Below, piece after piece: positions 1 through 63,017 of a DNA stretch of 63,017 bases (within the stretch, counting starts at the first letter, position 1; each line of letters starts with the position of its first letter). The stretch lies in the NCBI GenBank assembly GCA_041739675.1, contig JBGSNL010000037.1:1-63017 (forward strand). The letters are read 5' to 3'. Both the position numbers and the translations under genes were made by a program. The notes below the pieces were generated by a model. It saw only the letters and a list, made by a program, of their open reading frames with translations. It did not search any database and was not told the DNA's origin. Source of the stretch: a bacterium (GTDB taxonomy: Bacteria; UBA10199; 2-02-FULL-44-16; DYJF01).

Positions 1-1402
1 GGATGTTGGCCTTGATCAGGGAAAAGCGCCATTCAAAACTCAAATCGGGCAGATCGACAATGGATATGAGAACCAGAACCGCGATTCCCGTCAGCACGAA
101 GCGCGGAATGGGATAACGCGTAGTCTTGACCTTTTTCACCTCGAATCCGAAGGGCCGCTTGAAACTCAAGATGCGAATTTTCTCGGCCGCGACCAGAAGG
201 GAAGGAAAGACCAGCATGTAAGACAGATAATTTATTATAAGACCCGATCCGGCTATGAAGCCGAATTCGGAAAAACCCTTGAAGTCGTTTATGACAAGTA
301 TCCAGAACGTTGCGGCGACCGTTGCAGCGGAGGTCAGCGCCGACCCTCCCGTGTGATACAGGGTGTTGAAAAGAGCTTCCTCCAGATCCTTTCCTTCGCG
401 TCGCTCCTCCAGATAGCGCGACAAAATATGGATTCCGATCTCCACTCCGAGGCCGCCAAGGATCGCAAACAAAAAAGACGTGACAAGGTTCAAGTCCTTG
501 ATGAAAAAAGAGGAGAAGGCAAACGTGGTCATGATGCCCATCGTCAACGGAATGAACAAAAGCCCCACGGCAAAAACGCGTCTGAAGTAGAGCATCAAAA
601 CAACCGCAATGCCGATTGCGGAGATGATTCCGGCGCGGGAGAGATCGCCGATTATCATGTTGTATTCGTCGCTCCTGGTGCGGATCGGCCCGGTGAAATA
701 GATGTTCGTCGTCGGAAAACTGTTCTCCGCCCTGAACTCACCCACCTTCCCCCTCACGAAATGGTAAAAGTCGCTGCACTCCTTAACGCTGTCGGGCTCC
801 TTGTGCGGATGGACGAACACCGAATAAACGGTCTCTTTATCGTTCGTGAAATATTCGCTTTTCGCCCCGGCGGAGTACTTGCTTTTGTATTTATCTTCTA
901 TATCGCCGAACTTGAACTCTTCATCGTTATCGCTGCCCTCATCCTCAAAATCGATATAGAGTCCGGAGAGTTTTTCACGCTGTATGCGCCTGTCGATCCT
1001 CTCCTTGATCGTGTTGAGATCGTCCAAATCCACAAAAAGGAGTTTGTGTTTGTCGAAAAACTCGTAGCCCCGCTTTTTTGTTTCCACCTCTTCAATGTTG
1101 GGATCCAAACTCAAGTAGGCCGCGAGGTCGTCCACCATCTTTTTTGCGATCTCGGGATTTTCGTCCTCGATGACGAGAATCATCGTCTTGACCGACTTAA
1201 AATTGTCCCTTATCTCGTTTATGGTCTTAACGCTCTCATAATGTTGGGGGATGAGCTGAGTTAAGTCTGTGTTAATATTAGAGAAATAGGCTTTCGCCCT
1301 TGGATATGAGACCACGGCCAGACCCACGGCCACGGCCAGGATCAGAAAATAATAGCGTATTACAAAACGGACAACAGACCTTAAAAGCCCTCTTATTCCC
1401 AT
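1..1402 (-). CDS. MMPL/RND-family transporter (possibly HpnN-like hopanoid exporter); 3' end runs off the window
   Basis: Not in the ORF track. Manual translation from ATG 1402: MGIRGLLRSVVRFVIRYYFLILAVAVGLAVVSYPRAKAYFSNINTDLTQLIPQHYESVKTINEIRDNFKSVKTMILVIED, then hydrophobic TM segments with RND-like motifs (GLGVEIGIHILSRYLEE; GSALTSAATVAATF; FKGFSEFGFIAGSG). Confidence 0.75.
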   Translation of the reverse strand, partial: MGIRGLLRSVVRFVIRYYFLILAVAVGLAVVSYPRAKAYFSNINTDLTQLIPQHYESVKTINEIRDNFKSVKTMILVIEDENPEIAKKMVDDLAAYLSLDPNIEEVETKKRGYEFFDKHKLLFVDLDDLNTIKERIDRRIQREKLSGLYIDFEDEGSDNDEEFKFGDIEDKYKSKYSAGAKSEYFTNDKETVYSVFVHPHKEPDSVKECSDFYHFVRGKVGEFRAENSFPTTNIYFTGPIRTRSDEYNMIIGDLSRAGIISAIGIAVVLMLYFRRVFAVGLLFIPLTMGIMTTFAFSSFFIKDLNLVTSFLFAILGGLGVEIGIHILSRYLEERREGKDLEEALFNTLYHTGGSALTSAATVAATFWILVINDFKGFSEFGFIAGSGLIINYLSYMLVFPSLLVAAEKIRILSFKRPFGFEVKKVKTTRYPIPRFVLTGIAVLVLISIVDLPDLSFEWRFSLIKANI

Positions 1403-1481
1403 TTTCCTGCCCTTTTAGTGTGCTTGACTGTGAGGCCGCAAAATGTATACTGCCGCCTCAATTAAAATCAAGGAGGATTAA

Positions 1482-2486
1482 ATGGCATTACGAATAGGTA
1501 TCAACGGTTTTGGAAGAATCGGAAGGCTGGCCTTAAGGGTTGCGGCAAACGACTCGTCTTTTGAGTTTGTAGGCATAAACGACCTTATACCGCCTGCAAC
1601 CATGGCCCACCTTTTTAAATATGATTCCACACACGGCCGTTTCAAGGGCGATGTATCCGCTCAGGAGAAAGAGATCGCGGTCAACGGGAAGAGGATCCCC
1701 ACATTTGCCGAAACGGACCCGTCAAAGCTGCCGTGGAAAGATTTGAGGGCGGATATCATTCTCGAGTGCACCGGTAAATTTGTCGATCTGGCCGGTGCGG
1801 CGAAACATCTCGCGGCTGGCGCGAAAAAGGTCATCATATCGGCGCCTTGTAAGGATAAGGACGCTCCGACGTTCGTATACGGCGTCAACCACGAATCCTA
1901 CAAACCGGCGGAACAGCATGTCGTCTCCAACGCGTCATGCACAACCAACTGCCTCGCTCCGGTCGCCAAGGTTCTTCACGAAAATTTTCAGATCGAGCGC
2001 GGTTTTATGACGACGATCCACGCCTACACGAACGACCAGCGCGTCGTTGACGGACCCCATAAGGATCTTCGCCGCGCACGCGCAGCGGCGATCTCCCAGA
2101 TTCCGACGACCACGGGCGCCGCTAAGGCGGTGGGCCTTGTTCTTCCGGACCTCAAGGGGAAACTGGACGGCATGTCGATGAGAATTCCGACGGCGAACGT
2201 CTCCTGCGTCGATCTCGTTGTTACCTGCCAGAAACCGGTGACGGTTGAAAGCGTCAACGCCGCCCTGAAAAAAGCCTCTCAGGGGTCGCTCAAGGGAATT
2301 TTGGATTATTGCGAAGAGCCGCTCGTTTCGGTCGATTTCATGGGAGAGATAAATTCGGCCGTCGTCGATGCGCCGTCCACAAAGGTCATCGGCAATATGG
2401 TCAAGGTCATCGCATGGTACGACAACGAGATCGGCTTCTGCCATCGCATGATGGATCTGGCCAAACACATGGGCAAGAAACTATGA
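1482..2486 (+). CDS. gap: glyceraldehyde-3-phosphate dehydrogenase
   Basis: INGFGRIGR and SNASCTTNCLAP motifs; SD AGGAGG upstream. Confidence 0.98.
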   Translation: MALRIGINGFGRIGRLALRVAANDSSFEFVGINDLIPPATMAHLFKYDSTHGRFKGDVSAQEKEIAVNGKRIPTFAETDPSKLPWKDLRADIILECTGKFVDLAGAAKHLAAGAKKVIISAPCKDKDAPTFVYGVNHESYKPAEQHVVSNASCTTNCLAPVAKVLHENFQIERGFMTTIHAYTNDQRVVDGPHKDLRRARAAAISQIPTTTGAAKAVGLVLPDLKGKLDGMSMRIPTANVSCVDLVVTCQKPVTVESVNAALKKASQGSLKGILDYCEEPLVSVDFMGEINSAVVDAPSTKVIGNMVKVIAWYDNEIGFCHRMMDLAKHMGKKL

Positions 2487-3670
2487 CCATCAAGTACATC
2501 GACGAGCTCCCGATAGCGGAAAAGAAGGTTTTCATCCGCGTCGATTTCAACGTGAAGCAGGACGATCAGGGCAACGTCACGGACGACACCCGCATTCGCG
2601 CGGCGCTCCCCACGATCCGTTATGCGCTCGGGGAAAAGGCCAAGGTGATTCTGGCGTCCCATCTGGGCCGGCCCAAGGGCCAGGTGAATCCGAAATATTC
2701 GATGAAGCCCGTCGGAAAAAGACTGGCCGAACTTTTAGAAAACGTGGACATCCTTCTTCCCGAAGATTGCGTCGGCGACGGTGTCAAAAAGATCGCGAAC
2801 GACATGCTCCCCGGCCAGGTGATGCTCCTTGAAAACTTACGTTTCCACAAAGAGGAGGAGGCAAACGACGAGCTCTTTTCAAAACAGCTTGCCTCGATAG
2901 CCGACGTCTACGTAAACGACGCGTTCGGCACGGCGCACCGCGCGCACGCTTCAACGGTGGGCATGGTCTCGTTTGTCCCTTTAAGAGGCGCCGGTTTTCT
3001 GATGCGTGACGAAATCACGTATCTATCAAAGATCATCAAAGATCCGGACAAGCCCTTCGTCGCAATTTTAGGCGGAGCCAAGGTCTCCGATAAGATCGGG
3101 GTGATCGAAAATCTTTTAAACAAGATCGATCGTCTTTTAATCGGCGGCGGAATGGCCTACACGTTCCTAAAGGCAAGGGGAGTTGAGATCGGTAAATCGC
3201 TTGTCGAAGAGGACAAGATACACCAGGCAAGGAAAATACTCGACCGCGCCGAGACGAAGGGGATCCCCATTCTTCTCCCGACCGATCATGTGATTGCCTC
3301 CGAATGCGAGAAAACGGCGAAGGCCACTATCACAAATGACGTCGCCATTCCCGCGGGCCAGATGGGGCTCGACATCGGGCCGGCAACACTTTCAAGATTT
3401 GAAGATTCGATTAAGGATTCCAAAACAATTTTCTGGAACGGCCCCATGGGCGTCTTTGAAATCCCTTTATTTGCCAAGGGAACGTTCGAGCTTGCAAAGG
3501 CGGTTGCCTCTGTAGCCGCAACAACCGTTGTGGGCGGCGGCGATTCAGTGGCCGCTGTTAACAAAGCGGGTGTCGCGGGGAAGATCACACACATATCGAC
3601 CGGCGGCGGCGCCTCGCTTGAATTCATCGAAGGAAAGGAATTACCGGGCATCAAGGCCCTGGAAGTCTGA
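2483..3670 (+). CDS. pgk: phosphoglycerate kinase
   Basis: [33 protein letters not shown]; ATGA overlap with the gap stop. Confidence 0.97.
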
Positions 3671-3671
3671 T

Positions 3672-4445
3672 ATGAGAACACCATTCATAGTTGCAAACTG
3701 GAAGATGAACTTCACGGTCGCGGACGCTTTGAAATTCGAGACCGCGCTTACTCATGAACTCAAGGCGACAGGAGACGTCGAAATTGCAATCGCGCCGCCT
3801 TTCACCGCGCTCTATTCGCTCGGCGTCGTGCTTTCGGAAACGCCCTACAAGCTCGCCGCGCAAAACATTTTTTGGGAAGAGAGCGGCGCGTTCACCGGAG
3901 AGGTCTCCGGCATCTTTCTAAAAGATGTCGGCTGCGAATATGTGATTATCGGCCATTCGGAAAGACGCCAGTATTTTGGCGAGACCGACGAGACGGTAAG
4001 CAAGAGAATCCGCGCCGCGCTCAGAGACGATCTCGTCCCGGTCATGTGCGTCGGCGAAATGCTGCCCGAAAGGGAGAAAAACAAGACCTGGGAAGTGATA
4101 GAGCGTCAGCTCAAGATGGGGCTTTCTTCCATTTTCTTGAAGGATATAGGAAATTTTGTGATTGCTTACGAGCCCGTTTGGGCGATAGGAACCGGCAAAA
4201 CCGCAACCCCGGCGCAGGCCGAAGAGGTCCACTCGATGATTCGCGACTGGCTCTCCAAGAACTGCGACGGCGCAACCGCCGAGCGAGTGAGAATCCTCTA
4301 CGGCGGGAGTGTGAAGTCAAAGAACGCGAGAGAGATTTTGACGCAACCAAACGTTGACGGCGCGCTTGTCGGCGGCGCGAGCCTTGATCCAGTAGAGTTC
4401 GCGAACATCATAAGAAGTGCGCCGCAAAAATCTCAATCGAATTAG
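3672..4445 (+). CDS. tpiA: triosephosphate isomerase
   Basis: ANWKMN, IIGHSERR, AYEPVWAIGTG, LYGGSV, LVGGASL. Confidence 0.97.
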   Translation: MRTPFIVANWKMNFTVADALKFETALTHELKATGDVEIAIAPPFTALYSLGVVLSETPYKLAAQNIFWEESGAFTGEVSGIFLKDVGCEYVIIGHSERRQYFGETDETVSKRIRAALRDDLVPVMCVGEMLPEREKNKTWEVIERQLKMGLSSIFLKDIGNFVIAYEPVWAIGTGKTATPAQAEEVHSMIRDWLSKNCDGATAERVRILYGGSVKSKNAREILTQPNVDGALVGGASLDPVEFANIIRSAPQKSQSN

Positions 4446-4457
4446 AAAGGGTTTTTT

Positions 4458-4802
4458 ATGGAAACATTTTTGATAACAATTCATTATTTCATCTGCGCAT
4501 TTCTCATCATCGTGATTTTGCTGCAGGCGGGAAAGGGCGCCGATATAGGTGCGGTGTTCGGCGGAGGATCGCAGACGGTTTTCGGAAGCCGCGGGCCGGC
4601 AACGTTCTTGAGTAAAGTGACTGCCGTGGTCGCAATCGCATTTCTCGTCACCTCCATCTGGCTGGCGCAGATATCCAAGACGCGCTCTGTGACCTCTGTG
4701 ATTGACAAAGCTCCGATTTCGGAAGAACAACCTGTCCCGGCAGAGCAAGCGGCGCCGGCGGAAGAAAATATCCCCGTTGAAAAACAAGTGGAGACAAAAT
4801 AG
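4458..4802 (+). CDS. secG: preprotein translocase subunit SecG
   Basis: [26 protein letters not shown]; conserved tpiA-secG-tRNA-Leu synteny. Confidence 0.95.
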
Positions 4803-4819
4803 TTCTTAGACAATTTTTC

Positions 4820-4901
4820 GCCCGGGTGGTGGAATTGGCATACACGTACGTTTGAGGGGCGTATGGGGAAACCCTTGCGGGTTCAAATCCCGCCCCGGGC
4901 A
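4820..4901 (+). tRNA. tRNA-Leu(GAG)
   Basis: GCCCGGG/CCCGGGC acceptor stem, anticodon arm TACGT-TTGAGGG-GCGTA, long variable arm, GGTTCAAATCC T-arm. Confidence 0.95.
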
Positions 4902-4902
4902 C

Positions 4903-4941
4903 AAATAAAAAGGAGGGGTCAATCCCTTCCTTTTTTATTTT
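4903..4941. terminator. likely bidirectional intrinsic terminator
   Basis: AAAAAGGAGGGG-tcaat-CCCTTCCTTTTTT between the convergent tRNA-Leu and phoU. Confidence 0.75.
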
Positions 4942-4965
4942 GAGTTTGTCGGTGAAATCCCGCCG

Positions 4966-5631
4966 CTACTGCGAACGACCGTGCCTGACATCCCGGCCGC
5001 GCATCATGAATATTGTAAGCTCCGCAATGTTTGTGGCGTGATCTGCGATTCTTTCAAGATATCTGATAATTGACGATGCGGGGAAGGCCGTCTTTGCAAG
5101 GCCCGGTTCCTTTGCAACGCGGTCGATAAGTTCAGTCACGAATTTTTTCGTCATCTCATCGACCTCGTCGTCGTGCTTGAAGACCCCCTCCGCTTTTTTA
5201 TCATCCCCTTCGACAAAAGCGCTGAAGCTGTCTTTGAGCATTTTCTGAACGATTGCCGCCATTTTTGAGATGTCGACTGGCGGCGCCCCCTCCTCGACCA
5301 ACTCCTTCACCCTTTGCGCAAAGTTAACCGCCAGATCGCCTATTCTCTCAAGGTCGGTCACGATCTTGAGACCCCGAGTTATGAACCGAAGATCACCTGC
5401 CGCAGGCTGGTATCTCGCCAGAAGCTCAATGCATTGCTCGTCGATTGCGACTTCAAGCGCGTTCACGGAGCGGTCCGACTCCATTATCTTCGCAGCAAGG
5501 GTTTTGTCCTTGTCCTTTAGAGCTCTCACGCAATCGGCAACCATGACCTCCACCTTGCTCCCCATGAGAAGTATCTGCTGTTTCAAGCTGGTGAGCGCTT
5601 CATCATAGTGATGATCGATGTGATGATCCAT
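4966..5631 (-). CDS. phoU: phosphate signalling protein PhoU
   Basis: DLERIGDLA and YLERIADHATNIAE repeats. Confidence 0.96.
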   Translation of the reverse strand: MDHHIDHHYDEALTSLKQQILLMGSKVEVMVADCVRALKDKDKTLAAKIMESDRSVNALEVAIDEQCIELLARYQPAAGDLRFITRGLKIVTDLERIGDLAVNFAQRVKELVEEGAPPVDISKMAAIVQKMLKDSFSAFVEGDDKKAEGVFKHDDEVDEMTKKFVTELIDRVAKEPGLAKTAFPASSIIRYLERIADHATNIAELTIFMMRGRDVRHGRSQ

Positions 5632-5643
5632 AATACCTCCTCT

Positions 5644-6396
5644 TTATCCGTATCTTCCTGTTATATAGTCCTCGGTTTTTTTGTCGGACGGCGCCGTAAA
5701 TATCTGATTCGTGCGCCCGAATTCAACGAGATCCCCCATGAGCATGAACCCGCAGTCTTCCGACACCCTTGCCGCCTGCTGCATGTTGTGCGTGACGATA
5801 AGAATGGTGAAGTTGCTTTTCAGATCCTGCATCAGTTCTTCGATGCGCGCCGTTGCCTGCGGATCGAGAGCCGAGCACGGCTCGTCCATGAGAAGAATGT
5901 CCGGTTTTGTGGCAACCGCTCTTGCGATGCAAAGCCTCTGCTGCTCCTCCCCTGAAAGCGTCAGGGCGTTTTGTTTCAACCTGTCTTTGAGTTCCCCCCA
6001 CAACCCGACCGCATTGAGACTTTCAGCCACGATTTTCTCCAGATCGCTTTTCTTCGTTGTGCCGTGTATGCGCGGCCCGTAAGACGCATTGTCGAAAACG
6101 CTCAAAGGGAAGGGGTTGGGTCTCTGAAAGACCATGCCCACCCGCCTTCTTAGTGCCATGAGGTCAATTCCGCCGCCGATGATCTCGTTCCCGAATATTT
6201 TGACCTCCCCCGTTGCCCGGCTTCCGATTATGAGATCGTTCATTCTGTTGAAGACCCTGAGGAGCGTTGATTTCCCGCAACCGGACGGCCCGATGAGCGC
6301 GGTTATTCTCTTTTCCGCGACGGCCAGATTTATCTCTTTGAGCGCCTGAAAATCGCCGTAGTAAAAACAGAGGTTTTTGCAGCTTATCGCATCCAT
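5644..6396 (-). CDS. pstB: phosphate ABC transporter ATPase
   Basis: [37 protein letters not shown]. Confidence 0.95.
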
Positions 6397-7145
6397 CAGC
6401 CGAACCTTCCTGTCACGTAGTCTTCCGTCTTCTTGTTAGATGGAACCGTAAATATGGTTTCGGTCTTGTCTATTTCTATCAGCTCGCCCGTCAAAAGAAA
6501 TGCGGTCCTGTCTCCTATCCTCGCCGCCTGCTTTGTATTGTTCGTCACAAAAATCATCGTGTAGTTTTTCTTGAGCTCTTTCAATGCCTCCTCAACCTTG
6601 GCCGTTGATATTGGATCGAGTCCCGAACAGGGTTCGTCAAACATTATGACTTCGGGATTCAGCGCTATCGTTCGAGCAATGCAAAGCCTCTGCTGTTGCC
6701 CCCCTGACAGCCTCACCGCCGACGACTCTAGCCTGTCTTTCACCTCGTCCCACAAGAAAGCGGCCTTGAGCGAAGCCTCGACCAATTCGTCCGCAGACGA
6801 TTTTTTCAGCCGCCCCTTCAGTTTCGGACCGAACAAAATATTTTCACGTATCGTCATGGGAAGGGGAATCGGCACTGCAAACACAACCCCAACTCTGCGC
6901 CTCAACTCTTCAACGTCTTCGATCGCCTGGATGTTCTGATTGTCCAGAAGGATCTTCCCTTTGACCCGCGCTCCGTAGATGCGATCGATCATTCTATTGA
7001 GACACAAAAGCAGCGTCGATTTGCCGGAATTTGCGGGCCCAATGACGCTCAAAATCTCATGTTCGAACACATCTAGACTAAGGCTTTTAAGCGCCGTCTT
7101 TCCCGCAAACGAAACACTAAGATCCTTGATGCTTATCTTGTTCAA
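6396..7145 (-). CDS. pstB: second phosphate ABC transporter ATPase
   Basis: [40 protein letters not shown]; the H-loop reads VTNN. Confidence 0.9.
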
Positions 7146-7147
7146 CT

Positions 7148-7990
7148 TTAAGCCCTTCTGCCTTTCATGAGACGGTGCATCATCGTGTATGCGCTTATGT
7201 TGATCACCAAAATTGTGCAGATGAGGACAGCCGCGGTCGCGTAGGCCATGTCGTTCGATATCCCTTCGCGCGCCAATATGTAGAAGTGAACCGCCATCGT
7301 TCTTGCCGAATCGAAAAGCGACGTCGGCATTTGCACGGCGGAGCCGGCGGTGAAAATGACGACCGCGGTCTCCTCAATTGACCGTCCAATCCCCAGAATG
7401 ACGCCGGTCAAAATGCCGGGAAGCGCGTAAGGCAGCACGGATTTTGTCACCACCTGCCATCTTGTTGCGCCGAGCGACGCCGCAACATCGCGATAGGAAG
7501 CGGGGACCGCTCTGAGCGCCTCCTCCGACGTGCGTATGATCGTGGGGAGAATCATCGCGGCGAGAGACAAGCCGCCGGAGAGAATCGACCAGCCGAATCC
7601 CAGCATGACCACGAACAAAATAAAACCGAACAGGCCGAAGATGATCGATGGAACCCCCGCAAGACAGTTGATCCCGAACCTGATCGCCTGCGTCATCTTC
7701 CCCTCGCGGGTGTACTCCGCAAGATATATAGAGCTTGCGATCCCCAGCGGAGCGGCGATTCCAACAGCGACAAAGACCATGAGAATCGTACCTACAATTG
7801 CTGGTAAAATTCCGCCTGCTCGGCCCATGTCCAGTATCGGCTCGGTTAAAAATGCCCACGTGATGTGTTTGAGACCGCCGGCAAGAACAAAACCTATGAC
7901 GAAGATGAGTGCGCCTATCGTGAAAATAGCCGCGCCCCACAGCGTTATCTTTGCCAACCGCTCCGTAACTTTTGGAGAGATGCGCCCCAT
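7148..7990 (-). CDS. pstA: phosphate ABC transporter permease PstA
   Basis: IYLAEY, LAGVPSIIFGLFG, TSEEALRAVP. Confidence 0.95.
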   Translation of the reverse strand: MGRISPKVTERLAKITLWGAAIFTIGALIFVIGFVLAGGLKHITWAFLTEPILDMGRAGGILPAIVGTILMVFVAVGIAAPLGIASSIYLAEYTREGKMTQAIRFGINCLAGVPSIIFGLFGFILFVVMLGFGWSILSGGLSLAAMILPTIIRTSEEALRAVPASYRDVAASLGATRWQVVTKSVLPYALPGILTGVILGIGRSIEETAVVIFTAGSAVQMPTSLFDSARTMAVHFYILAREGISNDMAYATAAVLICTILVINISAYTMMHRLMKGRRA

Positions 7991-8827
7991 CTAGAATTTT
8001 CTCCTCGCAAACCGCAATGCAATCATGTTGAGGATCATAATGAAGAAAAACAGAACGACACCCGTCGCGAAAAGTGCCTGTCTGTGATCTCCCACCGCAT
8101 AACCCATCTCGATCGCGATGTTTGCGGTAAGGGTCCTGACCGAATCGAGTGGGGAGTGGGGAATGGTCGTAGCGTTTCCGGAGATCATGATGACCGCCAT
8201 CGTCTCGCCAACCGCGCGCCCCATTCCTAAAATTGTGCCCGCTAAAATTCCGGATTTTGCAGCCGGCAAAATAACACGCCACGTGGACTGCCAGACCGTG
8301 GCGCCCAGCGCCAGCGATCCTTCCTTGTAATTTTTGGGAACCGCCTGTATCGCATCGATCGATACGCTCACAATCGTGGGCAGGATCATGATCGCAAGCA
8401 CCACAGATGCCGCCAGAATGGAGAGCCCCGGTCCGCCAAGATGGTTTCTTATGAGCGGGGCAAGCCACATCACACCTAAAAATCCGTAAACGACGGAAGG
8501 GATGCCGGCAAGCAGCTCGATCGCCGGCTTTAAAACTCCCACCCATTTTTTTGGCGCGAACTCCGCCAGAAAAATCGCGCACGAAACTCCAAGCGGCACG
8601 CCGAAAATGAGCGCGCCAAATGTCACCCAAAGCGAGCCTATGATGAAGGCGTAGATACCGAAAGGTCCCGTGAGGGGCGACCATTCTTTGCTGAAGATGA
8701 AATGGCCGAGGCCGGTCTTGGCCATGATGGGAACGCCCTCTTTAAATATAAAGAGGGCGATCAGGGCCAATATCGCCGTTGATGAGCACGCGGCGAGAAA
8801 GAGAAGTTTCGAAATGAATTTATCCAC
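7991..8827 (-). CDS. pstC: phosphate ABC transporter permease PstC
   Basis: ELLAGIPSVVYG, GRAVGETMAV. Confidence 0.95.
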   Translation of the reverse strand: MDKFISKLLFLAACSSTAILALIALFIFKEGVPIMAKTGLGHFIFSKEWSPLTGPFGIYAFIIGSLWVTFGALIFGVPLGVSCAIFLAEFAPKKWVGVLKPAIELLAGIPSVVYGFLGVMWLAPLIRNHLGGPGLSILAASVVLAIMILPTIVSVSIDAIQAVPKNYKEGSLALGATVWQSTWRVILPAAKSGILAGTILGMGRAVGETMAVIMISGNATTIPHSPLDSVRTLTANIAIEMGYAVGDHRQALFATGVVLFFFIMILNMIALRFARRKF

Positions 8828-8828
8828 T

Positions 8829-9638
8829 TTATTTCGCTGCTATCAGCCCCTCTTTTTCAAGAAGCTTCTGGGACTCCTCTGAAAGAACATAATCGATAAA
8901 TTTTTTAGCGCCTTCCGTTGGTTCACCCTTTACCAAAAAAAAGACTGGGCGCGAAAGAGGATAGGTCCCCTTTTTTACGTTTTCGTTAGACGGCGCGACT
9001 CCATTCAACGAAACCTCTTTGACTTTGTCGTTCACGAGGCCTATCGAAACGTAACCGATCGCAAAAGGATCGCTGGCGACCGCTTCGCGGATCGTCCCGT
9101 TTGAATTCTGAAAAAGGGCGCCCGGCGCCAGTTTTTCTTCACCCAAAACGAGCGTATCGAAAGACCTCCTTGTTCCGGACCCCTCTTCCCTTGATATGAC
9201 GTGAATCGGCTGATCGGCCCCGCCCAAATCCTTCCAGTTCGCGATCTTTCCGGAAAACACATCACGCGCCTGAATAGACGTGAGTTCTCTTAGCGGATTT
9301 TGGGGCTGAACCACAATCGCTATACCATCCTTTGCGACCGTTATTGAAGTTAGCGCAGACGCGTCCGGCGGAAGTTTTAAAAGATCCGCCATTCCAATAT
9401 TGGCCGCCCCGGAAAGCGCCGACTGGACGCCGACTGCCGACCCGCCGCCTTGAACGTTGATTCGTACATCCTTATTCGTTTCCATGTATTTTTCCGCAAG
9501 CTTTTCCGCAAACGGCTGGAACGCGGTCGAACCCGCAAGCGTGATCATCGCGTTGCCGTTACGCTTACAGCCCTGCACCGCAAACATGACCACTAACGAC
9601 ACAAACGCACACAAAAATCTTGAAACCCATTTTGACAT
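8829..9638 (-). CDS. pstS: phosphate-binding lipoprotein PstS
   Basis: Lipobox VQGC; AGSTA, QGGGSAVG, SREEGSGTR, YPLSRP. Confidence 0.94.
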   Translation of the reverse strand: MSKWVSRFLCAFVSLVVMFAVQGCKRNGNAMITLAGSTAFQPFAEKLAEKYMETNKDVRINVQGGGSAVGVQSALSGAANIGMADLLKLPPDASALTSITVAKDGIAIVVQPQNPLRELTSIQARDVFSGKIANWKDLGGADQPIHVISREEGSGTRRSFDTLVLGEEKLAPGALFQNSNGTIREAVASDPFAIGYVSIGLVNDKVKEVSLNGVAPSNENVKKGTYPLSRPVFFLVKGEPTEGAKKFIDYVLSEESQKLLEKEGLIAAK

Positions 9639-9700
9639 ATCATTCTCCTTTTATGGTTTGTTTCCAAACCACCCCATAGAACATTTGATGTTCTATGTCC

Positions 9701-9720
9701 CGTTAGGAAATTGTTAGGGA
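9701..9720 (-). promoter_or_regulatory. candidate Pho box upstream of pstS
   Basis: Minus strand CCTAACAATTT-CCTAACG: direct repeat with an 11-bp period, the spacing used by OmpR/PhoB-family dimers. Confidence 0.55.
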
Positions 9721-9741
9721 GACCCGCTGGCGGACACTGGC

Positions 9742-11151
9742 TTAACTTATCGGAAGATATATTGAAAAAGTTGAACCCTTCCCGGGCTCGCTCTCAACGT
9801 GAACGTGTCCGCCGTGAGCGGAGACAATGTGTTTAACGATGGAGAGCCCGAGGCCGGTGCCCCCCATTTCGCGGCTCCTTGCTTTGTCCACCCTATAGAA
9901 CCTCTCAAATATCCGCGGCAGATGCTCCGGCGAAATTCCGCAGCCCCTGTCAATGATTTTTATGACGACGCTGTCCCCTTCTTTGCCGGCGCGAACACTG
10001 ACGGTTTTCTTCCTCTCGCTATATTTGATCGCATTATCGATGAGGTTCGTCACCGCTTCTTCGAGAAGCGGCGCATTCACGTCCATCACAACGTCTTCTC
10101 TTATCTCAAGCTCTATCGCAATATCCTTTTCCCTTGCCCTTTGCTCGCAAAGCGAGACGGCTTCATTCAAAACCTGCCGCAAGTTCGCCTTCTCGAATTT
10201 TATCTGGCCCTTCTCGACCCCCTGTTCGAGCCTCGACAAGCTCAAGAGATCCTCAACTATGGTGCTGAGTCTGTCTGCATGCCTTGCAATAATACTCAGA
10301 AATTCCTTTGTCCTTTCGGGATCTGCAACCGCCCCGTCGCGAAGCGTTTCGACAAATCCCTTTATACTCGTGATTGGCGTCATCAGTTCGTGGGAAACGT
10401 TTGCGACAAAATCCTTTCTCATGGATTCAAGGCGCATGAGCTGCAGGGCCATTTTGTTTAAGACCTCCGCTAGCGATGATATCTCCACCGCCCCAAAGGA
10501 GCGGAGACGATACTCAAAATCCCCCCTGGCATACCTCTCTGCGCCCACCTTGACCGCCTCAAGAGGCTTCACAATCCGTCTTGTTATAATGAGGCTTATT
10601 AAAACCGCCAAAACTGCGACCGCCAGACCGCCGATCGCTATCCTTATATACATTGCCTTGAGCGCATCAGTGATATGAACGAGAGACTTCGACGCGCGAA
10701 CGATACCGATTACAGCGCCATCTTTTTTCATAGGAAGCGCGACATAGATCATCTGTTGCGACATCTCCTTGCTGAAATGCACGTCGACCCCAAGGGAACC
10801 CGAAAGCGCTTTTTTAATCTCCGGCCGCCCGGAATGATTTTCCATAACTGTCGGATCAGTATCGGAATCGCACACAACTTTTCCCGCAGTATCCATTGTC
10901 GTGATGCGCGTTTGAACAGCCTCTCCCGAATCTTTGCAGAGCGCTTCCAGTTCCTTCATGTCTTTCCTGCTGTATGAATCCCCGATGATTCTCTCTACCA
11001 GCACCGCCTTTGTTTGAAGGTCCCGGATCGTTTGATCGATATAATAATGTTTGAGGGCCCGCGATGCCAGCCAGCTTACGACGATCAGGGATAGAAATAT
11101 GATGATAAGGTAGGGTGCATAAATTTGAAACAACAGCTTTTTTCTTTTCAC
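9742..11151 (-). CDS. phoR: phosphate sensor histidine kinase
   Basis: TM-HAMP-HisKA (FVANVSHELMTP)-HATPase (NLIDNAIKY, ERFYRVDKARSR, GTGLGLSIVKH). Confidence 0.92.
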   Translation of the reverse strand: MKRKKLLFQIYAPYLIIIFLSLIVVSWLASRALKHYYIDQTIRDLQTKAVLVERIIGDSYSRKDMKELEALCKDSGEAVQTRITTMDTAGKVVCDSDTDPTVMENHSGRPEIKKALSGSLGVDVHFSKEMSQQMIYVALPMKKDGAVIGIVRASKSLVHITDALKAMYIRIAIGGLAVAVLAVLISLIITRRIVKPLEAVKVGAERYARGDFEYRLRSFGAVEISSLAEVLNKMALQLMRLESMRKDFVANVSHELMTPITSIKGFVETLRDGAVADPERTKEFLSIIARHADRLSTIVEDLLSLSRLEQGVEKGQIKFEKANLRQVLNEAVSLCEQRAREKDIAIELEIREDVVMDVNAPLLEEAVTNLIDNAIKYSERKKTVSVRAGKEGDSVVIKIIDRGCGISPEHLPRIFERFYRVDKARSREMGGTGLGLSIVKHIVSAHGGHVHVESEPGKGSTFSIYLPIS

Positions 11152-11154
11152 CAG

Positions 11155-11841
11155 CTACTCCATGAAGCGATAGCCCACTCCGTGCACTGTTTCTATGTAT
11201 TTGCCGGCGGGACCCAGTTTTTTTCTCAACCCCACAATCTGGACATCGACCGACCGGTCCGTGACGGAATGGCCCTCACCTTTCACACCGTCTATGATCT
11301 GGTTCCTCGTGAAAACCCAGCCGGGCCTTCTTGCAAGAAAGGCCAATAGGCCGAATTCCGTGGCCGTCAATTCAACCTTCCTGTCTTTTACCAGAACCTC
11401 GTGGCGTTCCGGGTTGATTACCATGTCGCGGATCTTAATAACGACATTGGTTTCGGGCCCCTTCCTTTTGTCACTGCGCAGCACATTCCTGATCCGCGCA
11501 ACAAGAACCCTTGGACTAAACGGTTTTGTAATATAATCGTCCGCCCCCAGCTCGAGACCCGCAACAATATCCGCATCCTCTCCTTTCGCGGTCAGCATGA
11601 CAATCGGGATGCGGGCCGTTTTCGGATCGGCCTTGAGTTTTTTGCAGACATCGAGACCGTCGACTCCGGGGAGCATAAGATCCAAAATGATTATATCCGG
11701 CCTCATCTCCGGCGCTTTTGACAACGCCTCCTCGCCGCTTTTCACGCTGTCGACTCTATATCCCTCTTTTGTGAGATTGTACTCCAGGAGTTTTTGAATA
11801 TCCTCTTCGTCATCAACAACTAGTATTTTTTCTTTTGCCAT
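11155..11841 (-). CDS. phoB: OmpR/PhoB-family response regulator
   Basis: VVDDE, LDLMLP, GADDYITKPF, RSVDVQI..LRKKL; inside the pho cluster. Confidence 0.9.
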   Translation of the reverse strand: MAKEKILVVDDEEDIQKLLEYNLTKEGYRVDSVKSGEEALSKAPEMRPDIIILDLMLPGVDGLDVCKKLKADPKTARIPIVMLTAKGEDADIVAGLELGADDYITKPFSPRVLVARIRNVLRSDKRKGPETNVVIKIRDMVINPERHEVLVKDRKVELTATEFGLLAFLARRPGWVFTRNQIIDGVKGEGHSVTDRSVDVQIVGLRKKLGPAGKYIETVHGVGYRFME

Positions 11842-11848
11842 TAGCGAA

Positions 11849-12847
11849 TCAGTAGGCTCTTGATATGAGATATGTCAAGGCCGCGATCACGGCGGCGGCC
11901 GGAATGGTGAGGATCCATGCCCACACTATTTTTGTGGCCACCGTCCAGCGAACCGTTCCCAGGCCGTGCGTCGAACCTACTCCAATAATCGATCCCGTTA
12001 TTGTGTGCGTGGTTGAAACCGGAATGCCGAATGCGGTCGCGCCGAAAAGTGTCGCCGCCGCGGCGGTTTCCGCGCAGAATCCGCCCGCGGGTTTAAGCGG
12101 CGTGATCTTCATGCCCATCGTCTTGATGATGCGCCAGCCGCCCGACATTGTGCCCAGCGCAATTGCGGCGTGACACGAGAGGATGATCCAAAGCGGGATG
12201 TGGAACTCCGTCCCCAGGAAACCGTTGGAGAAAAGCAGAATTGCGATGATGCCCATCGTCTTCTGTGCGTCGTTGCCCCCGTGCCCAAGGCTGTAGAGCG
12301 CCGCGGAAACGAGCTGCAATTTTCTGAAGTGTTTGTCCACTTTTGCCGGTCTGCTTCTCGCGAAAAAAAAATTCAAAGTCGATGAAAAAACAAACCCGAT
12401 GAGCACGCCTATCATCGGCGCGATGAAAATGAACGCCGACACCTTGAGAATTCCCGCCCATATCAAAACGGCCATACTGCCCGTCTTCGCCAACGCCGCG
12501 CCAATGAGACCGCCGATCAAAGCATGAGAAGAAGATGTAGGCAGTCCCCAGTACCATGTTATGAGGTCCCAGACTATTGCACCGACGAGCGCTGCCAAGA
12601 TGACAAACGAGTCTACGATTTGAGGATCGACGATCCCCTTGCCGATCGTCGTCGCGACATGAACCTTGAAAATAAGGAAAGCTATGAAGTTAAAAAAGGC
12701 GGCCCAGATTACCGCATACCTGGGAGAAAGAACCCTTGTGGAAACAACGGTCGCCACAGAGTTTGCAGCGTCATGAAAACCGTTGATAAAATCGAAAAGC
12801 AGCGCTACCGCAACGAGGGCAATGACAAAAATTAGCGTGGTAGTCAT
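11849..12847 (-). CDS. pit: inorganic phosphate transporter, PiT family
   Basis: NGFHDAANSVAT, HGGNDAQK, PVSTTH. Confidence 0.94.
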   Translation of the reverse strand: MTTTLIFVIALVAVALLFDFINGFHDAANSVATVVSTRVLSPRYAVIWAAFFNFIAFLIFKVHVATTIGKGIVDPQIVDSFVILAALVGAIVWDLITWYWGLPTSSSHALIGGLIGAALAKTGSMAVLIWAGILKVSAFIFIAPMIGVLIGFVFSSTLNFFFARSRPAKVDKHFRKLQLVSAALYSLGHGGNDAQKTMGIIAILLFSNGFLGTEFHIPLWIILSCHAAIALGTMSGGWRIIKTMGMKITPLKPAGGFCAETAAAATLFGATAFGIPVSTTHTITGSIIGVGSTHGLGTVRWTVATKIVWAWILTIPAAAVIAALTYLISRAY

Positions 12848-13564
12848 TTAGGCGTGTTTCAAAATGATGTTTTCAATGATGTTGGCGACATCTTCGCACT
12901 TGTCTTCCGCCGCCTCCAGATTTTCAACTATTTCCTTGAGCTTGATGACTTCTATGGCGTCCCAATCGTTCCTGAAGAGATTCTCGATAACCACGACCAT
13001 CTTCTCATCGGCCTCGTTTTCCAGGCGGTTGACCTCGATGCAATGGTTCAGGACCTTTTTCACGTTCTTTAAACTCTCAAGCCCGGCGATCGCCTTTGCA
13101 ATCTCCTCAGCAGACCGGTTGACGATCTCCGCCAATTGCGCGACCTCATCGGGCATCTCGGAAATGTTGTAGATGGTCAAGCGTTTGCCGATGTAATAGA
13201 CGATGTCCAATATGTCGTCCATCTTGACGACAAGGGTGTGGATATCCGAGCGGTCAAACGGCGTCAAAAACGTCTGGTGGAGCAGGTCCACCACGTCATG
13301 CGTGATCTTGTCGCCCACGTGCTCGTAGTCTTTCAGCTGTTTTACAAGCTCCTCGCGCTCGTCCTTGTTGGCGATCATTCTGCGAAGGAGCTTTGTGCCG
13401 TCCAGTATATTTTTGCTGCTTTTTTCAAAATAGCTGAAAAAGTCGTGGGTCTTCGGGAAAAACCTGATTTTCGAGATGAGGCGCCTTATGGCTCCCAGCG
13501 GCGTTGAGGGTGCATCTCTTCCTATCTTCACAGGCTCTCTTAGGACCACTTGATCACTCTCCAT
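12848..13564 (-). CDS. DUF47/PhoU-like PiT accessory protein
   Basis: EHVGDKITHD, TFLTPFDRSDI, ENEAD, DKCEDVAN; SD GGAGG before ATG 13564. Confidence 0.9.
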   Translation of the reverse strand: MESDQVVLREPVKIGRDAPSTPLGAIRRLISKIRFFPKTHDFFSYFEKSSKNILDGTKLLRRMIANKDEREELVKQLKDYEHVGDKITHDVVDLLHQTFLTPFDRSDIHTLVVKMDDILDIVYYIGKRLTIYNISEMPDEVAQLAEIVNRSAEEIAKAIAGLESLKNVKKVLNHCIEVNRLENEADEKMVVVIENLFRNDWDAIEVIKLKEIVENLEAAEDKCEDVANIIENIILKHA

Positions 13565-13710
13565 TCTTCCTCCCGGCCGGGCGGCGCCAATTTTCAAATT
13601 GTAACGGGAATCGCTCTCGTGCTAAACGTTTACGGGGCGAGCTCTACCTAATTGAGCCCTCCGCGTCAAGCGCTCCTTAAATAGAGCGCCTTTTCAAGAG
13701 GTTACTGACT

Positions 13711-14850
13711 ATGAATCTTGAGGCAGAACTTTTAAAATACATAAAGGGAACGTATCTCCCGGGGCGTTTTCGCAAGTCCGCCTCCAACGCATCTTTTACA
13801 GAAAAGGATGTGCTTTTTTTCGCCGAGGGAGCGTTGGATCTCTCCGATGCGTTCACTGTGGGCCGGAAAAATCTTCCGAGAAATTATTTCAACAGAAAAG
13901 AGGCGCGCTCCGCGTATCTCCTTTACTTCACGCTCACAAATTTTGCCAAAGTCACAAAGTGTCTCTGGGAAGCAGACCGTCTGACCTCTTTTAGGGCGGC
14001 CCATGATGACATTAAAATTCTGGATCTGGGCTCGGGACCTGGAACCGCAGCGCTCGCCTGTTCCGCATTCTTAAAGGACCGGCGGGCGTTCATCACCGGC
14101 GTCGATCAAAACGGAGAAATCTTGAAAGATGCAAGGGCGCTTTTTTCTGCCGCTAAAAACCCAAATCACAAATTTGAAACGATAACGGAATCGATCCGGC
14201 CGTCTTTCATCGGAGGCCGGCTCAGAGAAAAACGTTTCAACCTCATCGTCGCCGCCAACATCCTTAACGAAATCGGCCCGGCGGCCGAGCAACAAGCTCT
14301 TTGCCAAACGCTCATAGACAGGCACCTTGAGGATGACGGCATTCTTATTGTCATAGATCCTGCGCTGCAAAACACGACGCGTGCGCTCATGGAGGTGCGG
14401 GATAACCTAAACGCCGAAATTTTGAGCCCGTGCACCCATCAAAAGCCGTGTCCCATGTTTGCGCACAACCGGCGCGATTGGTGCCACTTTTATTTGGAGT
14501 GGAACTGCCCTGAAATCATAAGAAAGGTCGACCGCCTTCTGGAAATCAGGCACGATTATCTGAAAATGGCGTATCTCATCTTGCAGAAAAAGAGGAGTGC
14601 TTCTGAAACAGAAAAAGATAGCACCCTCTGGCGCGTTGTAAGCTCGCCCCTTTCCTCGAAGGGAAAGTGCGAGTTTGTGTTGTGCGGAGAGGGGCGCTTG
14701 AGGCGAATCTGCCGCCTTGATCGCGATCAATCGGACAAAAACAGATCTTTCGGGGGGATCAAGAGGGGTGACGTGCTTAAGGTTTCGTTTTCACACGACC
14801 GAATCGGGAGAAACGATTCGCTCTCAGTTGAAGTCCCATTCAAAGTCTAA
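13711..14850 (+). CDS. Rsm22-family SAM-dependent methyltransferase
   Basis: LDLGSGPGT SAM motif; SPCTHQKPCPM...WCHF Cys cluster. Confidence 0.75.
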   Translation: MNLEAELLKYIKGTYLPGRFRKSASNASFTEKDVLFFAEGALDLSDAFTVGRKNLPRNYFNRKEARSAYLLYFTLTNFAKVTKCLWEADRLTSFRAAHDDIKILDLGSGPGTAALACSAFLKDRRAFITGVDQNGEILKDARALFSAAKNPNHKFETITESIRPSFIGGRLREKRFNLIVAANILNEIGPAAEQQALCQTLIDRHLEDDGILIVIDPALQNTTRALMEVRDNLNAEILSPCTHQKPCPMFAHNRRDWCHFYLEWNCPEIIRKVDRLLEIRHDYLKMAYLILQKKRSASETEKDSTLWRVVSSPLSSKGKCEFVLCGEGRLRRICRLDRDQSDKNRSFGGIKRGDVLKVSFSHDRIGRNDSLSVEVPFKV

Positions 14851-15749
14851 ATTCCGCGCAGCTCGTCGATCAAATCTTTCATGTCTTTCGGAATCGGCGA
14901 TTCGAATTTCATCTTCTTTCCCGTGGCGGGGTGTTTGAATCCAAGCCGGTATGCGTGCAGGGCCTGCCTCCAAAAACCGGCCCCTTCGCCGTAGAGTTTG
15001 TCCCCGATTATCGGATGGCCGATACCTGCCAGGTGAACCCTGATCTGGTGCGTCCTTCCGGTGAGGACGCGAAGAGCCAGAAGCGCGGCCTTCCCGTATC
15101 GTTCCTTGACGCGATACTCCGTGACCGCCTCTCTTCCTCCTTTTGAGGCCCGAACCTTGCGGCCTCCCCCGAAATTCCCTTTTTCAAGCGGCGCATCTAT
15201 CCTTCCCTCGTCATCCTCGACCGCGCCCTCCACAACCGCCAGATATTGACGGTCTATGTCGTGGCGGCGAAATAACTCCTCGATTCTTTCGCCGATTTTC
15301 GATTTCGCAAAAACGATCGCGCCGCTCGTGTCTGCATCAAGGCGATGGACGGGTTTCAGATAAGAAGCCGTCTTGTATTTCCTTCTCAAATAGGCGCGGA
15401 CCTGATCCTCAAGGCTCACACTGGCCGACCCCTCTTGCGGCACGGAGAGAACCCCGGCGGGTTTATCGATCACAATGATGTCCTTGTCCTCGTACAGTAT
15501 CTTTACAAAACCGCCCGCCTTTCCGGTAAATTTCGCTTTCTCCTTCGAAGAAACCCTTTCCTGAAGCTCAACCCTGTCCCGGGGCGAAAGTTTCCACCCG
15601 GCAATATAGACCTTTTTTCCGTTGATGCGAACATCTCCCCCATCTAACGCGCGCTTGAGGTGGCTCCGCGAAAGACCGCTTTTTTTGCAGAGCCAGACAT
15701 CGATTCTTTGGCCCGCTTCATTTACCGACACGACATAAAGTTGTTTCAT
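14847..15749 (-). CDS. RluA/RluD-family pseudouridine synthase with S4 domain
   Basis: RIDVWL (S4), KPAG, VHRLDADTSG, TGRTHQIRVH. Confidence 0.93.
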   Translation of the reverse strand: MKQLYVVSVNEAGQRIDVWLCKKSGLSRSHLKRALDGGDVRINGKKVYIAGWKLSPRDRVELQERVSSKEKAKFTGKAGGFVKILYEDKDIIVIDKPAGVLSVPQEGSASVSLEDQVRAYLRRKYKTASYLKPVHRLDADTSGAIVFAKSKIGERIEELFRRHDIDRQYLAVVEGAVEDDEGRIDAPLEKGNFGGGRKVRASKGGREAVTEYRVKERYGKAALLALRVLTGRTHQIRVHLAGIGHPIIGDKLYGEGAGFWRQALHAYRLGFKHPATGKKMKFESPIPKDMKDLIDELRGI

Positions 15750-15821
15750 AAAAACCCCTGACCCAAAATCCCTTGAAAGAGCGTTGCCGCCGTGTTAGTC
15801 TCCGAAAACTTAGGAGGCCTT

Positions 15822-19875
<4,054 letters not shown>

Positions 19876-20116
19876 TTTATCCTCCCGCTCTTTTCATGCT
19901 CTTTAAATATATAAAAATAAAAACCGTAGTATTAGAAGGCACGGGGGAAATGTTGATAACTCACCTACAAGGCCGACACTAAAAGCGATTGGGCTGTGAG
20001 TTTTGGGCCGTGGGCATGTGTAAATTCCCCGTCTGAGGAGAAGTAAACCAGCGCACCCTGAGATGTCAACAGGCAATTCCTTTTATATACACAGGGAAAC
20101 TGTGAAGATCCGTGCA
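19876..20116. other. replication origin oriC, unwinding region
   Basis: Minus strand: DnaA box TTATCAACA (19951-19959), GC patch CCCCCGTGCC, trio-like TTC-TAA-TAC-TAC, then AT-rich TTTTTATTTTTATATATTTAAA; further degenerate boxes near 20017 and 20085. Confidence 0.8.
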
Positions 20117-21436
20117 TTAGTGGCGAATCGTTTTTTCGAGGATGGAAATCTCCTCCTGGAGCCTCAAATTTGTCTCTAAAAGCGATTCAATTTTTCGGCA
20201 GGCGTGCATTACAGTCGTGTGATCTTTTCCGCCGAACTTTGCGCCGATCTCGGGGAAAGAGCAGTGGGATATCTTTTTGCACAAATACATCGCTACCTGC
20301 CTAGGATGGGCAAGGGTTCTTGTTCTTCGGGGCGATTTGAGATCGGGAACGGAAACCTTATAAAACTCCGCGACAATTTTCTGTATGGCTTCGACCGAGT
20401 AGATAGGCTCTCTTTCCTGGATGATGTTTCGGAGGACCTCTTTTGTGAGGTCCAGCGTGATCGGCGCTTTCGTCAACGACGCGAACGCGCTCAAGCGGAT
20501 AAGTGAACCCTCCAACTCCCTGACGTTCGATTTTATTGAACTTGCGAGGAACATGGCGACGTCGTCAGGGCACTGCAGTCCTTCGGCATCGGCTTTTTTC
20601 TTGAGAATTGCAACGCGCGTTTCCAGATCCGGGGGTTGTATGTCGGCTATGAGGCCCCACTCGAACCGGGAACGCAGGCGCTCTTCGATTCCGGGGATCT
20701 CTTTGGGCAGCTTGTCGCTCGTTATGACGATCTGGCGCTGGGATTCGTGGAGCGTGTTGAATGTGTGGAAAAATTCGTCCTGTGTGCGCTCCTTGCCCGC
20801 GATGAACTGTATGTCGTCTATGAGAAGCACGTCGAGCTTTTCCCTGTATTTTTTTCTGAGCTCCGGCATGCGATCGTATCTGATCCCGTTGATGACCTCG
20901 TTTGTGAACGTCTCGGAGCTTACATACAGCGCGGAGAAATCCGGGCGCTGTTTTAGAATGTGGAGCCCGATCGCATGCAACAGGTGTGTCTTACCCAAGC
21001 CCACGCCGCCGTATATGAACAGGGGGTTGTAGTGGCCGCCTGGAAGGTCGGCGACCGCGCGGCAGGCGGCATTGGCAAACTGATTTGAAGATCCCACGAC
21101 GAAACGGTCAAAACTGTATTTGGGATTGAGATTGGAAATCGTTCTCGATTTTTGAGGCGCTGCGATTTGAGGAGCAAAGACAGGCGTCTCTTCCGAAGTG
21201 ATTTCAAATGTGAGCTGGAGCGTATCGCCGGTCATTTCGAAGAGCTCCTGGCGGACAACGTCTCCGTAATAATCGTTGATCCAATCGGCGACAAATTTAT
21301 TGGGAACGGTCAGGGTCAAAACCCCATTGGAAACAGCACCTTTCGTAATCGGCCTAAACCAGGTGTTATAGTTTAAATCGCTGATTTTATTCTGGATTTT
21401 CTCTTTGAGCTGGTCTATTAGGAAGTGTGGTTCCAT
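20117..21436 (-). CDS. dnaA: chromosomal replication initiator DnaA
   Basis: NPLFIYGGVGLGKTHL, LLIDDIQF, RLRSRFEWGL, GGKDHTTV. Confidence 0.99.
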   Translation of the reverse strand: MEPHFLIDQLKEKIQNKISDLNYNTWFRPITKGAVSNGVLTLTVPNKFVADWINDYYGDVVRQELFEMTGDTLQLTFEITSEETPVFAPQIAAPQKSRTISNLNPKYSFDRFVVGSSNQFANAACRAVADLPGGHYNPLFIYGGVGLGKTHLLHAIGLHILKQRPDFSALYVSSETFTNEVINGIRYDRMPELRKKYREKLDVLLIDDIQFIAGKERTQDEFFHTFNTLHESQRQIVITSDKLPKEIPGIEERLRSRFEWGLIADIQPPDLETRVAILKKKADAEGLQCPDDVAMFLASSIKSNVRELEGSLIRLSAFASLTKAPITLDLTKEVLRNIIQEREPIYSVEAIQKIVAEFYKVSVPDLKSPRRTRTLAHPRQVAMYLCKKISHCSFPEIGAKFGGKDHTTVMHACRKIESLLETNLRLQEEISILEKTIRH

Positions 21437-21440
21437 AAAG

Positions 21441-21471
21441 TATCAACAAGCCTATCCACAGGTGTGGATAA
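21441..21471. promoter_or_regulatory. DnaA box cluster at the dnaA start
   Basis: TATCAACA (21441), CTATCCACA (21452) and an inverted consensus TGTGGATAA (21463). Confidence 0.8.
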
Positions 21472-21652
21472 GCCCCCCGTTCAGTGAGGGCGTCTCTGTA
21501 ATCAAGTGGGGCGGGAGTTTGCAAGGGAAAAATTATTTGGTCAGAAGGAAAACGAAGAAACTAGATGAACGATATCAAAATTCGCCTTGACAATATGTCG
21601 AAAAGACACCTATTCGGGCGGACACAATTTGCAATTCTTATGAAGGGGAAAT

Positions 21653-21790
21653 ATGAAAAGAACCTATCAGCCAAGTAAAATTCATCGCAAGAGAGCGCAT
21701 GGTTTTAGAAAGAGGATGCGGACGAAGGGCGGAAGGAAGGTCCTCTCTGCCAGGCGCCGCAAAGGGCGCAAGCGCTTGACGCCGGTGTAA
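21653..21790 (+). CDS. rpmH: 50S ribosomal protein L34
   Basis: Below the ORF-track cutoff; manual translation [45 protein letters not shown]. Confidence 0.97.
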
Positions 21791-21797
21791 GCAAATC

Positions 21798-22133
21798 ATG
21801 CCGCAGTTTCAAAGAAGCGAGCGGGTAAGGACCGGGCGCGACTGGGGGAGAGCGCGAAAGGCCAGGCTGCGCGTATCTGCCGAAGCCATTTCAATTTCAG
21901 TTGTGCCGGACACGAAAAAGAAGTTGGGGGTCGTCGTCGGAAGCGTGGTCGGCAATGCGGTCGTGAGAAACCGAATCAAAAGAGTGGTGAGGGAATATTT
22001 CCGGCTCTGCCGCGACGAGTTTCCGGCGGGTGATTGCGTGGTTGTTATCAGGCCCAGGGCAAAAGGGCTTGCAAACAAGGAGATTAGAGAGCAGCTTGGC
22101 GCGATTTTAAAAAGGATCGGAAAGAAACTGTGA
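21798..22133 (+). CDS. rnpA: ribonuclease P protein component
   Basis: GNAVVRNRIKRVVRE (RNR motif); follows rpmH. Confidence 0.93.
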   Translation: MPQFQRSERVRTGRDWGRARKARLRVSAEAISISVVPDTKKKLGVVVGSVVGNAVVRNRIKRVVREYFRLCRDEFPAGDCVVVIRPRAKGLANKEIREQLGAILKRIGKKL

Positions 22134-22339
22134 GAAAAATTTTATTAGGGCTCATCCGCGTGTACAAACTTTTCCTTTCGCCGCTCATCGGCGGCCAGTG
22201 CCGTTTTTATCCCAGCTGCTCGGAATATGCGGGGCAGGCGGTCCAAAGGCACGGCGTATGGACCGCGGCCGCGCTTTCGGTGAAAAGGATCCTTCGTTGC
22301 AATCCGTGGAACGCCGGCGGTGTTGATTTTGTCCCCTAA
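22130..22339 (+). CDS. yidD: membrane protein insertion efficiency factor
   Basis: CRFYPSCSEYA, RILRCNPW. Confidence 0.95.
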   Translation: MRKILLGLIRVYKLFLSPLIGGQCRFYPSCSEYAGQAVQRHGVWTAAALSVKRILRCNPWNAGGVDFVP

Positions 22340-22359
22340 ATGAAACCGAGGAGAGAATA

Positions 22360-24036
22360 ATGAAATCAGAGTACAGAGGAATTTTGGCGATCGCGCTTTC
22401 AGCGGGAATTTTTATATTGTGGTACACCGTGATCTCTCCGCCGAAACCGGCGCCCGCACCCGTACCGGCAGCTGCGGTCGCCGAACAGGCCGCACCACAA
22501 CAGGGCGCGGCGGTTCCTGAAAAGGCAAACGAGGAGAAACCGAAAGGGGACGCCAACGATCCTCAGGCCTCTTACCCCGTCAAGACATCAACGATAGAGA
22601 CCGATCTTATAAGCGCCGAGTTCACGACCGACGGCGGTGCGCCTGTAGCGTGGACGCTGAAAAAATATGAGCAGCAGATTGAAAAACAAAGCGTACCCGT
22701 GGATCTTTCGTATTCGGGAGACGGCGCTTTTCAGTCGATGGATCTGAAATTCATCGGCGCCAACTTTGCGTTTCCGGACCGCCCCCGCTACAGGCTTGTT
22801 GATGCGACGGCCGATTCGCTGATTTATCGTTGGGAATCTCCCGAGGTTGAAGTTGTAAAAACGATCAAGCTTTCAAAAGAGGGTTATCTTGCCGACGTGA
22901 CGATCGACGTCATGAACCACTCGGATCGGATTTTGACCGAACGGCCCGCCCTTTCATGGAGCGGGACGCACATCCCGCCGAAAAAAGAGGGGTTCTTCAG
23001 CTTTTTGAAACAACCGCCGTCCACCAACAAGTCGCCGGTCTATTATCTCAACGGATCGACGAAGCGCGAGACGAACATTGCAAAGATATCAGACGAACAA
23101 AAAACCGGGACGTTATATTGGGCGGGGCTTGAGGACAGGTATTTCATTTCGGCCGTCATCCCGCGCGATGTGAGTTCACAAATTTCCGCGGAGATAGCGA
23201 GCAAGGAACTCGAAGGCACAAAGGGAGGAGCGGAGCTCTCAACCGGCGCGGCGCTGGCGACGGCCTCAATTTCACCGGGACAGAAAGTCGTTCACAAGTT
23301 CTCCATCTATGCCGGCCCCAAAGAAATCAGCCAGCTCAAGGCGGTTGGAGTGAGGCTCGAAGAGGCAATCGACTACGGATGGTTCACAGTGATCGCCGTT
23401 CCGATTCTTTATTGCCTGAAATTTTTCTATAACATCGTGAGAAATTACGGCATAGCGATAATCCTGCTGACAGTTTTCATAAAACTCCTTTTGCATCCGA
23501 TAAACGTGAAATCTTTGAAGTCGATGAAGCAGATGCAGCAGCTGCAACCGAAGCTCAAGGAACTCCAGCAAAAGTTCAAAGGAGACAAAGAGAAACTGAA
23601 CGTGGAGACGATGCAGCTCTTCCGTTCGCACAAGGTGAACCCGATGGGCGGTTGTCTGCCCATGGTTTTGCAGTTCCCTATATACATCGCGCTCTATAAA
23701 GTTCTGTGGAGCTCGATTGAACTTTATCGCGCGCCCTTTTTCTGGTTCTACAGGGATCTTTCGGCCCCCGATCCGTACATGATCACGCCGATCCTTCTTG
23801 GAATAGGAATGGTTCTTCAGCAGAAGATGACGCCCTCTGCGTCCGCGGATCCAACCCAGCAGAAGATGATGATGTTCATGCCTATCATGTTTTCCGTCTT
23901 CATGCTCTTTTTGCCGGTGGGGCTCGTGATTTATATTCTCATCAATACGGCGATGAGCGTGACGCAGCAGTGGATGTACAACAACAACGTAAGGCTTCGC
24001 GATCTGGTGAGGGGTAAGCTGCCGGCAAGGGCCTGA
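22360..24036 (+). CDS. yidC: membrane protein insertase YidC
   Basis: YAGPK, IDYGWF, VNPMGGCLP, DLSAPDP. Confidence 0.96.
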   Translation: MKSEYRGILAIALSAGIFILWYTVISPPKPAPAPVPAAAVAEQAAPQQGAAVPEKANEEKPKGDANDPQASYPVKTSTIETDLISAEFTTDGGAPVAWTLKKYEQQIEKQSVPVDLSYSGDGAFQSMDLKFIGANFAFPDRPRYRLVDATADSLIYRWESPEVEVVKTIKLSKEGYLADVTIDVMNHSDRILTERPALSWSGTHIPPKKEGFFSFLKQPPSTNKSPVYYLNGSTKRETNIAKISDEQKTGTLYWAGLEDRYFISAVIPRDVSSQISAEIASKELEGTKGGAELSTGAALATASISPGQKVVHKFSIYAGPKEISQLKAVGVRLEEAIDYGWFTVIAVPILYCLKFFYNIVRNYGIAIILLTVFIKLLLHPINVKSLKSMKQMQQLQPKLKELQQKFKGDKEKLNVETMQLFRSHKVNPMGGCLPMVLQFPIYIALYKVLWSSIELYRAPFFWFYRDLSAPDPYMITPILLGIGMVLQQKMTPSASADPTQQKMMMFMPIMFSVFMLFLPVGLVIYILINTAMSVTQQWMYNNNVRLRDLVRGKLPARA

Positions 24037-24037
24037 T

Positions 24038-24661
24038 ATGCATATACCCGATGGGTTTTTAAGCATCCCCGTCAGCGCGGCAAGCGCCGCGGTCTCTTTC
24101 GGCGCGCTTGCGCTGGCCGTCAAAAAAGTTCAGAAAAAACTTCAGGAGAGACTCGTTCCCCTCATGGGTGTACTTGCGGCATTCATATTTGCCGCGCAGA
24201 TGTTCAATTTTCCTGTTGCGGGGGGAACGTCCGGGCATCTATTGGGGGGTGTTTTGACGGCGGTGATTGTGGGTCCGTGGGCCGCAATGATCGTCTTGAC
24301 GTGCGTGCTTATCGTCCAGTGTCTTCTCTTTCAGGATGGTGGCCTTCTTGCCTTGGGCGCAAACATTTTAAACATGGCCGTGATAGGCACGTGGTGCGGA
24401 TGGTTTTTCTACGCGGCGGTCAAAAAAGCGCTTCCGCAAAAAATCGGCGGAGCGGCCGGCATTTTTATTGGGGCGTGGTTTTCGGTCGTGATAGCCGCCT
24501 CGGCGGCGGCCCTTGAGCTCGGCCTTTCGGGGACGGCTCCGCTGAAAGCCGCTCTTATCGCAATGGTTTCCGTTCACGCCGTAATCGGCGTTGGTGAAGG
24601 AATAATCACCCTTTTTGTTTTTTCATTCCTCAAGCGCGTAAAGCCGGAGTTGATTTCGTGA
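24038..24661 (+). CDS. ECF Co/Ni transporter substrate component (CbiM/NikM)
   Basis: N-terminal MHIPDGFL; GGTSGHLLGG, QDGGLLALGAN. Confidence 0.92.
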   Translation: MHIPDGFLSIPVSAASAAVSFGALALAVKKVQKKLQERLVPLMGVLAAFIFAAQMFNFPVAGGTSGHLLGGVLTAVIVGPWAAMIVLTCVLIVQCLLFQDGGLLALGANILNMAVIGTWCGWFFYAAVKKALPQKIGGAAGIFIGAWFSVVIAASAAALELGLSGTAPLKAALIAMVSVHAVIGVGEGIITLFVFSFLKRVKPELIS

Positions 24662-24960
24662 GCCGCAAATCGATAATTGTCTCGCTTCTCGTCTGCGTGT
24701 TGGTGGTGGTTCTGGCCGCTATCTTTGCGTCATCTCATCCCGACGGTCTTGAATGGATCGCAGGGAAAATGGGATTTGAAAACAGCGCCACGACTACTAT
24801 AAAATCGCCGCTGCCGGACTACACAACACCCACCATGGGCGAAGGTGTCAGGTCAACCGCTGTTGCGGGGCTATTAGGGGTGGCGGCGGTCTTTTTGGGC
24901 ACCGTTATTGTCGGCCGGATATTCAGCGGGAGAAAAGGCCGCGGTAAATCCGTCGAGTAG
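24658..24960 (+). CDS. PDGLE-domain protein (NikN-like ECF component)
   Basis: ASSHPDGLE motif, PLPDY, two TM helices. Confidence 0.88.
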   Translation: MSRKSIIVSLLVCVLVVVLAAIFASSHPDGLEWIAGKMGFENSATTTIKSPLPDYTTPTMGEGVRSTAVAGLLGVAAVFLGTVIVGRIFSGRKGRGKSVE

Positions 24961-26655
24961 GTCTTTGATTTCCTGCTTCGGATCGGAAGAAAGTTTCAAT
25001 ACGATATTCTCAAAATGCTTTGCCTGTATTTTTCGTTCGTCCAAACCCGCGATCAACCTCTTCCACGTTGCGTCGTTTATAGATCCCAAGTTGTGGCCTT
25101 GTCTTTCGAGCGATCTTTTTGTCTGTCCGATGATGCGGCCGGCGAGTTTCATGTCCGCATCCGCCCGGGCAAGCTCTTCGATTAAACCAAGGTGGCGGGA
25201 AAGCGCCAGATATTCGATTGTATCTTCCGGCAGTCCGTAGGACCTGAGTCTTTTCTCCACTTCATATGTTTTTTCAGGCAGGCCGATCTTTATCGAATCG
25301 GCGCGCGCAGGCAGGATTCTCAAAGGAGGATGATCCGTGTCTGGATACATCCTGTCAGCGCCAGGGAGTATTCTCTCAAAATCGGTTAACCCCACCTGCA
25401 GGTGCTGGCGGGTTTCGTTGGGCACGCCGTCAAAGGCATCGATGAAGCGGTCGCGAATCTCGTTGCACGCGGTGACGGTATCTTTTTCCAGGCCCCACGT
25501 AACGATGACGGCGTCTTTATCCTGAACGCGAAACACATTTCTTATACGCCTCAGATCTATGTGGGCGCCGACATAATCGGGGTAATGGTCTGTGTGAAAA
25601 AGATTGGGTATCTGGTCGAGGCAGGCGATGACGCGAATGCGGCCGGAGATCTCGTGCGCAAAGGTCTTCCCCGGTTGCGTCTTCCAGTTGAGAAGACCCT
25701 CTATTCCTGAAATCTTGATTCCGCGAATATGAAATCCCTTTTTAATGGCATTCTGTAATATTTCAGAGCGCGTGTTTTTCAGATCTTCGGTCAGGTCGCG
25801 CTGCTCGGACTTTAAGGCTTCCTTTGTCAGTCCGCGCCGGAGGAGTTCATCTTTAAGGTCAATGAGAGAGCGCTGGCGCAGCGCCTCCGTTCTTGTGAGC
25901 GCGGCGATGAACTGATAACGGGGCACACCCTTGATTTCAACCCTACATCCACCGTCGATCGAAACATTTACATCTTGTCTTACCGCCCCTATTCCGCGCC
26001 GGACTTTTCCCGTCGCGCGCAAAAGTCTTCCGATTGCTTTTACGCCCAGCGCCGCCTCTTCCGGTGTTTCAAAGTCCGGTTCAGTTACGACCTCAATGAG
26101 GGGCATGCCGAGACGATCGGTGCGATAAGTTATCGTGTGGCCGTCGTCTGTTACTTCGCGGCAGGCGTCCTCTTCGATTGATAGCTGCCTCACGCGGATG
26201 CGTTTCAATGGTGTATCGATAAATCCGTTTATCCCGACAATCGCCGTCCTTTGAAATCCCGTGGGGATCGAGCCGTCGAGGTACTGTTTTCTCGCGATGT
26301 GCATTTCATCCACGACCTGGCAATTTAAAAGAAGAGCGATTTCAATAGCGATGTCCAGTGCATCCTGGTTGATGGGGAAGGGAGGTGTGTCGTCCATCTC
26401 GTAGGTGCACACACTCTCTTTGTTCAAAAGATAGACAATCTCTTTTTTCGTTTTGAATTCCATCAACGCGCAGCCGTCGTAGACCCCCATCTCGGAAAGT
26501 GTGGGGCGCATGTGTCTTATTATTTCGGCGTCGTGACGGTTTGAGTAAAGACCCGCGGGGCAGCGGCAAAAGAGCTTTCTGGAGGTCAAAAGCTGCTGAT
26601 GAATTTCAACGCCGCACTTGAAACCCAAGTATTTAACGTCTTCTCGCTCACTCAT
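24874..26655 (-). CDS. gatE: archaeal-type Glu-tRNA(Gln) amidotransferase subunit E
   Basis: GVEIHQQL, KLFCRCP, RPTLSEMG, DGSIPTGFQRT, EEDACR, DRLGMPLIEV, RGIGAVRQDVNVSI, RVEIKGV, PGADRMYPDTD. Confidence 0.9.
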   Translation of the reverse strand: MSEREDVKYLGFKCGVEIHQQLLTSRKLFCRCPAGLYSNRHDAEIIRHMRPTLSEMGVYDGCALMEFKTKKEIVYLLNKESVCTYEMDDTPPFPINQDALDIAIEIALLLNCQVVDEMHIARKQYLDGSIPTGFQRTAIVGINGFIDTPLKRIRVRQLSIEEDACREVTDDGHTITYRTDRLGMPLIEVVTEPDFETPEEAALGVKAIGRLLRATGKVRRGIGAVRQDVNVSIDGGCRVEIKGVPRYQFIAALTRTEALRQRSLIDLKDELLRRGLTKEALKSEQRDLTEDLKNTRSEILQNAIKKGFHIRGIKISGIEGLLNWKTQPGKTFAHEISGRIRVIACLDQIPNLFHTDHYPDYVGAHIDLRRIRNVFRVQDKDAVIVTWGLEKDTVTACNEIRDRFIDAFDGVPNETRQHLQVGLTDFERILPGADRMYPDTDHPPLRILPARADSIKIGLPEKTYEVEKRLRSYGLPEDTIEYLALSRHLGLIEELARADADMKLAGRIIGQTKRSLERQGHNLGSINDATWKRLIAGLDERKIQAKHFENIVLKLSSDPKQEIKDLLDGFTAAFSPAEYPADNNGAQKDRRHP

Positions 26656-26833
26656 GACGCGCCCGTCATAGTAAAATCGGCATTTGAATTCAATTAGAAA
26701 GGCGCGCCGGCGAGGCGACATCAATTTGACACGGGGAGGGTTAAACGTTACCCGCCAAACTTTTTCCAACGAGAAAACAGACTATAAAGTAGTGAATTAT
26801 AAAGAACTATTGAAAAGAGGCACAAAACACTTA

Positions 26834-26850
26834 TGGCACGCGTATTGCTT
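26834..26850 (+). promoter_or_regulatory. sigma54 (-24/-12) promoter
   Basis: TGGCACGCGTATTGCTT matches TGGCAC-N5-TTGC, about 30 nt before ATG 26879. Confidence 0.8.
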
Positions 26851-26878
26851 ATTAGTGGATGGGAAGGCGGTGGTTATT

Positions 26879-28318
26879 ATGAAGAGAAAAAATATAAATA
26901 ACCTCTTATGGGTAGTTTTCGCACTTCTTTTTATAGCGGGCTGCGGCCCGAGCGGCGCGATTGGAACCGATGCGACGATTACGCCGACCGGTTTTGCCGT
27001 TGATCTATTGTGCAACGGCGCGGCCTGTGGAGAAGATGTTGCGGCAGACGCAATAATCGGCGTGAAGATAACACCGGCAGTCGAAGCATCGACATTTACA
27101 ACGGTTCTCAGCTGCGACGGCGCAGATTACCCCCTGACGCTAGCGGGCCAGGAAGCGGTAGAAGATTCGATGCTCTTCAGCTTCACGCACGCAACAATCC
27201 CGCAAGTGAGGCCCTGCACAGTCGCCGTCAGTTTTGTGGATGCGGTCAAGAGTCTTTATGGAGATCCCGAGACACCGGCGACGGTGGATTTCACGATAGC
27301 TTGCGATCCCGCGGGCTCGGATGATTTCAGCTATGCGCCGACGCTCGAAAAATGCTGGAAGGCGGCGCTGATATCGAGCGGGGCCAAGCAACAGGCAGGA
27401 ATGGGTCAGGTCGGTGGAAAAGCTATCGGAGCAACCTCGCCCATCGTCGGGAACAGTTTCGACGATCTGCGGGCGGCGGGTGTGACGGCGGAGATCAAAG
27501 ACGGAGCGCTTCAGATAACGACCGCCACGGGGACCGATCTTACGACAATGTTCGTTATGATCTACAAGTCATTTGACGGACCCGATATGCCTGAAATAAC
27601 CGCGCAGCTTGCAGATGACGGCTTCGATCTGCGGCCGATGTTGGATCTGAACAATCGGCTCGTATATTACGCAAACGAGATGTATGCGGTCGTAACCGCA
27701 GATAACGCCAGCCTTGCGGATACATGCACGTTCAACATGAGTGTGAAGGGACTCCCGGGGAACCTTACGATGGGCGGAGGTGGAGGAGGAATGGGCCAAC
27801 CGGTGGAGCCGCCGGCGTACTTCGGCGAGAACGACTGGCCCGGCATCAAATTTATATCAGTGCAGCAATCAGTCCAGCAGGCGATGATGAACAATTCGAG
27901 TCTAACTGAAGGCGGGTGCGGTTTTGAGACGACAGACAACGCGGAAGCGTTGATGACGAAAATTAACGCCAGGACTAACGCTGTAAGGCAGAGCATACCG
28001 GTGGACTGCACTTATGAAACGGCATCAATATGGACCGCCGGGGAGTATGGCGGCGTGGAGGCAAGGGGATATGCATATGGTTCCGGCATGGCGATGCAGG
28101 ATCACGTGTGGCAAGACAAGTTTGGGCAGTATAGTACAGTGGGAAGCGACTTCTTTGAGACGGCGGCAGGAACTGTCGTGGGGTTCATGTACACGTCCCA
28201 ATTTGACTCCACTAAATTCCCGGTAGTCAAGGGGGAGGCGCCGCCGCCAGAGTTCGTGCCCTTCAAGCTCATCGTTGACGACGTACAAATCAAAGGGCCG
28301 GTGGCCAACTATGAATAG
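26879..28318 (+). CDS. hypothetical lipoprotein
   Basis: Signal peptide with lipobox (FIAG-C); Cys-containing N-terminal region; poly-Gly linker; no family recognised. Confidence 0.75.
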   Translation: MKRKNINNLLWVVFALLFIAGCGPSGAIGTDATITPTGFAVDLLCNGAACGEDVAADAIIGVKITPAVEASTFTTVLSCDGADYPLTLAGQEAVEDSMLFSFTHATIPQVRPCTVAVSFVDAVKSLYGDPETPATVDFTIACDPAGSDDFSYAPTLEKCWKAALISSGAKQQAGMGQVGGKAIGATSPIVGNSFDDLRAAGVTAEIKDGALQITTATGTDLTTMFVMIYKSFDGPDMPEITAQLADDGFDLRPMLDLNNRLVYYANEMYAVVTADNASLADTCTFNMSVKGLPGNLTMGGGGGGMGQPVEPPAYFGENDWPGIKFISVQQSVQQAMMNNSSLTEGGCGFETTDNAEALMTKINARTNAVRQSIPVDCTYETASIWTAGEYGGVEARGYAYGSGMAMQDHVWQDKFGQYSTVGSDFFETAAGTVVGFMYTSQFDSTKFPVVKGEAPPPEFVPFKLIVDDVQIKGPVANYE

Positions 28319-28334
28319 GTGGAAAATGAGAAAG

Positions 28335-28370
28335 AAAACCCGGGTTGCAGTTTTGGGACCCGGGTTTTTT
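28335..28370 (+). terminator. intrinsic terminator
   Basis: AAAACCCGGGT...ACCCGGGTTTTTT after the lipoprotein gene. Confidence 0.75.
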
Positions 28371-28412
28371 ATTGCTTGCAAACCGTGATGAGACCTGTAA
28401 ATAACGCCTGCC

Positions 28413-29798
28413 ATGGATGAGTCCGCGGAGTACAAAGGCTACCGCGACAGGGGCCTGGAAATTTTAAAACGCTTCGGCGTCAAGGTATGGAGCGACGTCG
28501 AGATTGAAACAACGAAGGGAAAGTTTGAAGGTTTGATCCTGCCCCGATCTTCAACCGAAGATCCGTTTCATATCGTCATCAAGATGAAAAGCGGCTACAA
28601 TACCGGCATTCACGTCGACAACATCACTAAAATAATCCAGGTCGGATATCGCGAAGGGAAATATCAAATCCCCGAAAAGGAATTTCCCACGGATTCAAGA
28701 AAACCCAACGTAACGCTTTTGGGCACCGGCGGTACGATAGCGTCGCGGCTCGATTACACGACGGGCGCTGTTATCCCCGCGTTTTCTCCGGGGGAGCTCT
28801 ACGGTGCGGTCCCCGAGCTTGCCGACGTCTGCAACCTCACGACGAAAAAGCTCTTTGGTGTATTTTCGGAAAACATGGGGCCGTCGCAGTACAAGAAGCT
28901 CGCCGAAGAAATAGGAAACGAAATCAAAAATGGTGTGAGCGGAATCGTGATCGGCCACGGCACGGACACGATGCACCATACCGCGTCCATCATCTCTTTC
29001 ATGGTGCAGGATTCTCCGGTGCCGATAATTCTTGTGGGGAGCCAAAGGTCAAGCGATCGTCCGTCTTCTGATGCGGCGCGAAACCTTCTCAATGCAACAT
29101 ATGCCGCCGCGCATTCGGATATCGCCGAGACAATGGTCTGCATGTTTGGGCCCACGTCGGACGACTACGATCTTTTGCACCCCGGGACGCGTGTGAGAAA
29201 GATGCATTCAAGCTACCGTTCAACATTCCGAACGATAGGCGAAATCCCCATCGCTATGGTTTGGCCCGATAGATACGTCCCTCTAAGAGACTATAAAAAG
29301 AGACGAAGGGACCGGAACGTAAAAATCGACACGGCGTATGAAGAGAAGGTCGCGATCCTCTATTATTATCCGAACATGCTCCCGGACATGGTCGATTCGC
29401 TGGTAGACAACGGTTACAAGGGAATTGTCATAGCGGGAACGGGACTTGGCCACGTAAACTCTGCGCTTAACCCGTCACTTCAGCGCGCAATCGACAAGGG
29501 AATCATCGTAGTCATGACGGTCCAGACGCTCTGGGGTTACGTGCACATGAACGTTTACGATACGGGGCGCTATCTTTTGGAGTTGGGAATTGTTCCCTGC
29601 GAGAACATGCTTCCAGAAACGGCCTACATGAAATTGTGCTGGGTGCTGGGCCACACAACCGATCGTGAAAAAGTTCGCGAGATGATGCTGACGCCGATCG
29701 CCGGCGAGATCACGCTGCGCGAGCCGCATAACGGCTATCTCATTTATCAGGGTGGAATTCCTGAAGTGGAAAGATTTTTGGCGGCCTATAAAAAGTAG
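28413..29798 (+). CDS. gatD: archaeal-type Glu-tRNA(Gln) amidotransferase subunit D
   Basis: N-terminal GatD-type domain (VIKMKSGYNTGI) plus asparaginase domain TGGTIASRLDY, HGTDTM, GSQRSSDRPSSD, RKMHSS, GTGLGHV, MLPETAY. Confidence 0.9.
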   Translation: MDESAEYKGYRDRGLEILKRFGVKVWSDVEIETTKGKFEGLILPRSSTEDPFHIVIKMKSGYNTGIHVDNITKIIQVGYREGKYQIPEKEFPTDSRKPNVTLLGTGGTIASRLDYTTGAVIPAFSPGELYGAVPELADVCNLTTKKLFGVFSENMGPSQYKKLAEEIGNEIKNGVSGIVIGHGTDTMHHTASIISFMVQDSPVPIILVGSQRSSDRPSSDAARNLLNATYAAAHSDIAETMVCMFGPTSDDYDLLHPGTRVRKMHSSYRSTFRTIGEIPIAMVWPDRYVPLRDYKKRRRDRNVKIDTAYEEKVAILYYYPNMLPDMVDSLVDNGYKGIVIAGTGLGHVNSALNPSLQRAIDKGIIVVMTVQTLWGYVHMNVYDTGRYLLELGIVPCENMLPETAYMKLCWVLGHTTDREKVREMMLTPIAGEITLREPHNGYLIYQGGIPEVERFLAAYKK

Positions 29799-29801
29799 TT
29801 T

Positions 29802-30788
29802 CTATTCCTCATCAATTGCAAAATAGATCATCGCCGCGGCGGATGCGCCCTTGAGCCACGAAGTTTCCGTGTTGTCGTAGGCAACGCCAAGGGTGAGTGA
29901 GTCGCCCTTCTTGATTTTCACGCCGGCGGGATCTTCAAAGGGGTTGTTGGTCAGCTCCTCGATGCGGTGATTTTCATCCAGGATCGCATCGGCCTTCCAG
30001 AAGGGCGTTACATCTTTCCCCTTCGTGATTTCGACAAACGCGCCGTGATCGGCGATGAGCCCGTGCGCAACGACCATGTTTCCCCCGACGGGCATCGTGA
30101 AGGTAGCCTGTCTTTTCACGAATTTTTGAGGCTCAACCGGAACCGGGTTGTGCGAGCACGGCTCAATATCCAGAAGCATGGGCTTAACATCTTTCATGCC
30201 CGTGAATTCATTCATCGGTTTTGCAATCACATTGAGCTCGAACGAGACGTCGACATAATTTTCGGAGGTTGGATTATAAAGGACGACCTTTGCTTCAAGC
30301 GGATCTTCGGCAAGGACCGGATAACCGAAACCTTCCGGAAGGTTTATTTTTGTAAGCATGGAGCTTGCGGCGACGAAGGGGTTTCCGCCCGTGCCCTCCG
30401 CGCAGACCGAATTTTCCTCATGCATGTTCGATACGATCGCCTGATGAAGAAGTGCGGCCGGCAGCGTTTGGCCCGTCGCATCGATCACCTTGGGTTCGAA
30501 ACCGATGATCCACAACGGCTGATCGGCCTGAAATTTCATGACGAGCGGTTTGTCGAGCATCGTTTCAAGGGAGGTGTTCGCCGGCAGGTCGACCGGCCCC
30601 ACGTGATAGATCAGATGAAGGATACCAGCCTCTTTTGCCAGCTGCTCATTGACCGCGCTATCATCGCTGCCCGCCTGAGGGGTTTCTTCGGGTGTAACAA
30701 ATTCCGGCTCGCCCCCCTTGGAGCAACCGGCACTATAAATGGTCGAAAGGGCAAAAAGGACCGTTAAAATTGTCTGTTGTAGTTTCAT
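29802..30788 (-). CDS. lipoprotein with possible copper type II monooxygenase (PHM)-like fold
   Basis: Lipobox YSAG-C; two beta-rich domains with LLHQAIV, VAHGLIADHG and YDN motifs. Start 30788 or 30797; the ORF-track N-terminal extension is antisense to groES. Confidence 0.5.
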   Translation of the reverse strand: MKLQQTILTVLFALSTIYSAGCSKGGEPEFVTPEETPQAGSDDSAVNEQLAKEAGILHLIYHVGPVDLPANTSLETMLDKPLVMKFQADQPLWIIGFEPKVIDATGQTLPAALLHQAIVSNMHEENSVCAEGTGGNPFVAASSMLTKINLPEGFGYPVLAEDPLEAKVVLYNPTSENYVDVSFELNVIAKPMNEFTGMKDVKPMLLDIEPCSHNPVPVEPQKFVKRQATFTMPVGGNMVVAHGLIADHGAFVEITKGKDVTPFWKADAILDENHRIEELTNNPFEDPAGVKIKKGDSLTLGVAYDNTETSWLKGASAAAMIYFAIDEE

Positions 30789-30953
30789 GCGGCGCATCTT
30801 ACGGAAATCACTTAAGATTCCAATACGCACCGTTCCATAGAACTTGCCGCGCTGTGTCGTATAAGATTCACACCACGCCACGCGACCGGAAAATCCAAGA
30901 CACCCCTTGACAGTGTGCATATGAATCACATATAGCTCCGCAGCCAAAGCTGG

Positions 30954-30980
30954 TTGGCACTCTCGTGGTGAGAGTGCTAC
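30954..30980 (+). promoter_or_regulatory. CIRCE element (HrcA operator)
   Basis: TTGGCACTC-N9-GAGTGCTAC downstream of a TTGACA (30907)...TATAGC promoter, upstream of groES. Confidence 0.92.
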
Positions 30981-31002
30981 TGCCTTGATAAATAAATAAA
31001 AA

Positions 31003-31027
31003 GCCCGCCACCAAAACGTAGGTGGGC
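31003..31027 (+). repeat. SD-adjacent hairpin motif, copy 1 (groES)
   Basis: GCCCGCC-accaaaacgta-GGTGGGC immediately followed by AAGGAGGG and ATG 31042. Confidence 0.75.
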
Positions 31028-31041
31028 AAGGAGGGTGGAAT

Positions 31042-31338
31042 ATGGCACAGCTGAAATTTCGTCCACTGCAAGACAGGATCCTGGTCAGACGCTTGACTGA
31101 AGAGCAGAAGACCAAGGGCGGCATCATCATTCCCGACTCGGCAAAAGAGAAGCCGCAGGAAGGCGAAGTGATGGCCATCGGCAACGGCAAGCTTTTGGAG
31201 ACGGGCAAGATCCAGCCGCTCGATGTGAAGATCGGCGACAAGGTTCTCTTCTCCAAGTACACGGGAAGCGACGTTAAGATCGAAGGCGAAGAGTACATCA
31301 TTATGCGCGAGGACGACGTCTTGGGCGTTGTCATCTAA
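31042..31338 (+). CDS. groES: co-chaperonin GroES
   Basis: [24 protein letters not shown]. Confidence 0.98.
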
Positions 31339-31359
31339 AAACGTAACCCACTTTTTTAA

Positions 31360-33000
<1,641 letters not shown>

Positions 33001-33034
33001 AAGCGTAGAGCGAAAAGCTAAAAGCGCAAAATTT

Positions 33035-33070
33035 AAGACCCGTCACGAATCTGTGACGGGTCTTTTATTT
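33035..33070 (+). terminator. intrinsic terminator of groESL
   Basis: AAGACCCGTCAC-gaatct-GTGACGGGTCTTTT. Confidence 0.85.
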
Positions 33071-33123
33071 GGCGTTGTTTGCTTGACCCCTGTAAAATCA
33101 ACATGTTATTATGTTCCGACCTC

Positions 33124-34860
33124 ATGGGGTGCAAAACAAAAATCAAAATCTTTTTGTCGGTTGCGGCACTTGCCGGAATATTTTTTGCGACAGCTGCGTC
33201 CGCCCTTGATTTCTCGTCCCACGGCTATTACCGCACGCGCGTTGTTGGCCTTCAGGATGTAGATCTCCAAAGCACAAACAACTCCCTGGCAAACGACAAC
33301 GACCGCATGGGATTTGTGACATACAACCAGATGCGCCTCCGCCTTGAGCCCGACCTCAAGATAAACGACAATCTTTCCATTCAGGCGGAGATCGACGTTC
33401 TCGACAACGTCCTCTACGGAACCAAGGACACCAAACAGCTCAACATCCTCTCGCCGCTGGTCGGCACGCTGACAATGCCAGCCGGCGCGGGGTCGTTTTG
33501 GATGACGGGCGGCGAGGCGGGCGATCAGAAGGCTATCAACGTGAGAAGGGTCTGGGCGGACATACTGACCCCCGTAGGAGAATTCAGAATAGGCCGGCAG
33601 CCGTCGCACTGGGGTTTGGGTATATTCCAGAACGACGGCGAGGATCGCCAGTCGGATTTTGGCGACACGGCCGATCGCATACTTTATCTGCTTCAATATG
33701 ACATAGCTAAGGTGGGCGCGTTCACCGCCGGCCTCATGTGGGATATTCCATTCGAGGAGCAAACCGATCAGAGGATCGGCTACGGCGACAGGGTGCAGGA
33801 AAACGCGATGCCCGGCGCTTCACGCAATCTCCAGCAATATGCGGCAATTCTGATGCTCGACAATCCCAAGTATACGGTCGGCGTATTTGGCGGTTTAAGG
33901 AGAAGAAACGGCTCTGAAGGCGCCGGCACGATGTTTGTTCAAGATGCGTTGCAAAATGTGGTCTTTGCAGGCTTGGACGGCAACACGATGCTTTATTTTG
34001 CCGATCTTTACGCGCGGTATCAGTATAATAATTACAAGTTCCAGCTTGAGGGCGTGTATGTCGGCGGTAAGGTGACCACCGGGCTTGCCGTCGATGCCAT
34101 TCCATTTCAAGGCCTGGGTCCCGCCAACCCGGCCAATCCGTGCGGGACGGGTGGTATAATATGTTTGCCTCCGGAACAGTCGATGCAGGTTCTCATGGCT
34201 GCGTTTGAAGCCGGGGCCTCGTACCGCTGGGGCGGGGAATGGGAATTTCAGACCGGATACGCGGAAGGCGACAGCGATCCGCTCTCCGGCAAGATAACGC
34301 AGCTTGGTTTCAGGCCCGATTATCAGATAGCGCTTCTCATGTTCAACAGGCCGATGGGAACGTCGCCTTCTTATTATGGAGAGCCTGCGTACGCCCCCGG
34401 CACAACCGCAAAGCTCGGCGGCGGTCAATGGATCAGCGGAAATTATATAAACAACGCCTTCTACGTCACCGCCGGATATAAACATAAATTCGACATTTCG
34501 AACTCGGTTCCAAGCTGCGACTGGATAAAGGTTGGGGGAAAGCTAATCACGGCGTGGGCGCCCAAGAAGAACGTAAATATAGATTTTGCACAGATAGTGG
34601 GCACGCCCAACCTGCCAACGATTTCAGAGACCGCGGACAGCATGTTCTCACGGTGGTATGGTTTCGAGTTTGATTTCATCGCCGAGGCCAAATTTTTTGA
34701 GCATTTGTATACCTCTCTTGAGGGAGGCGTTTTGTTCCCGGGCAGGGAGTACAATACGGAGGTTGGCGTCATAGATCCCGGCGGGCTCATCGAACCCATA
34801 CCTTACGATCGCGCCCAGATAGGCTGGGGAGGGCGCATCACGGCAATCCTGGAGTTTTAA
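33124..34860 (+). CDS. outer-membrane beta-barrel protein (TIGR04551-like, tentative)
   Basis: Signal peptide; HGYYRTR, MRLRLEP, INVRRVWA, GRQPSHWGLGI; C-terminal Phe. Confidence 0.65.
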   Translation: MGCKTKIKIFLSVAALAGIFFATAASALDFSSHGYYRTRVVGLQDVDLQSTNNSLANDNDRMGFVTYNQMRLRLEPDLKINDNLSIQAEIDVLDNVLYGTKDTKQLNILSPLVGTLTMPAGAGSFWMTGGEAGDQKAINVRRVWADILTPVGEFRIGRQPSHWGLGIFQNDGEDRQSDFGDTADRILYLLQYDIAKVGAFTAGLMWDIPFEEQTDQRIGYGDRVQENAMPGASRNLQQYAAILMLDNPKYTVGVFGGLRRRNGSEGAGTMFVQDALQNVVFAGLDGNTMLYFADLYARYQYNNYKFQLEGVYVGGKVTTGLAVDAIPFQGLGPANPANPCGTGGIICLPPEQSMQVLMAAFEAGASYRWGGEWEFQTGYAEGDSDPLSGKITQLGFRPDYQIALLMFNRPMGTSPSYYGEPAYAPGTTAKLGGGQWISGNYINNAFYVTAGYKHKFDISNSVPSCDWIKVGGKLITAWAPKKNVNIDFAQIVGTPNLPTISETADSMFSRWYGFEFDFIAEAKFFEHLYTSLEGGVLFPGREYNTEVGVIDPGGLIEPIPYDRAQIGWGGRITAILEF

Positions 34861-34934
34861 GGGCCATAAATTAGCTTGCGATAATGGGAATTTGAGAATA
34901 GTCTTCGTTGGTTAACTTTTTTCAGGAGAGTGTT

Positions 34935-35198
34935 ATGGGAAAGAAGCTGTTTGTAGGAAACCTTGACTGGTCGGTGAAGGATGAGGATCTCCAGCAGGCG
35001 TTCGGATCTTTTGGCGAGATCACGTCAGCACGTGTCGTCACCGACAGGATGTCAGGGCGTTCGAGAGGATTCGGCTTTGTTGAATTCGCCACAGACGAAG
35101 CGGCCGAAGAGGCAAAGAAGCAGATGAACGGCAAGGACATGAACGGCCGGCCTTTGAGGGTTGATGTGGCGCAAGAGACGACGAAACCCGGGCGCTGA
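34935..35198 (+). CDS. RRM (RNP-1) RNA-binding protein
   Basis: KLFVGNL (RNP2), RGFGFVEF (RNP1). Confidence 0.95.
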   Translation: MGKKLFVGNLDWSVKDEDLQQAFGSFGEITSARVVTDRMSGRSRGFGFVEFATDEAAEEAKKQMNGKDMNGRPLRVDVAQETTKPGR

Positions 35199-35327
35199 CG
35201 ATCATTTCGGCTGACAAAAAACCCCTTTAAAACCACGACGCGGCCCGTCAGGGCATTGACGCAAGACGGCTTGTAGCAGGCGATTGCGGTCACTATATTT
35301 GCGCCTTCTTTATAAAGGAAGGTGGTT

Positions 35328-35981
35328 ATGGTTGAACAATTGATCGGTTTTGCGGCACTGGCCCTGCCCTCGCTTATCATCATCACAAACCCGTTTTCGG
35401 TGGCCACGGTCTTTCTGACGCTGACCCAGTCCCATGACGCTGCGGCCAGGCGCGCCATTGCAAAAAAGGCGTGCAGGACCGCCCTCATAGTGATGGTTCT
35501 TTTTTCGCTTACCGGTACGCTCATATTCAAGGTTTTCTCAATTACGATAGGTGCCTTTCAGATCGCGGGCGGGCTCATCCTTTTCACCGTCGCTATGAAC
35601 ATGCTCCGCGCTTCGGTTCCGCTTCGCTTGAAGCAGACACCGAAGGAACTCAAAGAGGCGATGGCCAAGAACGATCCCTCCATTGTGCCGATCGCAATTC
35701 CCATGATCAGCGGGCCCGGAGCCATCACTACAGTTCTGGTCCTGGCAAGCGATGCGAAAGGTTATTGGGAAGTGCCGATCCTTCTCGTGTGCATCATCAT
35801 TTCTATAGTCATTATATATCAGGTTCTCCTGCATGTACCCCGCATGAGCAAATATCTGGGGACCTCGTTTCTCAATACTCTCAACAGGGTCATGGGGCTC
35901 ATTCTTGCCGCGGTCGCGGTGCAATTCGTCATCAACGGTATCAAGGCCGCACTTCCGGAAATCATGAAGGTCATCCACTGA
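35328..35981 (+). CDS. MarC-family membrane protein
   Basis: ITNPFS, FQIAGGLILF, VPIAIPMISGPGAI, RVMGLILAAVAVQF. Confidence 0.93.
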   Translation: MVEQLIGFAALALPSLIIITNPFSVATVFLTLTQSHDAAARRAIAKKACRTALIVMVLFSLTGTLIFKVFSITIGAFQIAGGLILFTVAMNMLRASVPLRLKQTPKELKEAMAKNDPSIVPIAIPMISGPGAITTVLVLASDAKGYWEVPILLVCIIISIVIIYQVLLHVPRMSKYLGTSFLNTLNRVMGLILAAVAVQFVINGIKAALPEIMKVIH

Positions 35982-35996
35982 CGATATCCTGAAAAT

Positions 35997-36033
35997 AAAA
36001 AGCCCCGACCTGTCAAAAGGCCGGGGCTTTTTT
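35997..36033. terminator. bidirectional intrinsic terminator
   Basis: AAAAAGCCCCG...CGGGGCTTTTTT between convergent genes. Confidence 0.75.
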
Positions 36034-36047
36034 AATGAAGCCTCAAC

Positions 36048-36230
36048 TTACGACTGCGCGCAACGCTTCACGAGCATCACGATTCCAAGGAGAACGGAGA
36101 CAACACCCATCACGATCTGAATGATAGGAGTGCCGCCGAAAACCTGTGACATGCCCGTATTGAGCTGCGGAATCGTGTGCACGAGACCGCCTACCAAGAG
36201 AAACACAGCAGCTATCTTCACGATATCCAT
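36048..36230 (-). CDS. small two-TM membrane protein
   Basis: 60 aa, two hydrophobic helices, strong SD GGGAGG. Confidence 0.7.
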   Translation of the reverse strand: MDIVKIAAVFLLVGGLVHTIPQLNTGMSQVFGGTPIIQIVMGVVSVLLGIVMLVKRCAQS

Positions 36231-36242
36231 ATCTTCCTCCCT

Positions 36243-36267
36243 GCCCGCCGGATTTTTGGTGGCGGGC
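36243..36267 (-). repeat. SD-adjacent hairpin motif, copy 2
   Basis: Minus strand GCCCGCC-accaaaaatcc-GGCGGGC followed by AGGGAGGA and ATG 36230. Confidence 0.75.
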
Positions 36268-36476
36268 TTTATATTTTCCCAAACCGTTTTTGCCGGCCGC
36301 GCGAACCGACATCAGAGGATTGGGTTACAATGGGGGCATGATAAGTGTGGGTGGCGCGCATCACAAGGCGACGCGCGTCATCGTTTCTGACTAGACGCGT
36401 CGTCTATCTCTCCCCCTGACCACCCCCATCGGTGTCGCTCCGTGTGACAAAGCACCACGGACCCGCCCGTTGGCAC

Positions 36477-37088
36477 CTATACTTTTTCTTTTATGGGTTT
36501 TGTGCTGAGCATTATGACAAGATCGAAGTCGTCGGGCTGAACGTCTTTTAAAGGGATAACTTTGGAGCGCATTATCGCGCGGCACTTGATACATCTGTGG
36601 GCTATTATATATTCTTTGCGCGCCGCGGAGATGATGCCCAGGGGTTTCATCAGACCACGGCACGGATTTGCACGGTCGCCAACATGTACGTCGACATGTT
36701 TTGAATAGAGGCAAAACGGGCAATGGTTGCGCGGCGTGCCGCATGTTGTCGGTTTCACCTCGGCGCCGCAATTTCCGCAGACGAACCCCTCATTCACAAC
36801 TTTGAAAAGTTTAGTGGGCAGGTCTCTTGGTTTTCCCTTGAAGTGTTTTGCAAGCGAGAGCTTCTCTTTTCTTGTGAGATTCTTGATTCTTGCCTCTTCT
36901 TTAAGGGCCGCCGATCTGGATCCACACTCCTCCTTATATATGAACCTGCCTCGCCCGCGGCCTCTTGTATATTTGGCGCCGGTGGATTTATTGTGTTCTT
37001 CAAGCCGGCGGGCCGGATCGTTTGTGATACCGGTGTAGAGTGTAGCGTCGCCGCACCGCAAGATATAGACAAACCAAACCTTTTTCAT
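36477..37088 (-). CDS. GIY-YIG (UPF0213-type) nuclease fused to an RNHCP domain
   Basis: FVYILRC..LYTGITND..RRLEEHN..GAKYTR..ALKEEARIK, then FVCGNCG..RNHCPFCLYSKHVD..GDRA..C..HRCIKC. Confidence 0.85.
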   Translation of the reverse strand: MKKVWFVYILRCGDATLYTGITNDPARRLEEHNKSTGAKYTRGRGRGRFIYKEECGSRSAALKEEARIKNLTRKEKLSLAKHFKGKPRDLPTKLFKVVNEGFVCGNCGAEVKPTTCGTPRNHCPFCLYSKHVDVHVGDRANPCRGLMKPLGIISAARKEYIIAHRCIKCRAIMRSKVIPLKDVQPDDFDLVIMLSTKPIKEKV

Positions 37089-37229
37089 ATTTAGAAAGCG
37101 CGATTATACAGGCGCAAAATACTTTACAATCGTCTTTATTTATTGTGAAGAGTCAATATAATACAAAATATATTTAGCTACGAGATTAAATAACAGAGAC
37201 AAGGAACGGCAAGGGAGGAGAGGGCGGCG

Positions 37230-39200
37230 GTGGTTTTTGTATTGTTTTCTATAGTTATTTTGGCAATAAGCTCACTTGTTTCAACACTCTTTGATGATGA
37301 ATCAAAAAAAGCGGTCATTGCTTGCATAGGCACCTCTCTTGGTTCTCTTGTCGGTCTTTTTTCTATCCTACCCGTAAAATACTTGTCTGATGGCATAACA
37401 ATTCCAACAAATATTTCGCTTATATCGTTTTCATTTGGACTAGACGCCCTAAGTCAATTTTTTCTCATCGTTATTTTTTTGATTTCGTTATTGGTCGGTC
37501 TTTACGGTTTAGGTTATATAAAAGAGCAGAGAAAGTTTATTCGAACGTCCCCCTTTTTTCCGCTTTTGACAGCCTCGATGTCTGCAGTTGTTATATCAAG
37601 AGATGGTTTTTCCTTCCTGATTTGCTGGGAAATCATGTCTTTGGTTTCCTTTTTCCTGGTCACTTCAGAACATGAAAATAAAGATGTTCAAAAGGCGGGA
37701 TGGATATATTTGATCGCAACCCATCTGGCTACTTCCTTTTTGATGGTCTTTTTTGTGATTATGGCAAAGACAAGCGGTTCGCTTTTATTCAGCGATTTTG
37801 TTTCAAACCACTCATATTCACCCTTTTTAGCGGGTCTTTTGTTTATTTTTGCACTTGTAGGTTTTGGCACGAAGGCGGGTATCTTCCCCCTTCATATATG
37901 GCTTCCTCACGCACATCCTGCAGCGCCGAGCTACATTTCGGCAATCATGTCGGGTGTGATGATAAAAACAGGTATCTACGGAATCTTGAGGACGCTGACC
38001 TTTCTTGGCAGTCCACCTTTGTGGTGGGGTACTCTTCTCGTGATTATTGGTGTCTTGTCTGCAGTGCTTGGTGTCTTATACGCGCTGATGCAACACGATC
38101 TTAAACGTCTACTGGCTTATCACAGCGTTGAAAATATTGGAATAATAGTGACGGGAATCGGCGTCGGTCTGTTGGGGATTTCCAGCGGAAACGCCGTGGT
38201 AACGGTATTGGGTCTGGGGGGCGCGCTTTTCCATGTTTTAAATCACGCAATTTTTAAAGGCCTCTTGTTTCTATGTGCCGGAAGCGTGGCGCACGCCGTT
38301 CATTCCCTCATAATTGACAGGCTCGGAGGTCTTTTAAAGAAAATACCGGTTACGGGGGTCACCTTTCTTATTGCTTCCCTTGCGATCTGCGGCTTGCCGC
38401 CGTTTAACGGTTTTATAAGTGAATGGCTGATTTACGTGGGCCTCTTTAAAGGAGCCCAATCTTTTTACGGTTATCCTGTTTTGCTTTCCGCGGCCGGAAT
38501 TCTAGGCATTGCGTTTGCGGGAGGTCTTGCCGTCGCCTGTTTCACAAAGGTTTTTGGCGTTGTTTTTTTGGGAGAGGCCAGGAATGAAATTTCTGAAAAG
38601 TGCCATGAACCGTCATGTCTTTTGCTTGTTCCGATGATCTTTCTCGCAATATTGTGTCTTTCAATAGGCCTGTATCCATTGCCCGTTTGGACGATGCTCC
38701 TCAGCGCGGTTCAAACCATCTTCCCAAATTTACATATTATTGAGACCGGCTGGATTTTATCGTCATTACGTTTCATCGGCATCTTGTTCGCTGTCGTTCT
38801 TGTTTTTATTGCCCTTCTTTTATTTGTGCGAAGACTGATTTTTCGTACAAGACCGATCGACAAAACGGTTACATGGGACTGCGGCTACGCCTATCCAACT
38901 GTAAGAATGCAGTACACCGCGTCCTCATTTGCGGAGCCGATAGGCGCTTTTTTCAAACCTGTATTAAAACCACTGATCAATTTCGATAAATTGGGAGGGG
39001 TGTTTCCCAAACCGCAGAAGTTTGAAGAGCACATTTATGATATCGCGGAAAAGAGCATCTTTGATCCGATGTTCAAATACATCCGGGTTGTTCTTCTTTC
39101 GATAAAAAAAAGAAAAAAGAGCACAATTCAGAGTTATCTCTCGCTCATTTTTATCACATTAATAATCCTCTTCGTTTTGGAGGTATGGTTTGGAATTTAA
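37230..39200 (+). CDS. hyfB: Ehr/hydrogenase-4 antiporter-like subunit (HyfB-like)
   Basis: WEIMS, KAGIFPLHIWLPHAHPAAP, LLAYHSVENIG, TWDCGY. Confidence 0.85.
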   Translation: MVFVLFSIVILAISSLVSTLFDDESKKAVIACIGTSLGSLVGLFSILPVKYLSDGITIPTNISLISFSFGLDALSQFFLIVIFLISLLVGLYGLGYIKEQRKFIRTSPFFPLLTASMSAVVISRDGFSFLICWEIMSLVSFFLVTSEHENKDVQKAGWIYLIATHLATSFLMVFFVIMAKTSGSLLFSDFVSNHSYSPFLAGLLFIFALVGFGTKAGIFPLHIWLPHAHPAAPSYISAIMSGVMIKTGIYGILRTLTFLGSPPLWWGTLLVIIGVLSAVLGVLYALMQHDLKRLLAYHSVENIGIIVTGIGVGLLGISSGNAVVTVLGLGGALFHVLNHAIFKGLLFLCAGSVAHAVHSLIIDRLGGLLKKIPVTGVTFLIASLAICGLPPFNGFISEWLIYVGLFKGAQSFYGYPVLLSAAGILGIAFAGGLAVACFTKVFGVVFLGEARNEISEKCHEPSCLLLVPMIFLAILCLSIGLYPLPVWTMLLSAVQTIFPNLHIIETGWILSSLRFIGILFAVVLVFIALLLFVRRLIFRTRPIDKTVTWDCGYAYPTVRMQYTASSFAEPIGAFFKPVLKPLINFDKLGGVFPKPQKFEEHIYDIAEKSIFDPMFKYIRVVLLSIKKRKKSTIQSYLSLIFITLIILFVLEVWFGI

Positions 39201-40116
39201 GTTTTCCAATCTCATTCTACACATTTTCATGGTGCTCGTCGCGCCACCCTTTTTTATTGGGGTGATAAACAGGGTAAAGGCGATCGTTGCAGGCAGAAAA
39301 GGGGCCCCTCTTTTTCAGCTCTATTTTGACATATTTAAATTGCTGAGGAAGGGCGCTGTCTATAGCAAAAGCACATCCGTGTTGTTCCAAATAATACCGG
39401 TTGCGGTGCTGGCATCAATTATATGTGCGAGCTGTTTTGTCCCCCTTACGGGCATATCATTGATAGGTTTTTCAGGGGACACCATAATTTTTATATACTT
39501 GTTTGCGCTTGTAAGATTTTTGACGATAACAGCCGCAATGGATACGGCGTCAAGTTTTGAGGGCATGGGGGCGAGCCGGGAAGCGACGTTTGGGGCATTT
39601 TCCGAATTGACCTTTTTTACAGCGCTGGTTGCATTGGCGATTATTACCCAGTCGTTATCTGTCAACGGGATGCTTACGTGGAGTGGAAGCCGTTTCGTGG
39701 TCGAGCCGTCAATGATACTTCTTTTTTTCGCGTTTTCTTTCATCCTCCTGACCGAAAATTCGCGCATGCCCATTGACGATCCAAACACGCATCTCGAACT
39801 GACAATGATACATGAAGTGATGATCCTGGATTACAGCGGGCCCGATTTGGGAGTTGTTTTATACGGCGCCTCGATAAAACTCTTCATCTTCATGGCGTTC
39901 GCGGTTTTGCTTATTTCTCCGACCACGGGGCACAATTTATGGATCGGAAGCGGCATTTTAATGTTGAAAGTGTTATGCGCGGCAATTGTCATTGGAGTTG
40001 TTGAATCGGTAACTGCAAGAATAAGGTTTCTCAGAATTCCCCAAATGCTTATTGCCTCGTTTGTCTTGTCTTTGTTTGCGCTTCTGGTTGCGCTTTTTGG
40101 ACTGGGAAGATTATGA
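39190..40116 (+). CDS. hyfC: HyfC/HycD (NuoH-like) membrane subunit
   Basis: AGRKGAP, FEGMGASRE, ENSRMPIDDPNTHLELTMIHE. Confidence 0.85.
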   Translation: MEFKFSNLILHIFMVLVAPPFFIGVINRVKAIVAGRKGAPLFQLYFDIFKLLRKGAVYSKSTSVLFQIIPVAVLASIICASCFVPLTGISLIGFSGDTIIFIYLFALVRFLTITAAMDTASSFEGMGASREATFGAFSELTFFTALVALAIITQSLSVNGMLTWSGSRFVVEPSMILLFFAFSFILLTENSRMPIDDPNTHLELTMIHEVMILDYSGPDLGVVLYGASIKLFIFMAFAVLLISPTTGHNLWIGSGILMLKVLCAAIVIGVVESVTARIRFLRIPQMLIASFVLSLFALLVALFGLGRL

Positions 40117-40754
40117 ATTGGATCCTGATAGGCATCGTTCTTACCACTTTTATAGTCCTTGGCTCGTCGAGAATTGTGCCCCGAATAAAGGCGGTGGCGG
40201 TCCAGGGCGCACTTCTTTCGGTAATGCAATTTATAATGCGAGGGGCAAGATTCGATCTTCACGGCTCTTTTCTCCTTATAATAACGCTTGTCATAAAAAC
40301 GATTATCATACCCGTTCTCATTTTCAGAACCATTAAGGGGCTCTCCACAAATGTTGATAAAGAACCGATAATTGGGAACCACTTGCTCTCGTTGACGGCG
40401 GGTTTGATCGCCGTGTTCAGCTTTTCAAGCATAAAGGTATTTCCCATTATATCGGAACCCGGGATTTCTCCGTTTCTGGTGCCTTCAGCGCTGACAACCG
40501 TTCTCACGGGGTTTCTAATACTTGTCACCAAGGCCAAAGCTACGAATCAGGTGTTGGGATTTTTGGTTTTGGAAAACGGCATATTCACATTCGGAATGAC
40601 CATCATCTCGGAGTTTCCTATGATGGTTGAGATAGGCGTGCTGCTCGATCTTGTGGTCGGCGTATTTATTATGGGTATCATGATTTATCACATAAATAAA
40701 ACATTCGATAATATCGATACGAGGACCCTGTCGGTCCTGGGAGACGTTGAGTGA
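40113..40754 (+). CDS. hyfE: HyfE-like membrane subunit
   Basis: QVLGFLVLENG, VEIGVLLDL. Confidence 0.82.
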   Translation: MNWILIGIVLTTFIVLGSSRIVPRIKAVAVQGALLSVMQFIMRGARFDLHGSFLLIITLVIKTIIIPVLIFRTIKGLSTNVDKEPIIGNHLLSLTAGLIAVFSFSSIKVFPIISEPGISPFLVPSALTTVLTGFLILVTKAKATNQVLGFLVLENGIFTFGMTIISEFPMMVEIGVLLDLVVGVFIMGIMIYHINKTFDNIDTRTLSVLGDVE

Positions 40755-42181
40755 TATTGACTATCTTCGTCCCTTTATTTTTGGGAATCATAACGCTGTT
40801 TCTCAGGGACAACAAAAGAATCGGGGCACGCAGGACGCTTCTCATCACGGGCGCCTTGTTGCATAACGCAGGAACCATATCCATTTTGTTTTTTAACAAG
40901 TGGTTATCGTGGGCCCCCTATTTGCAGGTGGATGGCCTTGGGTTTATCTTCCTTATTTTAATCAGCATAATATTTACGGTCACTTCGTTTTACAGCCTGG
41001 GATATTTCACTCTGAAACGAAAATATGCCGAAAAAGAGTCGGGCGGCCACATTTATGTGTCATGCATGCTTTTTTTCCTCAGCGCCATGACATTGGCGGT
41101 TTCGACGACTCACATCGGAGTGCTGTGGATTGCCATTGAATCCACAACCCTTGCGTCGGCGCCGCTGATATATTACCACCAGAGCCGTCGATCGCTCGAG
41201 GCGGCGTGGAAATACCTTTTGATTTGCTCTGTCGGAATAGCAATTGCGCTATTGGGCCTCTTTTTTGTCGCGGCATCGGCCAGGGGAACGGGGGCCGAAC
41301 TCTCGCTTTCATCCCTTATCGGACACGCAAGAGAGCTCGATGTCAGACTGTTACGGATAGGTTTCATTCTTGTTTTGATCGGTTTCGGAACGAAGATGGG
41401 ACTTGCCCCTTTTCATAATTGGCTGCCGGACGCACACAGTGAGGCGCCGTCTCCGATCTCCGCTCTTTTGTCGGCAACGCTTCTCAATTGTGCGTTGTTG
41501 GGTATTATAAGATTTTATCAGATCTGTCTTGCGGCCGGGCTGGGAGCTTTTGCGAACCGGCTCATGATGGTTTTTGGATTGATCTCCCTTTTTATTTCCG
41601 CCGTCTTTATAACAAATCAGAAAGATTACAAACGCCTTCTCGCATATTCCAGCATCGAACACATGGGGATTATAACTCTCGGAATAGGTATCAGTGCAAA
41701 TTTTGCGAGCTTGCTTCACGTGGTGAGCCATTCTCTCACGAAGGCGTTATTGTTTCTTACGGCCGGAAACATCCTTCTTTTATACAGGACAAAATCGATT
41801 TCCGATGTCGGCGGACTTTTAAAGACGTCTCCCCAGACGGGCATTTTGTTTATTATCGGCGGTTTCGCAATAATCGGCTCGCCTCCTTTTTTGCCGTTTA
41901 TCAGCGAATTTTTAATTTTGCGCGACGGAATCAATGGGGGACATATTTTGGCCATGTCGCTTTATTTGCTTTTCTTGGGCATTATTTTTGTGTCGATGTC
42001 CATGGCAATTTTGAAAATGGTCCAGGGAAAACGGCGAGAAACGATTGCGGGCGATCTGCCCAAAATTGTTATCGTTCCCCAGGTTGTCCTGGCGGTTGCA
42101 ATTGTCATTATGGGTTTGTATCTCCCGCAATATGTGAGTGATATTATTCGGTCGGCAACGCGGCTCCTAACCACTCTATGA
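40751..42181 (+). CDS. hyfF: HyfF-like antiporter subunit
   Basis: ESTTLASAPL, EAAWKY, WLPDAHSEAP, LAYSSIEHMG. Confidence 0.85.
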   Translation: MILTIFVPLFLGIITLFLRDNKRIGARRTLLITGALLHNAGTISILFFNKWLSWAPYLQVDGLGFIFLILISIIFTVTSFYSLGYFTLKRKYAEKESGGHIYVSCMLFFLSAMTLAVSTTHIGVLWIAIESTTLASAPLIYYHQSRRSLEAAWKYLLICSVGIAIALLGLFFVAASARGTGAELSLSSLIGHARELDVRLLRIGFILVLIGFGTKMGLAPFHNWLPDAHSEAPSPISALLSATLLNCALLGIIRFYQICLAAGLGAFANRLMMVFGLISLFISAVFITNQKDYKRLLAYSSIEHMGIITLGIGISANFASLLHVVSHSLTKALLFLTAGNILLLYRTKSISDVGGLLKTSPQTGILFIIGGFAIIGSPPFLPFISEFLILRDGINGGHILAMSLYLLFLGIIFVSMSMAILKMVQGKRRETIAGDLPKIVIVPQVVLAVAIVIMGLYLPQYVSDIIRSATRLLTTL

Positions 42182-43644
42182 CGAAGAATTTTGCAGTTTT
42201 AAAGAACGCTAGGTTGTGCCGAAGAGATGACATTCCGATTCTCGATATCGATAATTGGAGAAACTCTATTGTAGATATGTGCAAGAGCCACGAGGGTAGA
42301 ATCGTATCCCTATTTGGGAATATGAAGAAAGGCGGCGGGGCCAGGCTCTACTCAATATTGGGCATCGATTCGAAAGGTGAACTCCGGATCGCCGCAACGG
42401 ATGTCGTCGGGAACGCGTATAATTCAATAACAAACGACCTCGTGCAGGCCCATCTTTTTGAGCGAGAAATATTTGAAAACATCGGTGTTGAGCCGACGGG
42501 GCACCCGTGGCTCAAACCCGTCAGAAAATCGTCCGGATACAATTATTATTCCCTGGAGGGAGATTCCATTCATGAGGTCGCCGTGGGGCCCGTTCATGCC
42601 GGCGTCATCGAGCCCGGGCATTTCCGTTTTCAATGTCACGGTGAAAAGGTGTTCAATTTGGAGATACACCTCGGTTATCAGCGGAGGGGTGTGGAGAACA
42701 TGATGATCTCCGCAAAACCCTCCTCAAGGAGGGTCCTCGCCGAATCTGTTGCCGGGGATAGCGTGATTGCCAACGGGCTTGCCTATTGTCACGCGGTTGA
42801 GGGGCTGGGATCCAGAGAAGTGACTCAACGCGCGAGGGTAATCAGGGCAATAAGTCTTGAGCTGGAACGAATTGCAAATCACGTCGGCGATTTGGGTGCC
42901 ATTGCAAATGATGTCGGTTTTTTGCCGGCAGCGTCGTATTTTGGAAGGATCAGGGCCGAATTTCTGAATCTGCTTTTGGAGCTTACCGGCAATCGTTTTG
43001 GGCGTTCTCTCTTAAGACCTGGCGGCGTCGCTTTTGATATCGATCCCGACATGGTGGAAAAATTCAAGCTGAGGATTACAAGGGGAGTGTCGGACGCGGT
43101 TGACACGGCAGAATTGATGTTTTCGAATCCTTCTGTTGTTGCACGACTTGAAAAGACCGGCATTGTGACTCATGATCAGGCGAAAGAGATAGGAATGGTG
43201 GGCGTTGCCGCAAGGGCAAGCGGTCTTGAACGGGATGCGCGCCGCAACTATCCTGCGGGAATGTATAGATTCAAAGAAATTGTAATTGCAAAATGCTCTT
43301 CGGGAGATGTTTTTGCGAGAACCCGCGTCAGGTATATCGAAATTAAAAAATCGGCCGATCTGATACTTGAGTTGCTCGGCAAAATGCCTGCAGAAAAGAT
43401 TTATCATCCCATTGAGGCCCTTGATAAATCATCAGTTGTTGTCAGCATTATTGAAGGTTGGCGCGGCGAGATCGTTCATGCCGCCATGACGAATGAAAAC
43501 GGCGAAATTTCATTTTACAAAATTGTCGATCCTTCCTTTCACAATTGGACGGGACTTGAATTGGCGCTGCGGAACGGACAAATCTCCGATTTTCCGCTTT
43601 GTAACAAGAGTTTTAATTTATCCTACGCGGGTTACGATTTATAA
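42178..43644 (+). CDS. hydrogenase-like large subunit (NuoC/D-type) lacking Ni-binding motifs (EhrL)
   Basis: ERE..GHPW, VGPVHAGVIEPGHFRF, EGWRGE, DPSFHNW; the L1 site reads ESVAGD and the L2 site reads NKSFNLSYAG, with no CxxC. Confidence 0.85.
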   Translation: MTKNFAVLKNARLCRRDDIPILDIDNWRNSIVDMCKSHEGRIVSLFGNMKKGGGARLYSILGIDSKGELRIAATDVVGNAYNSITNDLVQAHLFEREIFENIGVEPTGHPWLKPVRKSSGYNYYSLEGDSIHEVAVGPVHAGVIEPGHFRFQCHGEKVFNLEIHLGYQRRGVENMMISAKPSSRRVLAESVAGDSVIANGLAYCHAVEGLGSREVTQRARVIRAISLELERIANHVGDLGAIANDVGFLPAASYFGRIRAEFLNLLLELTGNRFGRSLLRPGGVAFDIDPDMVEKFKLRITRGVSDAVDTAELMFSNPSVVARLEKTGIVTHDQAKEIGMVGVAARASGLERDARRNYPAGMYRFKEIVIAKCSSGDVFARTRVRYIEIKKSADLILELLGKMPAEKIYHPIEALDKSSVVVSIIEGWRGEIVHAAMTNENGEISFYKIVDPSFHNWTGLELALRNGQISDFPLCNKSFNLSYAGYDL

Positions 43645-43647
43645 TTT

Positions 43648-44424
43648 ATGTTCAGAATACTGAGAACGCGAATAAAGCAGGGGCACCAGACGCTTGCATT
43701 TCCTCCCAAAAAGGAGATGCCGGAAAGATTTCGGGGACTGCCAAAGGTTTATCCTGAAAAATGCGATAATTGCCAACTTTGCACCAAGGTTTGTCCGACA
43801 AATGCAATTTCTCTTTCTCCTTTGACGCTTGATCTCGGAAAATGCGTTTTCTGCGAAGAGTGTGTCAGTTCCTGCCCGACGAAAGCGGTTGAATATTCCA
43901 AAACGCTGTGGATGTCAGCGGGCAAAAGAGACGACCTGCTTTTAGATGGTAAGGAGTTGAAACTTGCCGAGGCGCTTAATGAAAAAACGAGAAAATTGTT
44001 CAATCGGTCTTTGATGTTGCGGGTCGTGACTGCGGGGAGCTGCAATGGATGCGAAATGGAATTAAATGCAATCGGCAACATTCAGTTCGATATATCGCGC
44101 TTTGGTGTGCAAATTGTGGCGTCCCCCAGGCATGCAGACGGTCTCATAGTCACGGGACCGGTCACCGATAATATGAAGCTGGCTTTGGAAAAAACCTATG
44201 CAGCAGTGGCAAATCCCAAAATCGTCATTGCTGTCGGGGCCTGTGCCATTAGCGGCGGTCCGTTTGAAAATAGCAGCTGTGCGAATAAGGGTGCCGGATC
44301 GATCGTGCCCGTTGATCTCTACATCCCGGGTTGTCCGCCTCATCCGTTGACGATAATGGGTGGTATTTTGAGAATGTTAGGCCGGATTTCGGCGAACGGG
44401 AACCGACAGGTAAGCAAGGTTTGA
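43648..44424 (+). CDS. 2x[4Fe-4S] ferredoxin fused to a NuoB-like small subunit (EhrS)
   Basis: CDNCQLCTKVCP, CVFCEECVSSCP, GSCNGCE, SPRHAD, GACAISGG, IPGCPP. Confidence 0.88.
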   Translation: MFRILRTRIKQGHQTLAFPPKKEMPERFRGLPKVYPEKCDNCQLCTKVCPTNAISLSPLTLDLGKCVFCEECVSSCPTKAVEYSKTLWMSAGKRDDLLLDGKELKLAEALNEKTRKLFNRSLMLRVVTAGSCNGCEMELNAIGNIQFDISRFGVQIVASPRHADGLIVTGPVTDNMKLALEKTYAAVANPKIVIAVGACAISGGPFENSSCANKGAGSIVPVDLYIPGCPPHPLTIMGGILRMLGRISANGNRQVSKV

Positions 44425-44466
44425 TGCCGTCTTTACAGGCTTTACTAATCATGCTAGTTAAAAAAT

Positions 44467-44784
44467 ATGGTATCTGCCAAAAGAAAGGCTGCAATTGTAA
44501 AGGCCGTTAAAAAAAGAAGAAAAAGGGTTCGTGATATGGCAGTTGCCCATAAAGGCGGGAAATGCCAACTTTGCGGTTACAATAAATGCAGAGAATCGCT
44601 GGAATTTCACCATATTGTGAAGGATAAAAAAGGTTTTGGAATTTCAGAAAAAGGATATACGAGATCTTGGGCCGCAATAAAGTCGGAACTAGACAAATGC
44701 ATTTTGTTATGTGCAAATTGTCATCGTGAATGGCACGCGGGGCTGATTAATGAAGGCTCGCTCACGTTCTTTGTAAATATATAA
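44467..44784 (+). CDS. free-standing HNH endonuclease
   Basis: KGGKCQLCGYNKC..LEFHH...KCILLCANCHREWH Zn-finger HNH core; basic N-terminus. Confidence 0.85.
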   Translation: MVSAKRKAAIVKAVKKRRKRVRDMAVAHKGGKCQLCGYNKCRESLEFHHIVKDKKGFGISEKGYTRSWAAIKSELDKCILLCANCHREWHAGLINEGSLTFFVNI

Positions 44785-44792
44785 ATTTGTAT

Positions 44793-45121
44793 TCCGCAGT
44801 AGCTCAGTCGGTCAGAGCAGGTGACTGTCAAAAGGCAGCCTTCATTGGAAACAATGAAGTGGCAAGCGGGTGAATTCAGGGAAACCTGTCCCGAGCATTT
44901 TAAAAACTCGGCATGGCAATCCTGAGCCAAGCTCTCTGATGTAAAAGGCAGGGAGAAGGTGCAGAGACTAGGAGGTGACGAAAGAATAATCCTCCACCAG
45001 CGCCCGCCACCTAAGTTTTCGAAGTTTTGGGAAAATAGGGTGAAGAGATAGTCCACGCCGGCCGGAAACGGTTGGATCTCGTGTAATCACCGGGTCGGGG
45101 GTTCGAATCCCTCCTGCGGAG
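44793..45121 (+). tRNA. tRNA-Asn(GUU), intron-split; exons 44793-44828 and 45084-45121
   Basis: Joined exons give TCCGCAG-TAGCTCAGTCGGTCAGAGC-A-GGTGA-CTGT^TAA-TCACC-GGGTC-GGGGGTTCGAATCCCTC-CTGCGGA-G, a full cloverleaf. Confidence 0.9.
44829..45083 (+). ncRNA. group I self-splicing intron (IC-like), 255 nt, no ORF
   Basis: P1 CTGT^C-AAAA-GGCAG with U.G at the splice site; P GAATTCAGGGAAAC, Q AATCCTGAGCC, R GGTGCAGAGACTA, S AAGAGATAGTCC; P3 GCGGGTG/CGCCCGC; P7 GACTA/TAGTC; GAAA-capped P2 and P9; terminal G 45083. Confidence 0.9.
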
Positions 45122-45127
45122 CAAGAG

Positions 45128-45152
45128 AAACGGCCTTATAGGCCGTTTTTTT
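45128..45152 (+). terminator. intrinsic terminator after tRNA-Asn
   Basis: AAACGGCCT-tat-AGGCCGTTTTTTT. Confidence 0.85.
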
Positions 45153-45248
45153 GTTTTTACATGGCCATTAAAAATCGGGCTGGCCTGAATTTGCCGTTGA
45201 CGATCCCGCCAAAGTGCTGGTAAATGCGGAAAATATCAGGAGGTGCCT

Positions 45249-46757
45249 ATGGGTAGCGAAGGAGTTCGTGCGGCGGAACCAGGTCCCGAAAATTTCATGT
45301 ACCTGCCTTGGGCCGATGTGGACAGACAGACATCAAGGCGATTGCCTGTGCCACCTGCCAGATATGACGCCGAAATTTCAAACGCGTACAAGTCAACGTG
45401 CGGCGGCAACAACCTGCCGGCAAATATCTACGCCGCGTATGCGGGTTCCTTCAGAGATGGTCCTTTCAGAAAAGGCGCCTGGGGTAGACGGATGTCATAT
45501 GCTCGGGATGCTCTCGGCGGGAATGGAGCTCAGTGGGCCCAGGCGGATTTTACGACATGGTTGGATGGCGGCAGAAGATGTGAAGAGGGATCGCCCGGTT
45601 ATAACAGATTCGTTCTTACGCAGAGGGCATTTGCAGGCGTAAGTTCGTCGGTGAGTCGCCATGTTCAGGAAAGTATGAGGTTAGCTACTCAGTCCATGCT
45701 GGACACGCGTCTTTTTCATTATAGCCGCAGGCGAAATCGGATATTGTTCGACGGATCGGTTCTTAACATGCATCAGGAGAAAGGCTGGTTGACCAGCGAC
45801 AGAAGGCTGAGAAACAGGCTGGCCGACCGCGGCGGTTTTGAGGAATTGATGTCGCGAAACAGTTATGGTTTCTACAGGAACCGCGAGGGCGATGATTTAG
45901 TGCTAGGCGACAATTACATTTTATGGGGCACGTTTAGTCCGGCTGTATCGTTTGCGGCGCAGTTTGTAAAAGGAGAAGACAACCGCCAGACGGTGAGTGG
46001 ACAGGCACTTGTAATACGAAATGGGCAAGGCATATGGCATCCGGTTGTCGAACACGCGGGTGACGTCCTCGCTTACTTGCGCGAACTCGAAACGAGGGAG
46101 ACGCCCATATCTGAAAAACCGCTGTCCTTAAGCGAGGTGCTGGGCAGGTACGGCTACCTGTATTTGGGCAATGGCAGCGGCAAGAAAGCAGGCGAGACTT
46201 TCAAACGCGCTGCAATGACATACGAGAGTGTGGGTAGAATATGGAGCATGGATGAAATAGGTGTATCCGGCGGCGTCGCTATCACAAATAGACTATGGTA
46301 CAGGGCCGCGGAGCAATATTATCTCGCTTCGGCGGTATATGTGGCTATGGGCGAGTTCAGCTCCGCAGGAGGGATGCTTCACGACATGACGAGATGCCTT
46401 ATAATGGCGGGCATTGAGTATTCCGACAAGGTTCAAAAGATCGAGACGGCTGTTGCGAAACTCGGCAGCAATCACAACGGTAGAAATAGTGCGCCTCCTC
46501 GTGCTGGCGGAGGACAAGCCGTGGCCGGCGGTTCATCAGTTACGGGATTGGCAGAAACCGGCGAAACAAGCTCCGGTGCGGCGTCGGGTGCCAGCCCGTA
46601 CTCAAGGGCGCTGCCTGTCACGCCGCAGGGAAGGCTTGCGCGAGCGGCAGGATTTTTCATATCGCGTTCGCGGGTAATGGCTCAATATCGGGCACCGCGA
46701 CATGCGTGGTTGTCGGGCGCCATTCTCTTCAATCCAAAATTGGCGTTGGCGCGTTGA
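45249..46757 (+). CDS. hypothetical protein
   Basis: Long ORF with SD AGGAGG; possible TPR-like helices near the C-terminus and a G/S/A-rich tail; no family recognised. Confidence 0.6.
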   Translation: MGSEGVRAAEPGPENFMYLPWADVDRQTSRRLPVPPARYDAEISNAYKSTCGGNNLPANIYAAYAGSFRDGPFRKGAWGRRMSYARDALGGNGAQWAQADFTTWLDGGRRCEEGSPGYNRFVLTQRAFAGVSSSVSRHVQESMRLATQSMLDTRLFHYSRRRNRILFDGSVLNMHQEKGWLTSDRRLRNRLADRGGFEELMSRNSYGFYRNREGDDLVLGDNYILWGTFSPAVSFAAQFVKGEDNRQTVSGQALVIRNGQGIWHPVVEHAGDVLAYLRELETRETPISEKPLSLSEVLGRYGYLYLGNGSGKKAGETFKRAAMTYESVGRIWSMDEIGVSGGVAITNRLWYRAAEQYYLASAVYVAMGEFSSAGGMLHDMTRCLIMAGIEYSDKVQKIETAVAKLGSNHNGRNSAPPRAGGGQAVAGGSSVTGLAETGETSSGAASGASPYSRALPVTPQGRLARAAGFFISRSRVMAQYRAPRHAWLSGAILFNPKLALAR

Positions 46758-46844
46758 TTTTAGAGCGGAATTAGCTTCAACTTTTTTGAAGACGTCCGTC
46801 TGAAAAGTGCTATAGTGTGCCCGCTTGAGAATGGAGGTGAAGTC

Positions 46845-47024
46845 ATGACGAACATCCTTGGTTTTTTCAGGCCCGGCTTGGGCGAGCTTTTGATCATCCT
46901 TGCCATCGTGATTATCATATTCGGAGCGGGCAGACTTCCTAAAATTGCAGAGTCATTGGGCGAAGCAATTAAAAATTTCAGAAAATCGACAAAAGAAGAA
47001 GAGACAAAAACGCCGGAGAATTAA
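46845..47024 (+). CDS. tatA: twin-arginine translocase TatA
   Basis: [32 protein letters not shown]. Confidence 0.92.
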
Positions 47025-47026
47025 AA

Positions 47027-47179
47027 GTGTTTGATATAGGTCTCGGCGAATTATTGATTGTGGGCCTTGTCGCGTTCCTGTTTCTTGGTCCTGAACGCTT
47101 GAAAAAATTCTTTTCAGAGCTGGGCGGGTGGCTGAAAAAGATCGAGGCCCAGTGGACCGCCGCAAAAAAGGAACTCTAG
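47027..47179 (+). CDS. tatB: short TatB
   Basis: Not in the ORF track; manual translation (GTG start) MFDIGLGELLIVGLVAFLFLGPERLKKFFSELGGWLKKIEAQWTAAKKEL, between tatA and tatC. Confidence 0.8.
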   Translation: MFDIGLGELLIVGLVAFLFLGPERLKKFFSELGGWLKKIEAQWTAAKKEL

Positions 47180-47189
47180 TGGTTCCAAT

Positions 47190-47918
47190 ATGGAACACGA
47201 TCCGCACACAATGTCTGTCACAGGTCACGTCGCGGAGCTTCGAGGAAGACTTCTTAAAATTGCGATTATATTGACGGCCGGTACCGTCGCGGCCGCAGCA
47301 TATTCAAAAGAAATTTTTGTTTTGCTTCAAAGACCCCTCAATTACGCGCTGCCGGAGTCGGCGCGCTTTATCGCGCTGTCCCCTTTGGAAGGATGGATCG
47401 TTTATATCAAAATAGCTTTCGTGGCGGCGATCTTTGCAACCGCACCTTTGTGGTTTTATCAGATCTGGGCGTTTGCCGCCCCGGCGCTTGTCAAAAAAGA
47501 GCAAAAGAGTGTTTTTGCAGCAAGTATCGCTTCGGCCCTCTGTTTTGTAGCCGGCGGACTCTTCGGTTATTTTGCGGTTTTGCCGACGGGTTTCCATTAT
47601 CTCGTGGCGATCTACGACAAAACCAATGTTGCATTGTATCCGCAGATGAACTGGTATCTTTCCTTCATTCTCCGGGCGCTGTTTGCGTTCGGCATTGTTT
47701 TCGAAACTCCTATCATTCTCGTGTTGCTTTCGCGTTTCGGGGTAGTTTCCGTAACGCAGCTGCGCCGGGCGAGGCGCTATGTCATTGTGGGTATTTTTAT
47801 TTTTTCAGCCGTTATCACACCGGGGCCCGACGTTTTCTCGCAAATAGCGGTTGCCGTGCCGCTTGTTCTTTTTTACGAAATTGGGATCGTAGCAGCACAG
47901 TTGTGTATTCGCCGTTAA
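47190..47918 (+). CDS. tatC: twin-arginine translocase TatC
   Basis: HVAELRGRL, YQIWAFAAPAL, FGIVFETP, ITPGPD. Confidence 0.94.
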   Translation: MEHDPHTMSVTGHVAELRGRLLKIAIILTAGTVAAAAYSKEIFVLLQRPLNYALPESARFIALSPLEGWIVYIKIAFVAAIFATAPLWFYQIWAFAAPALVKKEQKSVFAASIASALCFVAGGLFGYFAVLPTGFHYLVAIYDKTNVALYPQMNWYLSFILRALFAFGIVFETPIILVLLSRFGVVSVTQLRRARRYVIVGIFIFSAVITPGPDVFSQIAVAVPLVLFYEIGIVAAQLCIRR

Positions 47919-47936
47919 TTTGGTATGAAGGCCGAT

Positions 47937-49592
47937 ATGTCAAAACAACTCGTTATCACACTGAACGGTAAAAAAATAACGGCTGCGGTCGGGACGCCCA
48001 TCTTCGACATTCTGGATCAGAGTCCGCACACGGGCCCATTCCCTGCGATAGGAGCGATAGTCAACGGCAGGCCCGACGGTCTCTACTATGAGCTCAAGTC
48101 CGATGCGACGATTGAAACGATCGATCTGTCGCGCCGCGAAGGGATGGATATCTACAGGCGCACGGCAACGGTCATTCTTTGCGCGGCTCTCAAAGAGATT
48201 GATCCGCACGCCAATTTGACCGTGGGGCAATCGATATCGGACGGCTATTTTTTCGAGATACATCATCATCCTATGTCGCTTGAACTTTCGGGCCATCTTG
48301 AAAGCAAGATGCGCGAATTCGTAGCGGCCGACATCTCCCTGAAAAGGGAATGGACGATCATCGAAGAGGCTATCCAGATCATGGAGCAGGAGAACCAGAA
48401 GGACAAGGTGATGCTCCTCGATCAATACCGCCGCTCGGAGATTCCTCTCATCAGAATAGGGAAATATCACGGGATCGCATACGGCCCGGTGGCCCATCGC
48501 ACGTCCACGATCAACACTTTCAGGCTCCATCCCTATGAGCACGGTATAATTCTGGGTTTTCCGGACTCTCACGGGAAGTTGGCGGAGTTCATACCACCCC
48601 AGCCGAAACTATTTTCGACATACGTGGAAACGAAAAGGTGGTACGAGCTCATTGGCGCCTCCAACGTGGCGCAGCTAAATGATCACTGTGTGAAGAGCAC
48701 GATATCCGATCTCGTTAAAGTGGCCGAGGCGCTTCACGAGAAAAAAATTTCCGCCATCGCCGATGAAATTGCCTCAAGAAAAAACGTCCGCATGATCCTG
48801 ATCGCAGGTCCTTCGGGTTCCGGCAAGACCACTTTTACAAAGAGGCTTGCGATCCAACTTAAACTTCACGGTCTCGAACCTGTGTCACTTTCGCTCGACA
48901 GTTACTACGTTGACAGAGAGAAGACGCCGAAGCACCCGGACGGATCGTTTAATTTCGAATGTCTCGAGGCGCTGGACATAGATCTTCTAAACGAAAACTT
49001 GAAGCATCTCATGGCGGGCGAGTTGGTGGATGCCCCATGCTACAATTTCCCGCTGGGCAGACGCGATCCTGGAAGAACGATCCCTTTGAAACTGGGAAAA
49101 CATCAGGTGCTCATAACGGAGGGGATCCACGGTCTGAACGACTCTCTCTCTCCTGCAATTCCAAGGGAGAATAAATTCAAGATATATGTCTCGGCGCTGA
49201 CGCAGCTTTCACTTGACGATCACAACCGCGTTTTCACGACCGACACGCGTCTCGTGAGAAGGATAGTGAGGGATCGCCTTTTCAGAGGATCGAACGCCGC
49301 TGACACGATAGCGATCTGGCCAAGCGTTCGCATGGGCGAGGCGCACTACATCTTCCCCTATCAGGAAGACGCGGACGTGATTTTCAACTCGGCGCTCGCC
49401 TATGAGCCGGCCCTTTTGAAACCCTTTGTCGAAAGATTCTTATCGGAGGTTCCGCGGAGCCATCCGTCCTATATGCAGACCGGTAGGCTTTTGAGATTTT
49501 TTGCGTTTATCATACCTATACTACCTGCGGAGGTCCCGCACACATCTATTCTGAGGGAATTCATAGGGGGTTCGGCGTTCAGATACACCTAG
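47937..49592 (+). CDS. nucleoside (uridine) kinase with N-terminal TGS/ThrRS-like domains
   Basis: GMDIYRRT, IAGPSGSGKTT, LDSYY, EGIHGLN, RRIVRD. Confidence 0.85.
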   Translation: MSKQLVITLNGKKITAAVGTPIFDILDQSPHTGPFPAIGAIVNGRPDGLYYELKSDATIETIDLSRREGMDIYRRTATVILCAALKEIDPHANLTVGQSISDGYFFEIHHHPMSLELSGHLESKMREFVAADISLKREWTIIEEAIQIMEQENQKDKVMLLDQYRRSEIPLIRIGKYHGIAYGPVAHRTSTINTFRLHPYEHGIILGFPDSHGKLAEFIPPQPKLFSTYVETKRWYELIGASNVAQLNDHCVKSTISDLVKVAEALHEKKISAIADEIASRKNVRMILIAGPSGSGKTTFTKRLAIQLKLHGLEPVSLSLDSYYVDREKTPKHPDGSFNFECLEALDIDLLNENLKHLMAGELVDAPCYNFPLGRRDPGRTIPLKLGKHQVLITEGIHGLNDSLSPAIPRENKFKIYVSALTQLSLDDHNRVFTTDTRLVRRIVRDRLFRGSNAADTIAIWPSVRMGEAHYIFPYQEDADVIFNSALAYEPALLKPFVERFLSEVPRSHPSYMQTGRLLRFFAFIIPILPAEVPHTSILREFIGGSAFRYT

Positions 49593-50848
49593 TTTGACGC
49601 GACCACTTCCCTGAGAATGTTCAAATAGGGAATCCGCTGGTTGTATTGCGCCAGATATAAAGGATCGTAAGTCTTAATTTTTTCCACAAACTTTACGGTT
49701 ATGGTTCCCCACCTCGTTTCGGGGATTTTGAGAAGCCTCAGGTACAATTTCAGTTCGTCGTAGAAATTGTCGTCAAAAATGACGTAGCGCGCTTTATAGA
49801 GATCTTCCAATTGCCACCTGTTGCGCATGGGATCGTAGGTCTGTGTCATGACATCGTATTGCCAGCTCAAGCTTTTAAGCTTTTCGAACGCTTCGATAAT
49901 ATAATCGTCGATACGGAGCTCCACATCGATGAAATTATCGTAAGGACCCATATTCTCAATGCGTTCCCTGAAATCGCTTGTGACATTCCACATATTCTCG
50001 ATTGTGAGAAGGGTAATCCTTCTCTCCTTAAAATCGGTCCATGTGTATCTTGATATCTCCTGAAGGCGAGCATTGTAATATTGAATAAGCGGCAAAAACC
50101 AGTCACGGTCCCTGGCCGTCGAACTCGTGTGACGCTCCGGAAAAGAGGTGCGCCTTTCGTAGCACATATAGTTGTAATGCTCTTCGGGTCCTTGCGTAGG
50201 CGGACCTCCGAAACGGTCTTCGGGAGGCGGCCTCCAATGTTCATTAATCAATTGCATTGCACCATCCACGGTTGCAACTTCGTAAGGATAATAATTTTGC
50301 CAACCCCCCTTTTGGAAGACCAAAGAGCCCAGAAGGTGGAATGCTGCATGATCGCCGGCATCAAACGGAATAAGAGTCGTATCGTATACGACAATAGAGC
50401 CGTAAATATTTTTGCTGCAGGAAGCCTCTTGAAAATCTCGTTTCAGATAATAACGAAACTCGCTCGTGTCCACGTATCTGCCTTGAACGCCCTGGTAGCC
50501 TTCAGCGGTGAGAACCGTCTGGTAGCAATTGGGGCCTACAACATCATCGCGCACCCCGTTTCTGGCGGTGACGATCTTGGGTAAAAAATCGGTTACACGA
50601 TATACGCGTGTATTTTCAAAAACGTCTGTACCGGCCGGCGGGTCATTGATTGGCTGTGGTGTATAGTTGGAATTATGAAACCAATCCCTTATGCGCGAAA
50701 TATCGTTCTGTGGGGATTGGCTTCGCGGAATTGCGACATAATAATCACCCGAACCTTGCGATGCGCAAAAGGTGAATTGATTATTAGAGCTGCAGGTGTA
50801 TTGCAGCGGTGTTTGCTGGGCGCCAGAGGATGTGACTGGCTCTGTCAT
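49589..50848 (-). CDS. hypothetical protein with a possible papain-like Cys-His dyad
   Basis: GPNCYQ...GSIVVY...HAAFHL..LVFQKGG; SD GGGAGG. Confidence 0.6.
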   Translation of the reverse strand: MTEPVTSSGAQQTPLQYTCSSNNQFTFCASQGSGDYYVAIPRSQSPQNDISRIRDWFHNSNYTPQPINDPPAGTDVFENTRVYRVTDFLPKIVTARNGVRDDVVGPNCYQTVLTAEGYQGVQGRYVDTSEFRYYLKRDFQEASCSKNIYGSIVVYDTTLIPFDAGDHAAFHLLGSLVFQKGGWQNYYPYEVATVDGAMQLINEHWRPPPEDRFGGPPTQGPEEHYNYMCYERRTSFPERHTSSTARDRDWFLPLIQYYNARLQEISRYTWTDFKERRITLLTIENMWNVTSDFRERIENMGPYDNFIDVELRIDDYIIEAFEKLKSLSWQYDVMTQTYDPMRNRWQLEDLYKARYVIFDDNFYDELKLYLRLLKIPETRWGTITVKFVEKIKTYDPLYLAQYNQRIPYLNILREVVASN

Positions 50849-50861
50849 GCCACCCTCCCTA

Positions 50862-50886
50862 GCCCGCCGATGCTTTAGTGGCGGGC
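50862..50886 (-). repeat. SD-adjacent hairpin motif, copy 3
   Basis: Minus strand GCCCGCC-actaaagcatc-GGCGGGC followed by TAGGGAGGG and ATG 50848. Confidence 0.75.
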
Positions 50887-50933
50887 CTTAAACCCCCGCA
50901 AAAGCTTATCTAATGCGGTCTTCAAAGTCTAGG

Positions 50934-51416
50934 TTATTTTTTGCGCTGTCTGGTTTTGGGAGGTCTTACCATTCTGATCTTGACGCGGATTCCGTAATCG
51001 AAGGGTCTCAAAAGCGGGATGTCAAACGATAATATCCTCTGTGTGTCGAGATCTTCCGGGAATTCCGATTTTATCTCCTGCGCCCACTCAAAACAGGTCA
51101 AAATCTCGCCTATGACATAGTCAAAGTATTTTTTATCATCCATGTTGGCGGACGGAATCCTGGTGGAGCGCTCCGCCAGGAGCGTGGCGAGAGTGGAGCA
51201 GAAACGTCCCTCGTCGGCCGCGGAAAGTTTTAAAAAATGATCTATCAGGAGACGCTGAACGATGATCCTCAAATCATGGACGGCGTCGCTCAAGACATCT
51301 ATCGATTTCTGAAGCTGTCTTTCGGTCAAATAAAACTCAAACATCTCGAGGAGATTTTTGACCTCGCCGTTTACGATAGGACTTATAAGCGCGATTTTTG
51401 GATGTTCCTGTTTCAT
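50934..51416 (-). CDS. hypothetical protein
   Basis: Helical 160-aa ORF; ATG 51416 chosen because an extended -10 (TGaTATTGT) lies 7 nt upstream. Confidence 0.6.
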   Translation of the reverse strand: MKQEHPKIALISPIVNGEVKNLLEMFEFYLTERQLQKSIDVLSDAVHDLRIIVQRLLIDHFLKLSAADEGRFCSTLATLLAERSTRIPSANMDDKKYFDYVIGEILTCFEWAQEIKSEFPEDLDTQRILSFDIPLLRPFDYGIRVKIRMVRPPKTRQRKK

Positions 51417-51521
51417 ATTTTTAACAATATCAAAACCGAAAGACATGGCAAGGGCGCAAAAGGGCCCGGAGACTTTTTTGAAGTCGCCGGGCCCGCCCAT
51501 CGCAGAGAAGGACCTTGTCCG

Positions 51522-51887
51522 CTAGAAGGCCTTCACTGGTGTGCCAGGAGCTTTTGTAGCCGCAGGCTGCTGCGCCGCCCCGGCGTTGGCGGTCGTGGGT
51601 CCTGAAACGACCACGTAAGGCTGAAGCGTTGCGATCTGCTTGTCGCCTATTCCCTTCACCTCTTTGAGATCATCCGGTTTTTGGAACGGGTGGTCCTTCC
51701 GGTAATCCATTATCGCCTGTGCTTTTGATGGCCCGACTCCGGGGAGCATCGTGAGCTCGGCGAGCGAAGCGGTGTTTACGTTCACGACACCTGTAATCGT
51801 CTTTTTTCCCTTCGCAGTCGCCAGCCCGCACGCGAGAATGAGACCTACAACAACTGCCGCTGTCAGAAATCTTTTTGCACTCTTCAT
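51522..51887 (-). CDS. comEA: competence protein ComEA (helix-hairpin-helix)
   Basis: Signal peptide; VNVNTASLAELTMLPGVGPSKAQAI..F..DL.EVKGIG. Confidence 0.9.
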   Translation of the reverse strand: MKSAKRFLTAAVVVGLILACGLATAKGKKTITGVVNVNTASLAELTMLPGVGPSKAQAIMDYRKDHPFQKPDDLKEVKGIGDKQIATLQPYVVVSGPTTANAGAAQQPAATKAPGTPVKAF

Positions 51888-51888
51888 T

Positions 51889-52080
51889 TTAATCCTCCTT
51901 GGATTGTTTTGAGACCCTTCTGTCGCGTATCTGGATCTTTCCGTCCTTCGGGAACGCGTCCAAAAACACGTTGATAGAGCCGTCTTTGTTTGTGAAGGCC
52001 GTGCCGACCTTCGTCCAGTACGATTTGCCGTCCTTGCCTTCCGTGATCTGGAAGGCGTCCTTCGGGGTATTGTCACCCAT
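51889..52080 (-). CDS. small conserved-looking hypothetical protein, possibly nucleic-acid binding
   Basis: 63 aa, KSYWTKVGTAFTNKDGSINVFLDAFP..GKIQIR; SD AGGAGG; stop 1 nt before the comEA ATG. Confidence 0.75.
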   Translation of the reverse strand: MGDNTPKDAFQITEGKDGKSYWTKVGTAFTNKDGSINVFLDAFPKDGKIQIRDRRVSKQSKED

Positions 52081-52094
52081 GATAAGACCTCCTT

Positions 52095-52117
52095 GCCCGC
52101 TACGTTTTTTGGCGGGC
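52095..52117 (-). repeat. SD-adjacent hairpin motif, copy 4
   Basis: Minus strand GCCCGC-caaaaaacgta-GCGGGC followed by AAGGAGG and ATG 52080. Confidence 0.72.
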
Positions 52118-52151
52118 TTTTGATTTACGATCGATCGTCAGGCAACTACAT

Positions 52152-52168
52152 AAGCAAGCGGCGTGCCA
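52152..52168 (-). promoter_or_regulatory. sigma54 (-24/-12) promoter
   Basis: Minus strand TGGCACGCCGCTTGCTT matches TGGCAC-N5-TTGC. Confidence 0.8.
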
Positions 52169-52255
52169 CGCGGCTCGCGTCTATAAAGGATAAAAGGACC
52201 GAATCTGGTTATGGGGAGTGAATGATTTTCGGACACACTGTACGAAAATGCTGCA

Positions 52256-53227
52256 CTACTCGCTTCGTTCCACCGTGTAATCGGCGAGTGCCATGAGGGC
52301 ATCGCGCTCGATGGAAGGCTTGAAGACTGAAAGGGAGGCCTTTGCCTTATCGATATAGCGTCTGGCAAGGGAAGATGTCTCTTCGATGCCGCCGTAGCGG
52401 GTGACTATATCGACTATTATTTTGAACTGATCTTTTGATATCTGGCCGGTCATCATCGCCTCGCGTATGAGGCTCGCCTCTTCGGGCGTGGCCTGTTTGA
52501 GGGATAAAATGACAGGGAGCGTGAGTTTTCCCTCGCGCAGATCGGCGCCCGATTCTTTTCCAAGACGGTCGTCGTCCGAAATATAATCGAGAACGTCGTC
52601 TTTCAACTGAAACGCTATGCCCAGATTGAAGCCGAACTCCTCGAGCGCGGCCTCGAATTTTTCGGATAAATTCTGCATGATTGCCGCGCCCTGCCCGCAG
52701 ATTCCGAAAAGCGCCGCAGTTTTTCCCTCTATTATCTTCCTATATGTTGCCTCATCGACCGTTATGTCGTTGAGCCTTGTGATCTCCAATATTTCGCCCT
52801 CTGTTATCGCGGTTATGGCCTTTGTCACCACCTTTGAAAGACGGTCTGAACCGTGGTTGAGGAAAAATTCGGAGGCCTTGCACCAGAGGAAATCGCCCAC
52901 GAGCACTGAGACGTGGTTTCCCCATTTGACCTTCGCCGAAGGTTTGCCTCGCCTTAAAGATGCGTTATCGACGACGTCGTCATGGAGAAGACTTGCCGTG
53001 TGAATGAGCTCTATTGCTGCGGCAAGATAGGGGAGGCGGTTGTCGTTGCGGCCGGCGAGCGCAGCCGACAGGAGAAAAATGGCCGGTCTTATCCTTTTTC
53101 CCCCGTTTTGCGTGACGTAACGCGCAGCCTGCGTGACAAGCGACACGTCCGACTTGAGATGGGCGGCGAAAATGTTTTCAACCTCGGCCATCTGCGGTGC
53201 AATCGGCATCAGGAGTTGATCGAGCAT
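52256..53227 (-). CDS. ispB: polyprenyl diphosphate synthase (IspB-like)
   Basis: GGKRIRP, LLHDDVVD..RRG, FQLKDDVLD, DLREGKLTLP. Confidence 0.9.
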   Translation of the reverse strand: MLDQLLMPIAPQMAEVENIFAAHLKSDVSLVTQAARYVTQNGGKRIRPAIFLLSAALAGRNDNRLPYLAAAIELIHTASLLHDDVVDNASLRRGKPSAKVKWGNHVSVLVGDFLWCKASEFFLNHGSDRLSKVVTKAITAITEGEILEITRLNDITVDEATYRKIIEGKTAALFGICGQGAAIMQNLSEKFEAALEEFGFNLGIAFQLKDDVLDYISDDDRLGKESGADLREGKLTLPVILSLKQATPEEASLIREAMMTGQISKDQFKIIVDIVTRYGGIEETSSLARRYIDKAKASLSVFKPSIERDALMALADYTVERSE

Positions 53228-53291
53228 GATTCAGGTGTATGGCCCATCCGCTTTCTTGTCAATAAAGATAAGGTATGTTATCAGACAAGAT

Positions 53292-54020
53292 ATGCGCGGA
53301 TGCTTGGTTGTCCATGGCTTGACGGGAACCCCCCTGACAGTCACGTCGATGAGAGAGGCCCTTCTGGCAAAGGGGTTCCACGTCTCGTCTCCCTGTCTTG
53401 CGGGCCACTCAGGGACGGTTGACGATCTGGCGCGTTCAACGTGGCGCGATTGGTATGAGACGGTTCGCATCGCATACACGGAGCTCAGAAAATCGGTAGA
53501 GAAGGTCTATTATGTCGGGATGTCTTTGGGCGCGCTGTTGGGTCTGAAGCTTGCCATCGATGAGGGGTGGGGAATTCGCGCGATGGCGCTAATGGGCACC
53601 CCTCTTGTCTTAACGCGGCTTGAGCGTTTCGCCGTTCCGCTTGTCCGTTACACGCCCCTCAAATTTGCGCTCCATTCGATTGCAAAGGATTACAAAAAAA
53701 GCGTCGGCGATCCGGAAGGAAGGGTCATCTACAAGGCGGCGAGCCTTCCACGGATACCGGTCGAGTCGGTGTACGAACTCGTCAATCTTCAAAAAGATCT
53801 TAGAAAAAATCTCAAATTCGTGACGAACCCTATCCTCCTTGTCCATGCAAGGGAAGACAAGGTGGCGCCCCCAGCGAACGTCGATATTGTGAAAAGAAAC
53901 GTCGCCTCGGATGTCGTTGAAACGATGTATCTTGAAAATTCGGAACATGTTATAACAATGGACCGGGAGAAAGATCTCGCGGCTCAAAAGGTTGTGGAGT
54001 TTTTCGAAAAGTTCGGTTAA
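53292..54020 (+). CDS. alpha/beta-hydrolase carboxylesterase
   Basis: VHGLTG, GMSLG nucleophile elbow, EDKVA, SEHVIT. Confidence 0.88.
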   Translation: MRGCLVVHGLTGTPLTVTSMREALLAKGFHVSSPCLAGHSGTVDDLARSTWRDWYETVRIAYTELRKSVEKVYYVGMSLGALLGLKLAIDEGWGIRAMALMGTPLVLTRLERFAVPLVRYTPLKFALHSIAKDYKKSVGDPEGRVIYKAASLPRIPVESVYELVNLQKDLRKNLKFVTNPILLVHAREDKVAPPANVDIVKRNVASDVVETMYLENSEHVITMDREKDLAAQKVVEFFEKFG

Positions 54021-54043
54021 AAATGCAGACATGGAGGGATAGT

Positions 54044-54565
54044 ATGAAAAAATTGATCGTCGCTATTATCGTAGGGTTTCTTGTCGCTTCGATGGGCCTT
54101 CCTGCAAAGGCGATTTCAGCGGAGAGGAAGGGAAGTTTCAGGGTGGGTCTTTATGCGCCGGGCCTCTTCGTGGGCAATAAACACATAGATGCGATGGCTT
54201 CATTCGGTCTAGACGGCGAATATTATTTTCTGGAGAACCTATCCGCAAACTTCAGGATCGAGGAGGCCACGGATTTCACAATGGGCGATCCGCCTCATTC
54301 GGTTTTGAACTTTGTCGCCCGCGCCCGGTACGTCTTTGACATCGGCACTTCGGGAAGATGGGCCGCGTATATTCAGGGCGGCGGCGGCGGAGCTATCATC
54401 GGATCGAGCCACGGCGCGGGGGATCTCTCAATTCCGGGCGGCGGTTTCTGGTATCAGTGGAACGATCATTGGTCGTTCGGCGCGGATGCCAACTTGCATG
54501 TTCTCATAAGGGATGAGACGGCGATCGCGTTCGATGTCACGCCGGTTGTAAGATATCAATTCTGA
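54044..54565 (+). CDS. small outer-membrane beta-barrel protein
   Basis: Signal peptide, amphipathic strands, C-terminal RYQF. Confidence 0.7.
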   Translation: MKKLIVAIIVGFLVASMGLPAKAISAERKGSFRVGLYAPGLFVGNKHIDAMASFGLDGEYYFLENLSANFRIEEATDFTMGDPPHSVLNFVARARYVFDIGTSGRWAAYIQGGGGGAIIGSSHGAGDLSIPGGGFWYQWNDHWSFGADANLHVLIRDETAIAFDVTPVVRYQF

Positions 54566-56274
54566 TGAACCTAAAGCACCGGATCGAAGTTGCGAGAGGC
54601 AAAAGGCCCGCTGATCTTATTTTGTCGAACGGGCGCGTTGTTTCCGTCCTTGCCGACGAGATCATAAAGGCCGACGTCGCCGTTGCCGACGGCGTTGTCG
54701 TCGGGTTCGGCGATTATAAGGCGAAAAAAAGGATCGACCTCAAAGGCGGATTCATCTCCTCCGGTCTCATCGACGGCCATCTTCACATCGAAAGCACTCT
54801 TTTGTCTCCGTGCGAATTCGCGCGGGCAGTCGTCCCGCATGGGACAACTTCTGTGGTCGCGGATCCTCACGAGATTGCTAACGTTTTGGGCTCCCGTGGG
54901 ATTCGCTACATGCTTGAAGCGAGCGAAGGGTTGCCCCTCGACATTTATCTCTCTCTTCCTTCATGCGTGCCGGCAACAAATCTGGAAACGTCGGGGGCGC
55001 GCCTCGGCGCCAAGGAGCTCAAAAAATTTGTGGGCAATCCCAGAATCGCGGGCGTGGGAGAGGTGATGGATTATCCCGGAGTTCTTGCGGGAAGGCCCTC
55101 GCTTTTGGCAAAAACCAAGCTCATGCCGGGTATGCGGGTCGACGGCCACGCGCCCGGCCTCACGGGCAAGGATCTGTATGCATATATAGCGGCAAATATA
55201 AGCTCCGATCATGAAAGTACGAGTGCAAAAGAGGCGCTCGAAAAACTCATGGCGGGCCTGCATATAATGATACGGGAAGGGACCACCGAAAAAAATCTCC
55301 GTGAACTGGCAAAGATGGTCACGCCCGCAAATTCGCACAGATGTTTTTTCTGTTCGGACGACAGGAGCCCGCTGGATCTTATGCGGGACGGTCACATCGA
55401 CGATATCTTGAGAAAGGCGATAGGGTACGGAATCCCGCCGATAACCGCCCTGCAGATGGCCACGAACAATGCGCCCTATTATTTCAGGCTCCCGACGAGG
55501 AAGGGCGCGGTGGCGGTAGGTTATGCGGCGGACCTGGTCATCTTCGACGATCTCAAAAAGTTTGATGCAAGGATGGTCTTTAAGAACGGTGTTCTGGTGG
55601 CAAGAGAAGGGAAGATGATCGCCCGATGCGAGCCCGAACGGAAAGTGAAGCAGGAAAACACGGTTCACGTTGGGAAAATACGCCCAAACTGCCTGGAGCT
55701 CTGGTCGACGAGAAAAAGAGCGCGCGTCATAAAGATTATTCCCGGACAGATCGTAACGGAGCAATCGATTGTGACAGTCAAAAAAGACAGGGGGCTCGTC
55801 GTTTCGGATACGAAGTCTGATATCTTGAAGCTTGCGGTCTTTGAGAGGCACAAGGCGTCCGGAAGGGTTGGCGTGGGGCTCGTTTGCGGTTTTGGTTTGA
55901 AAAACGGCGCGCTGGCGTCGACGGTCGCCCACGATTCGCACAATATAATAGTAGTTGGAACCAATGATGCCGATATGCTCTCGGCGGTTGAGGCGTTGAA
56001 AAAAATGGGCGGCGGATTTGTGGCCGTGACGGGCGGGAAGGTGCGCGCTGCAGTCGAGCTCCCGATCGCGGGCCTTATGACCGATGAAACAGTGGAAATC
56101 GTCTCGTCCAAATATGAAAGACTTCAGCGGGTCGCAAAAGAGTTGGGCTCAAAGATGGAAAATCCTTTTCTGCAGCTTTCATTTTTGGCGCTTCCCGTCA
56201 TTCCCGCGCTCAAGCTCACGGACAAGGGCCTTGTCGATGCGGTGGCCTTCAGGATCGTTCCACTTTTCATCTAG
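54565..56274 (+). CDS. ade: adenine deaminase
   Basis: DGHLHIES, DPHEIANV, DGHAP, SDHE, STVAHDSHN. Confidence 0.94.
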   Translation: MNLKHRIEVARGKRPADLILSNGRVVSVLADEIIKADVAVADGVVVGFGDYKAKKRIDLKGGFISSGLIDGHLHIESTLLSPCEFARAVVPHGTTSVVADPHEIANVLGSRGIRYMLEASEGLPLDIYLSLPSCVPATNLETSGARLGAKELKKFVGNPRIAGVGEVMDYPGVLAGRPSLLAKTKLMPGMRVDGHAPGLTGKDLYAYIAANISSDHESTSAKEALEKLMAGLHIMIREGTTEKNLRELAKMVTPANSHRCFFCSDDRSPLDLMRDGHIDDILRKAIGYGIPPITALQMATNNAPYYFRLPTRKGAVAVGYAADLVIFDDLKKFDARMVFKNGVLVAREGKMIARCEPERKVKQENTVHVGKIRPNCLELWSTRKRARVIKIIPGQIVTEQSIVTVKKDRGLVVSDTKSDILKLAVFERHKASGRVGVGLVCGFGLKNGALASTVAHDSHNIIVVGTNDADMLSAVEALKKMGGGFVAVTGGKVRAAVELPIAGLMTDETVEIVSSKYERLQRVAKELGSKMENPFLQLSFLALPVIPALKLTDKGLVDAVAFRIVPLFI

Positions 56275-57215
56275 TTTTTCATCGGAAATATCGCAGGAAT
56301 ATTCTGAAGCGGCACGTCCACACGAACGACATTTTCCTCGCCGCCTATCAAGACGGTGCCCAAGGCGTCGACAAGGGGTTTATTCGCTTCGCCCTGAAGC
56401 ATGTAGAGTGCTTTCATCCCCAAGAGAAACATCTTTAGGCCGCCCGCCTGTTCCGTGTCGGCACATTCAATCGAGAGGTGCAAAAGCCTCTGGTCGTCCG
56501 CCCAGAATTTCGCCAGGGCAAGCGACTGAAACTGCGGCGGCAAAATCTTCTTTATGCGCTCTGACGACTTGAGATAACCGAAAAAAGGCGAATCGATGGA
56601 CACGAACGGGAGAGCTTTTTCCTTCACCGGTTTTTGCAAAAGCAGTTGCTCCATCGAGTCTTTCGTCCCGACGATGAGATGGTTCCTGTCGGGCACGGAG
56701 AATGCGAAAAGGGCCTGATCGCCCTCCTGCGAATATAACGAGACTGCACCCACCGGCTTTGAAACAAGAGTCACGCTTTCGGAGGCAAGCTCTTTTTTTA
56801 TCGATTCGACAAAATTTATCTCCTTGAAATCACCCTGGACGATTACGAAAAACGAAATGGGTATTCCGGTGTCGCCAAGTATCGCGCTCATCGCGATCAT
56901 TCCGATTTTTGCCTGCGGCCCCAGAAGCGATCTGATTGTTTTTATCGCGGTGTCGTCTCCCTTGAAAAGCCCTTCCTCCAGAAAACCTTTAAGCTCCGGC
57001 ATGGCGGCGAGCCTGTGCACGTCGGCCACGACCGTGAAATCCGCGTTCTCGGGAAGCCAGCCCTCGATCATCGCCAGCTTCCTGGACGTTTCCATGGCGG
57101 GGTCGTAACGCGCAAACCGGAATATGTCGCCTTTGGTTTTGAACAAAACGGCGGCGGCTGCAAGGACGGCGACAACGATTGCAATTGTTATGACGAGCGA
57201 TTTTTTTATTTTCAT
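56271..57215 (-). CDS. membrane-anchored hypothetical protein
   Basis: N-terminal TM MKIKKSLVITIAIVVAVLAAAAVLF; ATG overlaps the upstream gene stop. Confidence 0.65.
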   Translation of the reverse strand: MKIKKSLVITIAIVVAVLAAAAVLFKTKGDIFRFARYDPAMETSRKLAMIEGWLPENADFTVVADVHRLAAMPELKGFLEEGLFKGDDTAIKTIRSLLGPQAKIGMIAMSAILGDTGIPISFFVIVQGDFKEINFVESIKKELASESVTLVSKPVGAVSLYSQEGDQALFAFSVPDRNHLIVGTKDSMEQLLLQKPVKEKALPFVSIDSPFFGYLKSSERIKKILPPQFQSLALAKFWADDQRLLHLSIECADTEQAGGLKMFLLGMKALYMLQGEANKPLVDALGTVLIGGEENVVRVDVPLQNIPAIFPMKN

Positions 57216-57952
57216 AGTGCCGTCCATGCCTCCACAAATTCCGCGATGGCCTCGCGAGCCTTTATAGCGCAATATTCGATTTTGTGCAGCGATAAAGTGT
57301 CTTTCGGGTGATGCATGATGTGGTGGGCAAGCTTTCCGGCCGAGAGTTTTCCGTCGGCGCCGATCACGTCGTCCATATCCGGCAGGTGTGTGTCTAAAGG
57401 ATCCAGAATCGCACGCACCACGATCGCAGGCATCTTGTTTGCGATGCAGCGCTCCATGAACGCCGAGCTTTCCATGTCTAGCGCGATGGCGTCATACTCC
57501 GTCCCGATGAAGGCCTTCTCATGAGGAGAAGATACAACCTTGCCGACGGTGACAAGGCCGCCGCGCATCGCCTTGAGCTCTTTTTGTCTGCATATGGTTG
57601 CCGCGCTGTCGGCAAGAGCGCCGTCGGAGTTGAACGCGGAGCCGCTATCCTGATCGATCACCGTCGTTGCAATGATGAGATCGCCGGCGCTCATGTGGGG
57701 GGTCGTCCCGCCTGCGTAGCCGACATTCAAGCACGACGACGCCTTGAAATTTGCAAGAAAGTAATCGACGACATTTTGCATCGCCTTTTTGCCGATGCCG
57801 CTCCTGATCAAAAATATCTGGCGATTGCCAAGCTGACCGCGGATTATAAGGGATGGTTTGAGATGAATCTGTTCGTCAACGGTCATCTTCGAGCGGACGA
57901 TTCTCACTTCCTCGTCCATGGCGGCAAAGATGGCGACGGGATTTTCATTCAT
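57212..57952 (-). CDS. nucleoside phosphorylase / MTA-SAH nucleosidase family (HpnG-like)
   Basis: FAAMDEE, SGIG, GYAGG, LDMESSA, VRAILD; coupled to hpnH. Confidence 0.8.
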   Translation of the reverse strand: MNENPVAIFAAMDEEVRIVRSKMTVDEQIHLKPSLIIRGQLGNRQIFLIRSGIGKKAMQNVVDYFLANFKASSCLNVGYAGGTTPHMSAGDLIIATTVIDQDSGSAFNSDGALADSAATICRQKELKAMRGGLVTVGKVVSSPHEKAFIGTEYDAIALDMESSAFMERCIANKMPAIVVRAILDPLDTHLPDMDDVIGADGKLSAGKLAHHIMHHPKDTLSLHKIEYCAIKAREAIAEFVEAWTAL

Positions 57953-58950
57953 AATAAAGTCCAGCGGGCCATGCGAAGTCCGTCTTTTATCGATTTGCCC
58001 GTTTCAAGCGCTACGGTCGCCTCAAAGCCGGAGTGGACCATGCAATGGAGGCAGCGTTTGTCGCGGCCCGGGCCGTAGTTGTCCCAGTTCACGCCGTTCA
58101 TGAACTCATCGAATTTTTCAAAATGCGTATCGGTTATGAGATAGCAGGGCGCCTTCCAGCCTTTGATGTTGTATGTGGCGTTCCCCCACGGCGTGCAGGC
58201 GAATTCGCGCAGCCCCGCCAGAAAATCGAGATACAGCGGTGTGGACCAGATGCGCTTGCCGTTACCGGCTTTTCTTATCGCCGCAAATTTTTCGTTGATC
58301 TCGGCCTTTGTGAGGAAGACCGACTGATCTGCGACATCTTCGTAGCAGTAGGCAGGAGAGAGCAAAATGCCGTTGACCCCCATGTCGTTTAACTCATCTA
58401 TCAATTGATGTATCTCCGAAACGGAAGTCTGTTTGTAGACAGTGGTGTTTGTGCAAACCGTAAAACCTCTGGAGCGGGCGGCCTTGATTCCCTCTACCGC
58501 TTTTGCGAACGCTCCCTTTTTTTCGACGATCGTGTCGTGGGTTTTTTCAAGACCGTCAAGATGCACGTTGAAGTTGAAAAAAGGATGCGGTTTGAAAAGG
58601 GAGAGCTTCTTTTCCATAACCTGGCCGTTAGTGCAAAGATATACTACGCGTCCGCGCTTTAATATCTCTGTGACGAGCTCTCCGATTTCAGGATAGAGAA
58701 GGGGTTCCCCTCCGCAGATCGATACGACAGGCGCCCCGCATTCATCGACCGCTCTCAGACAGTCCTTGATAGGTACCATCTTGGACATCGTATCCTTATA
58801 TTCGCGTATGCGTCCGCAGCCGGAGCATGTGAGATTGCACGCGTGGAGGGGCTCAAGCATCAAAACGAGCGGAAATCTCGGGACTTTTGCCCTTTTCTGC
58901 CGCGAAATATAACGGGCGATACGGACGGTCTGTCTGAACGGGAATCGCAT
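57949..58950 (-). CDS. hpnH: hopanoid radical-SAM adenosyl transferase HpnH
   Basis: FPLVLMLEPLHACNLTCSGCG, SICGGEPL, CTPWG, PCYLI, CMVHSGFE. Confidence 0.92.
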   Translation of the reverse strand: MRFPFRQTVRIARYISRQKRAKVPRFPLVLMLEPLHACNLTCSGCGRIREYKDTMSKMVPIKDCLRAVDECGAPVVSICGGEPLLYPEIGELVTEILKRGRVVYLCTNGQVMEKKLSLFKPHPFFNFNVHLDGLEKTHDTIVEKKGAFAKAVEGIKAARSRGFTVCTNTTVYKQTSVSEIHQLIDELNDMGVNGILLSPAYCYEDVADQSVFLTKAEINEKFAAIRKAGNGKRIWSTPLYLDFLAGLREFACTPWGNATYNIKGWKAPCYLITDTHFEKFDEFMNGVNWDNYGPGRDKRCLHCMVHSGFEATVALETGKSIKDGLRMARWTLL

Positions 58951-59059
58951 AAGTGGGCGTTTTGCTATCATGTGGGGCCAAGAAAAGCAAGCGGGGCCGC
59001 CTTGAATACATTGCTTGCCCCGCCCCGCCCATTTGTATATACATTTCGCGGAGGTAGCA

Positions 59060-60349
59060 ATGGGGCGCGACAAATCGGCCGGCCAGTTTGAAAGGGCCAA
59101 GCGCGTGATGCCCGGCGGGGTCTCCTCACCGGTGCGCGCTTTCAACGGCGTGGGAGGGATCCCCCCCTTTATCGCAAAGGCGAAGGGCTCCCATATCTGG
59201 GACGTCGACGGCAATGAGTACATAGATTACGTGGGAAGCTGGGGCCCGGCGATTTTAGGTCACGCGCATCCAAAGATCGTGGCCGCGCTGAATGAGGCCA
59301 TTGAAAACGGAACCAGCTTCGGCGCGCCCACCGAACTTGAAACCGAGCTCGCATCGATGATTTGCGGCGCCTACCCTTCGATGGAGATGGTGAGATTCGT
59401 CAACTCCGGCACAGAGGCGACGATGAGCGCGATACGGCTCGCGCGCGGGGTGACGGGCCGTTCTAAAATCGTAAAATTCGAAGGGTGCTATCACGGCCAC
59501 GCGGATTCGCTTCTTGTGAAGGCGGGTTCCGGTGCCGCCACTTGCGGCGAGCCGACGTCGGCGGGTATCATCGAAGAGACGGTCAAACATACAATCGTCT
59601 GCCGGTATAACGATCTCTCAGGATTTGAAAACGCGATGAAGGCGCACGGAAGGGAAGTTGCGTGCGTTATAGTGGAGCCGGTTGCCGGAAACATGGGTTG
59701 CGTTCCCCCTGCCGAAGGATTTTTGAAGGGGCTTCGTGACATAACAAAAAAGAGCGGCGCGCTTTTGATATTCGACGAGGTGATGACCGGTTTCAGGGTT
59801 GCCTTCGGCGGGGCGCAGGAGCTCTACAACATCAAACCGGATCTCACATGCCTTGGAAAAATAATCGGGGGAGGGTTGCCCGTCGGGGCGTATGGAGGCA
59901 GACGGGATTTTATGGAAAAAGTGTCTCCACTGGGCCCGGTCTATCAGGCCGGAACTCTCTCGGGGAATCCGCTCGCGATGACGGCTGGCATAAAGACTAT
60001 TGAACTTCTTTCCGAGCCGGGAGTTTATAAAAAGCTGGAAGAGATATCGTCTGCTCTCACTGACGGGATAAAAGAGGTCTTCGATGAATTTAAAATTCCG
60101 AACAGGATTAATCGCGTAGGCGCGATGTGGTCGATTTTCTTCACCGGCCGGCCGGTAACCGATTTTGTTTCAGCGGCAGAGAACGACGGCCCGAAGTTCA
60201 GAAAATTTTTTCATTTTCTCCTCGACGGCGGTATATATCTTGCGCCGTCACCTTTTGAATCGGCGTTTGTTTCCCTTGCACATTCTAAGGATGATGTCAG
60301 AAAAACGATTGACGTCATAAAACTATGGGCGGAAACTGAAAAGAAATGA
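59060..60349 (+). CDS. hemL: glutamate-1-semialdehyde 2,1-aminomutase
   Basis: [44 protein letters not shown]. Confidence 0.97.
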
Positions 60350-60579
60350 CGGATAAAAACGAAAAAAACGATTGGTATGCTTCGTACGCGATATACAGCG
60401 TTGTGGGCATACAGCTTGCCGCGTCGGTTATCGCGGGCCTTTTTTTCGGGAGCTACATAGATAAAAAAATCGGAACGACACCGTGGCTCACGATCGCGGG
60501 TTTGATTCTCGGTTCGGCGGGAGGTTTTTACAATCTTTTCAAAATCGTAAATTGGCACAAGGGAAGGACAACAAGATGA
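60346..60579 (+). CDS. AtpZ/AtpI-family (ATPase gene 1) protein
   Basis: [18 protein letters not shown]; head of the Fo operon. Confidence 0.85.
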
Positions 60580-60923
60580 AAGAAATCAGGTTGAGCGCGT
60601 TTCTTGTGGCGGCGGCCATGGCCCTTGCTTCGCTTTATTTCAGATCTGCTAACATAACCCTCTCGGTGATCGGCGGTTCTGCGATAGTCATTTTGAGTTT
60701 TGAGCTTTTGGGATTTGTGGTATCGCGCGCGGTAGGCAAAGGTAAGGGGTTATCTGCGGCGCTCGTGCTCATAGCCGTCTTTAAACTTTTACTTTTGGGA
60801 ACAGTGCTCTGGTTCGTGGTGACGCGCCTGCCGGTCAATGGGGTCGCGCTTCTTGTCGGTCTTTCGACGATTTTATGCGCGGTCGGGGTCTCAACCGTTA
60901 GGGACCTCCTGAAGGGGAACTGA
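60576..60923 (+). CDS. atpI: ATP synthase I chain
   Basis: Four TM helices, FKLLLLG; position before atpB. Confidence 0.7.
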   Translation: MKEIRLSAFLVAAAMALASLYFRSANITLSVIGGSAIVILSFELLGFVVSRAVGKGKGLSAALVLIAVFKLLLLGTVLWFVVTRLPVNGVALLVGLSTILCAVGVSTVRDLLKGN

Positions 60924-60927
60924 AAAA

Positions 60928-61644
60928 GTGGAAAAAGTCGAAATCATTCCATGGCTCGCAAAAAAACTCTCTCTGCCGGTTGAGATTGGTGAAGGCAACC
61001 TTCACATAGCAACTGCGGTCTTTGTCGCCCTCTCTCTTACGGTTGCGGCGATCCTCGCGTGGAGAAATCTTCGAAAGACAAAAGAGAACATCATACCGTC
61101 GAGAAGATTTTCAGTGGCCACGATATTTGAGATCACCGTCGAATCGGTTCTTCATCTGATGGAGGATATCATAGGCCCCAAGGCCCGTCGTTATTTTCCG
61201 CTTATCGCCTCGCTCTTTATTTATATATTATGCTGCGATCTCATCGGGGTGATCCCGGGTTTTGTGCCGCCAACGTCCAACATAAATACCAACTTCGCGT
61301 GCGCGATCTGCGTTTTTTTGTATTACAACTATGTGGGAATCAGGGAGCAGGGTTTTTCAAAGTACATAAAACACATGGCCGGCCCTGTTGTCTGGCTGGC
61401 GCCGCTCATTCTCACGATCGAGCTAACGAGCCACCTTGTGAGGCCCATATCGCTCTCCGTCCGTCTTTTCGGGAACATGGTGGGCGACCACATGGTCCTT
61501 GAAATGTTTTCCGGTCTCGTCCCGCTTCTGATCCCGATAGTGTTTATGGGATTGACGATTTTTGTGGCGTTTCTTCAGGCATTTGTGTTTAGTCTGCTCT
61601 CCATTATATATATTGCCCTTGCCACGCAGAAGGAAGGGCATTAA
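60928..61644 (+). CDS. atpB: F0 ATP synthase subunit a
   Basis: PPTSNIN, RPISLSVRLFGNM, LQAFVF. Confidence 0.96.
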   Translation: MEKVEIIPWLAKKLSLPVEIGEGNLHIATAVFVALSLTVAAILAWRNLRKTKENIIPSRRFSVATIFEITVESVLHLMEDIIGPKARRYFPLIASLFIYILCCDLIGVIPGFVPPTSNINTNFACAICVFLYYNYVGIREQGFSKYIKHMAGPVVWLAPLILTIELTSHLVRPISLSVRLFGNMVGDHMVLEMFSGLVPLLIPIVFMGLTIFVAFLQAFVFSLLSIIYIALATQKEGH

Positions 61645-61668
61645 ATAGCTTTTTTAAAGGAGGGGGTA

Positions 61669-61905
61669 ATGAACGCGACGTTTGCATGGGCCCTGGCGAT
61701 AGGTTCCGGAATAGCAATCGGGCTGGCGGCTTTTGGCGGTGCTTTGGGGCAGGGAAGGGCCGCTGCGGCAGCCCTGGAGGGGATTGCAAGGAACCCTGAG
61801 GCGTCATCCAAGATTCAAACCCCGATGATTATTGCATTGGCGCTGATCGAATCTTTGGTCATCTACGCATTGGTTATTGCATTTTTGCTTCAGGGAAAGA
61901 TATAG
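61669..61905 (+). CDS. atpE: F0 ATP synthase subunit c
   Basis: [12 protein letters not shown]...ALIESLVIY. Confidence 0.96.
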
Positions 61906-61925
61906 AAGCGCAAATTTAGTTGGAG

Positions 61926-61999
61926 GCGCCTGTAGCTCAGCGGATTAGAGTATCTGGCTACGGACCAGAGGGTCGCAGGTTCGAATCCTGCCAGGCGCG
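61926..61999 (+). tRNA. tRNA-Arg(ACG)
   Basis: GCGCCTG/CAGGCGC acceptor stem, TCTGG-CTACGGA-CCAGA anticodon arm, GGTTCGAATCC. Confidence 0.95.
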
Positions 62000-63017
62000 C
62001 ATTTTCATCCTTCGTTCTCCAAAAAATCTCCAGACGCGGACTCCCAGACTTTCGTTCAGGTCGATCGCTTTATACGGGCATACCTCATGGCAGCAGTAAC
62101 ACTGTATGCATTTTTTATTAATCACGTAAGGCGCGGGACCCTTGGGATCGACAAGCGGTTTCCGATTTGTGTCGCACTCTTCAAAAGACATTTTCAGTTC
62201 GTCAGACGCTTCAATCGCCCCCACCGGGCAGCTCTTCACACAGAGCCCGCATCTTTGGCATCTCTTTTTTGAAATCACAGGTTTTATAGAAATTCTGTCC
62301 CAGATGCGGTGGATCACGAAGCGGGCCAGCCACCAGTCGCGCATGCCCTTTGTAAAAGTGGAAGGGAGATTGAACGAATGGGGTTTGCAGTTATCGAGAG
62401 TTTCTCCCACGATATCTATTTTGTCGCCGGGATTCCAGACGCCAATCGAAGTTGCCGCTTCGATCGTATCGACGTGGACGGGATCGAGGCCAATGAGTTT
62501 TGCGCACACGGTGTCAACGGCATGGTGGTTAGCGCCGGCGATAACCGTGCTCATTTTTACGAGCGCGCCGGACGACGGGCCGTTACCTTCCATGGCCACG
62601 ACGGCGTCGACAAGATTGAGCGCCGGTTTTGCAATCTCTGCTATTCTCACCATGAGTTTTGCAAAATCCGTCCGATCGGAAAACTTCTGGTGGTAGCGCG
62701 TCTTTTGAAGACCGGGAACGCATCCGAAAAGATTTTTCGTGGCGACTGTCAAGACCGTCAGACCGTGCGTCTTTAACCGGGGCAGGTTGACGATAAAATC
62801 GGCCTCGAGAACCGGTTTTGCGATGAGTATGCCGTCGCGGAGAACGCCCCCATCGCGCTCGAAAATTTTTTCCGCAACACCAAGTCTCTTGCAGACCTCG
62901 CGGATGCCCGTCCTCTCCCACACACAATCGATGGGGAAAATACCGTTTGCGCTGTCGCCCACCCAGATTTTGCAGCCAAGCTCGCGGAAGAGAATTATCG
63001 CGGCCTCCAGAAATGAC
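61958..63017 (-). CDS. DUF362 domain plus 2x[4Fe-4S] protein; 5' end beyond the window
   Basis: NLPRLKTH..T.ATKNLFG, MEGNGP, CQRCGLCVKSCP, CIQCYCCHEVCP. Confidence 0.88.
   Translation of the reverse strand, partial: SFLEAAIILFRELGCKIWVGDSANGIFPIDCVWERTGIREVCKRLGVAEKIFERDGGVLRDGILIAKPVLEADFIVNLPRLKTHGLTVLTVATKNLFGCVPGLQKTRYHQKFSDRTDFAKLMVRIAEIAKPALNLVDAVVAMEGNGPSSGALVKMSTVIAGANHHAVDTVCAKLIGLDPVHVDTIEAATSIGVWNPGDKIDIVGETLDNCKPHSFNLPSTFTKGMRDWWLARFVIHRIWDRISIKPVISKKRCQRCGLCVKSCPVGAIEASDELKMSFEECDTNRKPLVDPKGPAPYVINKKCIQCYCCHEVCPYKAIDLNESLGVRVWRFFGERRMKMRAWQDSNLRPSGP

What the first reader, a model, noticed from the sequence alone, without database searches (positions are those of the whole stretch)
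44467..45121. Free-standing HNH endonuclease abutting the intron-containing tRNA: candidate two-part homing element
Seen: the 105-aa HNH gene stops 8 bp before the first tRNA base on the same strand, and the intron itself has no ORF. Established: free-standing homing endonucleases can mobilise an adjacent ORF-less intron by cutting intron-less alleles (collaborative homing, described in phages). Inference: the HNH may target the uninterrupted tRNA-Asn anticodon region, the intron would protect the host copy, and both would spread together as a roughly 650-bp chromosomal cassette, probably co-transcribed. I consider this the best candidate in the window for an undescribed system.
Basis: inference. 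Interest (0 to 1): 0.85.

Follow-up and report, generated by a model that had tools for sequence, protein, structure and literature searches.

The report
Homing nuclease gene in tRNA-Asn leader
A small DNA-cutting (HNH) gene of a family that normally sits inside the self-splicing intron of the asparagine tRNA gene lies here just outside it, in the tRNA's own leader, so the proposed steps by which mobile introns form can be compared in nature.

Summary
A 105-aa HNH gene (44467-44784) stops 8 bp before the genome's only detected tRNA-Asn(GUU) gene. That gene is split between anticodon positions 35 and 36 by a 255-nt ORF-less group I intron (Rfam 87 bits).

This is not an isolated system. In 75 of 80 bacterial loci from many phyla the same HNH family is encoded inside this same intron, in loop L1. 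In phages its relatives stand free beside uninterrupted tRNA-Asn genes (47 of 64 loci).

The window shows a rarer form, found in 5 of the 22 genomes of its order. The ORF sits in the pre-tRNA leader, directly behind a conserved promoter-like motif. Its protein sequence is under purifying selection, and two of the five copies are decaying. One relative's assembly holds HNH-plus and HNH-minus alleles: flanks 99% identical, cassette about 90%.

Most likely this is a working free-standing homing endonuclease that spreads with the adjacent intron (collaborative or trans homing). Cleavage site, intron-based immunity, splicing and co-transcription are untested.

Earlier notes of this scan reported the same family on other DNA. 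My literature searches found no paper describing it.

The parts
44432..44460 (+). Promoter-like two-part motif: TTTACA (44432-44437), 14 nt, TGCTAG (44452-44457), with TAGTTA as the possible -10 (44455-44460). It ends 6 nt before the ATG, so the HNH message would have almost no leader.
   Evidence: The same motif at the same spacing stands upstream of tRNA-Asn in G008 (intron-less), G009, G017, G020:C86 (no HNH), G035, and in G019 and G020:C96 upstream of the HNH. The tool's sigma-70 scan does not flag it, because its second hexamer lacks T at position 6. The region is deleted in G001. Promoter function is inferred.
44467..44784 (+). HNH endonuclease gene, 105 aa: a long basic N-terminal helix followed by a zinc-type HNH core. 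It is free-standing and lies inside the pre-tRNA 5' leader.
   Evidence: Pfam HNH_2 and HNH both score over their cut-offs. PHROG 2255 'HNH endonuclease' matches at E 8e-27. Every family-invariant residue is present (C33 C36 H48 C78 C82 N84 C85). Purifying selection: pN 0.06-0.18 against pS 0.67 or more among the four full-length leader-type copies. AlphaFold model pLDDT 88.8. The collection's own gene call is 82 aa, starting at Met24, but the first 23 residues are conserved in relatives.
44785..44792 (+). 8-nt spacer between the HNH stop codon and the tRNA. The last codons of the ORF and this spacer are the native 3' end of the tRNA leader.
   Evidence: The same leader end (..GTTCTTTAAA..ATAT) directly precedes tRNA-Asn in HNH-less alleles G008, G017, G009 and G020:C86.
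44793..44828 (+). tRNA-Asn(GUU) 5' exon, 36 nt, ending CTGT.
   Evidence: ARAGORN with introns allowed. Alignment with uninterrupted tRNA-Asn genes of G002, G005 and G008.
44829..45083 (+). ORF-less group I intron, 255 nt, inserted between anticodon positions 35 and 36. It has a short L1 loop (CAAAA) and the internal guide GCAGCC at 44835-44840.
   Evidence: Rfam RF00028 87.2 bits, E 1.8e-22, full model, with a U.G pair at the 5' splice site. The last base is G. It is the only group I intron found in the genome.
45084..45121 (+). tRNA-Asn 3' exon, starting TAATCACC and ending at discriminator G73. CCA is not encoded.
45124..45152 (+). Terminator-like hairpin followed by a T run.
   Evidence: 13 pairs, T-rich tail.

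Best explanation
The gene encodes a working homing endonuclease of a family specialised on tRNA-Asn genes. In most bacteria this family is carried inside loop L1 of the group I intron that splits tRNA-Asn(GUU). In the order that holds this genome, the ORF instead lies in the tRNA's 5' leader, directly behind the tRNA's own promoter-like motif.

Proposed working, all inferred. One transcript carries the HNH message, 8 nt, the 5' exon, the intron, the 3' exon and the terminator. The HNH is translated from the leader. RNase P cuts the leader off. The intron splices itself out to give the cell's only tRNA-Asn.

In a cell with a tRNA-Asn allele that lacks the cassette, the enzyme nicks or cuts that gene. 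Repair from the cassette-bearing DNA then copies the HNH and the intron, which lies only 45 nt away, in together. This is collaborative homing if the cut is at the intron insertion site, and trans homing if it is nearby.

Because the ORF lies outside the conserved exons, such spread needs homology upstream of the leader. It is therefore confined to close relatives.

Shown here: family membership, the link to tRNA-Asn, the position in the leader, selection on the protein, and allele polymorphism. Inferred: transcription, cleavage site, immunity and homing.
For: 1. Linkage. All 10 loci in 61 class-level genomes (the window's own genome included) that hold a close copy or a broken piece of the HNH lie beside or inside a tRNA-Asn group I intron. 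Of the best 80 loci from other phyla, 78 show tRNA-Asn split at the same site, with the HNH inside the intron in 75 and free-standing in 3.

2. The target gene is implied twice over. Phage relatives stand free next to tRNA-Asn in 47 of 64 loci that have a flanking tRNA. Asn makes up 50 of 102 flanking tRNAs, against 64 of 417 tRNAs overall in those loci.

3. Function is retained. All invariant residues are present. Among the four full-length leader-type copies, pN is 0.06-0.18 while pS is 0.67 or more, that is saturated.

4. Position in the leader. The conserved motif at fixed spacing, and the native leader 3' end, are shared with HNH-less and intron-less alleles.

5. Exchange at cassette level. 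G020:C86 (no HNH) and G020:C96 (HNH) are 99.3% identical over the 145 nt upstream, differ by an exact 285-nt indel equal to the ORF, are about 90% identical from the leader end through the intron to the terminator (with compensatory changes in P2), and are 27/28 identical beyond that.

6. Possible recipients exist. Intron-less tRNA-Asn genes occur in G002 (same family), G005 and G008. A wetland-metagenome contig joins a 5' exon identical to the window's over 39 nt directly to the 3' exon.

7. Gain-decay cycle. G001 has lost the start codon and the motif region and carries C33R and N84D. G006 is frameshifted.

8. Precedent. Collaborative and trans homing have been described in phages (PMC3984707 sections 11-12; PMC2790892 discussion passages).
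Against: No cleavage, splicing or transcript data exist, and no RNA run holds the stretch.

Phage relatives sit beside uninterrupted tRNA-Asn genes. [quoted passage not shown] The intron thus largely follows the host rather than the HNH.

Both G020 alleles already carry the intron, so that pair does not show HNH and intron arriving together.

The promoter motif fails the tool's sigma-70 criteria.

A 105-aa protein is small for a sequence-specific homing enzyme. The fold search gives only weak matches (best E 0.019, McrA).
Confidence: 0.6

Rival explanations
1. The HNH homes on its own and the intron is only a bystander. The enzyme targets the tRNA-Asn gene or its leader at a site the intron does not interrupt, and it spreads only itself into HNH-less alleles, with or without an intron. 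The intron is a vertically inherited resident of the tRNA gene in this class.
For: Phage relatives lie beside intact tRNA-Asn genes in 47 of 64 loci. ORF-less introns without any HNH occur in G017, G009, G004, G041 and G020:C86. The intron tree mixes HNH-plus and HNH-minus introns and keeps the class together (96 SH-aLRT). The G020 alleles both carry the intron and differ by an exact ORF-sized indel.
Against: Among bacterial loci, none of the 88 with a readable tRNA (10 in the class, 78 in other phyla) shows the HNH beside an uninterrupted tRNA-Asn. The diverged tract in G020 extends through the intron to the terminator, not just across the ORF. The intron lies only 45 nt from the ORF, well inside the usual co-conversion distance (PMC2790892 discussion passage: up to 2 kb in T4).
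Confidence: 0.25
2. The gene is stranded or has been taken over by the host. After leaving the intron it can no longer home. It is kept for some other reason, such as punishing loss of the intron or another nuclease role, or it is simply on its way to decay.
For: Two of the five copies in the order are decaying (G001, G006). Only 5 of 22 genomes of the order have it. Its position outside the exons makes spread depend on homology in the flanks.
Against: Strong purifying selection with saturated synonymous sites acts across two families of the order. A related cassette, 87-95% identical, turns up in an independent sediment study. The G020 polymorphism shows a recombination signature.
Confidence: 0.12
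3. The adjacency is chance, and the gene is a generic McrA-like restriction or defence nuclease that happens to lie next to a tRNA.
For: Some source annotations call relatives 'McrA'. The best PDB sequence and fold matches are to McrA.
Against: The linkage to tRNA-Asn is near-total across bacteria and phages. The McrA matches are weak (E 6e-4 by sequence over 23 residues; fold E 0.019).
Confidence: 0.03

Closest known systems
Collaborative homing: free-standing F-CphI with the ORF-less psbA group I intron of cyanophage S-PM2 (Zeng, Bonocora and Shub 2009; Bonocora and Shub 2009). I saw these only as cited and summarised in PMC3984707 section 12 and in PMC2790892 discussion passages.
   Same: A free-standing endonuclease gene lies next to a gene that carries an intron with no ORF of its own. 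The pair is proposed to spread together, and to be a stage on the way to a mobile intron.
   Different: Here the setting is a bacterial chromosome, not a phage, and the host gene is a tRNA, not a protein gene. The enzyme family is HNH, whereas a paper title and abstract listed (PMC6083498) describe F-CphI as an Endo VII-type enzyme. The same enzyme family also exists inside the same intron elsewhere, which was not the case for F-CphI. Cleavage at the insertion site is not shown here.
Trans homing: phage T4 free-standing HNH MobE with the nrdB intron that carries defunct I-TevIII (Wilson and Edgell 2009, PMC2790892; abstract and discussion passages read).
   Same: A free-standing HNH family enzyme is encoded next to a non-autonomous intron. 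The intron is mobilised by co-conversion because it lies within recombination distance.
   Different: [quoted passage not shown] Where this enzyme cuts is unknown. The T4 case is a phage protein-coding gene, and the intron there keeps a dead ORF, whereas the window's intron has none.
HNH-carrying group I intron of tRNA-Asn. Earlier notes of this scan call it setting 'Asn.4Ug' in K.P. Williams, bioRxiv 10.1101/2020.01.27.920355. I read the whole text held; its Table 1 is an image and the text never says 'Asn'.
   Same: Same tRNA, same insertion site (CTGT/TAA), homologous intron core, homologous HNH (53-67% identity).
   Different: In that form the ORF lies in loop L1 of the intron and runs through the guide sequence into P3. 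Here it lies upstream of the 5' exon and L1 is 5 nt long. The preprint maps introns and does not analyse their ORFs.
I-Ssp6803I, the endonuclease encoded in the tRNA-fMet group I intron of Synechocystis (Bonocora and Shub 2001). I saw only the title, in the reference list of PMC3984707; details are recalled.
   Same: A homing endonuclease whose target is the anticodon region of a bacterial tRNA gene split by a group I intron.
   Different: It is intron-encoded, belongs to a different nuclease family (PD-(D/E)XK, recalled), and concerns a different tRNA.
[quoted passage not shown]
   Same: Endonuclease genes wedged between tRNA genes and inherited together with them. Phage relatives of the window's HNH have exactly this setting.
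   Different: The window is chromosomal and the neighbouring tRNA carries an intron. SegB belongs to another nuclease family.

Membership tests
HNH / His-Me finger endonucleases (Pfam PF13391, PF01844) | Profile score above the curated cut-off | tested here: met
   HNH_2 26.7 bits against 21; HNH 23.4 bits against 21.4.
HNH / His-Me finger endonucleases (Pfam PF13391, PF01844) | Catalytic His/Asn and two CxxC zinc pairs present | tested here: met
   C33, C36, H48, H49, C82, N84, C85 and H86 are all present and are invariant or nearly so in 72 family members. The copy in G001 has C33R and N84D. The assignment of roles to these residues is recalled, not tested.
HNH / His-Me finger endonucleases (Pfam PF13391, PF01844) | Beta-beta-alpha metal-finger fold | tested here: inconclusive
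   The model is confident (pLDDT 88.8, pTM 0.77). The listed fold matches are almost all HNH nucleases (McrA, Cap5, Cas9 HNH domain, Gme HNH), but none reaches E<=0.001 (best 0.019, TM 0.48).
HNH / His-Me finger endonucleases (Pfam PF13391, PF01844) | Metal-dependent DNA nicking or cleavage | not testable with these tools
   Needs purified protein.
Group I introns (Rfam RF00028) | Covariance-model score above the gathering score over the whole model | tested here: met
   87.2 bits against 50, model positions 1-253.
Group I introns (Rfam RF00028) | U.G wobble at the 5' splice site in P1, and a terminal G | tested here: met
   U44828 pairs with G44835 in the Rfam alignment. G45083 directly precedes the 3' exon.
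Group I introns (Rfam RF00028) | Removal restores a canonical host RNA | tested here: met
   ARAGORN draws a 75-nt cloverleaf. The exons match uninterrupted tRNA-Asn genes of three relatives.
Group I introns (Rfam RF00028) | Self-splicing | not testable with these tools
   Implied only: this is the sole tRNA-Asn gene found in the genome (MAG 94.6% complete).
Intron-encoded HNH of the tRNA-Asn intron (L1 form) | Protein homology along the whole core | tested here: met
   51-54% identity to four class-level L1 copies and 55-67% to 80 loci of other phyla.
Intron-encoded HNH of the tRNA-Asn intron (L1 form) | ORF located inside the intron | tested here: not met
   The ORF ends at 44784 and the 5' exon starts at 44793. 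L1 is 5 nt long.
Collaborative / trans homing pair | Free-standing endonuclease gene within recombination distance of an intron that has no working ORF | tested here: met
   The ORF's stop codon ends 44 nt before the intron's first base, with the 8-nt spacer and the 36-nt 5' exon between. No + strand ORF of 40 aa or more lies in the intron.
Collaborative / trans homing pair | The endonuclease cuts the intron-less allele at or near the intron insertion site | not testable with these tools
   Only inferred, from the family's intron-encoded members and from the linkage of phage members to tRNA-Asn.
Collaborative / trans homing pair | The cassette-bearing allele is immune | not testable with these tools
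   Phage relatives beside uninterrupted tRNA-Asn genes show that immunity need not come from an intron.
Collaborative / trans homing pair | Endonuclease gene and intron are inherited together | tested here: inconclusive
   For: all 5 leader-type copies stand beside the intron, and the diverged tract in G020 covers the ORF site, the intron and the terminator. Against: the intron tree does not follow HNH presence, and both G020 alleles have the intron.

The most novel reading that the evidence does not exclude
A single HNH family has moved repeatedly between three settings at one target gene. It stands free beside intact tRNA-Asn genes in phages. It lies inside the tRNA-Asn intron in most bacteria. 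It stands free beside an ORF-less intron in at least four separate lineages. In this order its message is the 5' leader of the pre-tRNA itself. If so, this is a natural, sequence-resolved series for the long-debated question of how a ribozyme and an endonuclease gene combine into a mobile intron (or come apart again). It also offers matched enzymes and target alleles that can be tested directly.
Probability: 0.5. Interest if true: 0.75.

Novelty: new variant of a known kind. Interest (0 to 1): 0.6.

Why it matters
According to the 2014 review I read (PMC3984707), how mobile group I introns arise rests on two phage examples of a free-standing endonuclease working with an ORF-less intron. In neither was the same enzyme family also found inside that intron.

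Here one family shows both states at the same site of the same tRNA gene, and it also has phage relatives beside the uninterrupted gene. Whether the cut site equals the intron insertion site, whether the intron confers immunity, and which way the ORF moved can each be tested with a 105-aa protein and short synthetic targets.

The case also shows a protein gene living inside a pre-tRNA leader.

There is a practical point too. Standard tRNA finders miss this gene or name it wrongly, so genomes like this one look as if they lack tRNA-Asn.

Tried and rejected
1. Expression. The look-up of sequencing runs listed no RNA holder, so nothing can be said about expression, the transcription start or splicing.

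2. Read laying used contigs only. It showed a related cassette in one other study and one intron-less allele. Parts without cover are not evidence.

3. Origin of the leader form.
- The free trees place it among intron-encoded copies, but support is weak.
- An AU test on a reduced set did not reject a common clade with the phage copies (p 0.64; the constrained tree was 4.0 log-likelihood units better). That set had 59 rows: all 4 full-length leader-type copies, every third of 81 intron-encoded and of 68 phage rows, and 5 named rows.
- The same test on all 158 rows did not finish in two runs.
- The direction of movement stays open. The absence of the Cys-rich N-terminal extension seen in most of the phage ORFs I looked at (30 of them printed) is only a hint towards an intron origin.

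4. A relic 5' exon upstream of the ORF, which an exon-duplication route would leave behind. None is visible in G000, G019 or G020.

5. Simple deletion between direct repeats as the origin of the HNH-less G020 allele. The junction does not fit.

6. The metagenome scan for close relatives of the leader form returned nothing above 65% identity.

7. The sigma-70 scan did not flag the proposed promoter.

8. NCBIfam gave no family. The PDB sequence search gave only weak McrA and group II maturase matches.

9. Further 'introns' called by ARAGORN in the genome (contigs C25, C59, C65) are not backed by the Rfam search of the genome and were dropped.

10. The antisense 111-aa ORF at 44721-45056 overlaps the tRNA and the ribozyme. 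I treated it as spurious without a conservation test.

11. Searches for prior description. None lists a paper on an HNH in or beside a tRNA-Asn intron. Supplements and the image table of the Williams preprint could not be seen.
Full report
WHAT IS THERE. On the + strand a 105-aa ORF (44467-44784) ends 8 nt before a tRNA gene (44793-45121) that is split by a 255-nt insert.
- The ORF passes the Pfam cut-offs for HNH_2 and HNH.
- The insert is a full-length match to the Rfam group I intron model (87.2 bits, E 1.8e-22).
- Default ARAGORN does not see the tRNA. With introns allowed it draws a normal 75-nt cloverleaf but calls it Thr(tgt), because TGT stands at both junctions.
- The U.G pair that the Rfam alignment puts in P1, together with the need for a terminal G, fixes the splice sites at 44828/44829 and 45083/45084. 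The loop is then CTGTTAA, anticodon GUU.
- The exons align with uninterrupted tRNA-Asn(GTT) genes of three relatives.
- The genome has its own tRNA-Thr(tgt) and no other tRNA-Asn (MAG 94.6% complete, so absence is not proven).
- A terminator-like hairpin follows at 45124-45152.
- The genome has one such intron and one such HNH.

THE SAME PAIR IN RELATIVES, IN TWO ARCHITECTURES. I searched 61 genomes of the same class, the window's own genome among them, with the protein and with the intron model. All 10 loci with a close copy or a broken piece of the HNH (8 at E<=1e-34, 2 in pieces), the window's own included, touch a tRNA-Asn group I intron.
- Leader form, as in the window: the ORF lies upstream of the 5' exon and stops 8-13 nt before it, and the intron has a short L1 loop. 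This is seen in five genomes of the window's order (G000, G001, G019, G020:C96, G006).
- L1 form: the ORF lies inside the intron, in loop L1 between the 5' splice site and the internal guide sequence, and reads on through the guide and P2 into P3. The intron is then 536-554 nt long. This is seen in four genomes of other orders (G025, G055, G032, G034).
- G056 and G035 keep shrunken remains of that L1 ORF.
- Protein similarity between the two forms runs from the start codon to the motif ..CANCHRE.HAG and stops exactly where the guide sequence begins in the L1 form.
- Introns with no ORF and no neighbouring HNH occur in G017, G009, G004, G041 and G020:C86.
- Intron-less tRNA-Asn genes occur in G002 (same family), G005 and G008.
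- The order holds 22 genomes in the collection. Five have the leader form: three intact (G000, G019, G020) and two decaying.

WIDER SAMPLING. A scan of one genome per species found at least 511 relatives.
- In the best 80 loci, 78 have a tRNA whose 5' exon ends CTGT and whose 3' exon starts TAA after a G. That is tRNA-Asn split at the same site. The other two are cut off by a contig end.
- The record titles name Omnitrophota, Elusimicrobiota, Acidobacteriota, Nitrospirota, Patescibacteria lineages, Planctomycetota, Pseudomonadota, Bacillota, Bacteroidota and others.
- The HNH lies inside the intron in 75 of these loci.
- It is free-standing in 3: upstream in an Omnitrophota record (L083, with a separate consensus promoter between HNH and tRNA), upstream in a Patescibacteria record (L101), and about 150 nt downstream in a Saccharicenans record (L064). 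All three introns pass the Rfam gathering score.
- A profile search of 1.84 billion cluster representatives gave 346 proteins at E<=1e-30 and 12,737 at E<=1e-10.

PHAGE RELATIVES CHANGE THE PICTURE. Viral contigs hold at least 564 relatives.
- Among the best 80 loci there are 71 with non-identical HNH DNA. Of these, 64 have a tRNA within 400 nt, and in 47 of the 64 that neighbour is an uninterrupted tRNA-Asn.
- Asn accounts for 50 of 102 flanking tRNAs, against 64 of 417 tRNAs overall in those loci.
- Only two viral loci carry the intron. L159 has the L1 form. L150 has the HNH directly upstream of an intron-split tRNA-Asn.
- The family is therefore tied to the tRNA-Asn gene as such. This supports the idea that the gene is its target. 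It also shows that a carrier genome can be immune without an intron.
- In metagenome contigs, more distant members (41-54% identity) often lie convergent with tRNA-Arg(UCU).

THE ORF SITS IN THE TRNA'S OWN LEADER.
- Upstream of tRNA-Asn in this order stands a two-part motif at fixed spacing (TTTACA, 14 nt, TGCTAG). A leader of roughly 35-50 nt follows, ending ..GTTCTTTAAA..ATAT. This holds for the intron-less allele (G008) and for the HNH-less intron-bearing alleles (G017, G009, G020:C86).
- In G000, G019 and G020:C96 the same motif precedes the HNH start codon, and the same leader end supplies the last codons, the stop codon and the spacer.
- In the window the motif lies at 44432-44457, and the possible -10 ends 6 nt before the ATG. 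The message would have almost no leader.
- With 8 nt between the stop codon and the tRNA there is no room for a separate promoter or terminator. Co-transcription is thus the simplest reading, but it is inferred. The tool's sigma-70 scan does not flag the motif, and no RNA data exist.

IS THE PROTEIN STILL USED?
- All residues that are invariant in 72 family members are present.
- Among the four full-length leader-type copies, non-synonymous differences are 0.06-0.18 per site while synonymous differences are 0.67 or more, that is saturated. The protein has therefore been under purifying selection since these lineages split.
- G001 (same genus) has lost the motif region and the start codon (ATG to ATA) and carries C33R and N84D. 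G006 is frameshifted. This is the decay phase expected of a homing endonuclease gene.
- The AlphaFold model is confident (pLDDT 88.8): a 25-residue N-terminal helix followed by the HNH core. Fold matches are nearly all to HNH nucleases, but weak (best E 0.019).

A POLYMORPHIC PAIR OF ALLELES. The G020 assembly (5% contamination) holds both states. Contigs C86 and C96 compare as follows:
- They are 99.3% identical over the 145 nt upstream.
- They differ by an exact 285-nt indel that equals the ORF, from its ATG to 21 nt before its stop codon.
- They are only about 90% identical from the leader end through the tRNA flanks, intron and terminator (428 nt), with compensatory changes in P2.
- They are 27/28 identical beyond that.
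A plain deletion of the ORF would leave the intron as similar as the flanks, which it is not. The pattern fits replacement of a cassette-sized tract by recombination, as homing would produce. But both alleles carry the intron, so it does not show that HNH and intron arrived together.

In public runs, contigs of one independent sediment study carry a related HNH-tRNA-intron stretch (87-95% identical). A wetland contig carries an intron-less tRNA-Asn whose first 39 nt are identical to the window's.

PHYLOGENIES.
- The four full-length leader-type HNHs form one group (SH-aLRT 92-94) on a long stem. The three other free-standing copies are scattered among intron-encoded ones, so at least four changes of setting are needed.
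- The free trees put the leader-type group among intron-encoded copies. On a reduced set, however, an AU test did not reject joining it to the phage copies (p 0.64). Its origin is open.
- The intron tree keeps the class's introns together (96) and mixes HNH-plus with ORF-less introns. The two G020 alleles are nearest neighbours. The intron thus mostly follows the host.

MECHANISM AND RIVALS. My best reading (0.6) is a working free-standing homing endonuclease that is expressed from the pre-tRNA leader and spreads together with the intron 45 nt away, by repair of a cut in cassette-less tRNA-Asn genes. The main rival (0.25) is that it homes alone and the intron is a resident bystander. The phage data and the intron tree favour that rival. 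The complete absence of bacterial copies beside uninterrupted tRNA-Asn (0 of 88), and the extent of the diverged G020 tract, speak against it. A stranded relic (0.12) and chance adjacency (0.03) are less likely.

COMPARISON WITH WHAT IS KNOWN.
- The 2014 review describes collaborative homing from two phage systems and gives no tRNA-Asn case (PMC3984707, sections 11 and 12 read; 'Asn' occurs 0 times).
- The T4 MobE paper separates trans homing from collaborative homing by whether the cut is at the insertion site (PMC2790892, passages).
- The Williams 2020 preprint raises the known tRNA intron settings from 4 to 21, but its table is an image, and it does not treat the ORFs (whole held text read).
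- My five literature searches listed no paper on an HNH in or beside a tRNA-Asn intron.
- Earlier notes of this scan report the same family on other genomes, both inside the intron and free-standing, and gave me the lead to the preprint and to the phages.
- This window adds four things: the placement in the leader behind a conserved motif, the evidence of selection, the 5-of-22 distribution with decay, and the G020 allele pair.

VERDICT. This is a new variant of a known kind of system. Interest 0.6.

Noticed in passing
L011, L016, L018 (G044:C263, about 72.3-75.6 kb): Three distant HNH paralogs (36-40% identity) are wedged between genes of a dense tRNA array (Tyr, Met, Cys, Trp, Lys, Lys, Ala, Pro, Ile, His, Arg). 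This looks like a phage-type tRNA cluster with free-standing endonuclease genes.
   Followed up: partly
L235, L236, L240-L242, L246, L248, L252, L256, L258, L277, L284, L287, L288 (metagenome contigs); L013 (G057:C1): A sub-group at 41-54% identity repeatedly lies tail-to-tail with tRNA-Arg(tct). In G057 a weak relative lies 35 nt upstream of tRNA-Arg(tcg). This may be a sister lineage specialised on another tRNA gene.
   Followed up: no
P0121-P0128 and many others: Many of the best profile matches are proteins of 220-430 aa with two matched stretches, that is two copies of this HNH module in a single protein.
   Followed up: no
window 45180-45235; window 47919-49298; L048 (G002:C10): Where relatives have an intron-less tRNA-Asn, the tRNA is inverted relative to its neighbours. 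A wetland contig has window 45180-45235 on the opposite strand 68 nt upstream of the tRNA. In G002 the tRNA lies 88 nt from, and divergent to, the homolog of window 47919-49298. I do not know whether the inversion is connected with gain of the cassette.
   Followed up: partly
window 37089-44465: About 7.4 kb has no counterpart at the matching place in the same-genus genome G001, whose flank matches window 35118-37089 and then joins the HNH cassette after about 400 nt. At its 3' end it holds respiratory-complex-I-like hydrogenase subunit genes (42178-44424). The last 17 nt of the small-subunit gene are shared with the G001 flank.
   Followed up: partly
window 44467-44535: The public gene call for this protein is 82 aa and starts at Met24 (P0002). 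Conservation of residues 1-23 in relatives supports the 105-aa ORF.
   Followed up: yes
window 44793-45122 and loci: ARAGORN with introns allowed often misnames this split tRNA-Asn as Thr, Tyr, Pro, Ser, Leu or His, because the intron ends can slide. Default tRNA finding misses it altogether, so the genome appears to lack tRNA-Asn.
   Followed up: yes
61 class-level genomes: [quoted passage not shown] 35 of 61 genomes have a match at E<=0.001 (29 over the cut-off), some with up to 6. They include introns in genes that ARAGORN names tRNA-Leu(taa), Leu(caa) and Lys(ctt).
   Followed up: no
window 45243-46757: The 504-aa ORF directly downstream of the tRNA has no Pfam match at E<=0.1.
   Followed up: no
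window 44721-45056, minus strand: A 111-aa GTG-started ORF runs antisense across the tRNA 5' exon and most of the ribozyme. It is probably spurious; I did not test its conservation.
   Followed up: no

Follow-up and report, generated by a model that had tools for sequence, protein, structure and literature searches.

A group I intron that interrupts the anticodon of a bacterial tRNA-Asn(GUU) gene and the free-standing HNH endonuclease gene beside it

The split tRNA-Asn gene and its surroundings

The window, by which is meant the whole stretch of 63,017 nucleotides of DNA that was analysed, comes from a hot-spring bacterium. Its forward strand carries a tRNA-Asn(GUU) gene that is interrupted between U35 and U36 by a group I intron, and the parts of the locus given coordinates below lie on this strand. 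The 5' exon (44793–44828, 36 nt) provides the 5' strand of the acceptor stem, the D arm, the 5' strand of the anticodon stem and the loop nucleotides C32, U33, G34 and U35. It is followed by an intron of 255 nt (44829–45083) and then by the 3' exon (45084–45121, 38 nt), which contributes U36, A37 and A38, the 3' strand of the anticodon stem, the variable loop, the T arm and the 3' strand of the acceptor stem, ending with the discriminator G at 45121. The CCA end is not encoded in this exon. The discriminator base, G73, is an identity element for tRNA-Asn in E. coli.

When the exons are joined in silico, ARAGORN calls a tRNA-Asn(gtt) of 75 nt with a canonical cloverleaf. An earlier note on this DNA had proposed two tRNA halves around 255 nt, whose splicing would rebuild the anticodon as GU^U, and both the coordinates and the rebuilt anticodon proved exact. 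Its expectation that standard tRNA scans would overlook the gene is likewise borne out, as default ARAGORN and the Rfam tRNA model both return no match for it. Across 15 related sequences all four stems of the cloverleaf are 100% paired, with covariation in the acceptor, D and anticodon stems. The predicted spliced junction reads ...GACUGU|UAAUCACC..., and a contig from another organism (DNA, run X3) has the exons joined exactly at 44828|45084. Contigs from run X12 span both splice sites in the unspliced state; as their RNA origin is a guess and they may represent DNA from relatives, they count neither way. A search of sequencing runs listed no RNA run containing the locus.

Upstream of the split gene lies a free-standing gene for an HNH endonuclease of 105 aa (44467–44784), which occurs as a single copy in the genome. 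The protein matches the Pfam families HNH_2 (PF13391, 26.7 bits against a cut-off of 21) and HNH (PF01844, 23.4 bits against a cut-off of 21.4), and all the residues of the His/Asn/His motif and of the Cys pairs, namely C33, C36, H48, H49, C82, N84, C85 and H86, are present. No NCBIfam model was found for the protein, and when the family profile was compared with solved structures, its matches did not go beyond McrA, at the HNH motif (6ghc, E 4e-4), and a maturase of a group II intron (6me0, E 1e-3). The gene lies 44 nt from the intron insertion site and its stop codon is just 8 nt upstream of the tRNA. The term ORF-less, as used in the earlier note, holds for the intron itself, within which no sense ORF longer than 34 aa was found and where a 111-aa antisense ORF gave no match in Pfam, but it misses the homologous HNH gene next door.

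Six nucleotides before the HNH start codon ends a promoter-like block (44432–44460), which consists of TTTACA, a 17-nt spacer ending in TGC, and TAGTTA. The block is conserved upstream of tRNA-Asn in seven of eight aligned loci, with or without an HNH gene, and is also found at the intron-less tRNA-Asn genes of three relatives (G008, G015 and G016). A scan with the E. coli consensus did not call it; judged by its conservation, the block may act as a promoter. A second element (44763–44792), made up of a CGYTCTTTRAA-like tRNA-Asn leader motif and a spacer, aligns in all eight loci and supplies the last HNH codons together with the stop codon. Because the motif also precedes tRNA-Asn genes that have neither an intron nor an HNH gene (L203, L204, L205 and L209), it is the native leader and not a remnant of the nuclease, and its interpretation as the footprint of a deleted HNH gene is ruled out. 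No terminator-like site was found between the HNH stop codon and the tRNA. Downstream of the 3' exon, a hairpin and a T run resemble an intrinsic terminator (45124–45152), and relatives have a hairpin and T run at the same place.

The group I ribozyme

The Rfam model Intron_gpI (RF00028) matches positions 44819–45075 of the forward strand along its full length (model positions 1–253) with 87.2 bits (E 7e-21), well above the gathering score of 50 bits that serves as the cut-off, and this is the single match in the whole genome. A structure comprising P1 to P9 and the cloverleaf was compared with 15 related ORF-less intron copies, where 94.9% of cells are paired against at most 44.7% in controls with slid partners, a comparison that favours the structure to the extent that it was drawn from the window's own sequence. 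Changes on both sides of a pair are seen in 47 of the 86 pairs and the observed values were reached by none of 500 shuffles.

The first helix, P1 (44825–44838), is formed by the exon nucleotides CUGU and an intron C that pair with the guide GGCAG across an L1 loop of AAAA. A wobble pair, U44828.G44835, marks the 5' splice site and the U.G is present in every one of the 15 related introns, while the pair formed by the first intron nucleotide covaries (CG in 10, UA in 2, AU in 1, GC in 1 and unpaired in 1). P2 (44841–44858), a hairpin with a GAAA loop, has changes on both sides in seven of its seven pairs. The 5' strand of P3 (44866–44872) pairs with 45001–45007, is 94.3% paired and contains two covarying pairs. 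The domain made up of P4-P5-P5a and P6-P6a extends over 44876–44960, with P4 100% paired and nearly invariant and with covariation in P5a and P6a. The 5' strand of P7 (GACUA, 44966–44970) pairs with 45049–45053 to form the presumed guanosine-binding helix; as its five pairs are invariant in all sequences they give no covariation evidence either way, although such invariance is consistent with function. Between P7 and the 3' strand of P3 is a P7.1-like hairpin with a conserved loop (44971–44995), in which three of five pairs covary and which is missing in three of the 15 relatives (G027, G029 and G031). P8 (45009–45041) also has three covarying pairs out of five, and with P3, P5a and P6a it makes up the covarying helices of a core that includes the P3/P7 pseudoknot.

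The 3' splice site is specified by the region 45055–45083. Here P9.0 pairs 45055–45056 with 45081–45082, P9 forms a GAAA hairpin (45058–45075) and the intron ends with G45083, which is invariant across the related introns. P9.0, which is AC/GU in the window, is 100% paired in the 15 sequences and both of its pairs covary (AU/GC/GU at one and CG/AU/GC/UA at the other). The elements singled out by the earlier note, that is the group I core, the U.G pair of P1, P9.0 and the terminal G, are all upheld in the related introns. It is likely that this is a functional group I intron of the self-splicing type, housed in what is apparently the only tRNA-Asn(GUU) gene and paired with a free-standing homing endonuclease; splicing itself is predicted from the conserved sequence.

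A survey of tRNA group I introns lists four classical and 17 new settings, the classical ones being Leu.3Ug, fMet.2Ug, Ile2.5Ug and Arg.5Ug, which belong to subgroup IC3 (Williams 2020, bioRxiv 10.1101/2020.01.27.920355). In that nomenclature the site in the window would be Asn.4Ug. Like the window intron, the classical introns, found in Leu(UAA) at 34/35, fMet, Ile2(CAU) and Arg(CCU), are small anticodon-loop ribozymes with U-1.G in P1 and a terminal G, and the anticodon stem presumably aligns the exons in both. The window intron differs from them in its tRNA, in its position in the loop (after U35) and in the extra hairpin between P7 and P3'. The short 'introns' described in other cyanobacterial tRNAs (PMC5733544) are different from the tRNA-Asn intron.

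The intron is not new in kind. A pattern search for the family gave at least 600 matches, and among the matches listed the same ribozyme occurs at the same site in many phyla, usually with an HNH gene in L1. The earlier note had associated such Asn introns at 35/36 mainly with Patescibacteria; this has to be corrected, as the matches listed include MAGs with the labels Acidobacteriota, Nitrospirota, Elusimicrobiota, Omnitrophota, Planctomycetota, Bacteroidota, Bacillota and others. What differs is the free-standing HNH gene upstream. Literature searches, which included the running text of Williams 2020, found no paper on a tRNA-Asn group I intron or on a free-standing HNH gene beside one.

The HNH gene and a possible two-part homing element

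Of 88 loci with homologues of the HNH gene, 78 have the homologue within the intron, with the ORF located in L1, and the window protein is 54–61% identical to the intron-encoded copies of three of them (L008, L002 and L011). The HNH-bearing intron of L008 and the window intron are themselves 72.9% identical over 229 of the 255 nt (blastn). A division into two intron types, ORF-less and long, was considered and rejected, as inspection by eye and blastn place both in a single ribozyme lineage, in which L1 may or may not hold an ORF. The HNH-bearing tRNA-Asn(GUU) introns thus share with the window the tRNA, the 35/36 insertion site, the ribozyme lineage and the HNH family, but they hold the HNH gene within L1, whereas in the window L1 has only 4 nt and the gene sits upstream of exon 1, in the leader of the pre-tRNA. 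A remnant of a tRNA 5' half, such as a duplication of exon 1 would leave, was looked for upstream of the HNH gene and not found.

Among 41 relatives, all seven strong matches to the HNH family, together with a broken copy in G006, sit at interrupted tRNA-Asn genes, and the family is present in eight of the 16 genomes with a split gene compared with none of the 10 with an intact gene, although such counts across relatives are not independent of one another. None of nine intron-less tRNA-Asn loci examined has an HNH gene beside it. An ORF-less intron with an adjoining free-standing endonuclease gene is the layout of a collaborative pair, and the locus is read here as a homing element in two parts, a nuclease gene in the leader and a ribozyme in the anticodon loop, that would spread by collaborative (trans) homing.

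On this reading, which is drawn from sequence, a single transcript would start at the promoter-like block and run through the HNH ORF, the 8-nt spacer, the tRNA halves and the intron to the terminator. The tRNA body would fold so that the exons are held together by the anticodon stem, and C32 to U35 would pair with the intron guide to form P1, which would set U35.G at the point of cleavage. Attack by an external guanosine would come after U44828, and G45083, positioned by P9.0, would then enter the P7 site so that exon ligation restores G34-U35-U36. Cleavage by RNase P would then free the tRNA from the leader that bears the HNH gene. The HNH protein, for its part, is predicted to cut the intron-less tRNA-Asn genes of related cells, and repair from the window locus would copy the intron and the nuclease gene together, while the resident gene would be protected by the intron that interrupts the target. 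Co-transcription, the activity of the nuclease and its target are all putative steps.

A parallel is found in phages. Collaborative homing, as presented in a review (PMC3984707) and in the account of T4 mobE/I-TevIII (PMC2790892), likewise involves an ORF-less intron and a distinct endonuclease gene next to the gene that the intron interrupts, and as there, the HNH family accompanies only interrupted alleles in the genomes searched. The window locus differs in lying on a bacterial chromosome and in a tRNA gene instead of a phage protein gene. Its nuclease is moreover a close homologue of intron-encoded enzymes of the same site, and target and protection are putative here. A mobile group I intron in the anticodon loop of a bacterial tRNA is also found in the tRNA-fMet gene of Synechocystis, which has another tRNA as host and an intron-encoded nuclease. 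Bonocora and Shub are said to have reported in 2001 that this intron encodes I-Ssp6803I, an endonuclease that targets the tRNA gene. I-Ssp6803I belongs to another nuclease family.

A fuller version of the two-part reading is put forward tentatively, as possible and not as probable. In it, the HNH gene left the intron, or never entered it, and now lives in the 5' leader of the pre-tRNA. Gene and intron would make up a selfish element in two parts, carried by a bacterial chromosome and still active in homing between related populations, and the element would persist either by repeated invasion or through some service to the host such as help with intron folding or guarding of the only tRNA-Asn locus. 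If true, this would represent cellular collaborative homing in a tRNA gene, with the intron-encoded and free-standing states of one nuclease family both caught.

A less eventful history, which is possible though some way short of probable, would make the HNH gene a passive passenger that now plays no part in moving the intron, being either a decaying relic of a former intron ORF or a small nuclease unrelated to it. Two of the five HNH copies in the order are indeed broken or degenerating, with a lost start codon and three changed conserved residues in G001 and a frameshift in G006, which implies that the nuclease is dispensable for the host and may be inactive in the window too; moreover, the intron is kept without any HNH gene in four genomes of the order and in one allele of G020. 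Against this, the window protein keeps all 31 of the residues that are at least 95% conserved among 86 family members, and the free-standing copies of the window genome, G019 and G020 have non-synonymous change (pN 0.09–0.22) far below synonymous change (pS 0.66–1.0), the values being given only as pN and pS and not as dN/dS because synonymous sites are saturated, with the pS slightly above 1 in some pairs an artefact of a rough estimate. The order's four free-standing copies also form a single supported clade (100/91), and the strong family matches among the 41 relatives, as described above, occur only at interrupted tRNA-Asn genes.

It is possible, though rather unlikely, that the free-standing state is ancestral and that a leader-borne nuclease later invaded L1 elsewhere, so that no escape from the intron took place. 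G020 carries HNH-plus and HNH-minus alleles whose upstream flanks are almost identical (139 of 140), and the indel between them spans almost exactly the ORF; together with the stop codon borrowed from the native leader, this resembles the insertion of a mobile ORF. A move of free-standing nucleases into introns is also, according to the review (PMC3984707), the proposed origin of mobile introns. The tree speaks the other way in that free-standing copies are scattered over four positions among the 78 intron-borne copies and the order's own clade forms a single branch within a large group that the tree leaves unresolved, although with 92 columns and a midpoint root only it does not settle the direction of the move.

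Copy number, identity and significance of the tRNA-Asn gene

The assembly is 94.64% complete in 88 contigs, and a default scan finds 35 tRNAs with none for Asn. The suggestion of the earlier note that this might be the only tRNA-Asn was followed up by counting other copies: a tRNA scan and a pattern search found no second tRNA-Asn in the 94.6%-complete assembly, and a relaxed pattern for an uninterrupted tRNA-Asn matched none of five genomes, among them G007 (100% complete, three contigs). Among the 41 relatives the gene is split in 16 genomes and uninterrupted in 10, and no genome has both. ARAGORN with introns allowed (-i) makes nine further 'interrupted' tRNA calls in the window genome, none of which coincides with its single RF00028 match; the one inspected, a tRNA-His on contig C59, has a poor cloverleaf inside coding-like sequence.

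An unassembled tRNA-Asn is still possible, given that the assembly, at 94.6% completeness, has no tRNA-His, -Ile or -Phe either, and no rRNA primer motifs were seen in it. To go further and regard the split gene as a dead relic that no longer splices, with a working tRNA-Asn in the unassembled 5%, is nevertheless very unlikely: compensatory changes in 15 genomes have preserved the helices together with the two splice-site determinants, the joined exons give a perfect cloverleaf, and the uninterrupted pattern matched none of the 16 relatives with a split gene, while the complete G007 was negative for the relaxed version too. ARAGORN -i reads the locus in a register shifted by 2 nt, as tRNA-Thr(tgt), i(35,255), which would make the exons a tRNA-Thr(UGU) whose intron falls between 33 and 34. 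In the window this register too leaves a U before the intron and a G at its end, but it has next to no likelihood and is excluded because it would pair the splice-site U with A in P1 where U44828.G44835 is kept in 15 of 15 introns, break the covarying P9.0, leave an intron ending in A or U in L018, L003 and L019, which fit the 35/36 register alone, and duplicate a tRNA-Thr(tgt) that the genome already carries while leaving it with no other Asn, whereas the register CUGU|...G|UAA is allowed in 75 of 79 HNH-linked loci.

For the intron itself, the significance lies mostly in annotation. As default tRNA finders miss the split gene, this genome and many MAGs appear to have no tRNA-Asn, and when introns are allowed ARAGORN gives it the wrong label, tRNA-Thr. 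The HNH gene has a wider bearing, in that one nuclease family is found inside the intron in most phyla and beside it in the order of the window and in at least three other places. The intact, decaying and deleted copies among close relatives constitute a natural series for studying the ways in which homing endonucleases and group I introns come together and separate, and the locus makes it possible to test whether an essential single-copy tRNA gene can be shielded by an intron against that intron's own partner nuclease.

The split tRNA-Asn gene and the position of its intron

The earlier note's observation, a tRNA-Asn gene interrupted by a group I intron without an ORF, at 44793–45121, is confirmed. 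The Rfam group I intron model (RF00028, gathering score 50 bits) matches 44819–45075 on the forward strand over its full length, with 87.2 bits and an E-value of 7e-21, and this is the sole match in the genome (G000). When 44829–45083 is excised by script and 44793–44828 is joined to 45084–45121, ARAGORN reads a canonical 75-nt tRNA-Asn(gtt). Neither default ARAGORN nor the Rfam tRNA model calls a tRNA at the locus, so standard scans do miss the gene, as had been foreseen. There is no sense ORF of more than 34 aa within the intron, which is thus ORF-less as described, and no Pfam family was found for its 111-aa antisense ORF. The G000 assembly comprises 1.91 Mb in 88 contigs (94.64% complete, 1.87% contaminated), with the window being the entire 63,017-bp contig C82. 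One metagenome run from hot springs contains the window DNA in full and may be where it came from. In the one 555-aa protein compared, the closest relative with a name is a MAG labelled Bdellovibrio sp. (80% identity).

With introns allowed, ARAGORN reads the gene instead as tRNA-Thr(tgt) and shifts the intron by 2 nt in the 5' direction, and the window itself accommodates this register since a U precedes the intron and a G ends it in both cases. Four observations nevertheless exclude it. In P1, U44828 faces G44835 by both the Rfam alignment and manual pairing, whereas the rival U44826 pairs with an A. At three loci of relatives (L018, L003 and L019) the intron would end in A or U under the Thr register, while the 35/36 position always gives G. 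P9.0, in which the dinucleotide preceding the terminal G is paired with the dinucleotide following P7, is kept in 15/15 sequences through two-sided changes, and G000 already carries a tRNA-Thr(tgt) but no tRNA-Asn. On these comparisons the predicted insertion point is settled at 35/36, splitting the anticodon GU^U, which upholds the earlier reading. Moreover, a DNA contig of another organism, from sequencing run X3, has the exons joined precisely at 44828|45084, and hence the tRNA-Asn sequence expected from ligation does occur in nature.

The structure drawn on the window sequence consists of the cloverleaf together with P1, P2, P3, P4, P5/P5a, P6/P6a, P7, P8, P9.0 and P9, and an extra hairpin between P7 and P3'. 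It was assessed on an alignment of 15 ORF-less split tRNA-Asn genes, to which the order of the window contributed ten, other families of the class four and a Saccharicenans MAG one. Standard pairs occupy 94.9% of 1258 cells, against 82.1% with shuffled partners and at most 44.7% with slid partners, and 47/86 pairs show two-sided changes, although the structure behind these counts was drawn on a member of the alignment and the 15 sequences are mutually related. None of 500 shuffles reached the observed measures. Covariation is found at 7/7 pairs of P2 and also in P5a, P6a, P8, P9 and the extra hairpin. P4, P6 and P7 show little or no variation, so that covariation speaks neither for nor against these helices, and no convincing P10 is visible.

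The state of tRNA-Asn in the genome and its class

The earlier note had made the dependence of Asn decoding on splicing conditional on this being the only tRNA-Asn gene, and no other was found in the 94.64%-complete assembly by ARAGORN, Rfam, blastn with the joined tRNA or a relaxed pattern. This pattern, an uninterrupted anticodon-plus-T arm, is likewise absent from all five genomes searched (G000, G006, G007, G009 and G019), of which G007 is 100% complete in three contigs. ARAGORN and Rfam each list 35 tRNAs in G000, and tRNA-Asn, -His, -Ile and -Phe are absent from both lists. As rRNA primer motifs were not found in G000 either, some of its RNA genes are simply unassembled, probably including those for tRNA-His, -Ile and -Phe and the rRNAs, and this limits the argument from a sole tRNA-Asn for G000 alone. 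The wider comparison covers 41 genomes of the class, G000 and 40 relatives. Here tRNA-Asn is interrupted in 16 and uninterrupted by a strict pattern match in ten, with neither state found in 15 and both in none. The split gene therefore behaves as the working copy, its splicing being predicted.

Group I introns are plentiful in the tRNA genes of the class, and not in tRNA-Asn alone. RF00028 matches occur in 24/41 genomes, with six in G031. The tRNA-Leu(UAA) loci L012, L013, L102 and L105 have their intron after U33 (CU|...G|UAAAA), in contrast to the classical Leu 34/35 site, and the tRNA-Lys(CUU) loci L014 and L015 are also split after U33. Introns of 639–666 nt in tRNAs with anticodon CAU (L107, L108, L110 and L116) may contain ORFs.

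The free-standing HNH gene upstream of the tRNA

The free-standing HNH gene (44467–44784) ends 8 nt 5' of the tRNA, and its product exceeds the Pfam cut-offs for both HNH_2 and HNH. Homologues with 54–61% identity (tblastn) were found, unexpectedly, inside the tRNA-Asn introns of loci L008, L002 and L011. A search through one genome for each species, with five aligned family members as the query, gave at least 600 pattern matches, at least 542 of them confirmed by tblastn. Among the best 80 of these, ARAGORN with introns allowed finds an interrupted tRNA in 79, the lone exception (L099) being cut by a contig end. It labels them Asn(gtt) 53 times, Thr 22, Tyr twice, and Pro and Ser once each; the register CUGU|...G|UAA is possible in 75/79, and in the other four, where ARAGORN mis-set the 3' exon, exon 1 nonetheless ends in CUGU. 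All 20 loci sampled pass RF00028.

Over the 88 loci with an HNH match among those listed, the gene lies inside the intron in 78, upstream of the tRNA in eight (one pair being the same genome fetched twice) and downstream in one, while one truncated locus has no tRNA called. The intron-borne ORF starts a few nucleotides past the 5' splice site, occupies loop L1, continues across the guide sequence and P2, and ends at P3. Outside the ORF the L008 intron shares 72.9% identity with the window intron over 229 of its 255 nt, by which the two are judged to be the same ribozyme, the window form having a 4-nt L1. The 295-nt tRNA-Asn intron of L017 (G035) retains a ribosome-binding site, an ATG and a few L1 HNH codons, the remainder being gone, and is a collapsed form of an intron-borne HNH gene.

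A block reading TTTACA, 17 nt, TAG(A/T)(G/T)A lies 5' of the HNH gene at 44432–44460, although a scan against the E. coli consensus gave no promoter call there. In HNH-less relatives the same block directly precedes the tRNA, 75–80 nt upstream, and it is also found 5' of the intron-less tRNA-Asn genes of G008, G015 and G016. A second motif, CGYTCTTTRAA-like, is conserved 10–20 nt 5' of the tRNA in all these loci (44763–44792 in the window; L004, L006, L009, L018, L203, L204, L205 and L209), across the class with or without an intron or HNH gene, and could be a processing signal or promoter element. In HNH-bearing loci it provides the last HNH codons and the stop codon. As both flanking elements are conserved irrespective of the nuclease, the HNH ORF has the character of a clean indel, some 310 nt long, which in an alignment of eight tRNA-Asn loci falls between the promoter-like block and the native tRNA leader. 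Between the HNH gene and the tRNA there is no terminator-like site, and such a site lies 3' of the tRNA at 45124–45152; we infer that the two are co-transcribed. Genes for complex-I-like or membrane-bound hydrogenase-like subunits (Complex1_49kDa/30kDa; Oxidored_q6 with a ferredoxin domain) occupy 40751–44424, 5' of the HNH gene, and a 504-aa ORF without a Pfam or NCBIfam family follows the terminator at 45243–46757 (+). At an Omnitrophota locus, a c-di-GMP-I riboswitch match (L026:2686–2768, 41.9 bits) lies about 600 nt 3' of the split tRNA-Asn.

The window protein keeps 31/31 of the residues whose conservation in the 86 family members listed is 95% or more, and the gene is also intact in G019 and G020. 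In G001, of the same genus, the start codon is lost (ATA) and three conserved residues are changed, one zinc-ligand Cys, one Tyr and the Asn of the motif, and in G006 the gene is frameshifted; both copies are decaying. G001 also has a deletion of about 40 nt that includes the promoter-like block. Between free-standing copies pN is 0.09–0.22 against a saturated pS of 0.66–1.0, and the protein has therefore long been under constraint. In a midpoint-rooted tree (86 proteins, 92 columns), the four full-length copies of the window's order form one clade (support 100/91), and the other free-standing copies, from Saccharicenans, a Patescibacteria MAG and an Omnitrophota MAG, fall in three other places. 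The free-standing label changes four times on this tree, at least two changes being forced by well-supported branches.

Genome-wide, the family is present in 8/41 genomes of the class, where 7/7 strong matches and the broken G006 copy lie at interrupted tRNA-Asn genes. It is absent from all ten genomes with an intact tRNA-Asn gene and from the vicinity of the nine intron-less genes examined (all but that of G024, which lies at a contig edge). Weaker HNH paralogues (36–74 bits) lie off the tRNA-Asn locus at four places between 6376 and 46066 of G020:C15, which may be a phage-like region. In G020 (95% complete, 5% contaminated) the tRNA-Asn locus occurs on two contigs, C96 (L101) with the HNH gene and C86 (L006) without. 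Their upstream flanks agree at 139/140 positions and their exons are identical, whereas the introns agree at 221/241 (8% apart, with compensatory changes in P2) and the first 77 nt downstream at 58, with diverged terminators. The pattern fits cassette exchange by recombination within a population; the pair could also be two strains binned together.

Proposed mechanism and relation to known systems

The proposed splicing follows established group I chemistry, which is summarised in the review PMC3984707 and in the introduction of Williams 2020 (bioRxiv 10.1101/2020.01.27.920355). In the window intron, P1 would present U35.G for attack by an external guanosine, whose place in P7 would then be taken by the terminal G, allowing the exons to be ligated. 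Alignment of the exons probably falls to the covarying anticodon stem, as it reportedly does in the Anabaena intron. For mobility, collaborative homing is proposed: the HNH protein would cleave tRNA-Asn genes that lack the intron, the locus that has the intron would be shielded by it, and the intron and the HNH gene, 44 nt apart, would be copied together during repair. Such a scheme accords with the pattern of association, with the constraint on the sequence and with the series of decaying copies. PMC3984707 describes two phage systems with collaborative homing, whereas the pair in the window is a tRNA intron and a leader-borne nuclease.

Williams 2020 (bioRxiv 10.1101/2020.01.27.920355) raised the number of tRNA intron settings from the classical four (Leu 34/35, fMet, Ile2 and Arg) to 21; 'Asn' is absent from its running text, the names of the new settings standing in its table. 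A literature search turned up no paper that describes a group I intron in tRNA-Asn or a free-standing HNH partnering a tRNA intron. The window intron is an ordinary member of a common kind, and the placing of the nuclease in the leader is an architectural variant on a mobile element of known kind. The relocation of the HNH gene, itself a matter of inference, with intact, decaying and deleted states in close relatives, makes the locus a useful natural experiment.
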